A stretch of 64,000 nt of DNA from a virus: positions 5,417 to 69,416 of the IMG/VR virus record IMGVR_UViG_3300044638_004427, one strand, 5' to 3'. Shown one piece after another: positions 1 through 64,000 of this stretch. The translations under genes and the position numbers were made by a program. The notes beneath the pieces were generated by a model. That model was not told the origin of the DNA, made no database searches, and saw nothing but the letters and a program-made list of their open reading frames with translations. Each line of letters opens with the position of its first letter. Position 1 is the stretch's first letter.

Positions 1-939
1 GAGTCTTGTGTTCGTGATCTTATTAATAGGATTCAATCAGCACGGGCTGCTTCCCGTGAAATTCAAACACGCACTAAAACATTTACAACTAACTCCGGTC
101 GAGTTGTATCTTTTACTGTAACGGGAGGGTACACTAGCTTCAATGGTAGAAAACAATATAACACTGGGTTCACTGAGCCTAACTCTATCATTAAGATACA
201 ACAAAAACTTAAAGTACAAGGTATCTTCGAACCTAAAAAACCTACCACTACCGAACGTCATATCGGTATTGAGATTGAGTTTGCTTGTGTTGCTGGTAAA
301 ACTGAACTAGCTGATGCATTATATAATGCTGATGTTGCTAGTTATGTTCAGCTTAAAGATGATGGTAGCATTCGTGACTTCCCATCTAATCATAAGCCGC
401 ACGAGTTAGTTGTCTGTGTGCCTATCAGTAAACGCGCCGATGTTATCAGTCGTGTTTGTGGTGTGCTCGAAAAACTAAATGCGAATGTTAATAAAACATG
501 TGGTTTGCATGTGCATTTGGATATGCGTAATGACAATGTATCCTCTGCATTTAATAATCTTGTGTCTGCTCAGAACATTCTGTATCAAATGATTCCGCAG
601 TCACGCCGCACTAATACTTACTGTAAGAAAACTTTGACAAAAGATTATGTCAAGGCTCGTCGCTCTAGTGATAGATATGTTGGTATCAATCCTATGTCAT
701 TCAGCCGACATAGTACAATCGAGGTACGATTGCATAGCGGTACAACAAACTACACAAAGATTATAAACTTTGTGGATATTCTGATTGCAGTAGCGTACAA
801 TAGTGCGAGAATTGTTCGGGCGGCTACCACTGTTCGAGGATTCATTAGGCAACACGATATCCCTAGTTATCTTGGTGCTTACATTGAACAACGTATTACG
901 TTGTTCGGTGGGTTGTCTTCGGTTGAAGAGTCTGCTTAA
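1..939 (+). CDS. Putative amidoligase (COOH-NH2 ligase family), 5' end outside the window
   Basis: Frame is open from base 1, although the ORF track starts at 418. Motifs HIGIEIEF, KDDGSI, HELV, TCGLHVH and TIEVRLH are typical of phage amidoligases. Confidence 0.8.
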   Translation, partial: ESCVRDLINRIQSARAASREIQTRTKTFTTNSGRVVSFTVTGGYTSFNGRKQYNTGFTEPNSIIKIQQKLKVQGIFEPKKPTTTERHIGIEIEFACVAGKTELADALYNADVASYVQLKDDGSIRDFPSNHKPHELVVCVPISKRADVISRVCGVLEKLNANVNKTCGLHVHLDMRNDNVSSAFNNLVSAQNILYQMIPQSRRTNTYCKKTLTKDYVKARRSSDRYVGINPMSFSRHSTIEVRLHSGTTNYTKIINFVDILIAVAYNSARIVRAATTVRGFIRQHDIPSYLGAYIEQRITLFGGLSSVEESA

Positions 940-970
940 TTATTAACAATAACATTGGAGAATAAATAAT

Positions 971-1903
971 ATGTGTAAAATTATGGTGATGGCTGGAGTT
1001 AATAACGCTAATCGTAAACTTGCATGGGAGTTCACTAAACAAATGGCTATGCAAATGTCTCCCGGTAATAATGATGGTTTAGGGTATGCAGCTGTAACAG
1101 CCGAGGGTGAATTGTTTGGTGAACGTTGGCATGTAAATTCAGAAGCATTCGCTAATCGTCCAGCTGCTGAAGTACCTTCATCCGAAGAGGTTAAAATTAT
1201 TCGTAGTTTTGATGGTGTCCTTACTCATACACAAAAGCCTGTGCGTTATAATAAATTCGGTAGCATCAACGAGGATGCAATGGTTGGCATTACATTGCAT
1301 ACTCGCATGGCTACCAGTGGTAAACAATTTATTAACACTCATCCTTTCGTTCGTGGTAAGACTTCGCTCATTCATAATGGTGTTATTGGTAACGCTGATA
1401 GTCTTGAATTGATTCAGTCAACGTGTGACAGTGAGGCAATTCTTAACCTGTATGTTAAGCATAACGTTTCAAACAATATGCAAGCCATTCAGAAAGTTGC
1501 ACACAAGTTGTCAGGTTATTATGCTTGTGGTGTTATCACTGACACCAAACGTTTCGGTCCAGTCATTGACGTATTCAAAGATGATCGTGCTCGTTTGTCT
1601 GCTGCCTTTATTCGAGACATGGGTATCGTTGTGTTCAGTACTGTGATGGACGACATTGAAACTGTTTGCAACAAGATGGGTATGGAGATTGCATATAAGT
1701 TCGGTGTTAACAGTGGTATGTTACTCAGACTTAGCGCATTGTCTGGTGCCCCTCTTGCTGTGCAGAAGTTCAAGCCTGTATTTAAACACACCGAAACTTC
1801 TAAGGGTAAGAAACCTTCTTGGAGTTTTTCGACGGACGGTACATATAGTGAAGACGAAACAACGTGGTCTACTGTAAATAGTTTGAATGCCTGGAGGAAA
1901 TGA
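971..1903 (+). CDS. Class II (Ntn) glutamine amidotransferase
   Basis: N-terminal MC nucleophile; DGLG, HTRMAT, NTHPF, HNGVI and CDSE motifs; RBS GGAG. Confidence 0.88.
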   Translation: MCKIMVMAGVNNANRKLAWEFTKQMAMQMSPGNNDGLGYAAVTAEGELFGERWHVNSEAFANRPAAEVPSSEEVKIIRSFDGVLTHTQKPVRYNKFGSINEDAMVGITLHTRMATSGKQFINTHPFVRGKTSLIHNGVIGNADSLELIQSTCDSEAILNLYVKHNVSNNMQAIQKVAHKLSGYYACGVITDTKRFGPVIDVFKDDRARLSAAFIRDMGIVVFSTVMDDIETVCNKMGMEIAYKFGVNSGMLLRLSALSGAPLAVQKFKPVFKHTETSKGKKPSWSFSTDGTYSEDETTWSTVNSLNAWRK

Positions 1904-2021
1904 TTATGGAATCTTTTGATCTTGACCAAAGAGTATTTGTTTGTGTTCATGGTAATGACATTGAATGGTATTGTGATGATTGTGAAGAGTTAGTTGAACA
2001 ATATGTTAAGGAGAATGAACA

Positions 2022-2240
2022 ATGAAACAGGATGTTATTATTGGATATAACAAAGGTGAGCCTGTTATTGAAGAGGGTGTGTTAATTAAAACAGCCGACC
2101 CAACCATTACCGGGCGCATCTTTGAAATAGATGGTAAGTATTTTGTTAAGGGTAAAACAGACGAGCTACAATCTAAATGGTTTAATCGTTTGAGTGAAGC
2201 CATACAGTATTGTCAGCCTAAAAAATATAGCTGGAACTAA
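2022..2240 (+). CDS. Hypothetical protein
   Basis: ORF with AGGAG RBS in the co-oriented early cluster. Confidence 0.6.
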   Translation: MKQDVIIGYNKGEPVIEEGVLIKTADPTITGRIFEIDGKYFVKGKTDELQSKWFNRLSEAIQYCQPKKYSWN

Positions 2241-2386
2241 TGTGTTAAAATCATTGTTGTTTACTGTCGTGCTGCCTGAGCTATACAATATACTTTACTT
2301 TATTTTCATCATGATGTTTAGCTTGGGCAGCTTGTTGTTGTTGTCTTTGATTCACCTTATGTTTATTTAACTAACTGGAGGTTGGT

Positions 2387-2590
2387 ATGTACTCGGTTGA
2401 TGTTACCTATTTGAGTAACGAAATTCTTACAGACGAATATAATTTGGAGTTAGATGATAAAGACTTGAGTAGTTTTTTAAATATGCTAAATAAAAAGTAC
2501 GCTCGATTGTATAGTGTTGAGTATAATAAACATACAGTGTTTGCTTTTACTAGGGATACGGTTAAAGTTGTAATCAAAGTTTACCACTAG
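2387..2590 (+). CDS. Hypothetical protein
   Basis: GGAGG RBS upstream. Confidence 0.6.
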   Translation: MYSVDVTYLSNEILTDEYNLELDDKDLSSFLNMLNKKYARLYSVEYNKHTVFAFTRDTVKVVIKVYH

Positions 2591-2753
2591 AAAGGATTCA
2601 CGTGTTATATTTACTAGGTCTTATACTTATTCTAACAACATTCAATTCAGTAACATTACGGTTTTATCTTTATGGTTTACTTTATTGCATTTGTTTTGTT
2701 GTTGCTTCTCCTTTTGTTTTGTATTTAATCTTTTCATTCGCAGGGAGTAAATA

Positions 2754-2981
2754 ATGTTAAACACTTACGATATTTATTTAAATGGGTACGGTCATTACAA
2801 AGTCGATGCTTCCATATACAGGATACCAATGAGTGATGATATGGAATGCGAGGTTGAAGTTGTGAAGGTAAAGAAGTTCGATGATCTTCTCGAAGAATAT
2901 GCAGCGTGTGATGTTACCGATGAAGAAATGAATTTGATTGAACGAGAAGTCGCCATTCGATTCTTTAATAACTTACACTGA
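2754..2981 (+). CDS. Hypothetical acidic protein
   Basis: GGGAG RBS upstream. Confidence 0.6.
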   Translation: MLNTYDIYLNGYGHYKVDASIYRIPMSDDMECEVEVVKVKKFDDLLEEYAACDVTDEEMNLIEREVAIRFFNNLH

Positions 2982-2987
2982 GGTTGT

Positions 2988-3347
2988 ATGCTTAAATTTA
3001 TTTATTATCCAAAGAGTAGAAAAATTGTTTATCTTAAATCAAAGAAACGTGTAACCTTTCGTCACGTGTATGAAATGTCAAAACAGAATAACCAAATTGA
3101 AATCGTTGAGGCATATACACTGAAGAACATTACAGATGAAATGATGAATAGGTTTGTTAGATGGGGGGCTAACCCACCCTCTGATGAATTGAATACCGAT
3201 GTGTATGGACCAGCTACTCCACTAAATGAAACTAAAATATACAGATGTAATCAGTGTGATACCCCAACACCAAATCGTTTTAAGTGTCAGAATTGTTGGG
3301 ACCAAGTTACAGATAATTACGAAGATGAACTTCTTTACATGTTGTGA
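2988..3347 (+). CDS. Putative DNA-binding protein: PhaR-like N-terminal domain plus C-terminal zinc finger
   Basis: N-terminus follows the PhaR pattern (YPKSRKI...VTF...IEIVEAYTLKNIT); CNQC...CQNC at the C-terminus. Confidence 0.5.
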   Translation: MLKFIYYPKSRKIVYLKSKKRVTFRHVYEMSKQNNQIEIVEAYTLKNITDEMMNRFVRWGANPPSDELNTDVYGPATPLNETKIYRCNQCDTPTPNRFKCQNCWDQVTDNYEDELLYML

Positions 3348-3458
3348 GGTTATATGAAATGGATGTTATTGTTTTTAGTTGTATTAATTTCTAGTTGTGA
3401 GACAATGCGAGTTGTTCCCAATGATGGTCCTAGACATATAAGAGAATGGAGGGATTGA

Positions 3459-3701
3459 GTGGAAACAAGTGATCTTAAAAAAGAAAAGGTTAAAAGAATT
3501 TTAGCAAGCATTGAACACTCAGCGTATGCACTAATTGATAGTGGAGATAATCATCATCCAATGGATTTGATTATGGATTTAACAATGACAGCATACGAGT
3601 TAGATATAATGACAAACTTTGTTGATAGGTTTAAAGGAGAAGAACCTACTGACAAATCAAACAAGAAAGTAATTAAACTTAAACCGAAAGGAAAGGCATG
3701 A
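3459..3701 (+). CDS. Hypothetical protein
   Basis: GTG start, GGAGG RBS, overlaps the next start codon. Confidence 0.6.
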   Translation: METSDLKKEKVKRILASIEHSAYALIDSGDNHHPMDLIMDLTMTAYELDIMTNFVDRFKGEEPTDKSNKKVIKLKPKGKA

Positions 3702-4162
3702 GAATATTAAGGTATCTTTTATTTCTTGCGCTGCTTATTCCATATAACTCAGCGACAAGTAGTTATTCAGATAGAACACTGAATGGTATTTATCGAGCTA
3801 AAGCCAAACAACATAACGTTAGCTATGAAGTGTTACGTGCTATCTGTGAAGTCGAAAGTAATCATAATGTTAAACTTAAAAAGGTATGGGATGGAGGGTC
3901 ATATTCATATGGCATATGTCAAGTAAAGCTGGCAACAGCTAGGGCAATGGGATTTAAAGGAACCGACAAACAATTATCTTCACCAGATGTCAACATTGAA
4001 TACGCAGCTAAATACCTTGCCTATCAACTAAAGAGATACAAAGGCAATTATGAAAAAGCTATTGTATCTTATAATCGTGGTAGTTATAGTAATGAAGATA
4101 AGAGAAGTTACTCAGGTAAAGTTGCTATCTCTTTCCTCTTGTATAAACTGAAAGGAAGATAA
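3698..4162 (+). CDS. Lytic transglycosylase (SLT domain) with N-terminal signal or anchor
   Basis: AICEVES (catalytic Glu), GICQV, NIEYAAKYL and SYNRG motifs; hydrophobic N-terminus. Confidence 0.88.
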   Translation: MRILRYLLFLALLIPYNSATSSYSDRTLNGIYRAKAKQHNVSYEVLRAICEVESNHNVKLKKVWDGGSYSYGICQVKLATARAMGFKGTDKQLSSPDVNIEYAAKYLAYQLKRYKGNYEKAIVSYNRGSYSNEDKRSYSGKVAISFLLYKLKGR

Positions 4163-4163
4163 T

Positions 4164-4427
4164 ATGTCCACTCGTATTCGTTATGTTAAAGATGCTAATG
4201 GTAATCTTATTACAAAGAATCCTTTGCTTGTTGCAGGGGATCTTATTGCTGTGACGCTTGTACCAGACAAGCTACAATTCACCATTACCAATGCTAACAA
4301 TGGTCAGCTTATTGCTAGTGATACCGCTGTATCCATGCAGATGCTTAAGATCAGAGTAAAAAAAGAACTACGTTCTCGTGGTGCTGTATTCAATGATGAG
4401 GTAAGGACACGAGGACAAGTCGGATAA
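4164..4427 (+). CDS. Hypothetical protein
   Basis: ORF followed by a terminator. Confidence 0.65.
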   Translation: MSTRIRYVKDANGNLITKNPLLVAGDLIAVTLVPDKLQFTITNANNGQLIASDTAVSMQMLKIRVKKELRSRGAVFNDEVRTRGQVG

Positions 4428-4454
4428 AATAATCCTTGCTTCAGTAAAGTTAAT

Positions 4455-4488
4455 AGGGTAGCTCTTACATAGAGGGCTACCCTTTTTT
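4455..4488 (+). terminator. Rho-independent terminator
   Basis: GGGTAGCTCT-loop-AGGGCTACCC followed by a T run. Confidence 0.8.
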
Positions 4489-4501
4489 AATTGGAGATTA
4501 T

Positions 4502-4750
4502 ATGAAACACACTATTAAAAATATCAAACTATCAGATGTGACAGATGATACTGGATGGATTGTTAGATCATCGGGTAATTGTTACACATCATGGATTAGA
4601 ACAATTAAAACTAATCGTGATTACAAAGAGATTCAAGATATACTATTAGGTGAAGGAGACTATCCTGGATGGACTGGAGTAGAGTATGCACCAGGATTAT
4701 GTCGAGAAGGTCTTGTAGTCTTTACAAGCGTATGGGATTCTAGTGGGTAA
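4502..4750 (+). CDS. Hypothetical protein
   Basis: GGAG RBS upstream. Confidence 0.6.
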   Translation: MKHTIKNIKLSDVTDDTGWIVRSSGNCYTSWIRTIKTNRDYKEIQDILLGEGDYPGWTGVEYAPGLCREGLVVFTSVWDSSG

Positions 4751-4963
4751 AGTAATGTGCATAATATACAGAACTGTTAGTCTTACGTTGTTTTATTCTG
4801 AAAAGAGGGGGAGGGATTTTTTGATATACCTCTCCCGCTTACACCATATGATGCTACAACGTATTAACCGTTCGCACTTTATGTGCTCACTTACAGCTAC
4901 AACGTAATCACCATACGTACCTTCTTGGTACCATATTTAAAGAAATTATACAAGGAGTCAAAA

Positions 4964-5170
4964 ATGGAAACTTTACAAGCTATTGAAACTCTTAGAGAAC
5001 ATTCTGATAAAAAATGCTCACTTACCCTCACGCTTAAACATGGTGAGGTCGTTGCTTTATTGGGTGGGTTAATTGAAATTCAAATTGATTTGGAAGAACA
5101 CAAAACAAAACCAATGCTAAGATTTAAAGCACCGAAGTTTGTGGACATCTTTAGAATTAAAAGATCGTGA
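4964..5170 (+). CDS. Hypothetical protein
   Basis: AAGGAG RBS supports the ATG at 4964 rather than 4883. Confidence 0.6.
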   Translation: METLQAIETLREHSDKKCSLTLTLKHGEVVALLGGLIEIQIDLEEHKTKPMLRFKAPKFVDIFRIKRS

Positions 5171-5183
5171 GAAGGAGCCTAAG

Positions 5184-5381
5184 ATGAAATATATATTACT
5201 ACCAATAGTTCTATTAATTGCTGCTTGTGGTCCACATGAAGTTAATGTTAATCATAAGATACAACTTGATATGACAAACCTAACAAAATACTTCGAATCA
5301 ATTTGTGTATCAGAGGGAGCAACGGATGTTGAATCGTGTATTGATGAAAAGATTACTGAATTTTTAAAGTTGGTACTATGA
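5184..5381 (+). CDS. Putative small lipoprotein
   Basis: MKYILLPIVLLIAAC signal peptide with lipobox; AAGGAG RBS. Confidence 0.6.
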   Translation: MKYILLPIVLLIAACGPHEVNVNHKIQLDMTNLTKYFESICVSEGATDVESCIDEKITEFLKLVL

Positions 5382-5587
5382 CGGAAAAGATTATTTTTAC
5401 AATAACAACCATTTTTCTTGTTTTAGTGTTAATTGCAGTTGGATTAATCTCGGAGTATGCAGACAAACTTTCTTCATCTAAAGATAAAATCGAGTCAACA
5501 TATCTAGGTGAAGTTGAAAAATGTTCTTTGTACAAGATAAAAGTGAATAGGATTCCACCAACATTACTTTGGAGATGTCATGACTGA
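5378..5587 (+). CDS. Small membrane protein
   Basis: N-terminal hydrophobic helix; ATGA overlap with the previous gene. Confidence 0.55.
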   Translation: MTEKIIFTITTIFLVLVLIAVGLISEYADKLSSSKDKIESTYLGEVEKCSLYKIKVNRIPPTLLWRCHD

Positions 5588-5795
5588 TTTAGATTTGCTA
5601 TCTAGGATGATAGACAGATTGATGATGAACACCTACGATCAAATAGGCGTGGCACGAGAAATGGGAAAAGACACGCAGTACACCGCAGGAATACTTGCGG
5701 GACTTCAAATGGCTAATGCGTTGATTGATTCAATTACAGTCGAAGCACCGTTCGATCCATTCGAACGACTTGAAAAGAAAGAAGAAATCAATTGA
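5580..5795 (+). CDS. Hypothetical protein
   Basis: GGAG RBS; overlapping operon arrangement. Confidence 0.55.
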   Translation: MTDLDLLSRMIDRLMMNTYDQIGVAREMGKDTQYTAGILAGLQMANALIDSITVEAPFDPFERLEKKEEIN

Positions 5796-6059
5796 ATATG
5801 AAGCATATTAACGAAGAATTAACAGAACATTTTATCAATGAAATAAAAAAAGAATTGGAGTCTAAATCTGATATTGGATTTATTCCAGAAGAAGAACTAT
5901 CATATTTAGTTAAAGAAGTTTTTTCTCTTCTTGCTAGATCAATTGTAAGAAAGTATATGGAGTATTGATGGATCATTTTAATAGTATTACAGGGGTAATT
6001 TTTGGAATGGTTGTAAATCTTTTATTTTATGTTTGGGGATTTAAAGATGGGAGCAAAAA

Positions 6060-6518
6060 ATGAATATCTTTTACGTTGACCGTGACCCAGTAATCGCCGC
6101 TCAACAACTTGTAGACAAACACGTTGTTAAGATGCCCCTGGAAACTGCACAGTTGCTCTGTAGCGCGTTCCCTCAAGGCGAAGCACCCTACCGCCGCACC
6201 CACTACAATCATCCCTCTGCAGTCTGGACCAGGCGTTCTCGTGCTAATTACGAATGGGTTATCAAACACGGATTAGCATTGTGTGAAGAGTACACCAAAC
6301 GCTATAGTAGACAGCATAAAAGTAATATAGTGATTCTTTGGTGCAGGGACAATATGGATAGACTTGAGTGGGGGGAGGATTTTTTCACCGATCCCCCAGA
6401 ATGTATGCCTGATGAATGTAAAACAGGTAATTCAGTTGAATCATACCGTGAATATTATCGTAAACACAAATCATATATTTATAGGTGGACTAAAAGTGAC
6501 AAACCAGAATGGGCCTGA
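6060..6518 (+). CDS. Pyrimidine dimer DNA glycosylase / endonuclease V-like protein
   Basis: MNIFYVD..P..AAQ..DKHVVKMPLETAQLL and THYNHPSAVW signatures. Confidence 0.8.
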   Translation: MNIFYVDRDPVIAAQQLVDKHVVKMPLETAQLLCSAFPQGEAPYRRTHYNHPSAVWTRRSRANYEWVIKHGLALCEEYTKRYSRQHKSNIVILWCRDNMDRLEWGEDFFTDPPECMPDECKTGNSVESYREYYRKHKSYIYRWTKSDKPEWA

Positions 6519-6519
6519 C

Positions 6520-6756
6520 ATGATGGACTACATTCTAGGAAACTTTGAGCACCTAGAACAATTGACCGATCAATATCGAAAGCGCAAAGAAGAATTGAAA
6601 AACAAAGATCCTATTTTTAAAGAAGAAATAGATGAACAATATAAAGACCATATTAAATATTTAATTTGTTTAGAAATAAGTAGAGATATGGCTTGCTCTT
6701 ACGAAGATGCTGTTGTATTGTATGAAGAGATTGGTTTGGGTAAATTGTTTATATGA
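6520..6756 (+). CDS. Hypothetical protein
   Basis: ATG directly after the previous stop codon. Confidence 0.5.
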   Translation: MMDYILGNFEHLEQLTDQYRKRKEELKNKDPIFKEEIDEQYKDHIKYLICLEISRDMACSYEDAVVLYEEIGLGKLFI

Positions 6757-6955
6757 AACTACTATCGTTCATCTTAACAGTTTGGGGATTAACAATAAGT
6801 ACATTTATGATTGTGAGGATTTTAAACCGTGGAAAGTGATGTTGTTTACGTTGTAATTGTTTCTGATGAAGATTCACAAAATACACAAATTCATTCAGTT
6901 TACTCTAAAAAAAGTGCAGCCGATAACGCACAACAAAAGCTGGAATCTCAATTAG

Positions 6956-7357
6956 GTGAGGACATGGTTGTATATGTTGAACAACACGAAGTTTTTGATA
7001 ACTAAAGATAAAGATCTAGACGATATTGTTCTTGAATTGTATCAAGCGTCCTGCGTTTACGTTCAAAATAGAATTACAGGAAAAGCTGAACTCAATAGAT
7101 TTATTGAGACAAGTTCTATTGTTCGTGACATAATTCTTACACATCTTTCAGATGCACCAACTTCAGCGGCGTTTCAAGCAACAAACAAAGCACTAATAAA
7201 AAATAAAATAAGAATACGTAGAGAACAACATTTCCGCCCTATCATTGATAAATGGTTCGGTCCCAATGTTCAAAAGTATGATGACTATGCTTTTGATATA
7301 GCATTAGAAATACTGCAAAAAATTAAAACAAGATTTATAGATGGTTATGTCGAATAA
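6956..7357 (+). CDS. Hypothetical protein
   Basis: 133-aa ORF in the co-oriented cluster; start uncertain. Confidence 0.55.
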   Translation: MRTWLYMLNNTKFLITKDKDLDDIVLELYQASCVYVQNRITGKAELNRFIETSSIVRDIILTHLSDAPTSAAFQATNKALIKNKIRIRREQHFRPIIDKWFGPNVQKYDDYAFDIALEILQKIKTRFIDGYVE

Positions 7358-7550
7358 AGTTAAATACAGATACACTTGTAGTTATTGCGGAAAAGAATGG
7401 GAACTTAGCTACATGGTTAAGAATCCCAATTGTCATTTTTGTAAAGACGAAAACGTAAAATGCCAAGAGATTAAATTAGTTGATTACTATGGTGTTGATG
7501 AAAATAAGATTGATTTTGAAAAAATACACTGGTGGAATTGGAGAGATTAA
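7347..7550 (+). CDS. Small zinc-ribbon protein
   Basis: CSYC...CHFC pairs. Confidence 0.55.
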   Translation: MSNKVKYRYTCSYCGKEWELSYMVKNPNCHFCKDENVKCQEIKLVDYYGVDENKIDFEKIHWWNWRD

Positions 7551-7762
7551 TGTGTTTGATCTGTGTTGAAATACAAAAGGGACAGCTTGCCCCAAATGAA
7601 TTTGCTAAAAAGATGGATATGGTGTTGAGAGAACAACCAGACCATGAAGAGGAATTAATTAATGCTCTCACCAAAGCAGACTTCAAATATTTGGAACAGC
7701 TGGACAAATACCTTACAGAAAAACTTATTAAAGAAGTTGCTGATATTCTCACTATTAAGTAG
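7550..7762 (+). CDS. Hypothetical protein
   Basis: TAATG coupling to the previous gene; MCLIC start. Confidence 0.5.
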   Translation: MCLICVEIQKGQLAPNEFAKKMDMVLREQPDHEEELINALTKADFKYLEQLDKYLTEKLIKEVADILTIK

Positions 7763-8186
7763 CGGCTGCGGTAGTTATACACAAAAACAAAATACTATTG
7801 AGCCAGAGTTTCAACAACTAGTTGATTTATTTGAATTAGAACAAAATATAACAGTTAACGTTGATGTTGTATTTAAAAAAATAGATTATCCAACTGTTGG
7901 TCTTTGTTGGTCAAACATTAGTAATAACCAGAAGAAGGGTATAAAAATTGAAATCGACCCTGATTTTTGGAACAAATCGTCTGACATGAAAAGGGAAGAG
8001 TTGTTATTCCATGAGTTGGGTCATTGTGTTTTAAACAGAGATCACGATGATTCTATTATTCACTACACTATTCCAAAGAGTGTAATGTATCCTTATGTTT
8101 TTGAAAACGCTTACAAAAAATATAGGAGCTATTATGTAGAGGAACTAAAAAATACAAACGCACTATTGACGAATCATCTTAATTGA
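7662..8186 (+). CDS. Zinc metallopeptidase (metzincin/matrixin-like), probably a lipoprotein
   Basis: HELGHCVLNRDH (HExxHxxxxxH-like) plus Met-turn SVMYP; LLIFSLLSSGC lipobox. True start probably downstream of 7662. Confidence 0.75.
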   Translation: MLSPKQTSNIWNSWTNTLQKNLLKKLLIFSLLSSGCGSYTQKQNTIEPEFQQLVDLFELEQNITVNVDVVFKKIDYPTVGLCWSNISNNQKKGIKIEIDPDFWNKSSDMKREELLFHELGHCVLNRDHDDSIIHYTIPKSVMYPYVFENAYKKYRSYYVEELKNTNALLTNHLN

Positions 8187-8217
8187 TGTAGAACTAAAGT
8201 ATAAGGAGCAAGCACAT

Positions 8218-8403
8218 ATGAAAAATCTAAAAGTAGTTGTAGCAAATCGTGGTGGTGTTAGTTATGAAGAATCCCGTTCAGCGTATCGCGGTTCTGTAAA
8301 TATCGCAGGTAAACGCCACCGTACTAAATACTATGCAACACGAATCGGTGCTCGTAGAGCACTGACAAGTCTAATCAATTCTCTTACAACAGCGGCAAGT
8401 TAA
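8218..8403 (+). CDS. Small AP2/Arm-type DNA-binding protein
   Basis: GVSY....AYRGSVNIAGKRHRTKYYAT...A pattern; AAGGAG RBS. Confidence 0.5.
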   Translation: MKNLKVVVANRGGVSYEESRSAYRGSVNIAGKRHRTKYYATRIGARRALTSLINSLTTAAS

Positions 8404-8434
8404 GGCGCACCATTCTAACAACCTCCTGCGCCAA

Positions 8435-8476
8435 AGGCACCGATACGCTTCCTCCACGTATCGGTGCCTATTTTTT
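8435..8476 (+). terminator. Rho-independent terminator
   Basis: AGGCACCGATACG-loop-CGTATCGGTGCCT perfect 13-bp stem plus T run. Confidence 0.85.
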
Positions 8477-8482
8477 ACTTAT

Positions 8483-8722
8483 ATGAAAATATCAATTGGT
8501 TCTTCAACAGATAAAAATATATGGGATATAGTTCAGAGTAACATCGAGAACGGGTACACCGTTTATAGTGATAATAGAGATTATTACGTGGATGTACTAT
8601 CTGACGATAATGTATATAGATCAGAAGACGCACAGTTTCAACACATGCCAAGTGGTATGTATGTAATTAAAAATAACACAGTTTACATGGTGGATAATGT
8701 TCAAACTTGGATCAACTTATAA
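8483..8722 (+). CDS. Hypothetical protein
   Basis: ORF track; co-oriented. Confidence 0.5.
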   Translation: MKISIGSSTDKNIWDIVQSNIENGYTVYSDNRDYYVDVLSDDNVYRSEDAQFQHMPSGMYVIKNNTVYMVDNVQTWINL

Positions 8723-8903
8723 ACACGTTAACTGTTTAGATGTTTGTTTTCGTGTTGATGAAATAAATGTAAAAGAAAATGGTGATATCGACCTGAAAGG
8801 ATTGTGGTTAAATCAACACTATGATATGTTAGTTATATGTAATGACGACATTACAGTTACAAAAAATCGTTTACATCAATGGAGAGAACTAAATGTCAAA
8901 TAA
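8697..8903 (+). CDS. Hypothetical protein
   Basis: Overlaps neighbouring genes in an operon. Confidence 0.5.
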   Translation: MFKLGSTYKHVNCLDVCFRVDEINVKENGDIDLKGLWLNQHYDMLVICNDDITVTKNRLHQWRELNVK

Positions 8904-10518
8904 ATATGATGTTTTTTCAAACAAATTTGCTCAAGATATTTTTTTGCAAAAGTATTCAATGAACGGAACCGAAACATGGGCGGACACATGTGCTCGTGTT
9001 GTAGGTGCTGTTTGTGGACAACTTGTAGATTCAAAAACTAAAAGTAAGATTTTAAAATTCATGGTTGACCGGAAGTTTATTCCCGGTGGCCGCTACTTAT
9101 ATTCTTCAGGTAGATCATTTCACCAAGTAAATAACTGCTTTCTTTTTCGGGCAGAAGATACCCGAGAAGGCTGGGCAGATCTTATGAATCGTACAACCTC
9201 TGCTCTACTTACTGGCGGTGGTATTGGTGTTGACTATACAGCCATCCGTCCAGACGGAGCACCAATCAAACGCACTGGGGGCTTTTGTACTGGACCTATC
9301 TCATTGATGGAAATGGTTAATGAGACTGGCAGACATATCATGCAGGGTGGCCAACGCCGCTCCGCTATTTGGGCTGGTCTTAATTGGGATCACCAAGATA
9401 CAATGAAGTTCATTCATCTTAAAGACCATACCCCAGAGTTGAAAGCACTCAAAGAAAAAGATTTTAATTTCCGTCTTCCGATGGAGTTTACAAATATCTC
9501 CGTCATCTACGATACAAATTTCTTTATTGCGATTGAAGACGAGTCTCACCCCAATCATGCCAACGCAAAAAAGATTTGGCTTGAGAACTGTAAACAAGCA
9601 TTCTCAACAGCTGAACCTGGAATGTCTTTCAATTTTAGAAAAGATGCAGAATCTCTCCGCAACGCCTGTACAGAAGTAACATCTGAAGATGACTCAGATA
9701 AATGTAATCTTGGTACAGTCTGGATGAATCGTTGTAAAGACAAAGCAGAGTTTGCTGAAGTCGTAAAATATTCTACATTATTTTTACTTTGTGGAAGTAT
9801 TTATTCAGACGTTCCAACTGCTAAAATTAAAGAAGTTGGAACTAAAAACAATCGAATCGGATTAGGTCTTGGCGGAATCCATGAATGGTTAATGCTTCGT
9901 GGACACAAGTACGAGTGTGTACCAGAGCTTCACAAATGGCTTGCCATCTACGAGCGAGAGTCCGACTCGGCTGCATTCATTGGAGCAAAACAATTAAACG
10001 TTGCCGTTCCTAAAGGCGTTAGAGCAATTGCTCCAACCGGAACTATTGGTATCATTGCTGAAACAACAACAGGTATCGAGCCACTCTTCTGTAAAAGCTA
10101 TAAACGCCGTTACTATAAAGAAGGTAAGTGGATGTACCAGTATGTTGTAGATGGTGCTGTTAAACGGCTTATGGAACAGGGTGTAAAGATCGAAGCTATC
10201 CAAGACTCTTATGACATCTCATTTAAAGAGCGAGTAAAATTCCAAGCCGATGTTCAACAGTATGTTGATATGTCTATCTCTTCTACTTGTAATATGCCAT
10301 CTTGGGGATCAGAAAAAAATAATGAAGAAACTCTTGAACAGAATGCTAAAATTCTTTTAAAGTATGCTAAGAGGCTTAGGGGATTTACTGTTTACCCGGA
10401 TGGATGTAGAGGTGGACAACCACTTACTCAAGTACCACTTGAAGAAGCATTACTCGTTGAAGGTCTTGTATTTGAAGAACGAGAAGGCGAATGTGTTGGG
10501 GGCGTATGTGGAGTTTAA
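8893..10518 (+). CDS. nrdJ: Ribonucleotide reductase, class II (B12-dependent) type
   Basis: PGGR, NNCF, GGGIG, QGGQRRSA, EPG, NACTE, CNLG, IAPTGT motifs and C-terminal CVGGVC; no nrdB in the window. Confidence 0.85.
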   Translation: MSNKYDVFSNKFAQDIFLQKYSMNGTETWADTCARVVGAVCGQLVDSKTKSKILKFMVDRKFIPGGRYLYSSGRSFHQVNNCFLFRAEDTREGWADLMNRTTSALLTGGGIGVDYTAIRPDGAPIKRTGGFCTGPISLMEMVNETGRHIMQGGQRRSAIWAGLNWDHQDTMKFIHLKDHTPELKALKEKDFNFRLPMEFTNISVIYDTNFFIAIEDESHPNHANAKKIWLENCKQAFSTAEPGMSFNFRKDAESLRNACTEVTSEDDSDKCNLGTVWMNRCKDKAEFAEVVKYSTLFLLCGSIYSDVPTAKIKEVGTKNNRIGLGLGGIHEWLMLRGHKYECVPELHKWLAIYERESDSAAFIGAKQLNVAVPKGVRAIAPTGTIGIIAETTTGIEPLFCKSYKRRYYKEGKWMYQYVVDGAVKRLMEQGVKIEAIQDSYDISFKERVKFQADVQQYVDMSISSTCNMPSWGSEKNNEETLEQNAKILLKYAKRLRGFTVYPDGCRGGQPLTQVPLEEALLVEGLVFEEREGECVGGVCGV

Positions 10519-10520
10519 AT

Positions 10521-10793
10521 ATGGAAGAAGAAAGAAAACTAAATCAATCATTCGCAGCCCCGATAGCTGGTGTATATCGGTATGAATTAATTCCGGCTGA
10601 CAGCCCCATTAATTATCATATTGATCTTTGGTATCAGTTTTCTATGGGCATGGATGACGAAGAATTACTTAACGAATACGATGATGCTGTGTATTTAAAA
10701 AAAGGTGACTATGTTGTATTCGAAAACGAAACAGTAAAAGTGAAAAACAAAACCCCAAATCTAAGATTGGTAGTTAATAATGACAACAATTGA
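10521..10793 (+). CDS. Hypothetical protein
   Basis: GGAG RBS before the ATG at 10521. Confidence 0.55.
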   Translation: MEEERKLNQSFAAPIAGVYRYELIPADSPINYHIDLWYQFSMGMDDEELLNEYDDAVYLKKGDYVVFENETVKVKNKTPNLRLVVNNDNN

Positions 10794-11004
10794 ACGCTAT
10801 AAAAAAATGTACTCAGAGCCCAATGATAGTGATAACATCGTGCTACAAAACAACAAAGCAATTGTTCCAACTTGGTTCGCTGTGTACTTGTTACATGGCT
10901 CAGGTATTAAATCTAGAAAAAAAAGAATTGTTAAAAAGATTTTAAAGACTCAGCTTAAAAAATTAATATTAAATTATGTCGAATCAAAAAACAGAGAAAA
11001 TTAG
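10780..11004 (+). CDS. Hypothetical protein
   Basis: Overlapping operon ORF. Confidence 0.5.
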   Translation: MTTIERYKKMYSEPNDSDNIVLQNNKAIVPTWFAVYLLHGSGIKSRKKRIVKKILKTQLKKLILNYVESKNREN

Positions 11005-11287
11005 TATAAAAACAAGCGATGGTACATATGTTGTTACAGTTAGTTTATCTTCTAGTTTAGAAGATAAAAAGATAAATGCAGTATATAGAAATGGTACAAT
11101 AACGGCTTGGATATCCAACTTTTGGTGGGAAATACCAGAAGATGAGCAAATAAACAAAGACGCCGAGCCACCTAAACCCAAACATTGTTGGCACCAGTGG
11201 AAAGAATATGTTGGTTTTACTGAACGTTATTGGTATTGTGAAAAGTGTGATAGCAAATCACAGGAGAATCCAAACAAATGTTTTTAA
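10976..11287 (+). CDS. Hypothetical protein with C-terminal Cys/His cluster
   Basis: HCWH...CEKC. Confidence 0.5.
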   Translation: MSNQKTEKISIKTSDGTYVVTVSLSSSLEDKKINAVYRNGTITAWISNFWWEIPEDEQINKDAEPPKPKHCWHQWKEYVGFTERYWYCEKCDSKSQENPNKCF

Positions 11288-11544
11288 AATTAACAAAATC
11301 ATCCGGCGCAAAAGTCAGAGTTAGCTCTGAACACATTTCATACTATCACTTATTCAATGGTGGAACTATAATTATATTTCATGAAGGTCATCATCTTGAA
11401 ATTCAAGAAAATCCTGAATTGATAGACAAACTATTACAAGACTCTTACATTACAATTAAAGAGGCATATGAAAATCGAATTGGCGAAATACCACAACATC
11501 CGACCAACTATCAAGTCGATGATTCAGAACAACTTCAATCGTGA
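11278..11544 (+). CDS. FlbD-like small protein
   Basis: MFLKLT..G.KV.V...HI......GTII.F..G..L.IQE.PE.I resembles the FlbD family; AGGAG RBS. Confidence 0.45.
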   Translation: MFLKLTKSSGAKVRVSSEHISYYHLFNGGTIIIFHEGHHLEIQENPELIDKLLQDSYITIKEAYENRIGEIPQHPTNYQVDDSEQLQS

Positions 11545-11728
11545 TCACGTTGATCTTGTTGCTAATATGGCTGTCGCCTGTAACTGTCCTGTCATTGTAT
11601 GTTGCTATTATTATGCTGAAGCTTTGGGATATATGCCAGAAGAAACTAAAAATCAAATAAACAACTTGATGATTTTTTATAACTACAATAACATTGAGGG
11701 TATTGAAACCCTAAAGGAATTCAAATGA
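11468..11728 (+). CDS. Hypothetical protein
   Basis: GAGG RBS. Confidence 0.5.
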   Translation: MKIELAKYHNIRPTIKSMIQNNFNRDHVDLVANMAVACNCPVIVCCYYYAEALGYMPEETKNQINNLMIFYNYNNIEGIETLKEFK

Positions 11729-11946
11729 GAGAATGTTACTTAGTAACAAAAACGGATACTTTATTTTTAGATTTGTATAATTCGCCTATCTCATTACACT
11801 CGTCATACGAAGCAGCAAAACAAAAAATCAGTCTAATGAATAAGAATGACGAAAAAAATAACGTAACACACAACGAATACAAAATACATCCAATGGAATT
11901 AGTAGAAGAACTTAATCAATTTCAAATACAATTAAATCTTTTATGA
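11725..11946 (+). CDS. Hypothetical protein
   Basis: ATGA overlap with the previous gene. Confidence 0.5.
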   Translation: MRECYLVTKTDTLFLDLYNSPISLHSSYEAAKQKISLMNKNDEKNNVTHNEYKIHPMELVEELNQFQIQLNLL

Positions 11947-12239
11947 AGAAAAAAGAATATACTATTCAAGTAGACGGTAACAGAACAACAGTATCATCGC
12001 CGGATTATTCAACTACTACAGTTGCATCGAGTGATGCCAACAAAACAGCAATAAAGATTCATCACCCAGAGCATTACAATAAAGGCATTGAATGCTGGGA
12101 CTACATTGTATCTCACAACATGGGATTCCTTGAAGGTAACGTCATTAAGTATGTCACAAGATACAAACTTAAAAATGGTAGGGCTGATCTCTTGAAAGCT
12201 AAAGAGTATCTTGATAAGCTACTGGAAGAGGTTAAGTAA
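11943..12239 (+). CDS. DUF3310 / T7 gp1.7-like nucleotide kinase domain protein
   Basis: HPEHYNKGIECWDYI...GFLEGNVIKYVTRYKLKNG..DL.KA..YL signature. Confidence 0.8.
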   Translation: MKKKEYTIQVDGNRTTVSSPDYSTTTVASSDANKTAIKIHHPEHYNKGIECWDYIVSHNMGFLEGNVIKYVTRYKLKNGRADLLKAKEYLDKLLEEVK

Positions 12240-12299
12240 AAGCAGCCCCAATTTTATCCAGTATGTTAAAGTAAGTTTAACTTACTGACTAGGAGTGTT

Positions 12300-12503
12300 A
12301 TGACATTACCAGATGAAAGAACAAGAGCGATTGTTAAAGCTAGAAACTTTCTTTATGATCTAACAGACCCAAAGAAAACTCCTCGTATTCCTAAAGCTAT
12401 TAGAAAAGAAGCATTCCGTATTCTTAAACATTACCCTTGGGATTCTTATTTAAATATTACAGCAGAAGCTTTGCCTGATGTCTGGGGTAAAACTAAAGAT
12501 TGA
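12300..12503 (+). CDS. BPSL0761-like conserved phage protein
   Basis: MTLPDERTRA...FL.DL...TPRIP..IR.EA...LKHYP pattern. Confidence 0.65.
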   Translation: MTLPDERTRAIVKARNFLYDLTDPKKTPRIPKAIRKEAFRILKHYPWDSYLNITAEALPDVWGKTKD

Positions 12504-12528
12504 CAATACCAACCAAAAACAGTATCAT
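12500..12528 (+). promoter_or_regulatory. Sigma70-type promoter
   Basis: TTGACA-17 nt-TATCAT. Confidence 0.7.
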
Positions 12529-12534
12529 CTAGAT

Positions 12535-12987
12535 ATGAGTAGGCTATATCGTTTAAAGTTACACGATAAGACAATCAAATACCTCAATAAAATTAAAAGA
12601 GAATATGGTGTTAAAGTTTCTGTTGGAAAGATTCAGGACTTTAATATCAGTGAATTTTTTGATATTGATGGCACACCGCTCACAGCGGGATCAGCCGCTG
12701 GATATTATTTTGCAACTCTTGATGGATCTGAATATCTTTATGTAGCAAACAAACAGGTGTACAAAAAAGGCCACGATGCTATTGTACTACATGAGATCGG
12801 CCATCTACTATTAAATAGACACCGTTATGTGAAATATAAAAGCCAAGAAGAATCATTCGCAAATGGTTTTGCTCTAGCTAAAGCACAAGAACTTGGTATT
12901 TACATCGACCCTGATATGGTTGTTGAAATGTGTAAGTACTCAGATAAATATTATAAGAAAACAATTAAGAAAGTAAAACGTAAATGA
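12535..12987 (+). CDS. HExxH metallopeptidase-like protein (ImmA/IrrE-like)
   Basis: VLHEIGH followed by EESFANGFA. Confidence 0.65.
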   Translation: MSRLYRLKLHDKTIKYLNKIKREYGVKVSVGKIQDFNISEFFDIDGTPLTAGSAAGYYFATLDGSEYLYVANKQVYKKGHDAIVLHEIGHLLLNRHRYVKYKSQEESFANGFALAKAQELGIYIDPDMVVEMCKYSDKYYKKTIKKVKRK

Positions 12988-14075
12988 AGAACAAACTTTC
13001 TCATAGTGCGTCAAACCAATTCATGGACTGTCCCACAAAGTGGAAGTACCACTATGTAGATAGGCTTCGTTCTAAGACACACCATGCCGCCCTTGCCTTC
13101 GGTTCCGCTGTAGACTCGGCTGTTACTACTCTACTTAAAGGCGGGGAGAAGAAGCCCGAGGATATCTTTGCCTACTTTTGGAGGTTTCAAGATATCAATG
13201 GCAAACAAACCTACCTCCCCACTTCCACTCAAATTGTTTACGCCAACTCTGATTATGATGAGGAGCTACTCCTCCCAGAAGATATTGATAAACTTAGAGA
13301 AGAGTTTAAACTAGAAAATCCATTAGCTGAAGTACAGAAAGTGTATTCTGAAAAAGAATACATGGGTTTTGATGGACTCCCCGAAGATAGAAAGAAGATT
13401 CTAAACTATGCCAATTGGCTATCACTCTATCGCAAAGGCTTGCTGATGGTACAAGCTGTGCGAGAAGATGTAATGCCAAAGATCAAGAAGGTACACGGCT
13501 CACAGGTTTATTGTAAGCTAGAGAACGATGTTGGTGATCTTATCGTTGGCTATGCCGATATGGTGGCAGAATGGGAAGGATATGATGAACCTATTATCTT
13601 TGACTTTAAAACTTCTGCGAAAGATTATGCGGTCGATTCGGTACTTACGTCGCCGCAATTGACTTTGTATGTTCACTCACTTAGCAGCGAGTACAAGAAC
13701 ACCCGCCGTGCTGGATACATCGTGCTAAACAAGAACGTTAGAAAGAACCGCACGAAGATCTGTAAGAAGTGTGATTATGTAAATGAAGGCACTAACCACA
13801 AGAGTTGTAATAATACAGTAGATAGTGTACGTTGTAACGGGGAATGGAATTCAAAGCTAAACCCAAAGATCCATGTGCAAGTTGTTATCGACTTGATTCC
13901 AGAGAAGACAGAACAGATTGTCCTTGAGAACTTCGATTACATCAATGCATCTATTAAGAATGGTGTATATCACCGCAACTTCTCAAGCTGCGTAAAGCCT
14001 TATGGAAAATGCACGTTCTACAATCTCTGCTACAAGGATAGCATGGATGGGCTTGTTAAGCTGGAGGAAAAATGA
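12984..14075 (+). CDS. PD-(D/E)XK exonuclease (RecB/Cas4-like)
   Basis: SHSA..F.DCP, FGSAV, GYADMV, IFDFKTS, QLTLY motifs and C-terminal Cys cluster. Confidence 0.85.
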   Translation: MKNKLSHSASNQFMDCPTKWKYHYVDRLRSKTHHAALAFGSAVDSAVTTLLKGGEKKPEDIFAYFWRFQDINGKQTYLPTSTQIVYANSDYDEELLLPEDIDKLREEFKLENPLAEVQKVYSEKEYMGFDGLPEDRKKILNYANWLSLYRKGLLMVQAVREDVMPKIKKVHGSQVYCKLENDVGDLIVGYADMVAEWEGYDEPIIFDFKTSAKDYAVDSVLTSPQLTLYVHSLSSEYKNTRRAGYIVLNKNVRKNRTKICKKCDYVNEGTNHKSCNNTVDSVRCNGEWNSKLNPKIHVQVVIDLIPEKTEQIVLENFDYINASIKNGVYHRNFSSCVKPYGKCTFYNLCYKDSMDGLVKLEEK

Positions 14076-14344
14076 GTTACGTTGAGCATTGTAAAAAACA
14101 CGGCCAGTATCACGGAGAAATCTGCGGAGAGTGTTTTGAGGATCTCAAAGCATTAGAAAAAGCTTATTATGAACAGGAAGAAGAATTAGATGCCACTATG
14201 ATAGCGTTTAATATTCTTAAAAAAGAAAACGAGCAGCTACGCGCAATGTTAACTTCCATCAAACAATCTCTGATTGAAATTAGTATTCAATCGGAAGGCA
14301 CAGTAATGGCTATTGACGAAATGGAAACTAATAAAGTATTATAA
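14072..14344 (+). CDS. Hypothetical coiled-coil protein
   Basis: GGAGG RBS; CKKH...CGEC. Confidence 0.55.
   Translation: MSYVEHCKKHGQYHGEICGECFEDLKALEKAYYEQEEELDATMIAFNILKKENEQLRAMLTSIKQSLIEISIQSEGTVMAIDEMETNKVL
14313..14342 (+). promoter_or_regulatory. Sigma70-type promoter
   Basis: TTGACG-18 nt-TATTAT just upstream of the ATG at 14349. Confidence 0.45.
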
Positions 14345-14348
14345 ACTT

Positions 14349-15272
14349 ATGATTAAAAAATATGAAACATATCTCAAAATTGACAAAGATTACCAACCAT
14401 CGCCAGGTATTGAAGTCGTTAGTAAATTACGTCCTAATGTTTATCGAGTGGTGTATGACCATCGTACCGATACGGTAAGCTTTACTGAGATGGAAACAAA
14501 TCACGATGAACTTGTCGATTTACCTAGTCCTGAATATGAAATGATTACTCAGGATGTTGATATGTTTCTTACCTCTGAATGTGAAGCACGATTTAAAGAA
14601 GTTGGCTTTTTACATAAGTTTAATATACTTTTGTATGGTTTACCGGGAACAGGGAAAACGTGCTTAGTTAATCGTGTAGCACAAAAGGTAATCGCATCTG
14701 GTGGGATTGTTTTATTTAACCCACCACCTGCAGCGTTAAAATCTACATATGAAGTATTAGACGCTATTCAACCAGAAACCAGAGTGTTGATTATCTTTGA
14801 AGAAATGGATCAACATGTAAGAGATGATGAAACTACTCTTCTACATGTACTCGATGGTGAGGTTCAAAAAAAGAACGCTATGTATATTGCAACAACTAAC
14901 TACATTGAAAAAATTCCAGCTCGGGTAAAAAGACCCGGAAGGTTTTCGGTTGTTGTAGAAATTGAATTCCCTAACGCAACTGCTCGAAGAACATACTTAA
15001 CTACAAAACTAAAAGATAAAGCTATCATCGAACATATTGTTAAGAAAACAAAAGGATTTAGTATTGATGAACTAAAAGAAGTAGTAAGGGGTTACTACTG
15101 TATGAAGAAAGAACTAGATCCATACATTAAATATGTTGCATCAAATTCTGGTAAAAAAATAAATGAATTAGATGATGGTGATGGATTTATATCAGATGAA
15201 TATGCCTGGCCAGAGAGAACACCTGAAGGTGATTTTAAAAGAGCATTAAGTAATTTTGTAAATAAAAAATAA
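14349..15272 (+). CDS. AAA+ ATPase
   Basis: Walker A GLPGTGKT, Walker B IIFEEMD, ATTN sensor 1, KRPGRF. Confidence 0.88.
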   Translation: MIKKYETYLKIDKDYQPSPGIEVVSKLRPNVYRVVYDHRTDTVSFTEMETNHDELVDLPSPEYEMITQDVDMFLTSECEARFKEVGFLHKFNILLYGLPGTGKTCLVNRVAQKVIASGGIVLFNPPPAALKSTYEVLDAIQPETRVLIIFEEMDQHVRDDETTLLHVLDGEVQKKNAMYIATTNYIEKIPARVKRPGRFSVVVEIEFPNATARRTYLTTKLKDKAIIEHIVKKTKGFSIDELKEVVRGYYCMKKELDPYIKYVASNSGKKINELDDGDGFISDEYAWPERTPEGDFKRALSNFVNKK

Positions 15273-15497
15273 TAATTATGGAAAATAAAATTAAGAAATA
15301 TGAAAAACAATGTCTTGATTATGCAGAAAAGTTTAAGCGTAATTGGGAGTGGTATGGCATGGTTAAAGATGCTTGGCTTGCTGGTTATCAACAAGCTAAG
15401 ATTAATTTTTCTGAATTTGAAAAAGAAACACACATCCTTGTCAGTGAAAACGGAAGTCATCAAACTGGAGAAAAACTCACATACCCCGGAGGAAAAA

Positions 15498-15776
15498 ATG
15501 GGCAGACCGAAAAAACAAGTTGACTCTGAACTAAAAACAAATACAGCAGATGCTGTGGAAACGGAAACTGTTATGGAACAAACAAAACAAACGTCAGTTC
15601 TAGATGGATTAGCTTTAGGTATTTCTAAAACCAAAGATGGTTGGGCAGTTGTACAAATCGCTTACAACGCAGAATCTGGAGAATCAGACTTGCAAGATGT
15701 TCACCTAGCTGGTATATCTAGAGATGACGCAATTGAGTTATTCAAGATTACAGCAGTGGAGAAAGGACTTGTATGA
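15498..15776 (+). CDS. Hypothetical protein
   Basis: GGAGG RBS before MGRPKK. Confidence 0.6.
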   Translation: MGRPKKQVDSELKTNTADAVETETVMEQTKQTSVLDGLALGISKTKDGWAVVQIAYNAESGESDLQDVHLAGISRDDAIELFKITAVEKGLV

Positions 15777-16306
15777 AGACAGTAACTACGCCGAAAGGTA
15801 CAGCACTACCCCTTGTCAACCTAAAGGGTAAAGATTATTTAATGGTTGGCCACAGACTTCAGTGGTTCAACGAAACGGAAACAAACTTCCGAATTGAAAC
15901 CGACTTCCTTCTTGTTAATGATGATCAAACGGTAGCACGAGCTATTGTTACTGTCTTTGATAAAGAAGGTAAGGAAGTTAAACGGGCCAGTGCAACAAAG
16001 CGCGAAACCAAGAAGGACTTCTCCGATCATACCGAGAAAGCTGAAACTTCAGCAGTAGGTCGCGCTCTAGCTATGCTTGGATATGGGACACAATTCGCTA
16101 TCTCAGATCTTGACGAAGGCGATAGGATCGTAGATAGTCCAGTAGTAGACGCTCGTGGCGCAGCATCTAAGCCAGCCGATAGTGTAGCCAAATTAGAGTC
16201 AGCAGTAGGATCAGTTGCTGATATTAAAAAAGCAGGATCATTTAGAAAAACAGCATCTAAAAAACCAGACGTTGCAGTAGGAGCAGAATCAGATGGATGG
16301 GAATGA
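15773..16306 (+). CDS. Rad52/Sak-like single-strand annealing protein
   Basis: LKGKDYL.V..RL.WF and EKAETSAVGRALAMLG motifs; acidic tail. Confidence 0.7.
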   Translation: MKTVTTPKGTALPLVNLKGKDYLMVGHRLQWFNETETNFRIETDFLLVNDDQTVARAIVTVFDKEGKEVKRASATKRETKKDFSDHTEKAETSAVGRALAMLGYGTQFAISDLDEGDRIVDSPVVDARGAASKPADSVAKLESAVGSVADIKKAGSFRKTASKKPDVAVGAESDGWE

Positions 16307-16661
16307 AGCAGTACAGTTAGAACAGGAAATGATTAAACAGGAGCAGCTAAACCAAACCCCACCGGAGGAAGTTGCTGCTTCTATGTTTAATCTTTATCTA
16401 CCTCGATTCCAATTGATGGTAGATAAACTTAGTAATAAATCCCTACGAAGAGTTCTTAAAGCATTGATTGAATATCCCCTTGTAGAAGAAGATTTTAAAT
16501 TCTCTAATGAACTTGAAAAGGAAGCTTTTCTTGTTGCAGAGAATCTTATCTTAGCTAAAGTAATGATGATCAATCATACCCTCATGCAGCATGAAGTGGA
16601 CTTGCAAAGTGTGGGAGAAACTGATAATGTAGTTAAAGAACAGGAGAATGAAAATGGCTAA
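16293..16661 (+). CDS. Hypothetical protein
   Basis: AGGAG RBS. Confidence 0.6.
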   Translation: MDGNEAVQLEQEMIKQEQLNQTPPEEVAASMFNLYLPRFQLMVDKLSNKSLRRVLKALIEYPLVEEDFKFSNELEKEAFLVAENLILAKVMMINHTLMQHEVDLQSVGETDNVVKEQENENG

Positions 16662-16959
16662 ATCAAAACGTACTGTAGTAGGATCTGTTTGTAAATCTAA
16701 AGATACTGGTAAACCGGATTATCTTGTTCTTCGTGGTCAAACAGCAGATGCTCTTGCTAAAGCACTATTATCAGCAGATAAACAAAAAGGTCTTACTCTA
16801 AAGCTAGAGAGCAAGAAGTTTCAAATGGAAAGTCTAGATGCTGCAGTTGCAGGGGGTAAGCTATCAAGTGATTTAGCTGAAAAGATCAAAGCTGATCGTA
16901 TTGAAAAAATCCCAGACTGGGTTAGGTTTGAACTCGTTCTAGTTGAATCTCAAAAGTAA
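16654..16959 (+). CDS. Hypothetical protein, possibly ssDNA-binding
   Basis: AGGAG RBS; sits between annealase and primase-helicase. Function inferred from context only. Confidence 0.5.
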   Translation: MAKSKRTVVGSVCKSKDTGKPDYLVLRGQTADALAKALLSADKQKGLTLKLESKKFQMESLDAAVAGGKLSSDLAEKIKADRIEKIPDWVRFELVLVESQK

Positions 16960-16974
16960 CCTTGATTTGGATTT

Positions 16975-17196
16975 GTGACACCTACCTAATCGTGATGGCG
17001 ATTTGTGTAATTGTTGTCCCATCAGCATGACACAATGAGAGTGGTGTGTTCGGGAAGCTTTTCCCGTAGTTCAGTAGAGAACTAAGTTAGTTCTGTTTAG
17101 AACTACATAAGCTGTAAAGAAAGCATCTACCGTATTTTGTGGGTTTTGATAGTTAAAACTTACCGTGTGGCCCCGGCGTTAACGGGGCACTTTTTT
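16975..17196 (+). ncRNA. Candidate structured RNA or leader, unassigned
   Basis: About 245-nt intergenic gap with several hairpins, ending in a terminator-like hairpin. Confidence 0.4.
17167..17196 (+). terminator. Rho-independent terminator-like hairpin
   Basis: GTGGCCCCG-loop-CGGGGCAC plus TTTTTT, directly before the AGGAGG RBS. Confidence 0.7.
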
Positions 17197-17206
17197 AGGA
17201 GGCACA

Positions 17207-19159
17207 ATGATGAGTCACTTTATTCGTTTCACCAAAGGTGTAGCTGATAAGGGTAAGCTTATTTTACCCACCGAAGTATTCGATCATATTGATGATGGTG
17301 ATAAAGATTACTATGCTTCTGCATATCTATACAACGAACAACAAGCCGAAGAGTTTAAGAAAACAGGAACAGTTCGTGGTATTAAAGATGTTGTAACAAA
17401 TCGTATTTGGTTTGATTTTGATACAAGTGAAGATCCATCATTTGCACAAATTGATGCTAAAGAAGCAATTAGACGTTTAGAAAAGTATGGCATCAATAAA
17501 AAGAATATTGAAATCTATTTCTCAGGTAACAAAGGATTTCACCTTGTTGTAACCCTCAATAGGTTTATTCAACCCGAACAAGTTTACAACATTTGTGTTA
17601 AAAAGTTTGGACAAGATTTAAAATCATTAGACTCTGCTGTATATGATCCCTCCCGTATCTTTCGTGTCCCTGGTACAAAGCATCAGAAAAGTGGTCTGTA
17701 TAAAATCCCTCTTACATACAACCAATTGTTTACACTAAATATCAATCAAATCAAAAACTTAGCTAGTTCATTGGATAACATCACTGAAGATTTTGAATGG
17801 GAAGTAGCTGCACCAAAAGAAGAATTATTTGTTATTGAAGATAAAAAACCAAATAAACGAGAAATCATCCCTGAACTTCTAGACTTCTCCAAAAAACCCA
17901 ATCAATGGAAAAACTGTAAGTGGGCTCTCTTACAAGGTAACTTCAAAGAAGGTGAGCGTCATAACGCCTTGATGGTTATTGCTGCAACTTGTCGTGGGTT
18001 AGGATACGACAAGGATACAACCTATTACATGTGTAAGTCTGCCATGAAAAAACAGGCAATGCTTACAGGACAAGAAGAGTTCAACAAAGAAGAACTATAT
18101 ACAAATATCATTGAACAATCTGTGTTTACTGATAATTGGGAAGGTGGACAATATAGTTGTCAAAAACCCGGCTGGCTACAAACATATTGTTCATCTCTAG
18201 AAGAACATAAATGTAAAACTGAAACAGAAGAACCACCAGTAATTCAAGTTACTGATATGGGTTCCTTGTTCTCTTCATATGCCCAAAACTTTGAACAGAA
18301 TATTATTAAAACCGGAATCCCTAAGTTAGACGATAGGGCAATGATTTGTGCTTCAACATTAAATGGATTGCTTGGACAGCCCGGTGCAGGTAAAACATCT
18401 ATGTCCTTGCAGTATCTTCTTAATACGTCCAAGAATGACATTCATTCAACGTTCTTTAGCTTGGACATGGGTATGCCTATTGTGTATGCTAAAATGGTCC
18501 AGAAGCTAACCGGATACGATTTTAAAGAAGTATTACGTATCTTTAAAGAAGATCCCAAGCTTTCTTTAAAACTGAGTGAACAGCTTAAAGAAGATTATAA
18601 AAACGTTGGGTTTAATTTTAAATCAGGGTTAACTGTACCCGATCTAAAACGCACAATCGTTGAACAACAAGAAGAGAAGGGTGAGAAGGTCAAGCTGGTC
18701 GTTATTGATTATCTTGAATGTCTTGCTGGACCGTATTCAGACCAAACAGCTAACACTGGATTCATTGCTAACCAACTGAAAGATCTAGCAAATGAATTGT
18801 CTGTTGCTGTTCTACTATTACTTCAAACTCAAAAACACTCAACCCCAGATGTTTCAGATCCACTACTTTCGTTAAAAGGTGTGAAGGGTTCAAGTCTTAT
18901 TGAACAAAGTTGTAGCTCCATTCTGACTCTCTGGAGAGAGGGCTATAATCCAAAGACCGTTGCTGATGATAAATATATTTCATTTGCAATTGTTAAAAAC
19001 CGATTCGGTTCTCTTTGGTCAGGAGACTTTAGCTGGCATGGGGTTACTGGAGATATCCGCGAGTTAACTGAAGAGGAAGAGGAAAACCTTGGTGAATTCC
19101 GTGCTAGAAAAGCACAAGCAAAACTAGAAGCAGCTCAACAACAAACTGGGTGGGAATAA
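17207..19159 (+). CDS. Primase-helicase fusion (AEP-type primase plus DnaB/RecA-fold helicase)
   Basis: FDFD, FSGNKGFH, D..VYD.SRIFRVP and GERHN motifs; Walker A GQPGAGKT, VVIDYL, KNRFG. Confidence 0.88.
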   Translation: MMSHFIRFTKGVADKGKLILPTEVFDHIDDGDKDYYASAYLYNEQQAEEFKKTGTVRGIKDVVTNRIWFDFDTSEDPSFAQIDAKEAIRRLEKYGINKKNIEIYFSGNKGFHLVVTLNRFIQPEQVYNICVKKFGQDLKSLDSAVYDPSRIFRVPGTKHQKSGLYKIPLTYNQLFTLNINQIKNLASSLDNITEDFEWEVAAPKEELFVIEDKKPNKREIIPELLDFSKKPNQWKNCKWALLQGNFKEGERHNALMVIAATCRGLGYDKDTTYYMCKSAMKKQAMLTGQEEFNKEELYTNIIEQSVFTDNWEGGQYSCQKPGWLQTYCSSLEEHKCKTETEEPPVIQVTDMGSLFSSYAQNFEQNIIKTGIPKLDDRAMICASTLNGLLGQPGAGKTSMSLQYLLNTSKNDIHSTFFSLDMGMPIVYAKMVQKLTGYDFKEVLRIFKEDPKLSLKLSEQLKEDYKNVGFNFKSGLTVPDLKRTIVEQQEEKGEKVKLVVIDYLECLAGPYSDQTANTGFIANQLKDLANELSVAVLLLLQTQKHSTPDVSDPLLSLKGVKGSSLIEQSCSSILTLWREGYNPKTVADDKYISFAIVKNRFGSLWSGDFSWHGVTGDIRELTEEEEENLGEFRARKAQAKLEAAQQQTGWE

Positions 19160-19160
19160 T

Positions 19161-19496
19161 ATGCCTTCAAAGAAAAAACAATTAGATAGTGAACCTATTG
19201 ATACATTTGTGTTAGCTTTTATGGGTGAGCTTGTGAATGTTGTTACTGATATTATGATTGTGGATTATGCTCAGAATGAAGATAATACATTAGAACAAAA
19301 CGCACCAATGGTAGCTAGGGGGTATCTCCTAGATTGTGATCATAATTATCTATACCTAGGTGAAAATCCTTTAGAGGTTTCTCAAGCTATTGCTAAGAAT
19401 AGAATTACAATGGTTCAAATAGATAGGAAGAAATCTAAATACGAAGAACTTCTAGATGAAATGGGTGATCCTAACAAAAGGGAAGACATTAATTAA
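19161..19496 (+). CDS. Hypothetical protein
   Basis: Operon ORF. Confidence 0.6.
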   Translation: MPSKKKQLDSEPIDTFVLAFMGELVNVVTDIMIVDYAQNEDNTLEQNAPMVARGYLLDCDHNYLYLGENPLEVSQAIAKNRITMVQIDRKKSKYEELLDEMGDPNKREDIN

Positions 19497-19765
19497 TGTA
19501 TGTGGAACAGTTGTCACAAACACTAATACAAGAATTTAATCCCAAATTTTTAGGTTTTGATTTCTTTGATGATAACATGAACATTGTTATTTCATCTGAT
19601 TGTTTTATAAATCAATCAATGCAGGATAGAGTAAAATCTGTATATAATTGTATTCAAGAAAAATCACCAAATGTTCTTGAATATCACCGTATATTTGTAC
19701 ATACTTTTACTCAGGCAGAGCTTACTGACGTTCTAGAATACAACAAAGAAGGTACAAATGTCTGA
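19496..19765 (+). CDS. BolA-like protein
   Basis: IVISSDCFINQSMQDRVKSVY...HTFTQAE parallels BolA IVS..F.G.S...R...VY...T.TP.E. Confidence 0.55.
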   Translation: MYVEQLSQTLIQEFNPKFLGFDFFDDNMNIVISSDCFINQSMQDRVKSVYNCIQEKSPNVLEYHRIFVHTFTQAELTDVLEYNKEGTNV

Positions 19766-19958
19766 AGGAACAGTTGTGGTTATCGTTGGTAAAAGAGATC
19801 AACGTGTTCGAAATCATGAAGAAAAGGAGTTGCACGGTACAGTAGTAAAGATTGAGCACGGTAAGGTATGGGTGATGCTTCCAGATGGTGATCTTTGGGT
19901 GGGGGAAGATTATCAAGTATATCCAAAACAAGAGGAAGAAGAATGCACGACAAACTGA
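19758..19958 (+). CDS. Small SH3/KOW-like protein
   Basis: G.VVVI....G.VV.I..G.VWV.L.DG beta-strand pattern. Confidence 0.45.
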   Translation: MSEGTVVVIVGKRDQRVRNHEEKELHGTVVKIEHGKVWVMLPDGDLWVGEDYQVYPKQEEEECTTN

Positions 19959-22084
19959 TCTATGGTAAGGATGAGACACAACGCATAGTTTCAATCGAAC
20001 CAATGGTAAGTGCCGCTGCCCTGGAGGTTTTCACAGAAGATGAAAGTAATAATGTCAATTCTCACATTGTTAGTAATCGGTATTGGATTCTTTCGAATCA
20101 AAACGTTGATGGATCATTTACAAGATTAAATGGCAATCTCCACTACAAATACGGTAAACAGTTTACTACCCGTAGTGAATTCATTTCATTTAAAAAACAA
20201 CACCAACGTAGTGATTTGTATTCTATCTATGACCCTAAAGAATCAGCTATGGTTAAAGATGGGATTACATATTTCAAAGGAATGAAACCACAGGATGTTT
20301 CCATTCTATCTTTTGACATTGAAACAACAACGCTCGACCCCACCGCACCGGGAGCTTCTGTCCTTCTTATCTCCAATACATTACGCAAGGGTAATAAAGT
20401 AGAAAGAAGATTATTCGCATACACAGATCATGACAGTGATGTTGATATGGTTAATGCATGGTGTGATTGGGTAAAGGAACAAAACCCATCCATCATATGT
20501 GGGCATAACATCTATTCATTCGATTTAAAATATCTGTACGAATACATGGATAAGATGGGTCATGATCTTAGGTTAGGTAGGAACGACACCAATATTCGAT
20601 TTGAGGAATACGAATCTAAATTCCGTGTGGATGGTACTCGTGATTTACATTACAATAAGGTACGTTGTTATGGTAGAGAACTCATTGATACAATGTTCCT
20701 TGCCTATAAATACGATATCGGGCGCAAGTACGAAAGCTATGGGCTAAAAAAGATTATCGCTCAAGAAGGGTTAGAAGCAAAAGATCGTATCTTTTATGAT
20801 GCTTCACAGATTCGCTTTAAATATAAAGATCCTGAAGAATGGGAACTAATCAAACAATACTGTTTGCATGATGCCGACGACGCATTGAAACTGTTTGATT
20901 TAATGTCACCACCGTTCTTTTACATGACCCAATCAGTCCCTAAAAGCTTTCAGTCAATGATTGAATCCGCTTCTGGGAGCCAGATCAACTCAGTCATGAC
21001 ACGGAGCTATCTACAAGAAAAACACAGCATTCCTAAAGCATCAATGACGGCTGAGTACGAGGGAGCTATCAGCTTCGGCAATCCTGGTGTCTATCGGAAC
21101 GTATTTAAGGTTGACGTAGCATCTCTGTATCCATCAATCATGATTGAATACAAAGTACATTCTCCTGAAAAAGATCCTAATAAGAACTTCTTAAACTTGG
21201 TACAGACGTTTACCGAGCGACGACTTTATCATAAAAGTTTGGCTAAGACTGATAAGTATCATGATGACATGCAAGCTGCATTCAAAATTTTTATTAACAG
21301 TTGTTATGGTTTTTTAGGAAGCACGGGCCTAAACTTTAATATGCCACAAGGTGCAGCCTTTATTACAAAAACAGGTAGAGACATTCTATCAAAAGCAATT
21401 GAATGGGCTGAAGGAAAAAAATTTAAAATTGTAAACGCTGACACAGATTCAATATCTTTTACAAAAGAACATGGAGATGATTTCTCAAATGATGACTGTA
21501 ATAATCTTTTAAAAGATTTAAATTCGTTATATCCTTCAACAATTAGATTTGAAAATGATGGTTTGTATAAATGTGTAATTGTATTTAAAGCAAAAAATTA
21601 TGTATTATATGATGGTAAAAAAATTAAAACAAAAGGATCAGCAATTAAAGCAACAACTAAAGAACCTGCTCTCAGAGAATTTATCAATACTATTATTAAT
21701 AGCATTATTGATGGTAGAAATGATTACGATAATATTTATAAAGCATATGTAAAAGAAGCATTAAATGTTAAAGATATTAAAAGATGGGTTAGTAGAAAAA
21801 CAATTTCAGATAAGGTTTTAAACCCACAAAGAACAAATGAGCAGAAGATATTCGACATTATACAAAACACAAATATATCAGAAGGTGATAGGATATACTG
21901 CTTTTTTAAATCGGATGGAAGTCTAGGGTTGGCGGAAGAATTTTCTGGAGATTATGATAAGGATAAGATGCTTGAAAAACTTTATAAGACATCTGAAATA
22001 TTTGACACAGTAATTCCAGAAGGAACTTTTATAAACTACAAATTGAAAAAAAATAAAAAAGCATTAGAGGAAATAGTATTATGA
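19943..22084 (+). CDS. Family B DNA polymerase with 3'-5' exonuclease
   Basis: FDIET, GHNIYSFD, YCLHD exonuclease motifs; DVASLYPS, KIFINSCYG, NADTDS polymerase motifs. Confidence 0.93.
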   Translation: MHDKLIYGKDETQRIVSIEPMVSAAALEVFTEDESNNVNSHIVSNRYWILSNQNVDGSFTRLNGNLHYKYGKQFTTRSEFISFKKQHQRSDLYSIYDPKESAMVKDGITYFKGMKPQDVSILSFDIETTTLDPTAPGASVLLISNTLRKGNKVERRLFAYTDHDSDVDMVNAWCDWVKEQNPSIICGHNIYSFDLKYLYEYMDKMGHDLRLGRNDTNIRFEEYESKFRVDGTRDLHYNKVRCYGRELIDTMFLAYKYDIGRKYESYGLKKIIAQEGLEAKDRIFYDASQIRFKYKDPEEWELIKQYCLHDADDALKLFDLMSPPFFYMTQSVPKSFQSMIESASGSQINSVMTRSYLQEKHSIPKASMTAEYEGAISFGNPGVYRNVFKVDVASLYPSIMIEYKVHSPEKDPNKNFLNLVQTFTERRLYHKSLAKTDKYHDDMQAAFKIFINSCYGFLGSTGLNFNMPQGAAFITKTGRDILSKAIEWAEGKKFKIVNADTDSISFTKEHGDDFSNDDCNNLLKDLNSLYPSTIRFENDGLYKCVIVFKAKNYVLYDGKKIKTKGSAIKATTKEPALREFINTIINSIIDGRNDYDNIYKAYVKEALNVKDIKRWVSRKTISDKVLNPQRTNEQKIFDIIQNTNISEGDRIYCFFKSDGSLGLAEEFSGDYDKDKMLEKLYKTSEIFDTVIPEGTFINYKLKKNKKALEEIVL

Positions 22085-22237
22085 ATCCTTATGTTATTGG
22101 TATTCTAATTGTTGCATTAGTTTTATTAGTTTGGGCAATTGCTGCAGAAAGATATTATAAGATGGGATATCAACACGCAATAGACGATGTAAAATTACTC
22201 GGTGATTTTATTAAAAAGAAAATAAAAGATAACTCAG

Positions 22238-22594
22238 ATGAAAATTAAATTTTTTCAAATAGCAAAAGCAGCATCAAAGCATTCAGATCATCCTGTTCAT
22301 CAATTGGGTGCTGTTATCGTAAAAGGTAATAAAATAATTTCAGTTGGATTTAATAAAAATAAAACTCATACAAAGTCTAACCATGCTTGGAAAAGATTAC
22401 ATGCTGAATTGTGTGCAATCATTAAAGCAAAACAAGACTTGACAGGATCAAGTATTTACGTTTATCGTGAAACTAAGAATGGTAATCTTGGGTTGTCTAG
22501 ACCTTGCCCAAGTTGTATGGAAGCCATTCAAGAAGCTGGGATAAATAAAATTTACTACACAATAGAAACCGGGTACTCTGAGGAAACAATATGA
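22238..22594 (+). CDS. Zinc-dependent cytidine/dCMP deaminase-fold protein
   Basis: GAVIV, HAE and PCPSC motifs. Confidence 0.85.
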   Translation: MKIKFFQIAKAASKHSDHPVHQLGAVIVKGNKIISVGFNKNKTHTKSNHAWKRLHAELCAIIKAKQDLTGSSIYVYRETKNGNLGLSRPCPSCMEAIQEAGINKIYYTIETGYSEETI

Positions 22595-23619
22595 TTGAAG
22601 CTCTTTCTTTTGACGACGTTCTTATTATCCCCGAATACTCAACTATCAAATCAAGGAAAGATGTTAGCACTGTAACTAAAATGAATGGAATCACTCTTGA
22701 AGTTCCAATCATCTCATCCAACATGGACACTATTACTGAATCTGAAATGGCTAAAACCATGCACATGCTTGGGGCAGGAGCTTGTCTTCATAGATTTAAC
22801 ACAGTAAATGAAAACAAACAGATGTACAAAGCATCTCCAAAGCAAACAATGGTTTCTATCGGAGTGGGTGCTGCTGAATTTGATAGAGCACTAGCTTTGT
22901 TTGAAAGCGGCGCAGAGACATTTGTTATTGACGTAGCACATGGTGCAGCACAGCATGTTGTAGAGCAATACGATAATCTACGTGCTATTGTAAAAGAAAA
23001 TGCAAATATCATTGTTGGTAACTTTGCTACTGGGATTAGTATTAGAGATTTTAAACATCAATTAAAATCCAGGGTCATGCCTGATGCATATAAAATTGGA
23101 ATCGGTGGTGGTAGTCTTTGTACTACTCGTGTTGTTACAGGCTGCGGCTTACCTACTTTCCAATCAATTCTAGATTGTAGGGGTTATGCAGATAATCTAA
23201 TCGCTGATGGTGGTATTCGTAACAGTGGTGATATAGTTAAAGCACTAGCTGCTGGAGCTAAAGCTGTTATGGTTGGGGGTCTTCTTTCAGGAACAGAAGA
23301 AACCCCTGGAGATGATGTTATAATTGGAAAGGGGTCACCATTAGAAACCAGATATAAAAGATACCGTGGCTCGGCATCTCTTGAATCTTATGAGATTCAG
23401 AATAAGGTTGCTGACCATAGAGCGGCAGAGGGAGAAGCAACCCTTGTTGAATGTAAAGGACCAGTCAGACATGTTATTCTTAACCTAGTTGGCGGCATTC
23501 GTTCTGGCATGAGTTATGTTGGTGCTTCAAACTTGACTGAACTAAGAGAATCTGCTAAGTTTGTAAGAGTAACAGATTCGGGTAAGAGAGAATCAAGAGC
23601 ACATGCCAAGGAGGTTTAA
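22591..23619 (+). CDS. IMP dehydrogenase / GMP reductase family protein without CBS domains
   Basis: [34 protein letters not shown] and YRGSAS motifs. Confidence 0.88.
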
Positions 23620-24593
23620 TGTCACACTTCATCGTTAAAAACAAAACCAAACTCCTAGACATGAATCTAGGAGACAGGGTTCCTGAGTCTGATTTTAGCA
23701 TCATGACTCCCGAAGGAATCTTTGTTCAGCTTGAGCACATTGACGATGAAGAAGATATTACACCTTATGAAGTGACTCCTGGTATTTGGGTTATCCAAAA
23801 AGTAGGTAATCAATTAAAGTTAATTAAGACTGAGTTTGTGAAGGACGAGATCTTATCATCGTTCGTACACACACAGTCTATTACAGACAAGATTGATTGC
23901 TTCTTTAAAAAACTTGATGTATATAAGAAGTATGGAATCGAAGTACCTAAAAGGGGGATTCTTCTTTATGGCCCACCGGGATCAGGCAAGACTACTATCA
24001 TCAATAAGATAGCAGAACGTTATGGCGCAGATTTAAAAACAGCAGTAATCACCTGGCCTACAGATAAGTATGAAGCATATCAAGTAAAAGATTTTATTAA
24101 AAGCTTTTCATACAGCGGAGTTGATAAAATCATTCTTGTTGTAGAAGACATTGGTGGAGTTGAGATTGACCAAACCAGAATGAAGAGTGATTCATCTCTC
24201 CTGAGTTTGCTAGACAATCAAGAAAAAACATTTAAGATTCCTGTACTCATCCTCGCTACTACAAACTTCCCAGAAGTCTTTCTTGGTAATCTTACAAATC
24301 GACCACAACGGTTTGATGATAAGATTGAAGTTGGTTTACCTCCAGCAGAGTCTCGTGTTGAGTTACTTAAGTTCTTATCCAAAGGAGAGAATGTTACCGA
24401 GAAAGAATGTGAGTTTGTGAAGAGTAAAGCATGTGCTGAATTTTCTCCTGCACACATTAAAGAATGCATCATTCGTGCTGCTATCTATGACAAACAACTT
24501 ATTGATACAATGAAAGAAGTAGCAGACGAAATCGTAACATATAAAAAAGCATTCTCTAAACAGAAGTCTATGGGTATGGGATCTTATGATTGA
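23619..24593 (+). CDS. AAA+ ATPase (second copy)
   Basis: PKRGILLYGPPGSGKT, VVEDI, ATTN and NRPQRFD motifs. Confidence 0.88.
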   Translation: MSHFIVKNKTKLLDMNLGDRVPESDFSIMTPEGIFVQLEHIDDEEDITPYEVTPGIWVIQKVGNQLKLIKTEFVKDEILSSFVHTQSITDKIDCFFKKLDVYKKYGIEVPKRGILLYGPPGSGKTTIINKIAERYGADLKTAVITWPTDKYEAYQVKDFIKSFSYSGVDKIILVVEDIGGVEIDQTRMKSDSSLLSLLDNQEKTFKIPVLILATTNFPEVFLGNLTNRPQRFDDKIEVGLPPAESRVELLKFLSKGENVTEKECEFVKSKACAEFSPAHIKECIIRAAIYDKQLIDTMKEVADEIVTYKKAFSKQKSMGMGSYD

Positions 24594-24822
24594 TAATAAA
24601 GTTTTATATAATTTATATTTAAATAATCAAACAACTGAGGGTTTTTTATTAAATAAATATTCATTCCATATTTCAACATGTGATCAATATTTTAATAAAA
24701 AAGAATCTTATATTGTATCTGAATCAACAATATCAAAAGAAAAAGAAATAGATGATAGTATTGAGCATCTCATAGGTAGATCACGCACTACATTCGGATC
24801 AAAAAATTTAATTCCAGAATAG
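24586..24822 (+). CDS. Hypothetical protein
   Basis: Overlapping operon ORF. Confidence 0.45.
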   Translation: MIDNKVLYNLYLNNQTTEGFLLNKYSFHISTCDQYFNKKESYIVSESTISKEKEIDDSIEHLIGRSRTTFGSKNLIPE

Positions 24823-24838
24823 TTTTATTTAAAAAAAT

Positions 24839-25135
24839 ATGGATAATCTGATTAATTTAGGTAACTTTAAAAAAAATAAAGAAAAGGAAAAAATTCTAGA
24901 GAAATCAGAAAAAGCTGTAGATGAAATGAAATTAATTCTACAGATATTAGATTTAACTATAACTGGTCTTAGTCATTTTACAAAATATGTAGTTGTAACG
25001 GAATGTATCTCTGTGTTAGAAAGTAATAAGATTCTTCTTCAGATACATCTTAAAAAATATAATAAAGCAATGGATAAAATAAAAGAAGATATTAAAAATG
25101 GCAAACTGGAAGAAACTGGTAAAGAGAATACCTAA
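24839..25135 (+). CDS. Hypothetical protein
   Basis: Operon ORF. Confidence 0.55.
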   Translation: MDNLINLGNFKKNKEKEKILEKSEKAVDEMKLILQILDLTITGLSHFTKYVVVTECISVLESNKILLQIHLKKYNKAMDKIKEDIKNGKLEETGKENT

Positions 25136-25409
25136 TAAAGTTCAACTCTCTAGAAAAGGAGAGTATGAAATTGTATGGGTAGAATCATTTAAAGAAGATG
25201 ATGTTGTCGGTGAAACAAGATTTGACCGAAAACAAATTGCTATTAAAGACAAGATGTCTGCAAAAAATACAGTCATCACTTATTTACATGAAGTAACTCA
25301 TGGTTTATCAGCAGAACACGATGTACAATTAACAGAAAATCAAGTACTAGCAATAGAAAAGGGCTTGTACTATCTTTTAAAAGATGGTAATATTTTTAAA
25401 AAGGATTGA
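25098..25409 (+). CDS. Small HExxH metallopeptidase-like phage protein
   Basis: GET....QI.I...TYLHEVTHG...E.QV pattern. Confidence 0.65.
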   Translation: MANWKKLVKRIPNKVQLSRKGEYEIVWVESFKEDDVVGETRFDRKQIAIKDKMSAKNTVITYLHEVTHGLSAEHDVQLTENQVLAIEKGLYYLLKDGNIFKKD

Positions 25410-26071
25410 CAATGAAGAAAATTTTAATTTTAGGCGACTCACACTTACCATATACAGACTTTGATGTAATTGAACAAGCACACGACTTTGCTAAAAAATT
25501 TAAACCAGATCTAGTTATTTCAACTGGAGACATGACTGACCAAAAGTATTGGAGCAGGTTTCCTAAATCACCAGAAGATGACGGTGGATTACTGGAATGG
25601 GAAAAGGTGTTGGAAGGAGCAAAGGAATTTGCTAAGATGTTTCCCAAGATGATTATCCTTAACTCAAATCATGATCGTCGTTATGCAAAGAAAGCAGCTG
25701 AGAGTGGCATCCCTAAAATTATGATTAGGACACTTTCAGAACTCATTCCCAATAAAGGCTGGCAATGGCATCTTGGACCTAATCCTTACATCGTTGATAA
25801 TATCGCCTTTATGCACGGGGATGAACTTCAGGGCGGAGTAAAAGCCAAAGCAAACGTACTAGGGATGAATGTTGTACAGGGACATTCCCACAAGGCAGAA
25901 TTACACTACGTCAATACATTCAACAAAAGCGTATTCGCAATGGACGTAGGTTGTACAGTAGACCCTAAAAGCGCAGCGTTTGATTATGCAGCTAGTTCAT
26001 TAACAAAAGTTTGGGTAGGGTTTGGATTTATTGAAAATGGTATTCCTCATCTAGTACCGAAGAAAAAGTAA
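25406..26071 (+). CDS. Calcineurin-like metallophosphoesterase
   Basis: GDSH, GDMTD, SNHD, MHGD and GHSH motifs. Confidence 0.88.
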   Translation: MTMKKILILGDSHLPYTDFDVIEQAHDFAKKFKPDLVISTGDMTDQKYWSRFPKSPEDDGGLLEWEKVLEGAKEFAKMFPKMIILNSNHDRRYAKKAAESGIPKIMIRTLSELIPNKGWQWHLGPNPYIVDNIAFMHGDELQGGVKAKANVLGMNVVQGHSHKAELHYVNTFNKSVFAMDVGCTVDPKSAAFDYAASSLTKVWVGFGFIENGIPHLVPKKK

Positions 26072-26072
26072 T

Positions 26073-26285
26073 ATGAAAACTAAATATTTATTAATGATCT
26101 TTGATGAAGATAACACTCTACTAGGATACACCAGTTATTTGTTTAACACACAAAAACAAGCAAAAAAATATGTAAAATTATTAGATTCTACCGGTAGAAA
26201 AAATGTTTTAGCGCCATTGAGAGTATTAGACACAAAAGAAATTAATAATGAAATAAAAAAATTTTCACAACTTGTTGGGCAGTAG
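26073..26285 (+). CDS. Hypothetical protein
   Basis: Operon ORF; its stop codon lies inside the 5' tRNA fragment. Confidence 0.55.
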   Translation: MKTKYLLMIFDEDNTLLGYTSYLFNTQKQAKKYVKLLDSTGRKNVLAPLRVLDTKEINNEIKKFSQLVGQ

Positions 26286-26673
26286 CTCAGTTGGTATAAA
26301 TAATATGTTTTGTAAAAAACATGGAGAAATCAAATCAATAAAAGTAAAAGATAGAAAACAGAGATGCTCTAAATGCGCAATAGATGCCGTTTCTAAAAGA
26401 AGACAAAAAATAAAATTGTTGGCAGTAGAATATAAGGGTGGAAAATGTGAAAAATGTTTCTATAAAAAAAGCATAGCAGCATTACAATTCCATCACTTAG
26501 ACCCAGCTAAAAAAGATTTTGGCATCTCCCAAAAAGGAGCAACAAGAAGTTGGGAAAAAGTAAAACTAGAATTAGATAAATGTATCTTAGTATGTGCAAA
26601 TTGTCATGCTGAAATACATGAAGAACTAAAATTAACCGAGTGGTCGTAGGTTCGAACCCTACCTGCCCAGCCA
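26276..26673 (+). pseudogene. Interrupted tRNA (Asn-like): 5' piece 26276-26296, 3' piece 26632-26673, HNH ORF between
   Basis: TGGGCAG-TA-GCTC-AGTTGGTA ... TTAA-CCGAG-TGGTC-GTAGG-TTCGAAC-CCTAC-CTGCCCA-G-CCA; perfect 7-bp acceptor stem and 5-bp T stem. Confidence 0.85.
26305..26649 (+). CDS. HNH endonuclease inside the tRNA shell
   Basis: GGKCEKC...ALQFHH.DP..K...KCILVCANCHAEIH; stop codon TAG falls in the T stem. Confidence 0.88.
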   Translation: MFCKKHGEIKSIKVKDRKQRCSKCAIDAVSKRRQKIKLLAVEYKGGKCEKCFYKKSIAALQFHHLDPAKKDFGISQKGATRSWEKVKLELDKCILVCANCHAEIHEELKLTEWS

Positions 26674-26692
26674 TTAACCAAAGGAGAATAAA

Positions 26693-36272: not shown

Positions 36273-37967
36273 TTATTCTATATCTAATGTTCTTGAAATA
36301 TTACTCATGCCTTCAAGAGTTTTTTGCGCTCCAGTTTGTGCTTCTGAATAAGACGTTTTGTTAGATTCAACTTTTTCTTTAAAGTCTTTAGCAAATTTTT
36401 TAATTCTTGCTTGATATATAGAATATGGTTCACTAGTGTTTTGTGCTTGTGGGTAATTTTTCTGTATCCACTTATACAATTTATTTTTAGTTGTTTTACT
36501 GTTTCTCATTGTTGCCATCATAGTAGAAGCAATACTTTGAATTTTTTCTGGATTTTTTTCAATATTAATCTTATCAATATCTTTAGAAGCTTTTACTAAA
36601 CCACCTTTATACCAAGTATCCCCACTTAAACGAGCGGCTTTTTTATCTCGCGTTGTTTCGGCTTCTTCTTGACCCGTATATTTGCCTTCAAATTGTTGTT
36701 GTGAGCCAATTAATTGACTTAGGGTTTCTTTTCCTACTTTACCAGATTCAAACCCTTTTGCTAAATCTTCTTCTTTAATAGGCGCTTGTCCAGTCAATCT
36801 TCTTAAAGCATTAATTTTTGCTAAATCTTCTTTTTTAGCATATCCATATCCAGCTGTAACATCACCTTCGCGAGAAAATTCAGAAATTGATTTAAACATA
36901 CTCCTCAGTCTTTGTTCTTCTGGAGTTAAGCTTTCTTCCCCTTCTTCCACTGCCTTTGTATTTAATCGTTCAACAGCTTTATTTAATTCATCAACTGTTT
37001 TTGTTGCACCCATTCCTTCGATTTGGGAAACATCTAATCCTTTTAAATTAGCTAACTGTTCTCTAGTTAATCCTAGTTTTTGTAGATCAGCTTGGGTAAT
37101 CTTTTCACCCATAAAAATACCGGCTTTTAAACGATCTAAAGCTGATTTTTTAGACTCAATTTCAGCTTTTGCTTCTTCACCAAGCCCAGCCATATATTTT
37201 TCTTGTTCAGCTTTAACAGCAGTTTCAGCTTGTGTTTTAGCCGCTTCAGTTTGACCTTTAAGAAGCGCAGCTTGCTGTGCAGCAATCTCTTCAGCTGACA
37301 TTGCTTTTTGAGCTAATCCACTAGCCGCCTGTTGTGCTGAAGATAATTCAGAAGATTTCTGTAATCCAGCCATTGCTTTAGCAAAATCACCTGGTCGAAC
37401 ACCTCCGGGAGCAAAGCCAGCGTATTGTTGCGCTAATAGCCCAGGAGATCCTGCCAATTGAGAAAGAGCAGCTATATTAGCAGTACCTTGAAGCCCCATA
37501 GGACCTTGGTATTGCATTTTTTGAAGCTTGTCGTATTCACTTAATTCTGCTTCAGATGCTTGACCAGACGTAATTTTACCTAATAAACTATTAATGCGTT
37601 CTTGAGCGGGAACACCACCAGACGCTTTATTTAATTCTTCTTGAAATTGGGCTTGTTGTTGCTGAAGAGCAGCGGTTTTAGCTGCTACATCTGATTGCAA
37701 TTTTTGTGCCAAAGCCTGTGAAAAACGAGGATCAGCTACTGCACCGGCTTGTTGTTGATATGTTACAGGAGCAGCTGGCTTCTTTTGAGGCTGCATCGGA
37801 GGAAGTGAGCTTTGAACTGCTTGTGATGGCTGTGCAGGTTGAGCTGGCTGCTGCTGTGCAGGTTGAGCTGGCTGCTGCTGTCCCGGTTGTTGACCAGGCT
37901 GCTGTTGAGCAGGTTGTTGCTGCTTTTTCCTTGGATCATAAGGGCTTATAACAGGGGGCATTGGCAT
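36273..37967 (-). CDS. Putative virion protein with Gln/Pro-rich N-terminal repeats
   Basis: QQQPG and QPAQPA repeats, helical body; preceded by the late motif. Confidence 0.6.
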   Translation of the reverse strand: MPMPPVISPYDPRKKQQQPAQQQPGQQPGQQQPAQPAQQQPAQPAQPSQAVQSSLPPMQPQKKPAAPVTYQQQAGAVADPRFSQALAQKLQSDVAAKTAALQQQQAQFQEELNKASGGVPAQERINSLLGKITSGQASEAELSEYDKLQKMQYQGPMGLQGTANIAALSQLAGSPGLLAQQYAGFAPGGVRPGDFAKAMAGLQKSSELSSAQQAASGLAQKAMSAEEIAAQQAALLKGQTEAAKTQAETAVKAEQEKYMAGLGEEAKAEIESKKSALDRLKAGIFMGEKITQADLQKLGLTREQLANLKGLDVSQIEGMGATKTVDELNKAVERLNTKAVEEGEESLTPEEQRLRSMFKSISEFSREGDVTAGYGYAKKEDLAKINALRRLTGQAPIKEEDLAKGFESGKVGKETLSQLIGSQQQFEGKYTGQEEAETTRDKKAARLSGDTWYKGGLVKASKDIDKINIEKNPEKIQSIASTMMATMRNSKTTKNKLYKWIQKNYPQAQNTSEPYSIYQARIKKFAKDFKEKVESNKTSYSEAQTGAQKTLEGMSNISRTLDIE

Positions 37968-37980
37968 AGTTCACCTTATA

Positions 37981-37991
37981 ATAGTTGTTAA
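37981..37991 (-). promoter_or_regulatory. Putative late-promoter motif TTAACAACTAT
   Basis: One of four exact copies upstream of - strand genes. Confidence 0.6.
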
Positions 37992-38413
37992 TTCTCGTCG
38001 CCGTATATAACGACGCGAATGTTGTAAGTTTGACCTTCAGTTAGGCCAGTAATGTGTTTTATTTTAACTAATCCAGGACTTAGCTGTTCCCATGAAACGG
38101 TTACACCACTGGGTGGAAACGCTGTTGGAATGGATATATTATCCACTTTCCCAACAGTAATAACATTTATATTATTATTAAAAGTAACAGCCAATGTCAA
38201 TGAAGTAATAGGTACACCAGAAGCTGAAACTTGAACAGTAAAGTCCTTTATATTACAAAGAATGTTATTACGAAGTGTAATTTTATTATTTAAAGCATCA
38301 TAAATAGTATCAAATCCATTGTTAATAGAAACAATAAGCTTTTCCACCAATTCAGAATATTGAGGTTTAAAATCGTTTTTAAATAATCTTCGTAAGGTGG
38401 GTAATTTAGCCAT
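37988..38413 (-). CDS. Virion-associated hypothetical protein
   Basis: Translationally coupled to the nozzle gene. Confidence 0.6.
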   Translation of the reverse strand: MAKLPTLRRLFKNDFKPQYSELVEKLIVSINNGFDTIYDALNNKITLRNNILCNIKDFTVQVSASGVPITSLTLAVTFNNNINVITVGKVDNISIPTAFPPSGVTVSWEQLSPGLVKIKHITGLTEGQTYNIRVVIYGDEN

Positions 38414-41400
38414 TATCTATATGCCCTTGTGCTAAATGTTTTACCAGTAAGGGTAATACCATATAATGCGTACTGCTCTCTTGCTGTACTATGAGAAAAT
38501 TTAACGTTTAAATATCGACATCTTTGACAAGCAGCAGGGACAATTGTACGAAACGGAACAGAATTAGATACACCACCAAAGAAATTGTCACCAAACTGGT
38601 CATGTCCAAACAACCCAGACCCACTTCCAGCAAACTCAACATCTACGAATGCAGGTAGAAGATCGGTTGAGAAACTGAGTTCGGCTAATGTAAACGCTTT
38701 ACTTGAAAACATTGCAGTTGCTTCGCGGATTTGTTTATATGATAGTGGGTCACCAAATGTATTAGGAGCATACACTACAGACGATGTAATTGCGTTATAA
38801 ATGACAATAGGTCCTTGAATGAAATCAAGAATTTTATTAAGAGTAACCCTTTTAAAAGTATAATCAACTGAAACAATTACAGCCTCTTGTAAAGCCGTTC
38901 CTTCAATTGGTAAATAGTTAGAGAATGCAATATTTGGATCTGAGTTAAGTTTGTCGATAATTTTATTATAACAAGCTGCAATATCATCAAAATCATTATC
39001 TCTTGTAGACCAAGTTCCGCCTGTTGTAAAAGAAATTAATCCAACTGGAATACTAAATGTATTAGCATTAATTACAGTAACTTCATGATTACCATTAATA
39101 TCTGGGTATGTTGCGGCTCCGAGGATCGTAATAATTCTTCCAGAGATAAGCCCGTGCCCAGCCGATGTAATTACAGTTGGAGATGTTAATGTTGCAGATG
39201 TAATTGCTCCAGATTTTCCATTAATAGTAGAAAAGAAATCGTTAGTTGAAATACCTACATCATTATCTAATTTATTAGCAAGGGCAACTATTTTAGTTCT
39301 AAGATTATCCCCACCAACAGCCTTTAATGATGAATAATAATCTGTATCAGCAACTCCGGGGTCCGCATCTAATTTATTCAATAAAGAATTGAATTGATAG
39401 ACGGTTAGAGTTTGAGTCTGAGTTAAAACATCACCGACTTTTACATTTGTAGTTGATGATAATTTAATTACATTATTAAAATAGTTATTAACACCGATAG
39501 AAAAATTATACTCTCTATCAGCATAATCTTCACGAGTAAACGATTTTCTTTCTTGTTCAATATATGATTCAGTGGGCAATCCTAAATATAACCTATCATC
39601 AACGGGATTTAATATGCCACAATTATTTGTTTTTATGTACTTTGTCCAAGTTCCTGTTAAAGAGGAATAACGAAAAGCTTGTGTTGCATAGGCATCACTA
39701 GGCTTAGTTACAGACCAAACAATATATGAGTTATCAGACTCATAACCAATCCCAAAAGTTGCTGTTGTAAAATTTGGGTAGTTTGCTGATTGAATTCTTA
39801 AAACTTCAGTGTCAATAGGACGAGATGCAATAGATACACCAGATTCACTTGCCGTTGAAATACCCTGAGTAGTCCAGCAGTAAACCAAGTTCTGACTAAC
39901 AGCAACGGAGTCAGGAGCGACAAGAATACAGCTACTATCGAATAGCGCAACAGTAAATGGTTCGGTTTCAGCTGATAAACGATATAATCCATCTTCTTTG
40001 AAAATAAAAAGAGAATCCCTTAATGGAAAAATACGTAAAATTGCATTTTCTTCTGATCCAATGTCAATGAAGTTACCAGTAAGAACGTTTACAGGAACAG
40101 CTTCTGGTTGTTCAAATTTAGAATAATATACACGATTCTTTCTTGTATAGTTATCAGAGAACTCAGCTAATGTTGATTTTGTATATGAGAACGATGTTCC
40201 GGCTACTGTAATTAGTGCTGTTGCAATTTTTAATTGAGTTGTGGATACATATTCAACAATATAAACACCGTCAATATTTGGGTTTGAATTGCTGTTTGAA
40301 ATTACAATAGTGTCGCCATTTAAAAATCCATGAGCAGCACCAAATGTAAGAAGAGTCATTCCAGACCCAGCATCAGCAATAGCTCCACCATTTGTTTTAT
40401 TTGGAGAAATGTCTGGACTAAAAGAAACGCCAGTAGCGGCGTTGTTAGTGGTTAAATAGAACGGATTATCTACAAACACAGTTCCTTCTAATAAAAATAA
40501 ACCAGGATTTGTTCCAGAATAATACGCATAAGTGTCAAATCCAACCGATGGATTATCTACTTGATCTGCTGTATTTCTGTTTAAAACACGAATAAAACTT
40601 AATGTTGCTTCTGCTGTTGCAACAGAAGGAAGGAGTAAATCATTGCTTGAAATAACAGCAGTTCTACCAGAAACACTTTCACCAACCCCAGCGGTTGTTA
40701 CAGACGAACTAAATCCACTTAAACCAGCAGCAAAGCTGATAGCAGCAGCAGACCCATCAACTAAATAATTTACTGTAACAACATTTGTTCCAGAATTATA
40801 AGTACAAGAAAAGTCATTAATTAATGAATTAAGAGAGTTCGCTATTTTTTGTCCAACGTCATCTTGTGTATTTGATGGGATATAAATTTTAATTAATTTA
40901 CGCGATGCTGCATCAGGTGCTGTATCCGACCCAGTTAAATCAAACCAAACACGATATTTTGTTTGATTACCAGCACTATTAATATCAAAATAATTAACAT
41001 TTGGTATTACAGCAGCTGAAATAGGAGGAGTTACTGGAACCGCGATTGTAACAACCCTTTTTACTCCACGGACAAATGAAATCTTACAGTTATTAAAAGA
41101 TGTTCCATCTGAAATAATAACAGTTGGTGTTCTACTAGCATCTAATTCATCTTTTAAACGAGCAACACCAAGTAGCTCTAAATCACGTAATTGTTTTATT
41201 TTTGTGTTTGCGTAAAAAGTATATCCTTTGAATGTATTAATATCGTATGCAAATGGAGGATAATCATTTGGTTTAGCGTCTTCTCCACCGGATGTATTAA
41301 CGTTTGTATAGAGGTTTTCTTTGTTCAAGAAAGCAGGAGGAACATTATCGTTAATAGTTAATGTGTTGTCAGATGACTTTAGTGTAGGGTCATAATAATT

Positions 41401-43098
41401 TTGCAGTACAAGTCGGTAGTCAACAGGAGGTAATAAATCTTCTAGTGGAGAAGAAAACAACGCATTAACCTGTGTTGTTTCAGTTCGATAAAGTTTATAA
41501 TAGTAAGTTGTGTCAATGTTGTGTGGAACCGTAAATTCTAAATCAACAGAGCCTTTTGTTGTTAAAGCAAAATTAGATAATCCAATTGTTGTTGAATATG
41601 TGCTATTAATTACATTGGTTGATTCTGCTTTTAGTTTAGAAATGATAGCAGAGAGATAAGTTTGTTGAGCAAACAACTGGGCACCAGTTCCACGGACATC
41701 AACGATGCCAGTATCTTCTGCTGCAACAATTTCAATTGGTTCAGCAATAGAACGATATTTATTACTTTCAATTTTAGCATTAGTTAGATCAGTTAAAGGA
41801 TTAACAGCAATATTCCAAATACCAGTTGTTCCAGCTGTTACCGCCGCCGCAACGGGAACTTCAAATGTTGTTGGGGATCTAACTGTTGCAACTCTTGTTC
41901 CGTTTAAATCAGGATCGCCTGTATTTTGTAAAACAATACTTTGTTGATCTGTTAATCCATGCGCAACGGTTGTTGTGACTGTTACAATTCCACCAACATC
42001 TGCTGTAAATGAAGCAATTGCTCCGCTAATTCCAACAGGATTAGCTGTTGTATAATCTCTAGCGGTAAATGTAATAGATCCAGCAGCAACAGAGGCAACT
42101 GTTTGATTGCCGTTTAAATTTGTAATTGGGTACGATGTATTAGATTTAAAATCTACAAGATTAATTTTATCACCAATAGCAAAGTAATTTGTCGCAGTTC
42201 CAGCTGAAAAATTAACTGTAACAATTCCACTCGCAGCTGTTACCGAGCCAATGGTTAAAGGTTGATATGGCCCACCACCCCCGGTGTAATCAGCAAATAA
42301 AAGATCTTCGTCAATCTTTTTAGCTAACGCAATCATATTGGCTCTAAGATCAACAGCATTAGTTTCGTTTGTAACTTTTAAAGTAGAATAGTAATCACCA
42401 GAATCAATTAAACTATTTGCGCTAGATAGATTATCTAATGTGTTTAACAAACGGTTAAAGTCCATTTGTAATAGCATTTTAAGAGGATTATATACAACAA
42501 CTCGTTCAGACGGAGTTCCAAGCAATTCAACGTTGTTTGCGTCAATCTTACCCCAAACAAGTTTGTAAGCAACTGTACTGTTTTCAGTTAGGAAAGACTC
42601 TTGATCACCAAATGTGGTATTTAAACGTGCTTGAAGATCTAAAGCCTTAATCCCACCAGCTTGTGTAATATAACCAGATGCATTTGTAAATTCAGAGGAA
42701 CTAGCAGCAGAAATCTTTTTAATGCCTTCATTTGTAGTGAAATAGAAGTTACCGTTTTTAGATTGGCTAGATTTAATTCTTAATCCAGCTTCAACTTCTG
42801 TAAATGAACCAAAGAATTCAGTGAACTTAGCTTCTCCATTATTCAATACACCATCTTGGTAGGCAATCTTATCACCATAATGACGTAAAATACGTTGACG
42901 ATAGACCATCAACTGTTTAGCTGTATCTAAATTTGGAATTTCTTCTCCGAATAATTTATATCCACGACGAGATTCAATAACATCATCACGACGGATGATG
43001 ACATTATTGGCTTCGATAAGAGAACCGGGAGATAGTTCTAATGCGTTACCGGAAAAATTTAACCCAAGGGCTTTGAGGTTAACAGTTGAAGAAGCCAT
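38413..43098 (-). CDS. Large tail nozzle / head-stabilisation protein with inserted beta domains
   Basis: N-terminal A.NV.I....I.SR.G, propeller-like RVYYSK...PE, LFIFKEDGLY, C-terminal RCRYL.VKF; repeated T..AHGL..G..I.I inserts. Confidence 0.6.
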   Translation of the reverse strand: MASSTVNLKALGLNFSGNALELSPGSLIEANNVIIRRDDVIESRRGYKLFGEEIPNLDTAKQLMVYRQRILRHYGDKIAYQDGVLNNGEAKFTEFFGSFTEVEAGLRIKSSQSKNGNFYFTTNEGIKKISAASSSEFTNASGYITQAGGIKALDLQARLNTTFGDQESFLTENSTVAYKLVWGKIDANNVELLGTPSERVVVYNPLKMLLQMDFNRLLNTLDNLSSANSLIDSGDYYSTLKVTNETNAVDLRANMIALAKKIDEDLLFADYTGGGGPYQPLTIGSVTAASGIVTVNFSAGTATNYFAIGDKINLVDFKSNTSYPITNLNGNQTVASVAAGSITFTARDYTTANPVGISGAIASFTADVGGIVTVTTTVAHGLTDQQSIVLQNTGDPDLNGTRVATVRSPTTFEVPVAAAVTAGTTGIWNIAVNPLTDLTNAKIESNKYRSIAEPIEIVAAEDTGIVDVRGTGAQLFAQQTYLSAIISKLKAESTNVINSTYSTTIGLSNFALTTKGSVDLEFTVPHNIDTTYYYKLYRTETTQVNALFSSPLEDLLPPVDYRLVLQNYYDPTLKSSDNTLTINDNVPPAFLNKENLYTNVNTSGGEDAKPNDYPPFAYDINTFKGYTFYANTKIKQLRDLELLGVARLKDELDASRTPTVIISDGTSFNNCKISFVRGVKRVVTIAVPVTPPISAAVIPNVNYFDINSAGNQTKYRVWFDLTGSDTAPDAASRKLIKIYIPSNTQDDVGQKIANSLNSLINDFSCTYNSGTNVVTVNYLVDGSAAAISFAAGLSGFSSSVTTAGVGESVSGRTAVISSNDLLLPSVATAEATLSFIRVLNRNTADQVDNPSVGFDTYAYYSGTNPGLFLLEGTVFVDNPFYLTTNNAATGVSFSPDISPNKTNGGAIADAGSGMTLLTFGAAHGFLNGDTIVISNSNSNPNIDGVYIVEYVSTTQLKIATALITVAGTSFSYTKSTLAEFSDNYTRKNRVYYSKFEQPEAVPVNVLTGNFIDIGSEENAILRIFPLRDSLFIFKEDGLYRLSAETEPFTVALFDSSCILVAPDSVAVSQNLVYCWTTQGISTASESGVSIASRPIDTEVLRIQSANYPNFTTATFGIGYESDNSYIVWSVTKPSDAYATQAFRYSSLTGTWTKYIKTNNCGILNPVDDRLYLGLPTESYIEQERKSFTREDYADREYNFSIGVNNYFNNVIKLSSTTNVKVGDVLTQTQTLTVYQFNSLLNKLDADPGVADTDYYSSLKAVGGDNLRTKIVALANKLDNDVGISTNDFFSTINGKSGAITSATLTSPTVITSAGHGLISGRIITILGAATYPDINGNHEVTVINANTFSIPVGLISFTTGGTWSTRDNDFDDIAACYNKIIDKLNSDPNIAFSNYLPIEGTALQEAVIVSVDYTFKRVTLNKILDFIQGPIVIYNAITSSVVYAPNTFGDPLSYKQIREATAMFSSKAFTLAELSFSTDLLPAFVDVEFAGSGSGLFGHDQFGDNFFGGVSNSVPFRTIVPAACQRCRYLNVKFSHSTAREQYALYGITLTGKTFSTRAYR

Positions 43099-43112
43099 AG
43101 AACCTCTTTAAG

Positions 43113-44414
43113 TTACATACGTTTACGAGTGCCCATTTTACCATAACGCAATAATGAGTGTCGGGCCGTAATTTTTTGGGGTGTTCCTTCAGAGCGATCA
43201 TCTAACAAAGATCCTTGCCTAACTTCGATTTCTTGTAGTTTGGCGTTAGCTGCTTGTAGTCCCTCTGTGTCACCAATTGCTGCTAAAATTCTTGCAGCAG
43301 TGCGTTCTGCTAGTGAATTATGTAAATCTGGTGGAATCTGTGGAATAATACACTCGTTTGCAACACAGACATAATCACCAACTTGAATATTTGCAATAGC
43401 AGGTTGAAAATTAAACCCATTTGAGTAGTAGGTATAAAGGTCTGTTTTTGTCACCTTGAAATAGTGAACATCGGTGGAACCTTCAACTCGACTTCCAACA
43501 GCTTTCACAACAATGTCATACGCATATGTGCGATGACCGGGTTTAGTCTGAAGGAAATCAACTAAATCACCAACAGCAAATAAATTTTCATATGTTGTAT
43601 TGATTTTGAATCCAATTAAAGATTCAATCGAAAACGCATTGACTGGAGTGGAAGGGTTCGATGTAAAGGAAGCAGTAATATCTTTATATGTGATAACAAC
43701 TGTTGAATTGGTTACAATAGCAGTTGTATTAGTAATAGAAGCAGCATTGATTGCTGCCTGTAAATTACCTGCTGTTATAGTAGCTGATCCACCAATAACA
43801 AAATCAACTCCCGCTTCAAATGTATAAATCGTCGGGGAATTACTTTGGTTATTTAAAGTAATTAAAAATTTATCACCAACAAGTGGATTTGAAGATAATG
43901 TTACATCCTGTGTAAATGCTGTAAATAACCTAGCTCGACTATCACGTACAAGCTGATTAGGACGAAGGAAGATAAAGAAATTCAATTTTCCACTTGGATC
44001 TCCAACGACACTAGGAGTTAAAAGAATATCGTTGTTTTCCATATAGAATTTATGAATTGCTTGATTGGCACCAATATTGCGTTGAAAGAACGCTTTGTCG
44101 CCAGAAGAAATGCGGGTCATTTCAAAATAATTACCCGATTGATCTGACCAAAATAAGTCACGTAGCTTCATCCCGATAGCTCTATCAGGAATTGCATAAC
44201 GGCTAATATTAGTGACAAGAGGTACTTGCACCCGATAAACAAAGTATTCCTCGTGATATTGCATCACAGCAGGAACTTGTGCAATAAACATTTCCTCATT
44301 AGCAAAAGCAAGAATATCATCTTCCGTAAAAGTATTTTGACTTATTGGAAATAATATTTTACGCTTGACAGCTTCAATGAGTTTATCCGATGTGTACCAA
44401 GGAGTGGTGGACAT
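43113..44414 (-). CDS. Putative head-tail adaptor (tail tubular A-like)
   Basis: LI..VKR...IL.FANEE...Y.IP N-terminus, IP.DLH..L...AA C-terminus; upstream of the nozzle gene. Confidence 0.55.
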   Translation of the reverse strand: MSTTPWYTSDKLIEAVKRKILFPISQNTFTEDDILAFANEEMFIAQVPAVMQYHEEYFVYRVQVPLVTNISRYAIPDRAIGMKLRDLFWSDQSGNYFEMTRISSGDKAFFQRNIGANQAIHKFYMENNDILLTPSVVGDPSGKLNFFIFLRPNQLVRDSRARLFTAFTQDVTLSSNPLVGDKFLITLNNQSNSPTIYTFEAGVDFVIGGSATITAGNLQAAINAASITNTTAIVTNSTVVITYKDITASFTSNPSTPVNAFSIESLIGFKINTTYENLFAVGDLVDFLQTKPGHRTYAYDIVVKAVGSRVEGSTDVHYFKVTKTDLYTYYSNGFNFQPAIANIQVGDYVCVANECIIPQIPPDLHNSLAERTAARILAAIGDTEGLQAANAKLQEIEVRQGSLLDDRSEGTPQKITARHSLLRYGKMGTRKRM

Positions 44415-44830
44415 TATGCCTCCTCAGATTCATCTTCTGATTCTTCTTCTTCTGATTCACCCTTCATTGCTTTTAATTTAGCTAATTTTTGTTCAAGTTT
44501 TTTGATTTCCGCTTCAACGTCGTCAGCAGCTTCAGCCATTCCAGCTTCGCCACTTTCTTCAGCTTCCATATCTTCTAGCTGGCCTTCTTCTCCATTTGGC
44601 ATATCATGAACAAGTTCTTTAGCCTTATCAAGACCCTTTTCAAGATCTTCTTTATTTCCAGCCATAACTGAAACTTTTTTAGCCATCATGTCTTTTAGAC
44701 TTCCGCCCATTTCAGAAGACATGTCATCTTTAAGTTCTTTAAGAACGCCCATTTTAGCCTTCTGTTCAACAGGGCTAAGTTTCTTGGCTTTCTTTTTTTC
44801 AAGCATTTTCATCATTTTTTCATGCATCAT
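44414..44830 (-). CDS. Hypothetical protein with basic N-terminus and acidic C-terminus
   Basis: Operon ORF. Confidence 0.6.
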   Translation of the reverse strand: MMHEKMMKMLEKKKAKKLSPVEQKAKMGVLKELKDDMSSEMGGSLKDMMAKKVSVMAGNKEDLEKGLDKAKELVHDMPNGEEGQLEDMEAEESGEAGMAEAADDVEAEIKKLEQKLAKLKAMKGESEEEESEDESEEA

Positions 44831-44842
44831 AAAAAATACCTA

Positions 44843-45079
44843 TTAAGCTAAATCAAAAGTTTGTTGCTGTGATCCAGCCCCTTGTGTAGCAACAGCAGGA
44901 TCTGTACCACGAGATGTTACTTGCATAGAAGCGTCCACAGACCCTCCTTGACAAGCTGCAATATAATTTGCAATTTTTGCAACATGTTCTTCTGGATTTC
45001 CAGAATTTACTAGATCAAGTTTTGCATTAAGTTCTGCAATACTATCGCTTGTATTAATAACAATAACTAAATGTGCCAT
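44843..45079 (-). CDS. Hypothetical structural-region protein
   Basis: AGGAG RBS. Confidence 0.6.
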   Translation of the reverse strand: MAHLVIVINTSDSIAELNAKLDLVNSGNPEEHVAKIANYIAACQGGSVDASMQVTSRGTDPAVATQGAGSQQQTFDLA

Positions 45080-45080
45080 T

Positions 45081-45512
45081 TTAACTCCTAGACATTAGTA
45101 ATAATATTATGATAGCAAATTCCACAGCTGCTATCATCATTGCCCATTTTGGGACAACAGTTTTAATAACTTGTACTTCTACTTCCCGGATTACCTCAAC
45201 AGGAACAGAAACGATCTTTTCAACAATAACTTCTACTGGAACTTCTTTTATAACTTCAACAGGAACTTCTACGATGCGCTCAACTTCTTTGATAACTTCA
45301 ACAGGAGCATCAACATAGATTATTTTTTGTACTTCTTTAATAACTTCAACTGGTTTTTCTACATAAAGAGTTTCTGTTACAATTTTTTCAACAGGAACTT
45401 CTACAATCTTTTCGATTTCTTTAATAGTAATTTCCACAGGTAGTTGATCTACTTGTGGTTCAGATTGAATTAATTTAGGAGCAGCCGAGCTGCCAATAGT
45501 GACTCTACCCAT
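45081..45512 (-). CDS. VPV-repeat protein with C-terminal TM helix
   Basis: Repeated (K/R)IVEVPVEVIKE units. Confidence 0.7.
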   Translation of the reverse strand: MGRVTIGSSAAPKLIQSEPQVDQLPVEITIKEIEKIVEVPVEKIVTETLYVEKPVEVIKEVQKIIYVDAPVEVIKEVERIVEVPVEVIKEVPVEVIVEKIVSVPVEVIREVEVQVIKTVVPKWAMMIAAVEFAIIILLLMSRS

Positions 45513-46003
45513 TAGCTTCTAAGAATAATTTTATACTGGACATTCCCACCAGTAGGAGCTACGTTAGACACAATACGAAGCCTTTTGGCAACGAATTCAA
45601 TGACGGATGATGCCGATGCACCAGGGGCTATTGGACTTGATATAGCAGATCCTAGAGCTGCCCATAAAGACCCAGAATCATCTGGACTAGCTTCTAAAAA
45701 CACACTACCAGCTCCACTTACTCCAACAAGAGCCTCCATATAAATCTGACATTTAGAATAACTTCCAGCACTTGTCAATGTCAATAAAACATCTCCAGAG
45801 ACAGAAGCCGGAGTTTGTGCTAATGCTGCAGAAGAAGCTGAAACAGATGGAACAGTTAATATACTGTCACCATCAGCGGCACTCAATTCAACAGCAAATT
45901 CAGTAGCAGCAGCTATAATAACTCTTTGGGCTTCTTCAACCCCATCATAAGCTCCTACTGTACACTGAACTGCATCTAATTTTGTTTTATTTAAATTTGC
46001 CAT
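45512..46003 (-). CDS. Beta-rich structural protein
   Basis: LEASPD...W...RLRI pattern; preceded by the late motif. Confidence 0.55.
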   Translation of the reverse strand: MANLNKTKLDAVQCTVGAYDGVEEAQRVIIAAATEFAVELSAADGDSILTVPSVSASSAALAQTPASVSGDVLLTLTSAGSYSKCQIYMEALVGVSGAGSVFLEASPDDSGSLWAALGSAISSPIAPGASASSVIEFVAKRLRIVSNVAPTGGNVQYKIILRS

Positions 46004-46016
46004 AAATATCCATTAT

Positions 46017-46027
46017 ATAGTTGTTAA
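46017..46027 (-). promoter_or_regulatory. Putative late-promoter motif TTAACAACTAT
   Basis: Exact copy upstream of the ATG at 46003. Confidence 0.6.
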
Positions 46028-49000
46028 ACTGTACTTGCTTTAAATAATATAGCAGCGGTATTTCCAGTGCTAGTCGAAGTATATTGCACCTGTCCAGAAG
46101 AGTCAATCGAGAACACTAACCCAGTGTCATCTCCAACATAATCCTGACTCATTTCCCAAGAAGCACCCTTCTGAATACCTTTTAAAGTATATTCAGCATA
46201 CGTAGAAGCTCTTACGATTGTAACTTGTGCTTTAAATCCTCGCACTACTGCATTTGAAAAAACAAGTCCCGTAACATTGGCTGCAACACTTTGATTATCT
46301 AAAGCAGTAAAAGGAGTTCTTGATATATCACCACTATAATCGGGTATAATATAAGCATATGAAAGATTACCAGATGTATCACTCACTAATGCTGAACCAT
46401 TAGAAGCAGCAACTGCTGGTGGTAAGGTTAGTGTATAATTAGCAGAAACTGAAGCTGGTGCTTTTACTTCAACATAATCGGTGCCCGGAGAAGCTTCTGT
46501 AAACTTGACAGAATGCTCGTCATCTAAGACTAAATCACCAGTTAGAGTGCCACCCACTAGATCTAATTTTAACGCTAAAGCATCAAATACTGCGTCTTCA
46601 GATGGAGATTTATCTGTTACACCATTTGTTATTGTTTGTGTAATTACGGCAGTTTGAGCACGACCATCTGTAAAATAAAGATTAGTTGTTCCTTCTAAAA
46701 CATCATCCGTGTCAATTGTAACAGCGTTTGTAACAGGTAAGACACCGTTAACAGATTTTACAACAACAGAATCATCTGCCTTTAATGCTAGAGCATCAAA
46801 CACGGCATTTTGTGACGGGGCAACAGTTGTAACACCATCTGTAATAGAGTCAGCAACTTTACCATCTACATAGTTTTTTGTTGCAACATCTTGTGCAGAA
46901 GTAGGGTCTACAACGTTATTAATCTGGTGGGTGCCCATGTTAAGAGCACCAGACATTGTACGTGTACCACTAGCTAATAAGTACTGAATGTGATCATCAT
47001 TACCCAAACCACTTAATAGACTATGTGTTGTTGCTTCACCGGCTGGGGTATATAATTGAGTACCTCTAAAATCAACATAATCAGCGCCATTAACGGAACG
47101 AATCCTAGCTTGAGGATCGTTTGTATACCCATCAGCTGTTTCAAAAACAACACTACCAATGGCTACAAATTCAGCAAAAGGTAATCCTGATAAACTGGTG
47201 ATTTCAGTAGAAGCTGCATTTCTTGCATCTGTAATATTATTATATTGATTGATACCTTGAATACCAACTACAGGAGAATCTTTATCATTGGTGGCAAAGA
47301 AGTGAACTAGAACATAACTATTGTTTGCAACTTCTGTTAACTGCCAAGAACCACCTGTAAATTGATTGTAAGGTAGGCGTCCGTTTGCACCTGTATAGCC
47401 AGCAGTTCCGCTGTAAATAACAGGGTACGCATCTGCTGGTTTTTTACGCCATAATTGTCCTTGGCGATATAAAATAGGAATTTGAGCTTGTGGTAAAATC
47501 TCGATTAATATATCTTCATCTCTAATTTTACCTTCATCTGCATCAAACTGTGCGTTTGCTGCAAGATTGCCAGTACCGTCAACGCTAAAGTTTTGTAAAG
47601 CCAATCCACTTAAATATCTAGCACCAAAAACAGTATGAAGATAAGTGTGGGTAGCACCATCCATTGTAAGACCGTGGCGTTCTTCTGCAAAATAAGAACG
47701 GCTATTTGTATCGGTATTCCAATAAACAATGGAAACTAAGGCATTGTTTTCAAATAACTCCGCTCCTAACGTTTGAGTGGAGCTAAGTGTTCCAGAGTCA
47801 TTAAAATAAATATAATGATTTCCAGCAAGACTAGGTATTGTTAAATTGATTGCTGTAGTTTTTGTGAATTTTTTACCTTTTACATAAAAATCATAGGATG
47901 TTGCGGGAGGATTTACATCTATTGTAAAAGTTGAACCAACGACAGAAGTAACGGAGTCGGTTCTATTTGGAAATCCTGTAGGTTCTTTTGTAACTTGATC
48001 TTGTTCTACAAATCGTTCAGCCAATTGATCAATAGCTTCAATAACATCATTTGGTGCTGGTGCCCAATCGGTAGGATCAGCTGGATTATATTCAATTGTA
48101 ACAGTACCAACGATATCAGTGGTTCCGGGGGATTGACCAATATTAATATCTGGTGAATCAAGAGTTAGACTACCGGACGCATTTACTGATAATACACCAC
48201 CGTCTGAATACACTAACTCAGCATTTCCTGGGTTATTACTAGCAAATGCGAGGAAAGCAAAATCTGGACTATTGTTTGAATATAATGAAGCTATTACTCC
48301 ATCTGTTGTTGTGGGAGTTGTTGTTAACGAACCAACATTCGAAATAGCTCCGCTTTGAAAATCGGTTTGAGCATACACATTAATTTGCGTAGAGGTAGCA
48401 CCAATATCTAAGGATGCACCAGAAGAATTAATTCCACCTTGGGCATCAATATTACCAACGACGATAACATCATCGTTAAATGTTTTATCTCCACCTAAAG
48501 TTTGTGCAGTTGCTGTAATAAGACCAGCATTTACAGCGTCTGCTGGCTCAAGGCTTAAAACTTGTCCAGTTAATGTAGCAGCATTAATGTTTGGAGTAGA
48601 TCCTACAGCACCTAATGTAACAGGATCGTGTGAAGATTGATCTAGAGTAATTCCTGAAGCACCGGGACTAATTGTGGCAACGCCAACTTGATTTGGTGCT
48701 TTTAATTCCCAAGAATTACGATCACCAGATGTTGAAACATATCCTGTAATAGAACCGTTTTCTTCTAATTCAATTCCTGAATTAAATGCCGAGCTTACAG
48801 CACCGTTTTTATTAAGAGTAATTTGTTTATCGGTTACTTCAAGATTTGTGACATCTTGATAAAAGGTGTTGCCATATAAGTTGACATTAACACCAGAATC
48901 ACCGATATTGATTGTGGAAGCGTTAGATGTTCCGATTGAAAGAGTACCCGCCCCAGCTGTGATAGTATCAATTGAATCAGTTTCAACACCACTTGATGCT

Positions 49001-49389
49001 GTAACCAAATCATCAAAAGTTTTATCTCCAGCAAAACTTTGTGCAGAAGTGGAAACAGCACCGGGATTTGTGCTATCAGCTGGTTCGAGGTTAATTGTAG
49101 AGCGCGTAATATCTCCAACAGTAACAGATGATATTGTAATACCATCTGCATTTGGAGTTGAACCAAGTGCTGCTGCTGTTAATTTAGAATCAATCCATTT
49201 AGATGTTGTAGCATCCCAGACATAGATTTTATCAGTGTCTAAAGCGACACGAGCATCTCCGTCTGTATTACCGACAGTAGGTAGAGCAGATTCTGTTGCA
49301 ACAGGAGATTTCCATTCAACTGCACCAGCAGGCCCACCTCCTCCTGATAAGTCGAAGCCCCCAAAAATAAGCGGGTTAAAGCGAATCAT
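46024..49389 (-). CDS. Tail fibre / appendage protein
   Basis: Fibre shaft motifs (AQSFAGDKTF, DPTSAQDVATKNYVD, EGTTNLYFT, GGTLTGDL) and internal repeats. Confidence 0.7.
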   Translation of the reverse strand: MIRFNPLIFGGFDLSGGGGPAGAVEWKSPVATESALPTVGNTDGDARVALDTDKIYVWDATTSKWIDSKLTAAALGSTPNADGITISSVTVGDITRSTINLEPADSTNPGAVSTSAQSFAGDKTFDDLVTASSGVETDSIDTITAGAGTLSIGTSNASTINIGDSGVNVNLYGNTFYQDVTNLEVTDKQITLNKNGAVSSAFNSGIELEENGSITGYVSTSGDRNSWELKAPNQVGVATISPGASGITLDQSSHDPVTLGAVGSTPNINAATLTGQVLSLEPADAVNAGLITATAQTLGGDKTFNDDVIVVGNIDAQGGINSSGASLDIGATSTQINVYAQTDFQSGAISNVGSLTTTPTTTDGVIASLYSNNSPDFAFLAFASNNPGNAELVYSDGGVLSVNASGSLTLDSPDINIGQSPGTTDIVGTVTIEYNPADPTDWAPAPNDVIEAIDQLAERFVEQDQVTKEPTGFPNRTDSVTSVVGSTFTIDVNPPATSYDFYVKGKKFTKTTAINLTIPSLAGNHYIYFNDSGTLSSTQTLGAELFENNALVSIVYWNTDTNSRSYFAEERHGLTMDGATHTYLHTVFGARYLSGLALQNFSVDGTGNLAANAQFDADEGKIRDEDILIEILPQAQIPILYRQGQLWRKKPADAYPVIYSGTAGYTGANGRLPYNQFTGGSWQLTEVANNSYVLVHFFATNDKDSPVVGIQGINQYNNITDARNAASTEITSLSGLPFAEFVAIGSVVFETADGYTNDPQARIRSVNGADYVDFRGTQLYTPAGEATTHSLLSGLGNDDHIQYLLASGTRTMSGALNMGTHQINNVVDPTSAQDVATKNYVDGKVADSITDGVTTVAPSQNAVFDALALKADDSVVVKSVNGVLPVTNAVTIDTDDVLEGTTNLYFTDGRAQTAVITQTITNGVTDKSPSEDAVFDALALKLDLVGGTLTGDLVLDDEHSVKFTEASPGTDYVEVKAPASVSANYTLTLPPAVAASNGSALVSDTSGNLSYAYIIPDYSGDISRTPFTALDNQSVAANVTGLVFSNAVVRGFKAQVTIVRASTYAEYTLKGIQKGASWEMSQDYVGDDTGLVFSIDSSGQVQYTSTSTGNTAAILFKASTV

Positions 49390-50000
49390 GTGTTTTCTCT
49401 TTTCTTCTGTATTGCTTTATGGCCATAATTATCTGTTTTTTTATGGCAATTAACACACAAAGTTCTGCAATTAGTTATTTCAAATCTTAATTCGGGGTAA
49501 TTTTTCCATTCTTTTATGTGATCCATTTGTAAATTATTTTTATTTAAACAAAGAACACATTTATAACAATCTCTTGCAAATACTTTTTTCCTTAATTCTT
49601 TGTATTCTTCTCTAGAGCACAATAAAATTCTTTCTTTTGTTTTTCCGCCCTGCCAATTATTTGCTAATTCATTTCTTTTACCCAATTTAGCTAATCTCAT
49701 TTTTTCTCTAACAACTGGATCTTTAGCTGGGTTTTCAAACATATTTCTATATTTTAAAAAATCAGATAGTTTTCTTCTTTTTTGTTTTTCTTTTTTAGGT
49801 CTAGGTGGTTTATTTTTTTCAGCACAAGACTGACAATTTCCACTATTATTATCTTTAATTATATTCCAAGCTTGGGCATAACAAACTTCTCTTTTATTGG
49901 AACACGTTAAACATGTTATAATAAAACGAGTTTTACGTTTATTAATAGTAGGATCTATAGGTGTTACTATATCTTTATACTTATCCCACAAATTAACCAC
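49386..50000 (-). CDS. Free-standing HNH homing endonuclease
   Basis: NNWQGG, VFARD.Y.C..C...DHIK...N.RTLC.NCH; very AT-rich. Confidence 0.85.
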   Translation of the reverse strand: MVNLWDKYKDIVTPIDPTINKRKTRFIITCLTCSNKREVCYAQAWNIIKDNNSGNCQSCAEKNKPPRPKKEKQKRRKLSDFLKYRNMFENPAKDPVVREKMRLAKLGKRNELANNWQGGKTKERILLCSREEYKELRKKVFARDCYKCVLCLNKNNLQMDHIKEWKNYPELRFEITNCRTLCVNCHKKTDNYGHKAIQKKRENT

Positions 50001-50010
50001 GGGTCACCTA

Positions 50011-50280
50011 TTAAGCAGTGCGTTCAGCGGAAACCAATTGTGCTCTTGTACTATCTGTATAAATAATTGTAAGTTCGTATAGAGCAATTCCACCTTCAGA
50101 GAAATTATAAACTTCTGTGTCGTTTGCTAGAACAGTAGTTGTAATACTTAATTCAACTTTACGTCCAACTTTACCAGTCAAAAAACCATCAACGCTAAGA
50201 GTTGCGTTAACATCATTGTATGAACTTTGCATTGTTTGTTCATAATCAAGGTGAGATAATGGCTTTTGAGTAATGGACAT
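50011..50280 (-). CDS. Hypothetical structural-region protein
   Basis: AAGGT RBS; codon use like neighbouring structural genes. Confidence 0.6.
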   Translation of the reverse strand: MSITQKPLSHLDYEQTMQSSYNDVNATLSVDGFLTGKVGRKVELSITTTVLANDTEVYNFSEGGIALYELTIIYTDSTRAQLVSAERTA

Positions 50281-50281
50281 A

Positions 50282-50446
50282 TTATTTACCTTTTTTCATC
50301 ATTTCTTTTGTTTTTGAGAACTTACGAGACTTACCAGCTGAACTTAATGAAGCAGCAACTGCTTGCTTACGGGGGTAACCAGCTTTAATCATTTCTCTAA
50401 TATTCTCACTGATCGTTTCTTGGCTTTTTCCCTTTTTGAGCGGCAT
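50282..50446 (-). CDS. Small basic phage protein, 54 aa (not in the ORF track)
   Basis: Hand translation: [62 protein letters not shown]. Confidence 0.75.
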
Positions 50447-51168
50447 TATTTAATCCTTTGCTTATATTTAGGATGAACATAATCCATATAATTATTTACC
50501 TTATATGAAATTTTTTTAGCTTCTTCTAATGTTAACTTTTTTGTATCAAATAAACGGTGATGATTTGGACATAATGCTAATAAATTACTATCTTCCATTG
50601 TACCACCTTTAATGTGGGGAACTATGTGAGCAGCATCTAATGCTCGTTCAAATCCACACATTTCACATACTTTGTTTTTTTTAAACTTATAAGCTAACTT
50701 TGGGCGGCTGCTATTTTTATGTCCGGTATTAATACCCAAACTAATTAATCCATCACGAACCCTTGCATTTGATAAATTTAAAAAATTGGCAATTTGAGCA
50801 GCTGTCCTTTTATCATTATGTAATTCTAATATTTTAGAATTTATTTCATCTGTTTTTGCTAAAACTCTATAATGTTCATTTCTACAATTTAAAGAACAAT
50901 ATTTAGCTGTTGATCTATATGGTTGTAATTCTTTTTTATTTTTACAAAATAAACATTCAATAGTAATTCTTGGGCCTTTTTTTGGTCCTATTGTTGTGCG
51001 GTAATTCTTTTTATCTTTTGGTTGAATTTTTAATCCAAACTGCCTAGCTTTATCCGAAACAGAACGGCTACATAACCCAAATTCTATTGCTAGTTGGGCT
51101 GGACCTTTGATGTAGTATTCAGAAACTAATTTATCTATTTTTTCAGGGGTCCAATTAAAACGAGACAT
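50446..51168 (-). CDS. Free-standing HNH endonuclease with HTH and zinc-finger modules
   Basis: CEMCG...DAAHIVP...[15 protein letters not shown]. Confidence 0.85.
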
Positions 51169-51171
51169 AAA

Positions 51172-51600
51172 TTACATAATTCTCCTTTTAATTAAATATA
51201 TCCTACCACTTGATTTAGTTGCAATATCTGATAAAAGGTTTTTGTCGCCTTCGCTATAACCACCTTGTTTTACAAGCATATCCACCATAGAACAAACTTC
51301 TTTTTCCTTACCAAGAAGGATAGTAAAGTATTCTTTGTTTTCCTTTACTTGTGAAGGCATACCTTGCATGGAAGACATAACCATTTGCATTACTTGGCTA
51401 ATGTCGTATGATCCGTATAGAGATACGTACTTCTCAGCAGCACGGTCATATTCGCCTTGTAAAGCTTCGTAGAAATCACCAAGAGCGTCGTGATCTGCAA
51501 AGAATAAAGCACCCTTTACATTGTGGTGCATAGCTTGGCTTACAATTTGCATCATTCGGAGTTGGGCAACGAGTTTAAGGAATAGCTCTTGTGGATTCAT
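51172..51600 (-). CDS. Dps/ferritin-like protein
   Basis: HHNVKG..FFADH..L.DFYE....YDRAAE matches the Dps HWNV.G..F...H......D..AE motif. Confidence 0.75.
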   Translation of the reverse strand: MNPQELFLKLVAQLRMMQIVSQAMHHNVKGALFFADHDALGDFYEALQGEYDRAAEKYVSLYGSYDISQVMQMVMSSMQGMPSQVKENKEYFTILLGKEKEVCSMVDMLVKQGGYSEGDKNLLSDIATKSSGRIYLIKRRIM

Positions 51601-52361
51601 AAATTACCTTTTATTTTTAAATATTCTTCTTTTGTAATTTTTTTAAATGTGTATCCTTTAATTGTTTTATTTTTATTTTCAAAATAACGGCGAATTGTTT
51701 GATTACAGGTGTTTAATTCTAAACATAGTTGTTGATAAGAAGAAAAAACTTTATTGGTTTCAATACATAAAAGAAAAACTGAATTATGAGTAAAATTACC
51801 TTTTTTATAAAATTCTTTTAGTTTATTACTCTGTTTTTCTGACCATTCTTTTGTTCTTTTTGTTTTATTTCTGTTTTCAATACTTTTTTTAGAAGTAATA
51901 GCAGCTATAATTGTTTTTTTATATTCTGGGTCCTGAAATCTTTTTTTATTTTTTTCAGAAATATTTTTTCTTCTACTATCGTTTTTCCACGCTATTAATG
52001 CTGCTTTTTTTCTTTTATTTATAGATTCTTGAGTTTTTACTGTAATTAATAATTTATCATACACAGATTGTGTTAACATCGGGGATAATTCACCACCAAT
52101 AGTAATGTTGTATCCTGTATCAATTGTGTTGTGTTTTTTAATTAAATACATTTCCATCTCACAGGCTTCTTGTTTTGTTAAACAACAAGCAATTATTTCT
52201 TTTTTACAGTTATCAAATCCATATTTTTTTATAGCGTTAGATAATTTACCTTGTTTTTTATTAGATTTATGTTGAACCATTCTGTGTATAAAATTATTAG
52301 TTAATCCTATATATAATTTATTGTTTGGAAATGTTATTTTATAAACACAGTAATTATTCAT
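51597..52361 (-). CDS. GIY-YIG homing endonuclease
   Basis: CVY.ITF....YIGLT....R..H, E...I, GYNIT.GG; C-terminal HTH-like module. Confidence 0.88.
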   Translation of the reverse strand: MNNYCVYKITFPNNKLYIGLTNNFIHRMVQHKSNKKQGKLSNAIKKYGFDNCKKEIIACCLTKQEACEMEMYLIKKHNTIDTGYNITIGGELSPMLTQSVYDKLLITVKTQESINKRKKAALIAWKNDSRRKNISEKNKKRFQDPEYKKTIIAAITSKKSIENRNKTKRTKEWSEKQSNKLKEFYKKGNFTHNSVFLLCIETNKVFSSYQQLCLELNTCNQTIRRYFENKNKTIKGYTFKKITKEEYLKIKGNL

Positions 52362-52362
52362 A

Positions 52363-52800
52363 TTATGGTTTAGGGTGTTTAATTTTAACCTCAATACATT
52401 TTAGCACATAAGCATCCATTTGAGAAGAGTCACCTTGGTGTAATTTTACATAGGCATCGGCAAATTCCCCCAAAGATGGATATTCTTGTAGTCTTTTTCT
52501 ATGACACTCTTGTAAAAGCCATTCTGGATCTTGGGATAAATCAATTATAGAGACAGTGTACTCGGCCTTGAGCTTAACCCACTTATGAGATACTCCGTCA
52601 AGAGTGTCACGCATCTCTTCTTCGAGCACGTCAGCTTCGTCGTATGCTTCAGCCATCAGCTCGTCTTTGTGCAAGACCCATCGTTCGGGAAGACCCCAAG
52701 CACATGACGCTACACACTCCGCAATCCATGCGGTAGGATCTTCCATCTGTGCGCCGTGAGTCTGAACGCCTACTAAGTTTTTAATGATAATCTTTTTCAT
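52363..52800 (-). CDS. Putative tail fibre assembly protein
   Basis: C-terminal R..EYP...E..DA......VK...PKP motif; follows the fibre gene. Confidence 0.55.
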   Translation of the reverse strand: MKKIIIKNLVGVQTHGAQMEDPTAWIAECVASCAWGLPERWVLHKDELMAEAYDEADVLEEEMRDTLDGVSHKWVKLKAEYTVSIIDLSQDPEWLLQECHRKRLQEYPSLGEFADAYVKLHQGDSSQMDAYVLKCIEVKIKHPKP

Positions 52801-52802
52801 GG

Positions 52803-55082
52803 TTAGTTACCAACCCTTGTAAACGAGATCCAGTTAAAGTTTCCGTTGTTAAGAAGCTGTCTTGATACGCCTGTATTTTGAAATATTTGAACTGTTAAAG
52901 TGTCTCCAGCCGAACATTGAATAATGTTGGAACCTTGGCCGCTAATAGGATAAGTTCCGGCTGCCTGAGCAAAGCAAGGCCCAATAACAAGAGTTCCGCT
53001 GATTGAGCCACCCAGTTGAATTTGATACTCTACTTCAGAAGAAATATTCGTTGCAGCAGAGGTGAAAAGATATTGACCCTGAACGAGATATTTTCCAGAT
53101 ACTGGAATAGTTGCAACTCCAGTTGTTGAATTAAAAAATTCATGAGTATCAAAACTTCTTGACCATCCTGTAATAGTAATCGCAGAGCCGCTAGTTAAAC
53201 CAGATTGTCCAGATGTGTTGCGATATCGCGCAGCTACAGTCTCACTAGCCGCGATAGTGGCGGGGCCGGATAGGCGTTCGAATGAACAGTATTTTAGATA
53301 CGTTGTGGCGGTTCCTGTATAATTTGTGGAATACCGGAAATCAATTATATCGCCCGCATTGAGTCGAAAAATGGAGTTTACAGAAAGATAAAAAAACTCT
53401 ACTCCTGAATTATTTACTCCATCAGCATTTCCGTAATCACCACCATTTTGAGGGTTTCCGTTTTTGTAAACGAGCAATGCGTGGTTAAAAGAAGTATTTG
53501 CTGCACTAAACTTAGTGGTGCTTTTCCCTGATAAACGATAAAACCCAGAAACAGGAACAACATATGTATTTGAAGACCTCGTCGCATGAGTGTCAACATC
53601 GGTGGTTCCAATAGGAAGCAAAACAGTGGTATTGGTTGCGGTTACACCAGCTCCATCGTAAGCACTAAAAGCCACCACCCTCGTATCAGTGTCGTTGGAC
53701 ATTTGCACGGAGGATGAGAGGCCGGCTACAGGGAATTTGAAATTATACGCAACCCTTGAGTTCAGGTTCATGTCGGCACCAGTTAACAAAGTACCAGTGC
53801 CTCCTTTAACTACTCTAACTTGAGATGTCGATGATGAATCATAAACAACAGTCCATTGGTCGCTATAACTGTTTGTTGAACCATTAAAAAAATTCGCTAC
53901 ACCAAAAGTTATGTATGCTGTTAAAGCATTAGACAATTTAGAAGTGTCAATGTTTGCTGGAAGGCTAAGTGTAATACCACTAGCACCAGAACCAGCTACA
54001 GAAGCTTGGATACGAGCCTCTACCTCAATAGTATCTCCAACTCTTCTGTATTTAGCACTTGATACAGAACTTCCTGTACCCATACCCGTAACGGTAGGGG
54101 TGTAGTCTTGCCAATCCGTTATGGGGCTTCCGTACACTGTGCCCTGTGGCCCAAGCTGGAAGGTATCAAAACGCATCTCTACAGCACCAGCAGTCGCAGT
54201 AATGCAAACTACAGCAATTCGATATTGTGTGCCTGTTGCCGTGGTCTGAAATGTGCCCGATGCAATTCCTACACCTGAACTTTGAACTAGGTTATAAACA
54301 CCAGCGGGTTGAATCCACGCAGAACCAGACACATCATAGATATAAACAGCAAATGTATTATTGCTAGTGCCGGAGAAATTCATTGTACCGCTTACAGCTT
54401 CATAAGCGAATGAGAATGCAAGTGGTTTAGCTTGATCTTCACGGTCAATTGTGAAAGCATCTGAGATAAAGCCTTGACCGGCTGTTAATGCACCTGAACT
54501 TGCTACGCGAAGATCGTATGTTCCAGCAATAGGGGTAGTACTATCTACAGCAAAGCTTGTAATAGAGGCAGCACCAGCTGTAATAGAACCTGTTGGAATC
54601 TTGCTGGTGAGGGTGGTGTTAAATAAACTCCATCCAGTTGTTGCTCCGTTTTCAAATGTGCCGTATGTAATATAATTTTTAGCACCTTGTTGAAGCGTAG
54701 CCCATTTTAATTTATTTGGTTGTGTGTTATCAGCAACAAGAACTTGCCCATCAGATCCAATACCTTGACGAACGTTATCTGTTCCGTTATGAACAATAAT
54801 GTCACCAGCTGTTGTGGTTGGAGCTAGTGCGTCAAATGCAGCGGTTTGAGTGGTTTGACCAGTTCCACCGTCAGCAATTGGAATTGTTTGACCGGGATTG
54901 ATACCGCTCCAGTAAATAGAGTCACCAGCAAAGCTAGCGCCGGAAGTATGGGCTAAAATACAACGATATAGTCTATCGTTATCTAGAACAAGTTGGTCTA
55001 GAATGTATGATTGACCAGATGCCCATTGTGTGGCTAGTTCTTGACTGGATGTAAAATGTTGTAAGGTTCTATTATATGCCAT
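52803..55082 (-). CDS. Tail fibre / receptor-binding protein
   Basis: N-terminal W.SG..Y..D.LV....LYRC..AHTS (CBM5/12-like); IADGGTG; WQDYTP; two C1q-like VPVSG.Y repeats. Confidence 0.7.
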   Translation of the reverse strand: MAYNRTLQHFTSSQELATQWASGQSYILDQLVLDNDRLYRCILAHTSGASFAGDSIYWSGINPGQTIPIADGGTGQTTQTAAFDALAPTTTAGDIIVHNGTDNVRQGIGSDGQVLVADNTQPNKLKWATLQQGAKNYITYGTFENGATTGWSLFNTTLTSKIPTGSITAGAASITSFAVDSTTPIAGTYDLRVASSGALTAGQGFISDAFTIDREDQAKPLAFSFAYEAVSGTMNFSGTSNNTFAVYIYDVSGSAWIQPAGVYNLVQSSGVGIASGTFQTTATGTQYRIAVVCITATAGAVEMRFDTFQLGPQGTVYGSPITDWQDYTPTVTGMGTGSSVSSAKYRRVGDTIEVEARIQASVAGSGASGITLSLPANIDTSKLSNALTAYITFGVANFFNGSTNSYSDQWTVVYDSSSTSQVRVVKGGTGTLLTGADMNLNSRVAYNFKFPVAGLSSSVQMSNDTDTRVVAFSAYDGAGVTATNTTVLLPIGTTDVDTHATRSSNTYVVPVSGFYRLSGKSTTKFSAANTSFNHALLVYKNGNPQNGGDYGNADGVNNSGVEFFYLSVNSIFRLNAGDIIDFRYSTNYTGTATTYLKYCSFERLSGPATIAASETVAARYRNTSGQSGLTSGSAITITGWSRSFDTHEFFNSTTGVATIPVSGKYLVQGQYLFTSAATNISSEVEYQIQLGGSISGTLVIGPCFAQAAGTYPISGQGSNIIQCSAGDTLTVQIFQNTGVSRQLLNNGNFNWISFTRVGN

Positions 55083-55377
55083 TTTCTACTCCAAGCTTAC
55101 TAGTTTCTACATTTAGTTGTTGATTTTCTGGTTGAACCTCTGGTTCTGGTTGAACCTCTGGTTCTGGTTGAACCTCTGGTTCTTGAATCACATTACCATC
55201 AGCATCTAATCCACGATTAGCACGATCTTGAATAATCATTGCTTTAATTTCATCAAATCGATTAATAACATTAATTTCAATTTCTTGTTCTGCTTTAACA
55301 GCAAAACCATTTTCATTGCAAATATGATAGCCATTTTCATCAATTAAATATTCACCTGGAAAAATTTTAATTATCAT
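55072..55377 (-). CDS. Hypothetical protein with QPEPEV repeats
   Basis: Operon ORF containing an 18-bp tandem repeat. Confidence 0.6.
   Translation of the reverse strand: MIIKIFPGEYLIDENGYHICNENGFAVKAEQEIEINVINRFDEIKAMIIQDRANRGLDADGNVIQEPEVQPEPEVQPEPEVQPENQQLNVETSKLGVENGI
55126..55183. repeat. 18-bp tandem repeat x3
   Basis: TTCTGGTTGAACCTCTGG, three perfect copies. Confidence 0.9.
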
Positions 55378-55384
55378 ATTTTAC

Positions 55385-55978
55385 CTATATTTTAATAATA
55401 TAATTAACACTTAAATTAGCAGGGTGTGTTTGAGTACCAGTTCTAGGAGTCCCATTAGCACCATTTGTTGTGTGTGAGCTAGCTGATAAACTACCAGCCG
55501 AATGATCGTGACCCGAATTAATGTCTGTTACAATATCATCTCTGGTAGCATCCAATCCACCATCCCAAATTCCTGTGGCAATGTTTGTGCCGTTTTCACG
55601 AGTCGTTGCATTATAATTCGCTCGATGAGTATGCGTTCCATCTCCCCCACCTGCTCTACCAGTAATCCCATGGTTATGTCCTTGGATTTGATCAGTTTGC
55701 CTTGTTCCAAGCGTTCCAGAATATGTCAGGGTTGAAATGGTTTGCGAACCTGCACCACGAATGAATACACCCTGTGTGTTAGGAAGGTTAAAAGTTGTTG
55801 AGCCATCTCCTACGCCGTAAGTGGTTCCAATCGCTGCAAATAATCGAGCATAAACCGTTCGACTTACAGCAGCACCATTACAAAGCAACCATCCTGTTGG
55901 TGCAGCTGCGCCAGCGTATGGAAATATTACCCCACCTGGTAGTGCGTTTTGAATTGTTAAATCACTTAAAAAACTCAT
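55385..55978 (-). CDS. Phage tail collar domain protein
   Basis: G.I.PYAG..APTGWLLCNG.AVSRT.YA.LFAAIGT.YG.GDGSTTFNLP; C-terminal P.N.SVNYIIK. Confidence 0.9.
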   Translation of the reverse strand: MSFLSDLTIQNALPGGVIFPYAGAAAPTGWLLCNGAAVSRTVYARLFAAIGTTYGVGDGSTTFNLPNTQGVFIRGAGSQTISTLTYSGTLGTRQTDQIQGHNHGITGRAGGGDGTHTHRANYNATTRENGTNIATGIWDGGLDATRDDIVTDINSGHDHSAGSLSASSHTTNGANGTPRTGTQTHPANLSVNYIIKI

Positions 55979-55986
55979 ACTTCACC

Positions 55987-64000: not shown

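Follow-up and report, generated by a model that had tools for sequence, protein, structure and literature searches.

The window, which is the whole 64,000-nt stretch of phage DNA analysed here, contains a tRNA-Asn(GUU) gene that is interrupted by an ORF for an HNH endonuclease. Most probably, this tRNA gene, the only one of the phage, was killed when a free-standing HNH homing endonuclease gene became trapped at a break that lay in its own target. Homing endonuclease genes normally spare their host, sitting between genes or in self-splicing introns and inteins. In the window and in eight other loci, an HNH gene lies naked inside a tRNA gene, and the tRNA of this phage is simply lost.

The 5´ fragment of the tRNA gene (TGGGCAG-TA-GCTC-AGTTGGTA) comprises the acceptor 5´ strand, U8 A9, the D-stem 5´ strand and the D loop. 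The 3´ fragment begins with the anticodon-loop TTAA and continues through the anticodon-stem 3´ strand, the variable loop, the T arm and the acceptor 3´ strand to G73 and CCA (Table 1). The original prediction, made from the letters of the window, had placed tRNA positions 1–21 and 35–76 on the two sides of the ORF, and both assignments are exact to the base. It had also described the acceptor stem, the T arm and the CCA as flawless, which agrees with the complementary acceptor strands of the two fragments (7/7 pairs) and with the 58/58 bases that are identical to the intact tRNA-Asn(gtt) gene of a sister phage (L023) outside the anticodon stem. The two differences between the fragments and this gene are both located in the anticodon-stem 3´ strand. 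The same match gives the split gene its identity, tRNA-Asn(GUU), in line with the earlier assignment to tRNA-Asn. The insert starts with 8 nt of A/T leader sequence, followed by the HNH ORF minus its native last codons, and the 3´ junction reads equally well as 34|35 or 35|36. Translation of the ORF would continue into the tRNA. Its final 5–6 codons and its stop are read from the 3´ fragment, the native C terminus ends at about ...HEEL in alignment A2, and the stop is located, as had been claimed for a 114-aa HNH ORF, inside the T-stem 5´ strand (GTAGG, 26646–26650). On the other side, the final codons and the TAG stop of the upstream 70-aa ORF are supplied by tRNA positions 1–10, with the TAG at positions 8–10. 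Searches of this small ORF against Pfam, PHROG and a protein atlas gave no match or lead.

tRNA detectors overlook such naked insertions, as well as the intron-bearing tRNA-Asn genes described below, which is a warning for annotation. ARAGORN called 0 tRNAs in the window, and the tRNA model RF00005 matched nowhere in the 69,416-b record. Rfam gave neither a tRNA nor an intron (RF00028) match at E ≤ 10 in 25000–28000, which is consistent with the earlier remark that no ribozyme core is present; the same procedure did recover the introns of L113, L114, L119, L123, L125/126, L111 and L116. The Rfam matches that did occur in this interval at E ≤ 10 were snoRNA, miRNA and CRISPR only; they lie elsewhere in the region and are attributed to chance. 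With introns allowed, ARAGORN forced a tRNA-Thr(tgt) with a 300-nt intron onto 26276–26673. This model was rejected as an artefact because its D stem has about 2 pairs borrowed from the ORF and its variable loop is long and unpaired, and the intron-mode models at L025, L065 and L062 were likewise rejected.

By sequence, the interrupting ORF is predicted to encode an HNH endonuclease. It matches the phrog_2255 family 'HNH endonuclease' (E 9.8e-30); Pfam HNH PF01844 reached only 15.8 bits (E 0.016), short of its cut-off of 21.4, and Pfam gave no match at 0.01. Alignment A2 comprises 14 proteins, 13 of which are relatives, and 18/18 invariant columns are kept in the window HNH. The invariant residues include C48, C51, H63, H64, C97, N99, C100, H101 and H105; the catalytic H-N-H residues are conserved, as are the Cys pairs of the zinc motifs. 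The sole departure in this alignment is the nearly invariant G52, which is replaced by F. The protein has an N-terminal Cys-rich segment, as does the free-standing short type. An AF2 model of the protein has a pLDDT of 89.2 and a pTM of 0.76, and its top Foldseek matches in the PDB are HNH domains (Cap5, Gme HNH, T4 endonuclease VII and Cas9 HNH; best E 0.065, TM-score ≤0.38). The enzyme is probably still active. A sequence search of the PDB returned a lone match, cytochrome c nitrite reductase (E 0.026), which is a spurious CxxCH match.

Table 1. Features of the split tRNA-Asn locus, in window coordinates.
Feature	Coordinates	Strand	Basis
70-aa ORF, upstream neighbour	26073..26285	+	ORF list
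Cassette common to the window and L105, ~97% identity	26073..26639	+	alignment A3, per-segment counts
tRNA-Asn 5´ fragment, positions 1–21	26276..26296	+	21/21 identical to the intact tRNA-Asn(gtt) of L023
Insert, 335 nt in place of 13 nt (tRNA positions 22–34)	26297..26631	+	comparison with L023 and X4 contig
Predicted HNH endonuclease ORF, 114 aa, ATG 26305, TAG 26647–26649	26305..26649	+	phrog_2255
tRNA-Asn 3´ fragment, positions 35–76	26632..26673	+	40/42 identical to L023
dUTPase gene with Shine-Dalgarno, downstream neighbour (context)	26693..27145	+	Pfam PF00692, E 4.9e-27

Uninterrupted and empty forms of the locus were observed in other genomes. Two sister phages, L023 and L024, were located via their neighbouring phosphoesterase gene (89% and 86% protein identity, respectively). 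An intact tRNA-Asn had been suggested as the thing to look for in related phages, and L023 carries one, tRNA-Asn(gtt), at the same locus between the same neighbours (3914–3989, ARAGORN). L024 has neither the tRNA nor the HNH gene there, and the 70-aa ORF is absent from both phages. Among these close relatives, the HNH gene is either present (the window and the metagenome contig L105) or absent (L023 and L024). In addition, a 159-nt contig of the lake metagenome X4 joins 26296 to 26632 by 13 letters and skips 26297–26631, which represents an allele without the insert. On its short side this contig extends over no more than 23 nt, and the sequence upstream is different, which indicates that it comes from another genome in that lake. 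The roughly 13 nt that had been reported as absent are exactly 13 in both comparisons: L023 has precisely these nucleotides (positions 22–34) between its tRNA pieces, and the X4 contig has 13 letters there.

The HNH family is strongly tied to tRNA-Asn genes. At the DNA level, relatives (70–75% identity) were recovered from widely different phages, among them Klebsiella, Aeromonas, Listeria and Lak phages, and tRNA-Asn(gtt) directly adjoins the gene in 4/4 of those examined. Three collection scans yielded 177 further loci, or 136 unique relatives once identical proteins were removed; de-duplication was by exact protein sequence only, the viral and metagenome collections overlap, and the rows are not independent events. 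A tRNA was called in the locus of 105 of the 136 relatives and lies within 200 nt in 94. tRNA-Asn adjoins the HNH gene in at least 51/136, a lower bound because over-extended ORF calls hid the tRNA-Asn neighbours in L026 and L106. It accounts for 56/138 immediate neighbours compared with 26/482 of the other tRNAs in the same loci (binomial p 2e-34). The rows nearest to the window protein besides L105 (L106, L026, L001 and L002) are all located right beside tRNA-Asn (4/4). In 20/136 relatives, the ORF stop is located no further than 12 nt into the tRNA gene that follows.

Several relatives are located inside tRNA genes. A script that searches for an orphan T arm downstream of the ORF, combined with a matching 5´ acceptor strand upstream, was run on 137 loci and flagged 12, compared with 0 for a reversed-acceptor control, which shows that the flanking halves are more than chance. 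L142 and L145 were among those flagged and were dropped, as their 5´ parts are not tRNA-like. The original prediction had asked whether homologues recur between tRNA halves with covarying acceptor stems; the recurrence holds in these counts, whereas the covariation fails in L105, where the acceptor is mismatched and uncompensated. Rfam was run on 31 of ~180 loci, and its intron count is accordingly a lower bound. Group I introns (RF00028) were identified in L113 (84.9 bits) and L123 (76.6 bits, versus a cut-off of 50), and those of L114, L119 and L125/126 are also above the gathering cut-off. In all of these loci the intron holds the HNH ORF and the exons form a complete tRNA-Asn. The intron splits the anticodon loop at 35|36, after U35 and before U36, and its last base is G. 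L111 and L116 carry an ORF-less intron at the same tRNA-Asn site; the HNH gene adjoins it on the opposite strand.

Ribozyme-less insertions flanked by tRNA pieces were found in eight loci besides the window (L105, L025, L035, L047, L065, L079/080, L172 and L176), and the ribozyme-less loci gave no RF00028 match at E ≤ 0.1. Their tRNAs and boundaries vary. L025 has pieces 1–34 and 35–76, with the ORF stop in the TAA of the loop. L035 has an orphan 5´ piece of ~20 nt and the HNH gene, followed by a complete tRNA-Asn that is chimeric and whose anticodon stem is broken. In L172 and L047, tRNA-Asn pieces surround a whole tRNA-Asn and the HNH gene (antisense in L047), and in L079/080 tRNA-Arg pieces surround a whole tRNA-Arg and the HNH gene. 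L065 contains pieces of another tRNA, and L176 contains several tRNA-Val pieces. The 3´ piece begins in the anticodon loop in 6/9 loci (the window, L105, L025, L047, L079 and L172), and the 5´ pieces end anywhere from position 18 to position 34. Such an asymmetry would be expected of a break in the anticodon arm that is repaired by homology on the 3´ side and without homology on the 5´ side. The 5´ junctions of the window (position 21) and L035 (~position 20) both lie in the D loop just before the ATG, which hints at a process less random than plain illegitimate repair. A FastTree phylogeny was built from 126 rows and 116 columns, with short or stop-containing rows dropped (L004, L017, L076, L088, L112, L130, L143, L148, L149, L152 and L179), and only nodes with starred support were used. 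The label 'inside a tRNA' requires 8 changes for 9 rows on this tree. The intron-borne HNHs form their own clade (support 96) with the window outside it. The window and L105 form a clade (support 98) within the free-standing HNHs that adjoin tRNA-Asn.

The only other copy of the window arrangement is L105, a 3.4-kb metagenome contig with the same 70-aa ORF, 5´ piece, HNH gene (96% protein identity) and 3´ piece. Across the cassette, 17 differences occur in 567 nt. The flanks differ at 36/72 and 38/87 positions on the two sides, or ~45–50%. These differing counts point to a cassette that is common to two otherwise diverged backbones, with a boundary within the tRNA 3´ piece. By segment, the 70-aa ORF has 7 differences in 203 nt (5 synonymous and 2 non-synonymous by codon reading), the 5´ piece has 1/21 (G19 to T), and the insert has 9/335, with 6 synonymous and 3 non-synonymous changes in the native HNH part. 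The 3´ piece has 5/42, two of them in the acceptor strand, and its difference rate exceeds that of the insert (Fisher p 0.013). Only 5/7 acceptor pairs are retained in L105; A6.C67 and G3.G70 are mismatches with the opposite strand unchanged. The 70-aa ORF travels with the HNH cassette. The one sign of site-specific cleavage and biased inheritance, and an indirect one, is the mosaic boundary inside the 3´ piece.

That a homing endonuclease replaced the middle of the tRNA and destroyed its own target, one of two possibilities raised in the original prediction, is favoured by the intact gene of L023, the empty locus of L024, the uninterrupted X4 contig, the family tie to tRNA-Asn and the intron-borne members. 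The DNA target is probably the anticodon-arm region of intact tRNA-Asn genes, since relatives lie beside tRNA-Asn genes and the intron-borne ones are placed at 35|36. The ancestor would have carried a single tRNA-Asn gene downstream of the 70-aa ORF, and this gene would have been cut. By the repair route that we infer, the break was mended by copying in the nuclease ORF with no homology on the left side; positions 22–34 would have been lost, and the 3´ part would have been kept from the anticodon loop onward. The ORF would have lost its own last codons and become fused to the tRNA 3´ part. Such an insertion would remove the nuclease's own target and render the carrier immune. The cost of the tRNA would be borne by the phage, for which the tRNA would be dispensable, as a sister phage has no tRNA there altogether. 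Later, the 70-aa ORF, the 5´ piece, the HNH gene and the first 8 nt of the 3´ piece moved or were recombined, as one unit, into a second backbone. The flawless tRNA pieces of the window fit a recent event and would also fit selection on the pieces.

Little beyond the oddity of the structure would suggest an assembly artefact that fused a tRNA gene to an HNH gene; the T-arm region is common to abundant other organisms, and the depth in X2 rises to 39–59 at 26612–26679. Against it, the contigs of four runs were compared with 26000–27000, and X3 record 7 (26000–26646), X2 record 2 (26333–27000) and X4 records 13 (26150–26451) and 15 (26492–27000) each have 0 differences to the window. The junctions are thus bridged without differences by contigs of three lake metagenomes (X2, X3 and X4), none of which is the probable source run, and the independent contig L105 has the same architecture. 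Misassembly, which had been named beforehand as what reads failing to span both junctions would indicate, is excluded; an artefact of this kind has next to no probability. The insert could instead be a decayed mobile intron: the HNH gene would have come in a group I intron at 35|36, and later deletions would have removed the ribozyme and part of the 5´ exon. HNH relatives do occur in group I introns at this site of tRNA-Asn, and the 3´ junction of the window lies within one base of it. However, no ribozyme remnant was detected at E ≤ 10, the 5´ junction is in the D loop rather than at position 35, the window HNH is of the free-standing short type outside the intron clade (support 96), and at least two deletions would be required, all of which make this origin unlikely. 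Highly improbable is an origin by two deletions in an array of tRNA-Asn, HNH and tRNA-Asn, in which the pieces would derive from different flanking copies. tRNA-Asn does occur on both sides of the HNH gene in L006, L007, L083, L162 and L178. Yet both window pieces equal the single L023 tRNA outside the anticodon stem and pair at 7/7 positions, the flanking copies differ from each other in the two loci that were read, and two independent deletions would be needed.

The other possibility raised in the original prediction was that the retained acceptor/T domain is functional, in the manner of tmRNA. The acceptor/T-arm helix, together with RNase P and 3´ processing, would release or limit a discrete HNH mRNA, or would mimic a tRNA. 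Both the T arm and the acceptor stem of 7 bp are retained in the minimum-free-energy fold of 26276–26673 (z -4.0), and in the window neither the pieces nor the CCA show a flaw. The stop codon is inside the next tRNA gene in the 20/136 relatives noted above, and tRNA processing is proposed, in the available text of PMC2330249, to control expression of SegB and the T5 enzymes. The 7/7 pairing of the two ends nevertheless follows by construction from a recent split of a tRNA, and a recent event would in any case leave the stems perfect. Decayed stems, which had been set out in advance as speaking against such a shell, are seen in L105: 2/7 acceptor pairs are mismatched and uncompensated (A6.C67 and G3.G70), G19 is changed to T, and the fold loses its end closure (z -2.2; stem not in the centroid), although this is a single comparison. 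How far the pieces extend also varies widely among the 9 loci, and the ORF is translated through the T stem. The functional, tmRNA-like shell is unsupported, and we regard it as very unlikely. A decoy for anticodon nucleases, which had also been put forward, is implausible, as the anticodon arm has lost its 5´ half. More broadly, though this is unlikely, the tRNA pieces may be more than scars: the HNH family may use signals for tRNA processing to punctuate its own toxic message, fixing the ends of this message and keeping its dosage low. The signals in question are the acceptor/T-arm helix, the CCA end, and stops in U8-A9-G10 or in the anticodon-loop UAA. If it were true, the split tRNA of the window would be an RNase P and 3´-end processing cassette around a nuclease mRNA.

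Capture of a free-standing HNH gene at its own target has partial parallels among known systems. A known intron-borne tRNA endonuclease has its homing site in the tRNA anticodon region, as do the intron-borne relatives in tRNA-Asn. In that system, however, the tRNA is another one and is kept functional by a self-splicing intron, whereas the window has no ribozyme, and its enzyme presumably belongs to a different nuclease family from the window HNH. Ribonucleotide reductase of phage Aeh1 is reportedly split by a homing endonuclease insertion. 'Fractured genes', in which a homing endonuclease ORF lies between two pieces of a gene, are described in the available text of PMC2677866. The likeness of both cases to the window is the homing endonuclease ORF between gene pieces; in contrast to the window, which has lost 13 nt including part of the anticodon, they concern protein genes whose pieces still cooperate or are joined by split inteins. 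In tmRNA, as in the window, the 5´ and 3´ ends could pair as an acceptor/T-arm helix around an ORF, but the window ORF is an ordinary nuclease gene and not a tag, its pairing is not conserved in L105, and ARAGORN made no tmRNA call in the window.

The closest free-standing counterpart is SegB of T4. As described in the available text of PMC2330249, SegB is a free-standing GIY-YIG homing endonuclease in the T4 tRNA cluster that prefers a site in the T2L tRNA-Asn gene and drives inheritance and rearrangement of the tRNA region. In the portion available of PMC13096335, SegB is described as widely co-located with tRNAs and as driving amplification of tRNA segments, and its neighbours are described as having no isotype preference. 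By these accounts, SegB resembles the window HNH in being encoded by a free-standing gene among phage tRNAs with a preferred site inside the tRNA-Asn gene of a related phage. SegB is a GIY-YIG enzyme, in contrast to the HNH enzyme here, and, by the same accounts, sits between tRNA genes whereas the window HNH interrupts one; its recognition centres on a T-arm motif whereas the context here points to the anticodon arm; and its lack of isotype preference differs from the strong Asn bias of the window's HNH family. The tRNA region of T5 also contains genes for HNH enzymes (cited in PMC2330249). By that description, they likewise are HNH-type ORFs in a phage tRNA cluster, with tRNA-transcript processing suggested to limit their expression, but they are located between tRNA genes and not inside one. 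In the models of endonuclease-gene invasion and collaborative homing, as presented in the available text of PMC3984707 and PMC2790892, an intron insertion site is the target of a free-standing endonuclease, whose gene is moved by illegitimate repair into this target or to a place beside it. L111 and L116, with the HNH gene beside an ORF-less intron, and L113 and others, with the HNH gene inside it, fit both stages. The window gene differs in that it landed in an exon with no intron to splice it out, and the target gene was lost. A 2014 review, in its available text, places all phage introns then known in protein genes (PMC3984707). In a literature collection that lacks most subscription journals, no paper was found on a phage tRNA gene split by a homing endonuclease ORF in the absence of an intron, or on tRNA-Asn genes with group I introns.

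Phage tRNA clusters are already established as a place where free-standing endonucleases occur, and the ribozyme-less split of a tRNA is a variant of this theme; no new RNA device or mechanism is indicated. What the comparison adds is that one nuclease family occurs in three arrangements, beside tRNA-Asn, in anticodon-loop group I introns and as naked insertions, which form a natural series for the 'endonuclease-gene invasion' model of mobile intron origin. It yields the testable prediction that tRNA-Asn genes are cut by the enzyme in their anticodon-arm region. Some of the phage tRNAs that seem 'missing' or 'pseudo', and some tRNA fragments, are explained as scars of endonuclease traffic, and the wider pattern merits a systematic survey.

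Searches on expression and origin complete the description of the locus. A scan of 25300–27300 for promoters and terminators found 6 promoter-like sites compared with 6.0 expected and 0 terminators, and a separate transcription unit is therefore unsupported. A 30-nt stretch of the 3´ tRNA fragment is present in 0 GTDB species genomes, so that this search names no host or donor of the tRNA. The window makes up most of the 69,416-b IMG/VR record, and the runs that hold this record come from lake water. In the metatranscriptome run X24, a 168-nt contig with 2 differences matches 26445–26612 within the HNH gene; it may be DNA or may derive from a relative.

Group I introns split tRNA-Asn genes between U35 and U36 at five metagenome loci (Rfam RF00028, 61–86 bits). 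These loci (L113, L123, L114, L119 and L126) lie on metagenome contigs of bacterial or viral origin, and the HNH ORF inside each intron is a relative of the HNH that splits the tRNA-Asn gene of the window. ARAGORN called no tRNA at any of the five intron-split genes, and a literature search for introns in tRNA-Asn found no publication. At two further loci (L111 and L116), a group I intron that lacks an ORF occupies tRNA-Asn and the HNH lies alongside on the opposite strand, an arrangement that resembles 'collaborative homing'.

tRNA sequence also supplies stop codons to these ORFs. The HNH ORF reads into the following tRNA gene and ends on the UAG of tRNA positions 8–10 at 20 of the 136 related loci, and the 70-aa ORF upstream of the HNH in the window ends on the same UAG. 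At the related loci L025, L079 and L172, the HNH stop is the UAA of the anticodon loop.

Features at the window and related loci
Feature	Location	Strand	Evidence
Intron-split tRNA-Asn	L113:1391-2018		RF00028
Intron-split tRNA-Asn	L123:1381-2010		RF00028
Intron-split tRNA-Asn	L114:1019-1660		RF00028
Intron-split tRNA-Asn	L119:1038-1670		RF00028
Intron-split tRNA-Asn	L126:1363-1990		RF00028
ORF-less intron, HNH alongside	L111:987-1312	-	
ORF-less intron, HNH alongside	L116:957-1281	-	
HNH ORFs ending on tRNA UAG (examples)	L010:2824, L014:2731, L016:2833, L018:2773		
Whole tRNA-Asn-like gene	L035:1528-1605		Rfam 46.5 bits
Orphan T arm and 5´ acceptor strand	L001:660-970		
tRNA-like module, permuted order	L185:1620-1690		
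TROVE/Ro60-type ORF, 500 aa	L185:1814-3316		Pfam E 8e-28
Small HNH ORF, 125 aa	window 27582-27959	+	Pfam HNH E 3.4e-5

At L035, the whole tRNA-Asn-like gene is apparently chimeric, the crossover falling within the anticodon loop. Its anticodon stem is unable to pair (5´ strand CTCGC, 3´ strand TCAAT), despite which it scores 46.5 bits in Rfam, and its acceptor contains three G-U pairs. Locus L001, from Klebsiella phage KP13-7, has an orphan T arm separated by 283 nt from a 5´ acceptor strand that matches it, and no tRNA is called there; this may be a further interrupted tRNA, and it has no relation to the HNH.

In the permuted module of L185, the T arm and the acceptor's 3´ strand come first, followed by a 4-nt loop and then by the acceptor 5´ strand and D arm; the module has the 5´ sequence of the window's tRNA in common with it. 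It lies directly upstream of the TROVE/Ro60-type ORF. The two look like a phage Y-RNA/Ro pair.

Across the T arm and acceptor (window 26612–26679), contig depth in lake metagenome runs X2 and X4 climbs by a factor of about ten, because other, more abundant lake organisms have the same tRNA-Asn T-arm sequence; the flanks differ in those organisms. The second small HNH ORF, 0.9 kb downstream of the tRNA-splitting HNH, is unrelated to it. This ORF is also kept in both sister phages (L023 and L024) and in the metagenome contig L105, a distribution that suggests a fixed gene and not a mobile one.
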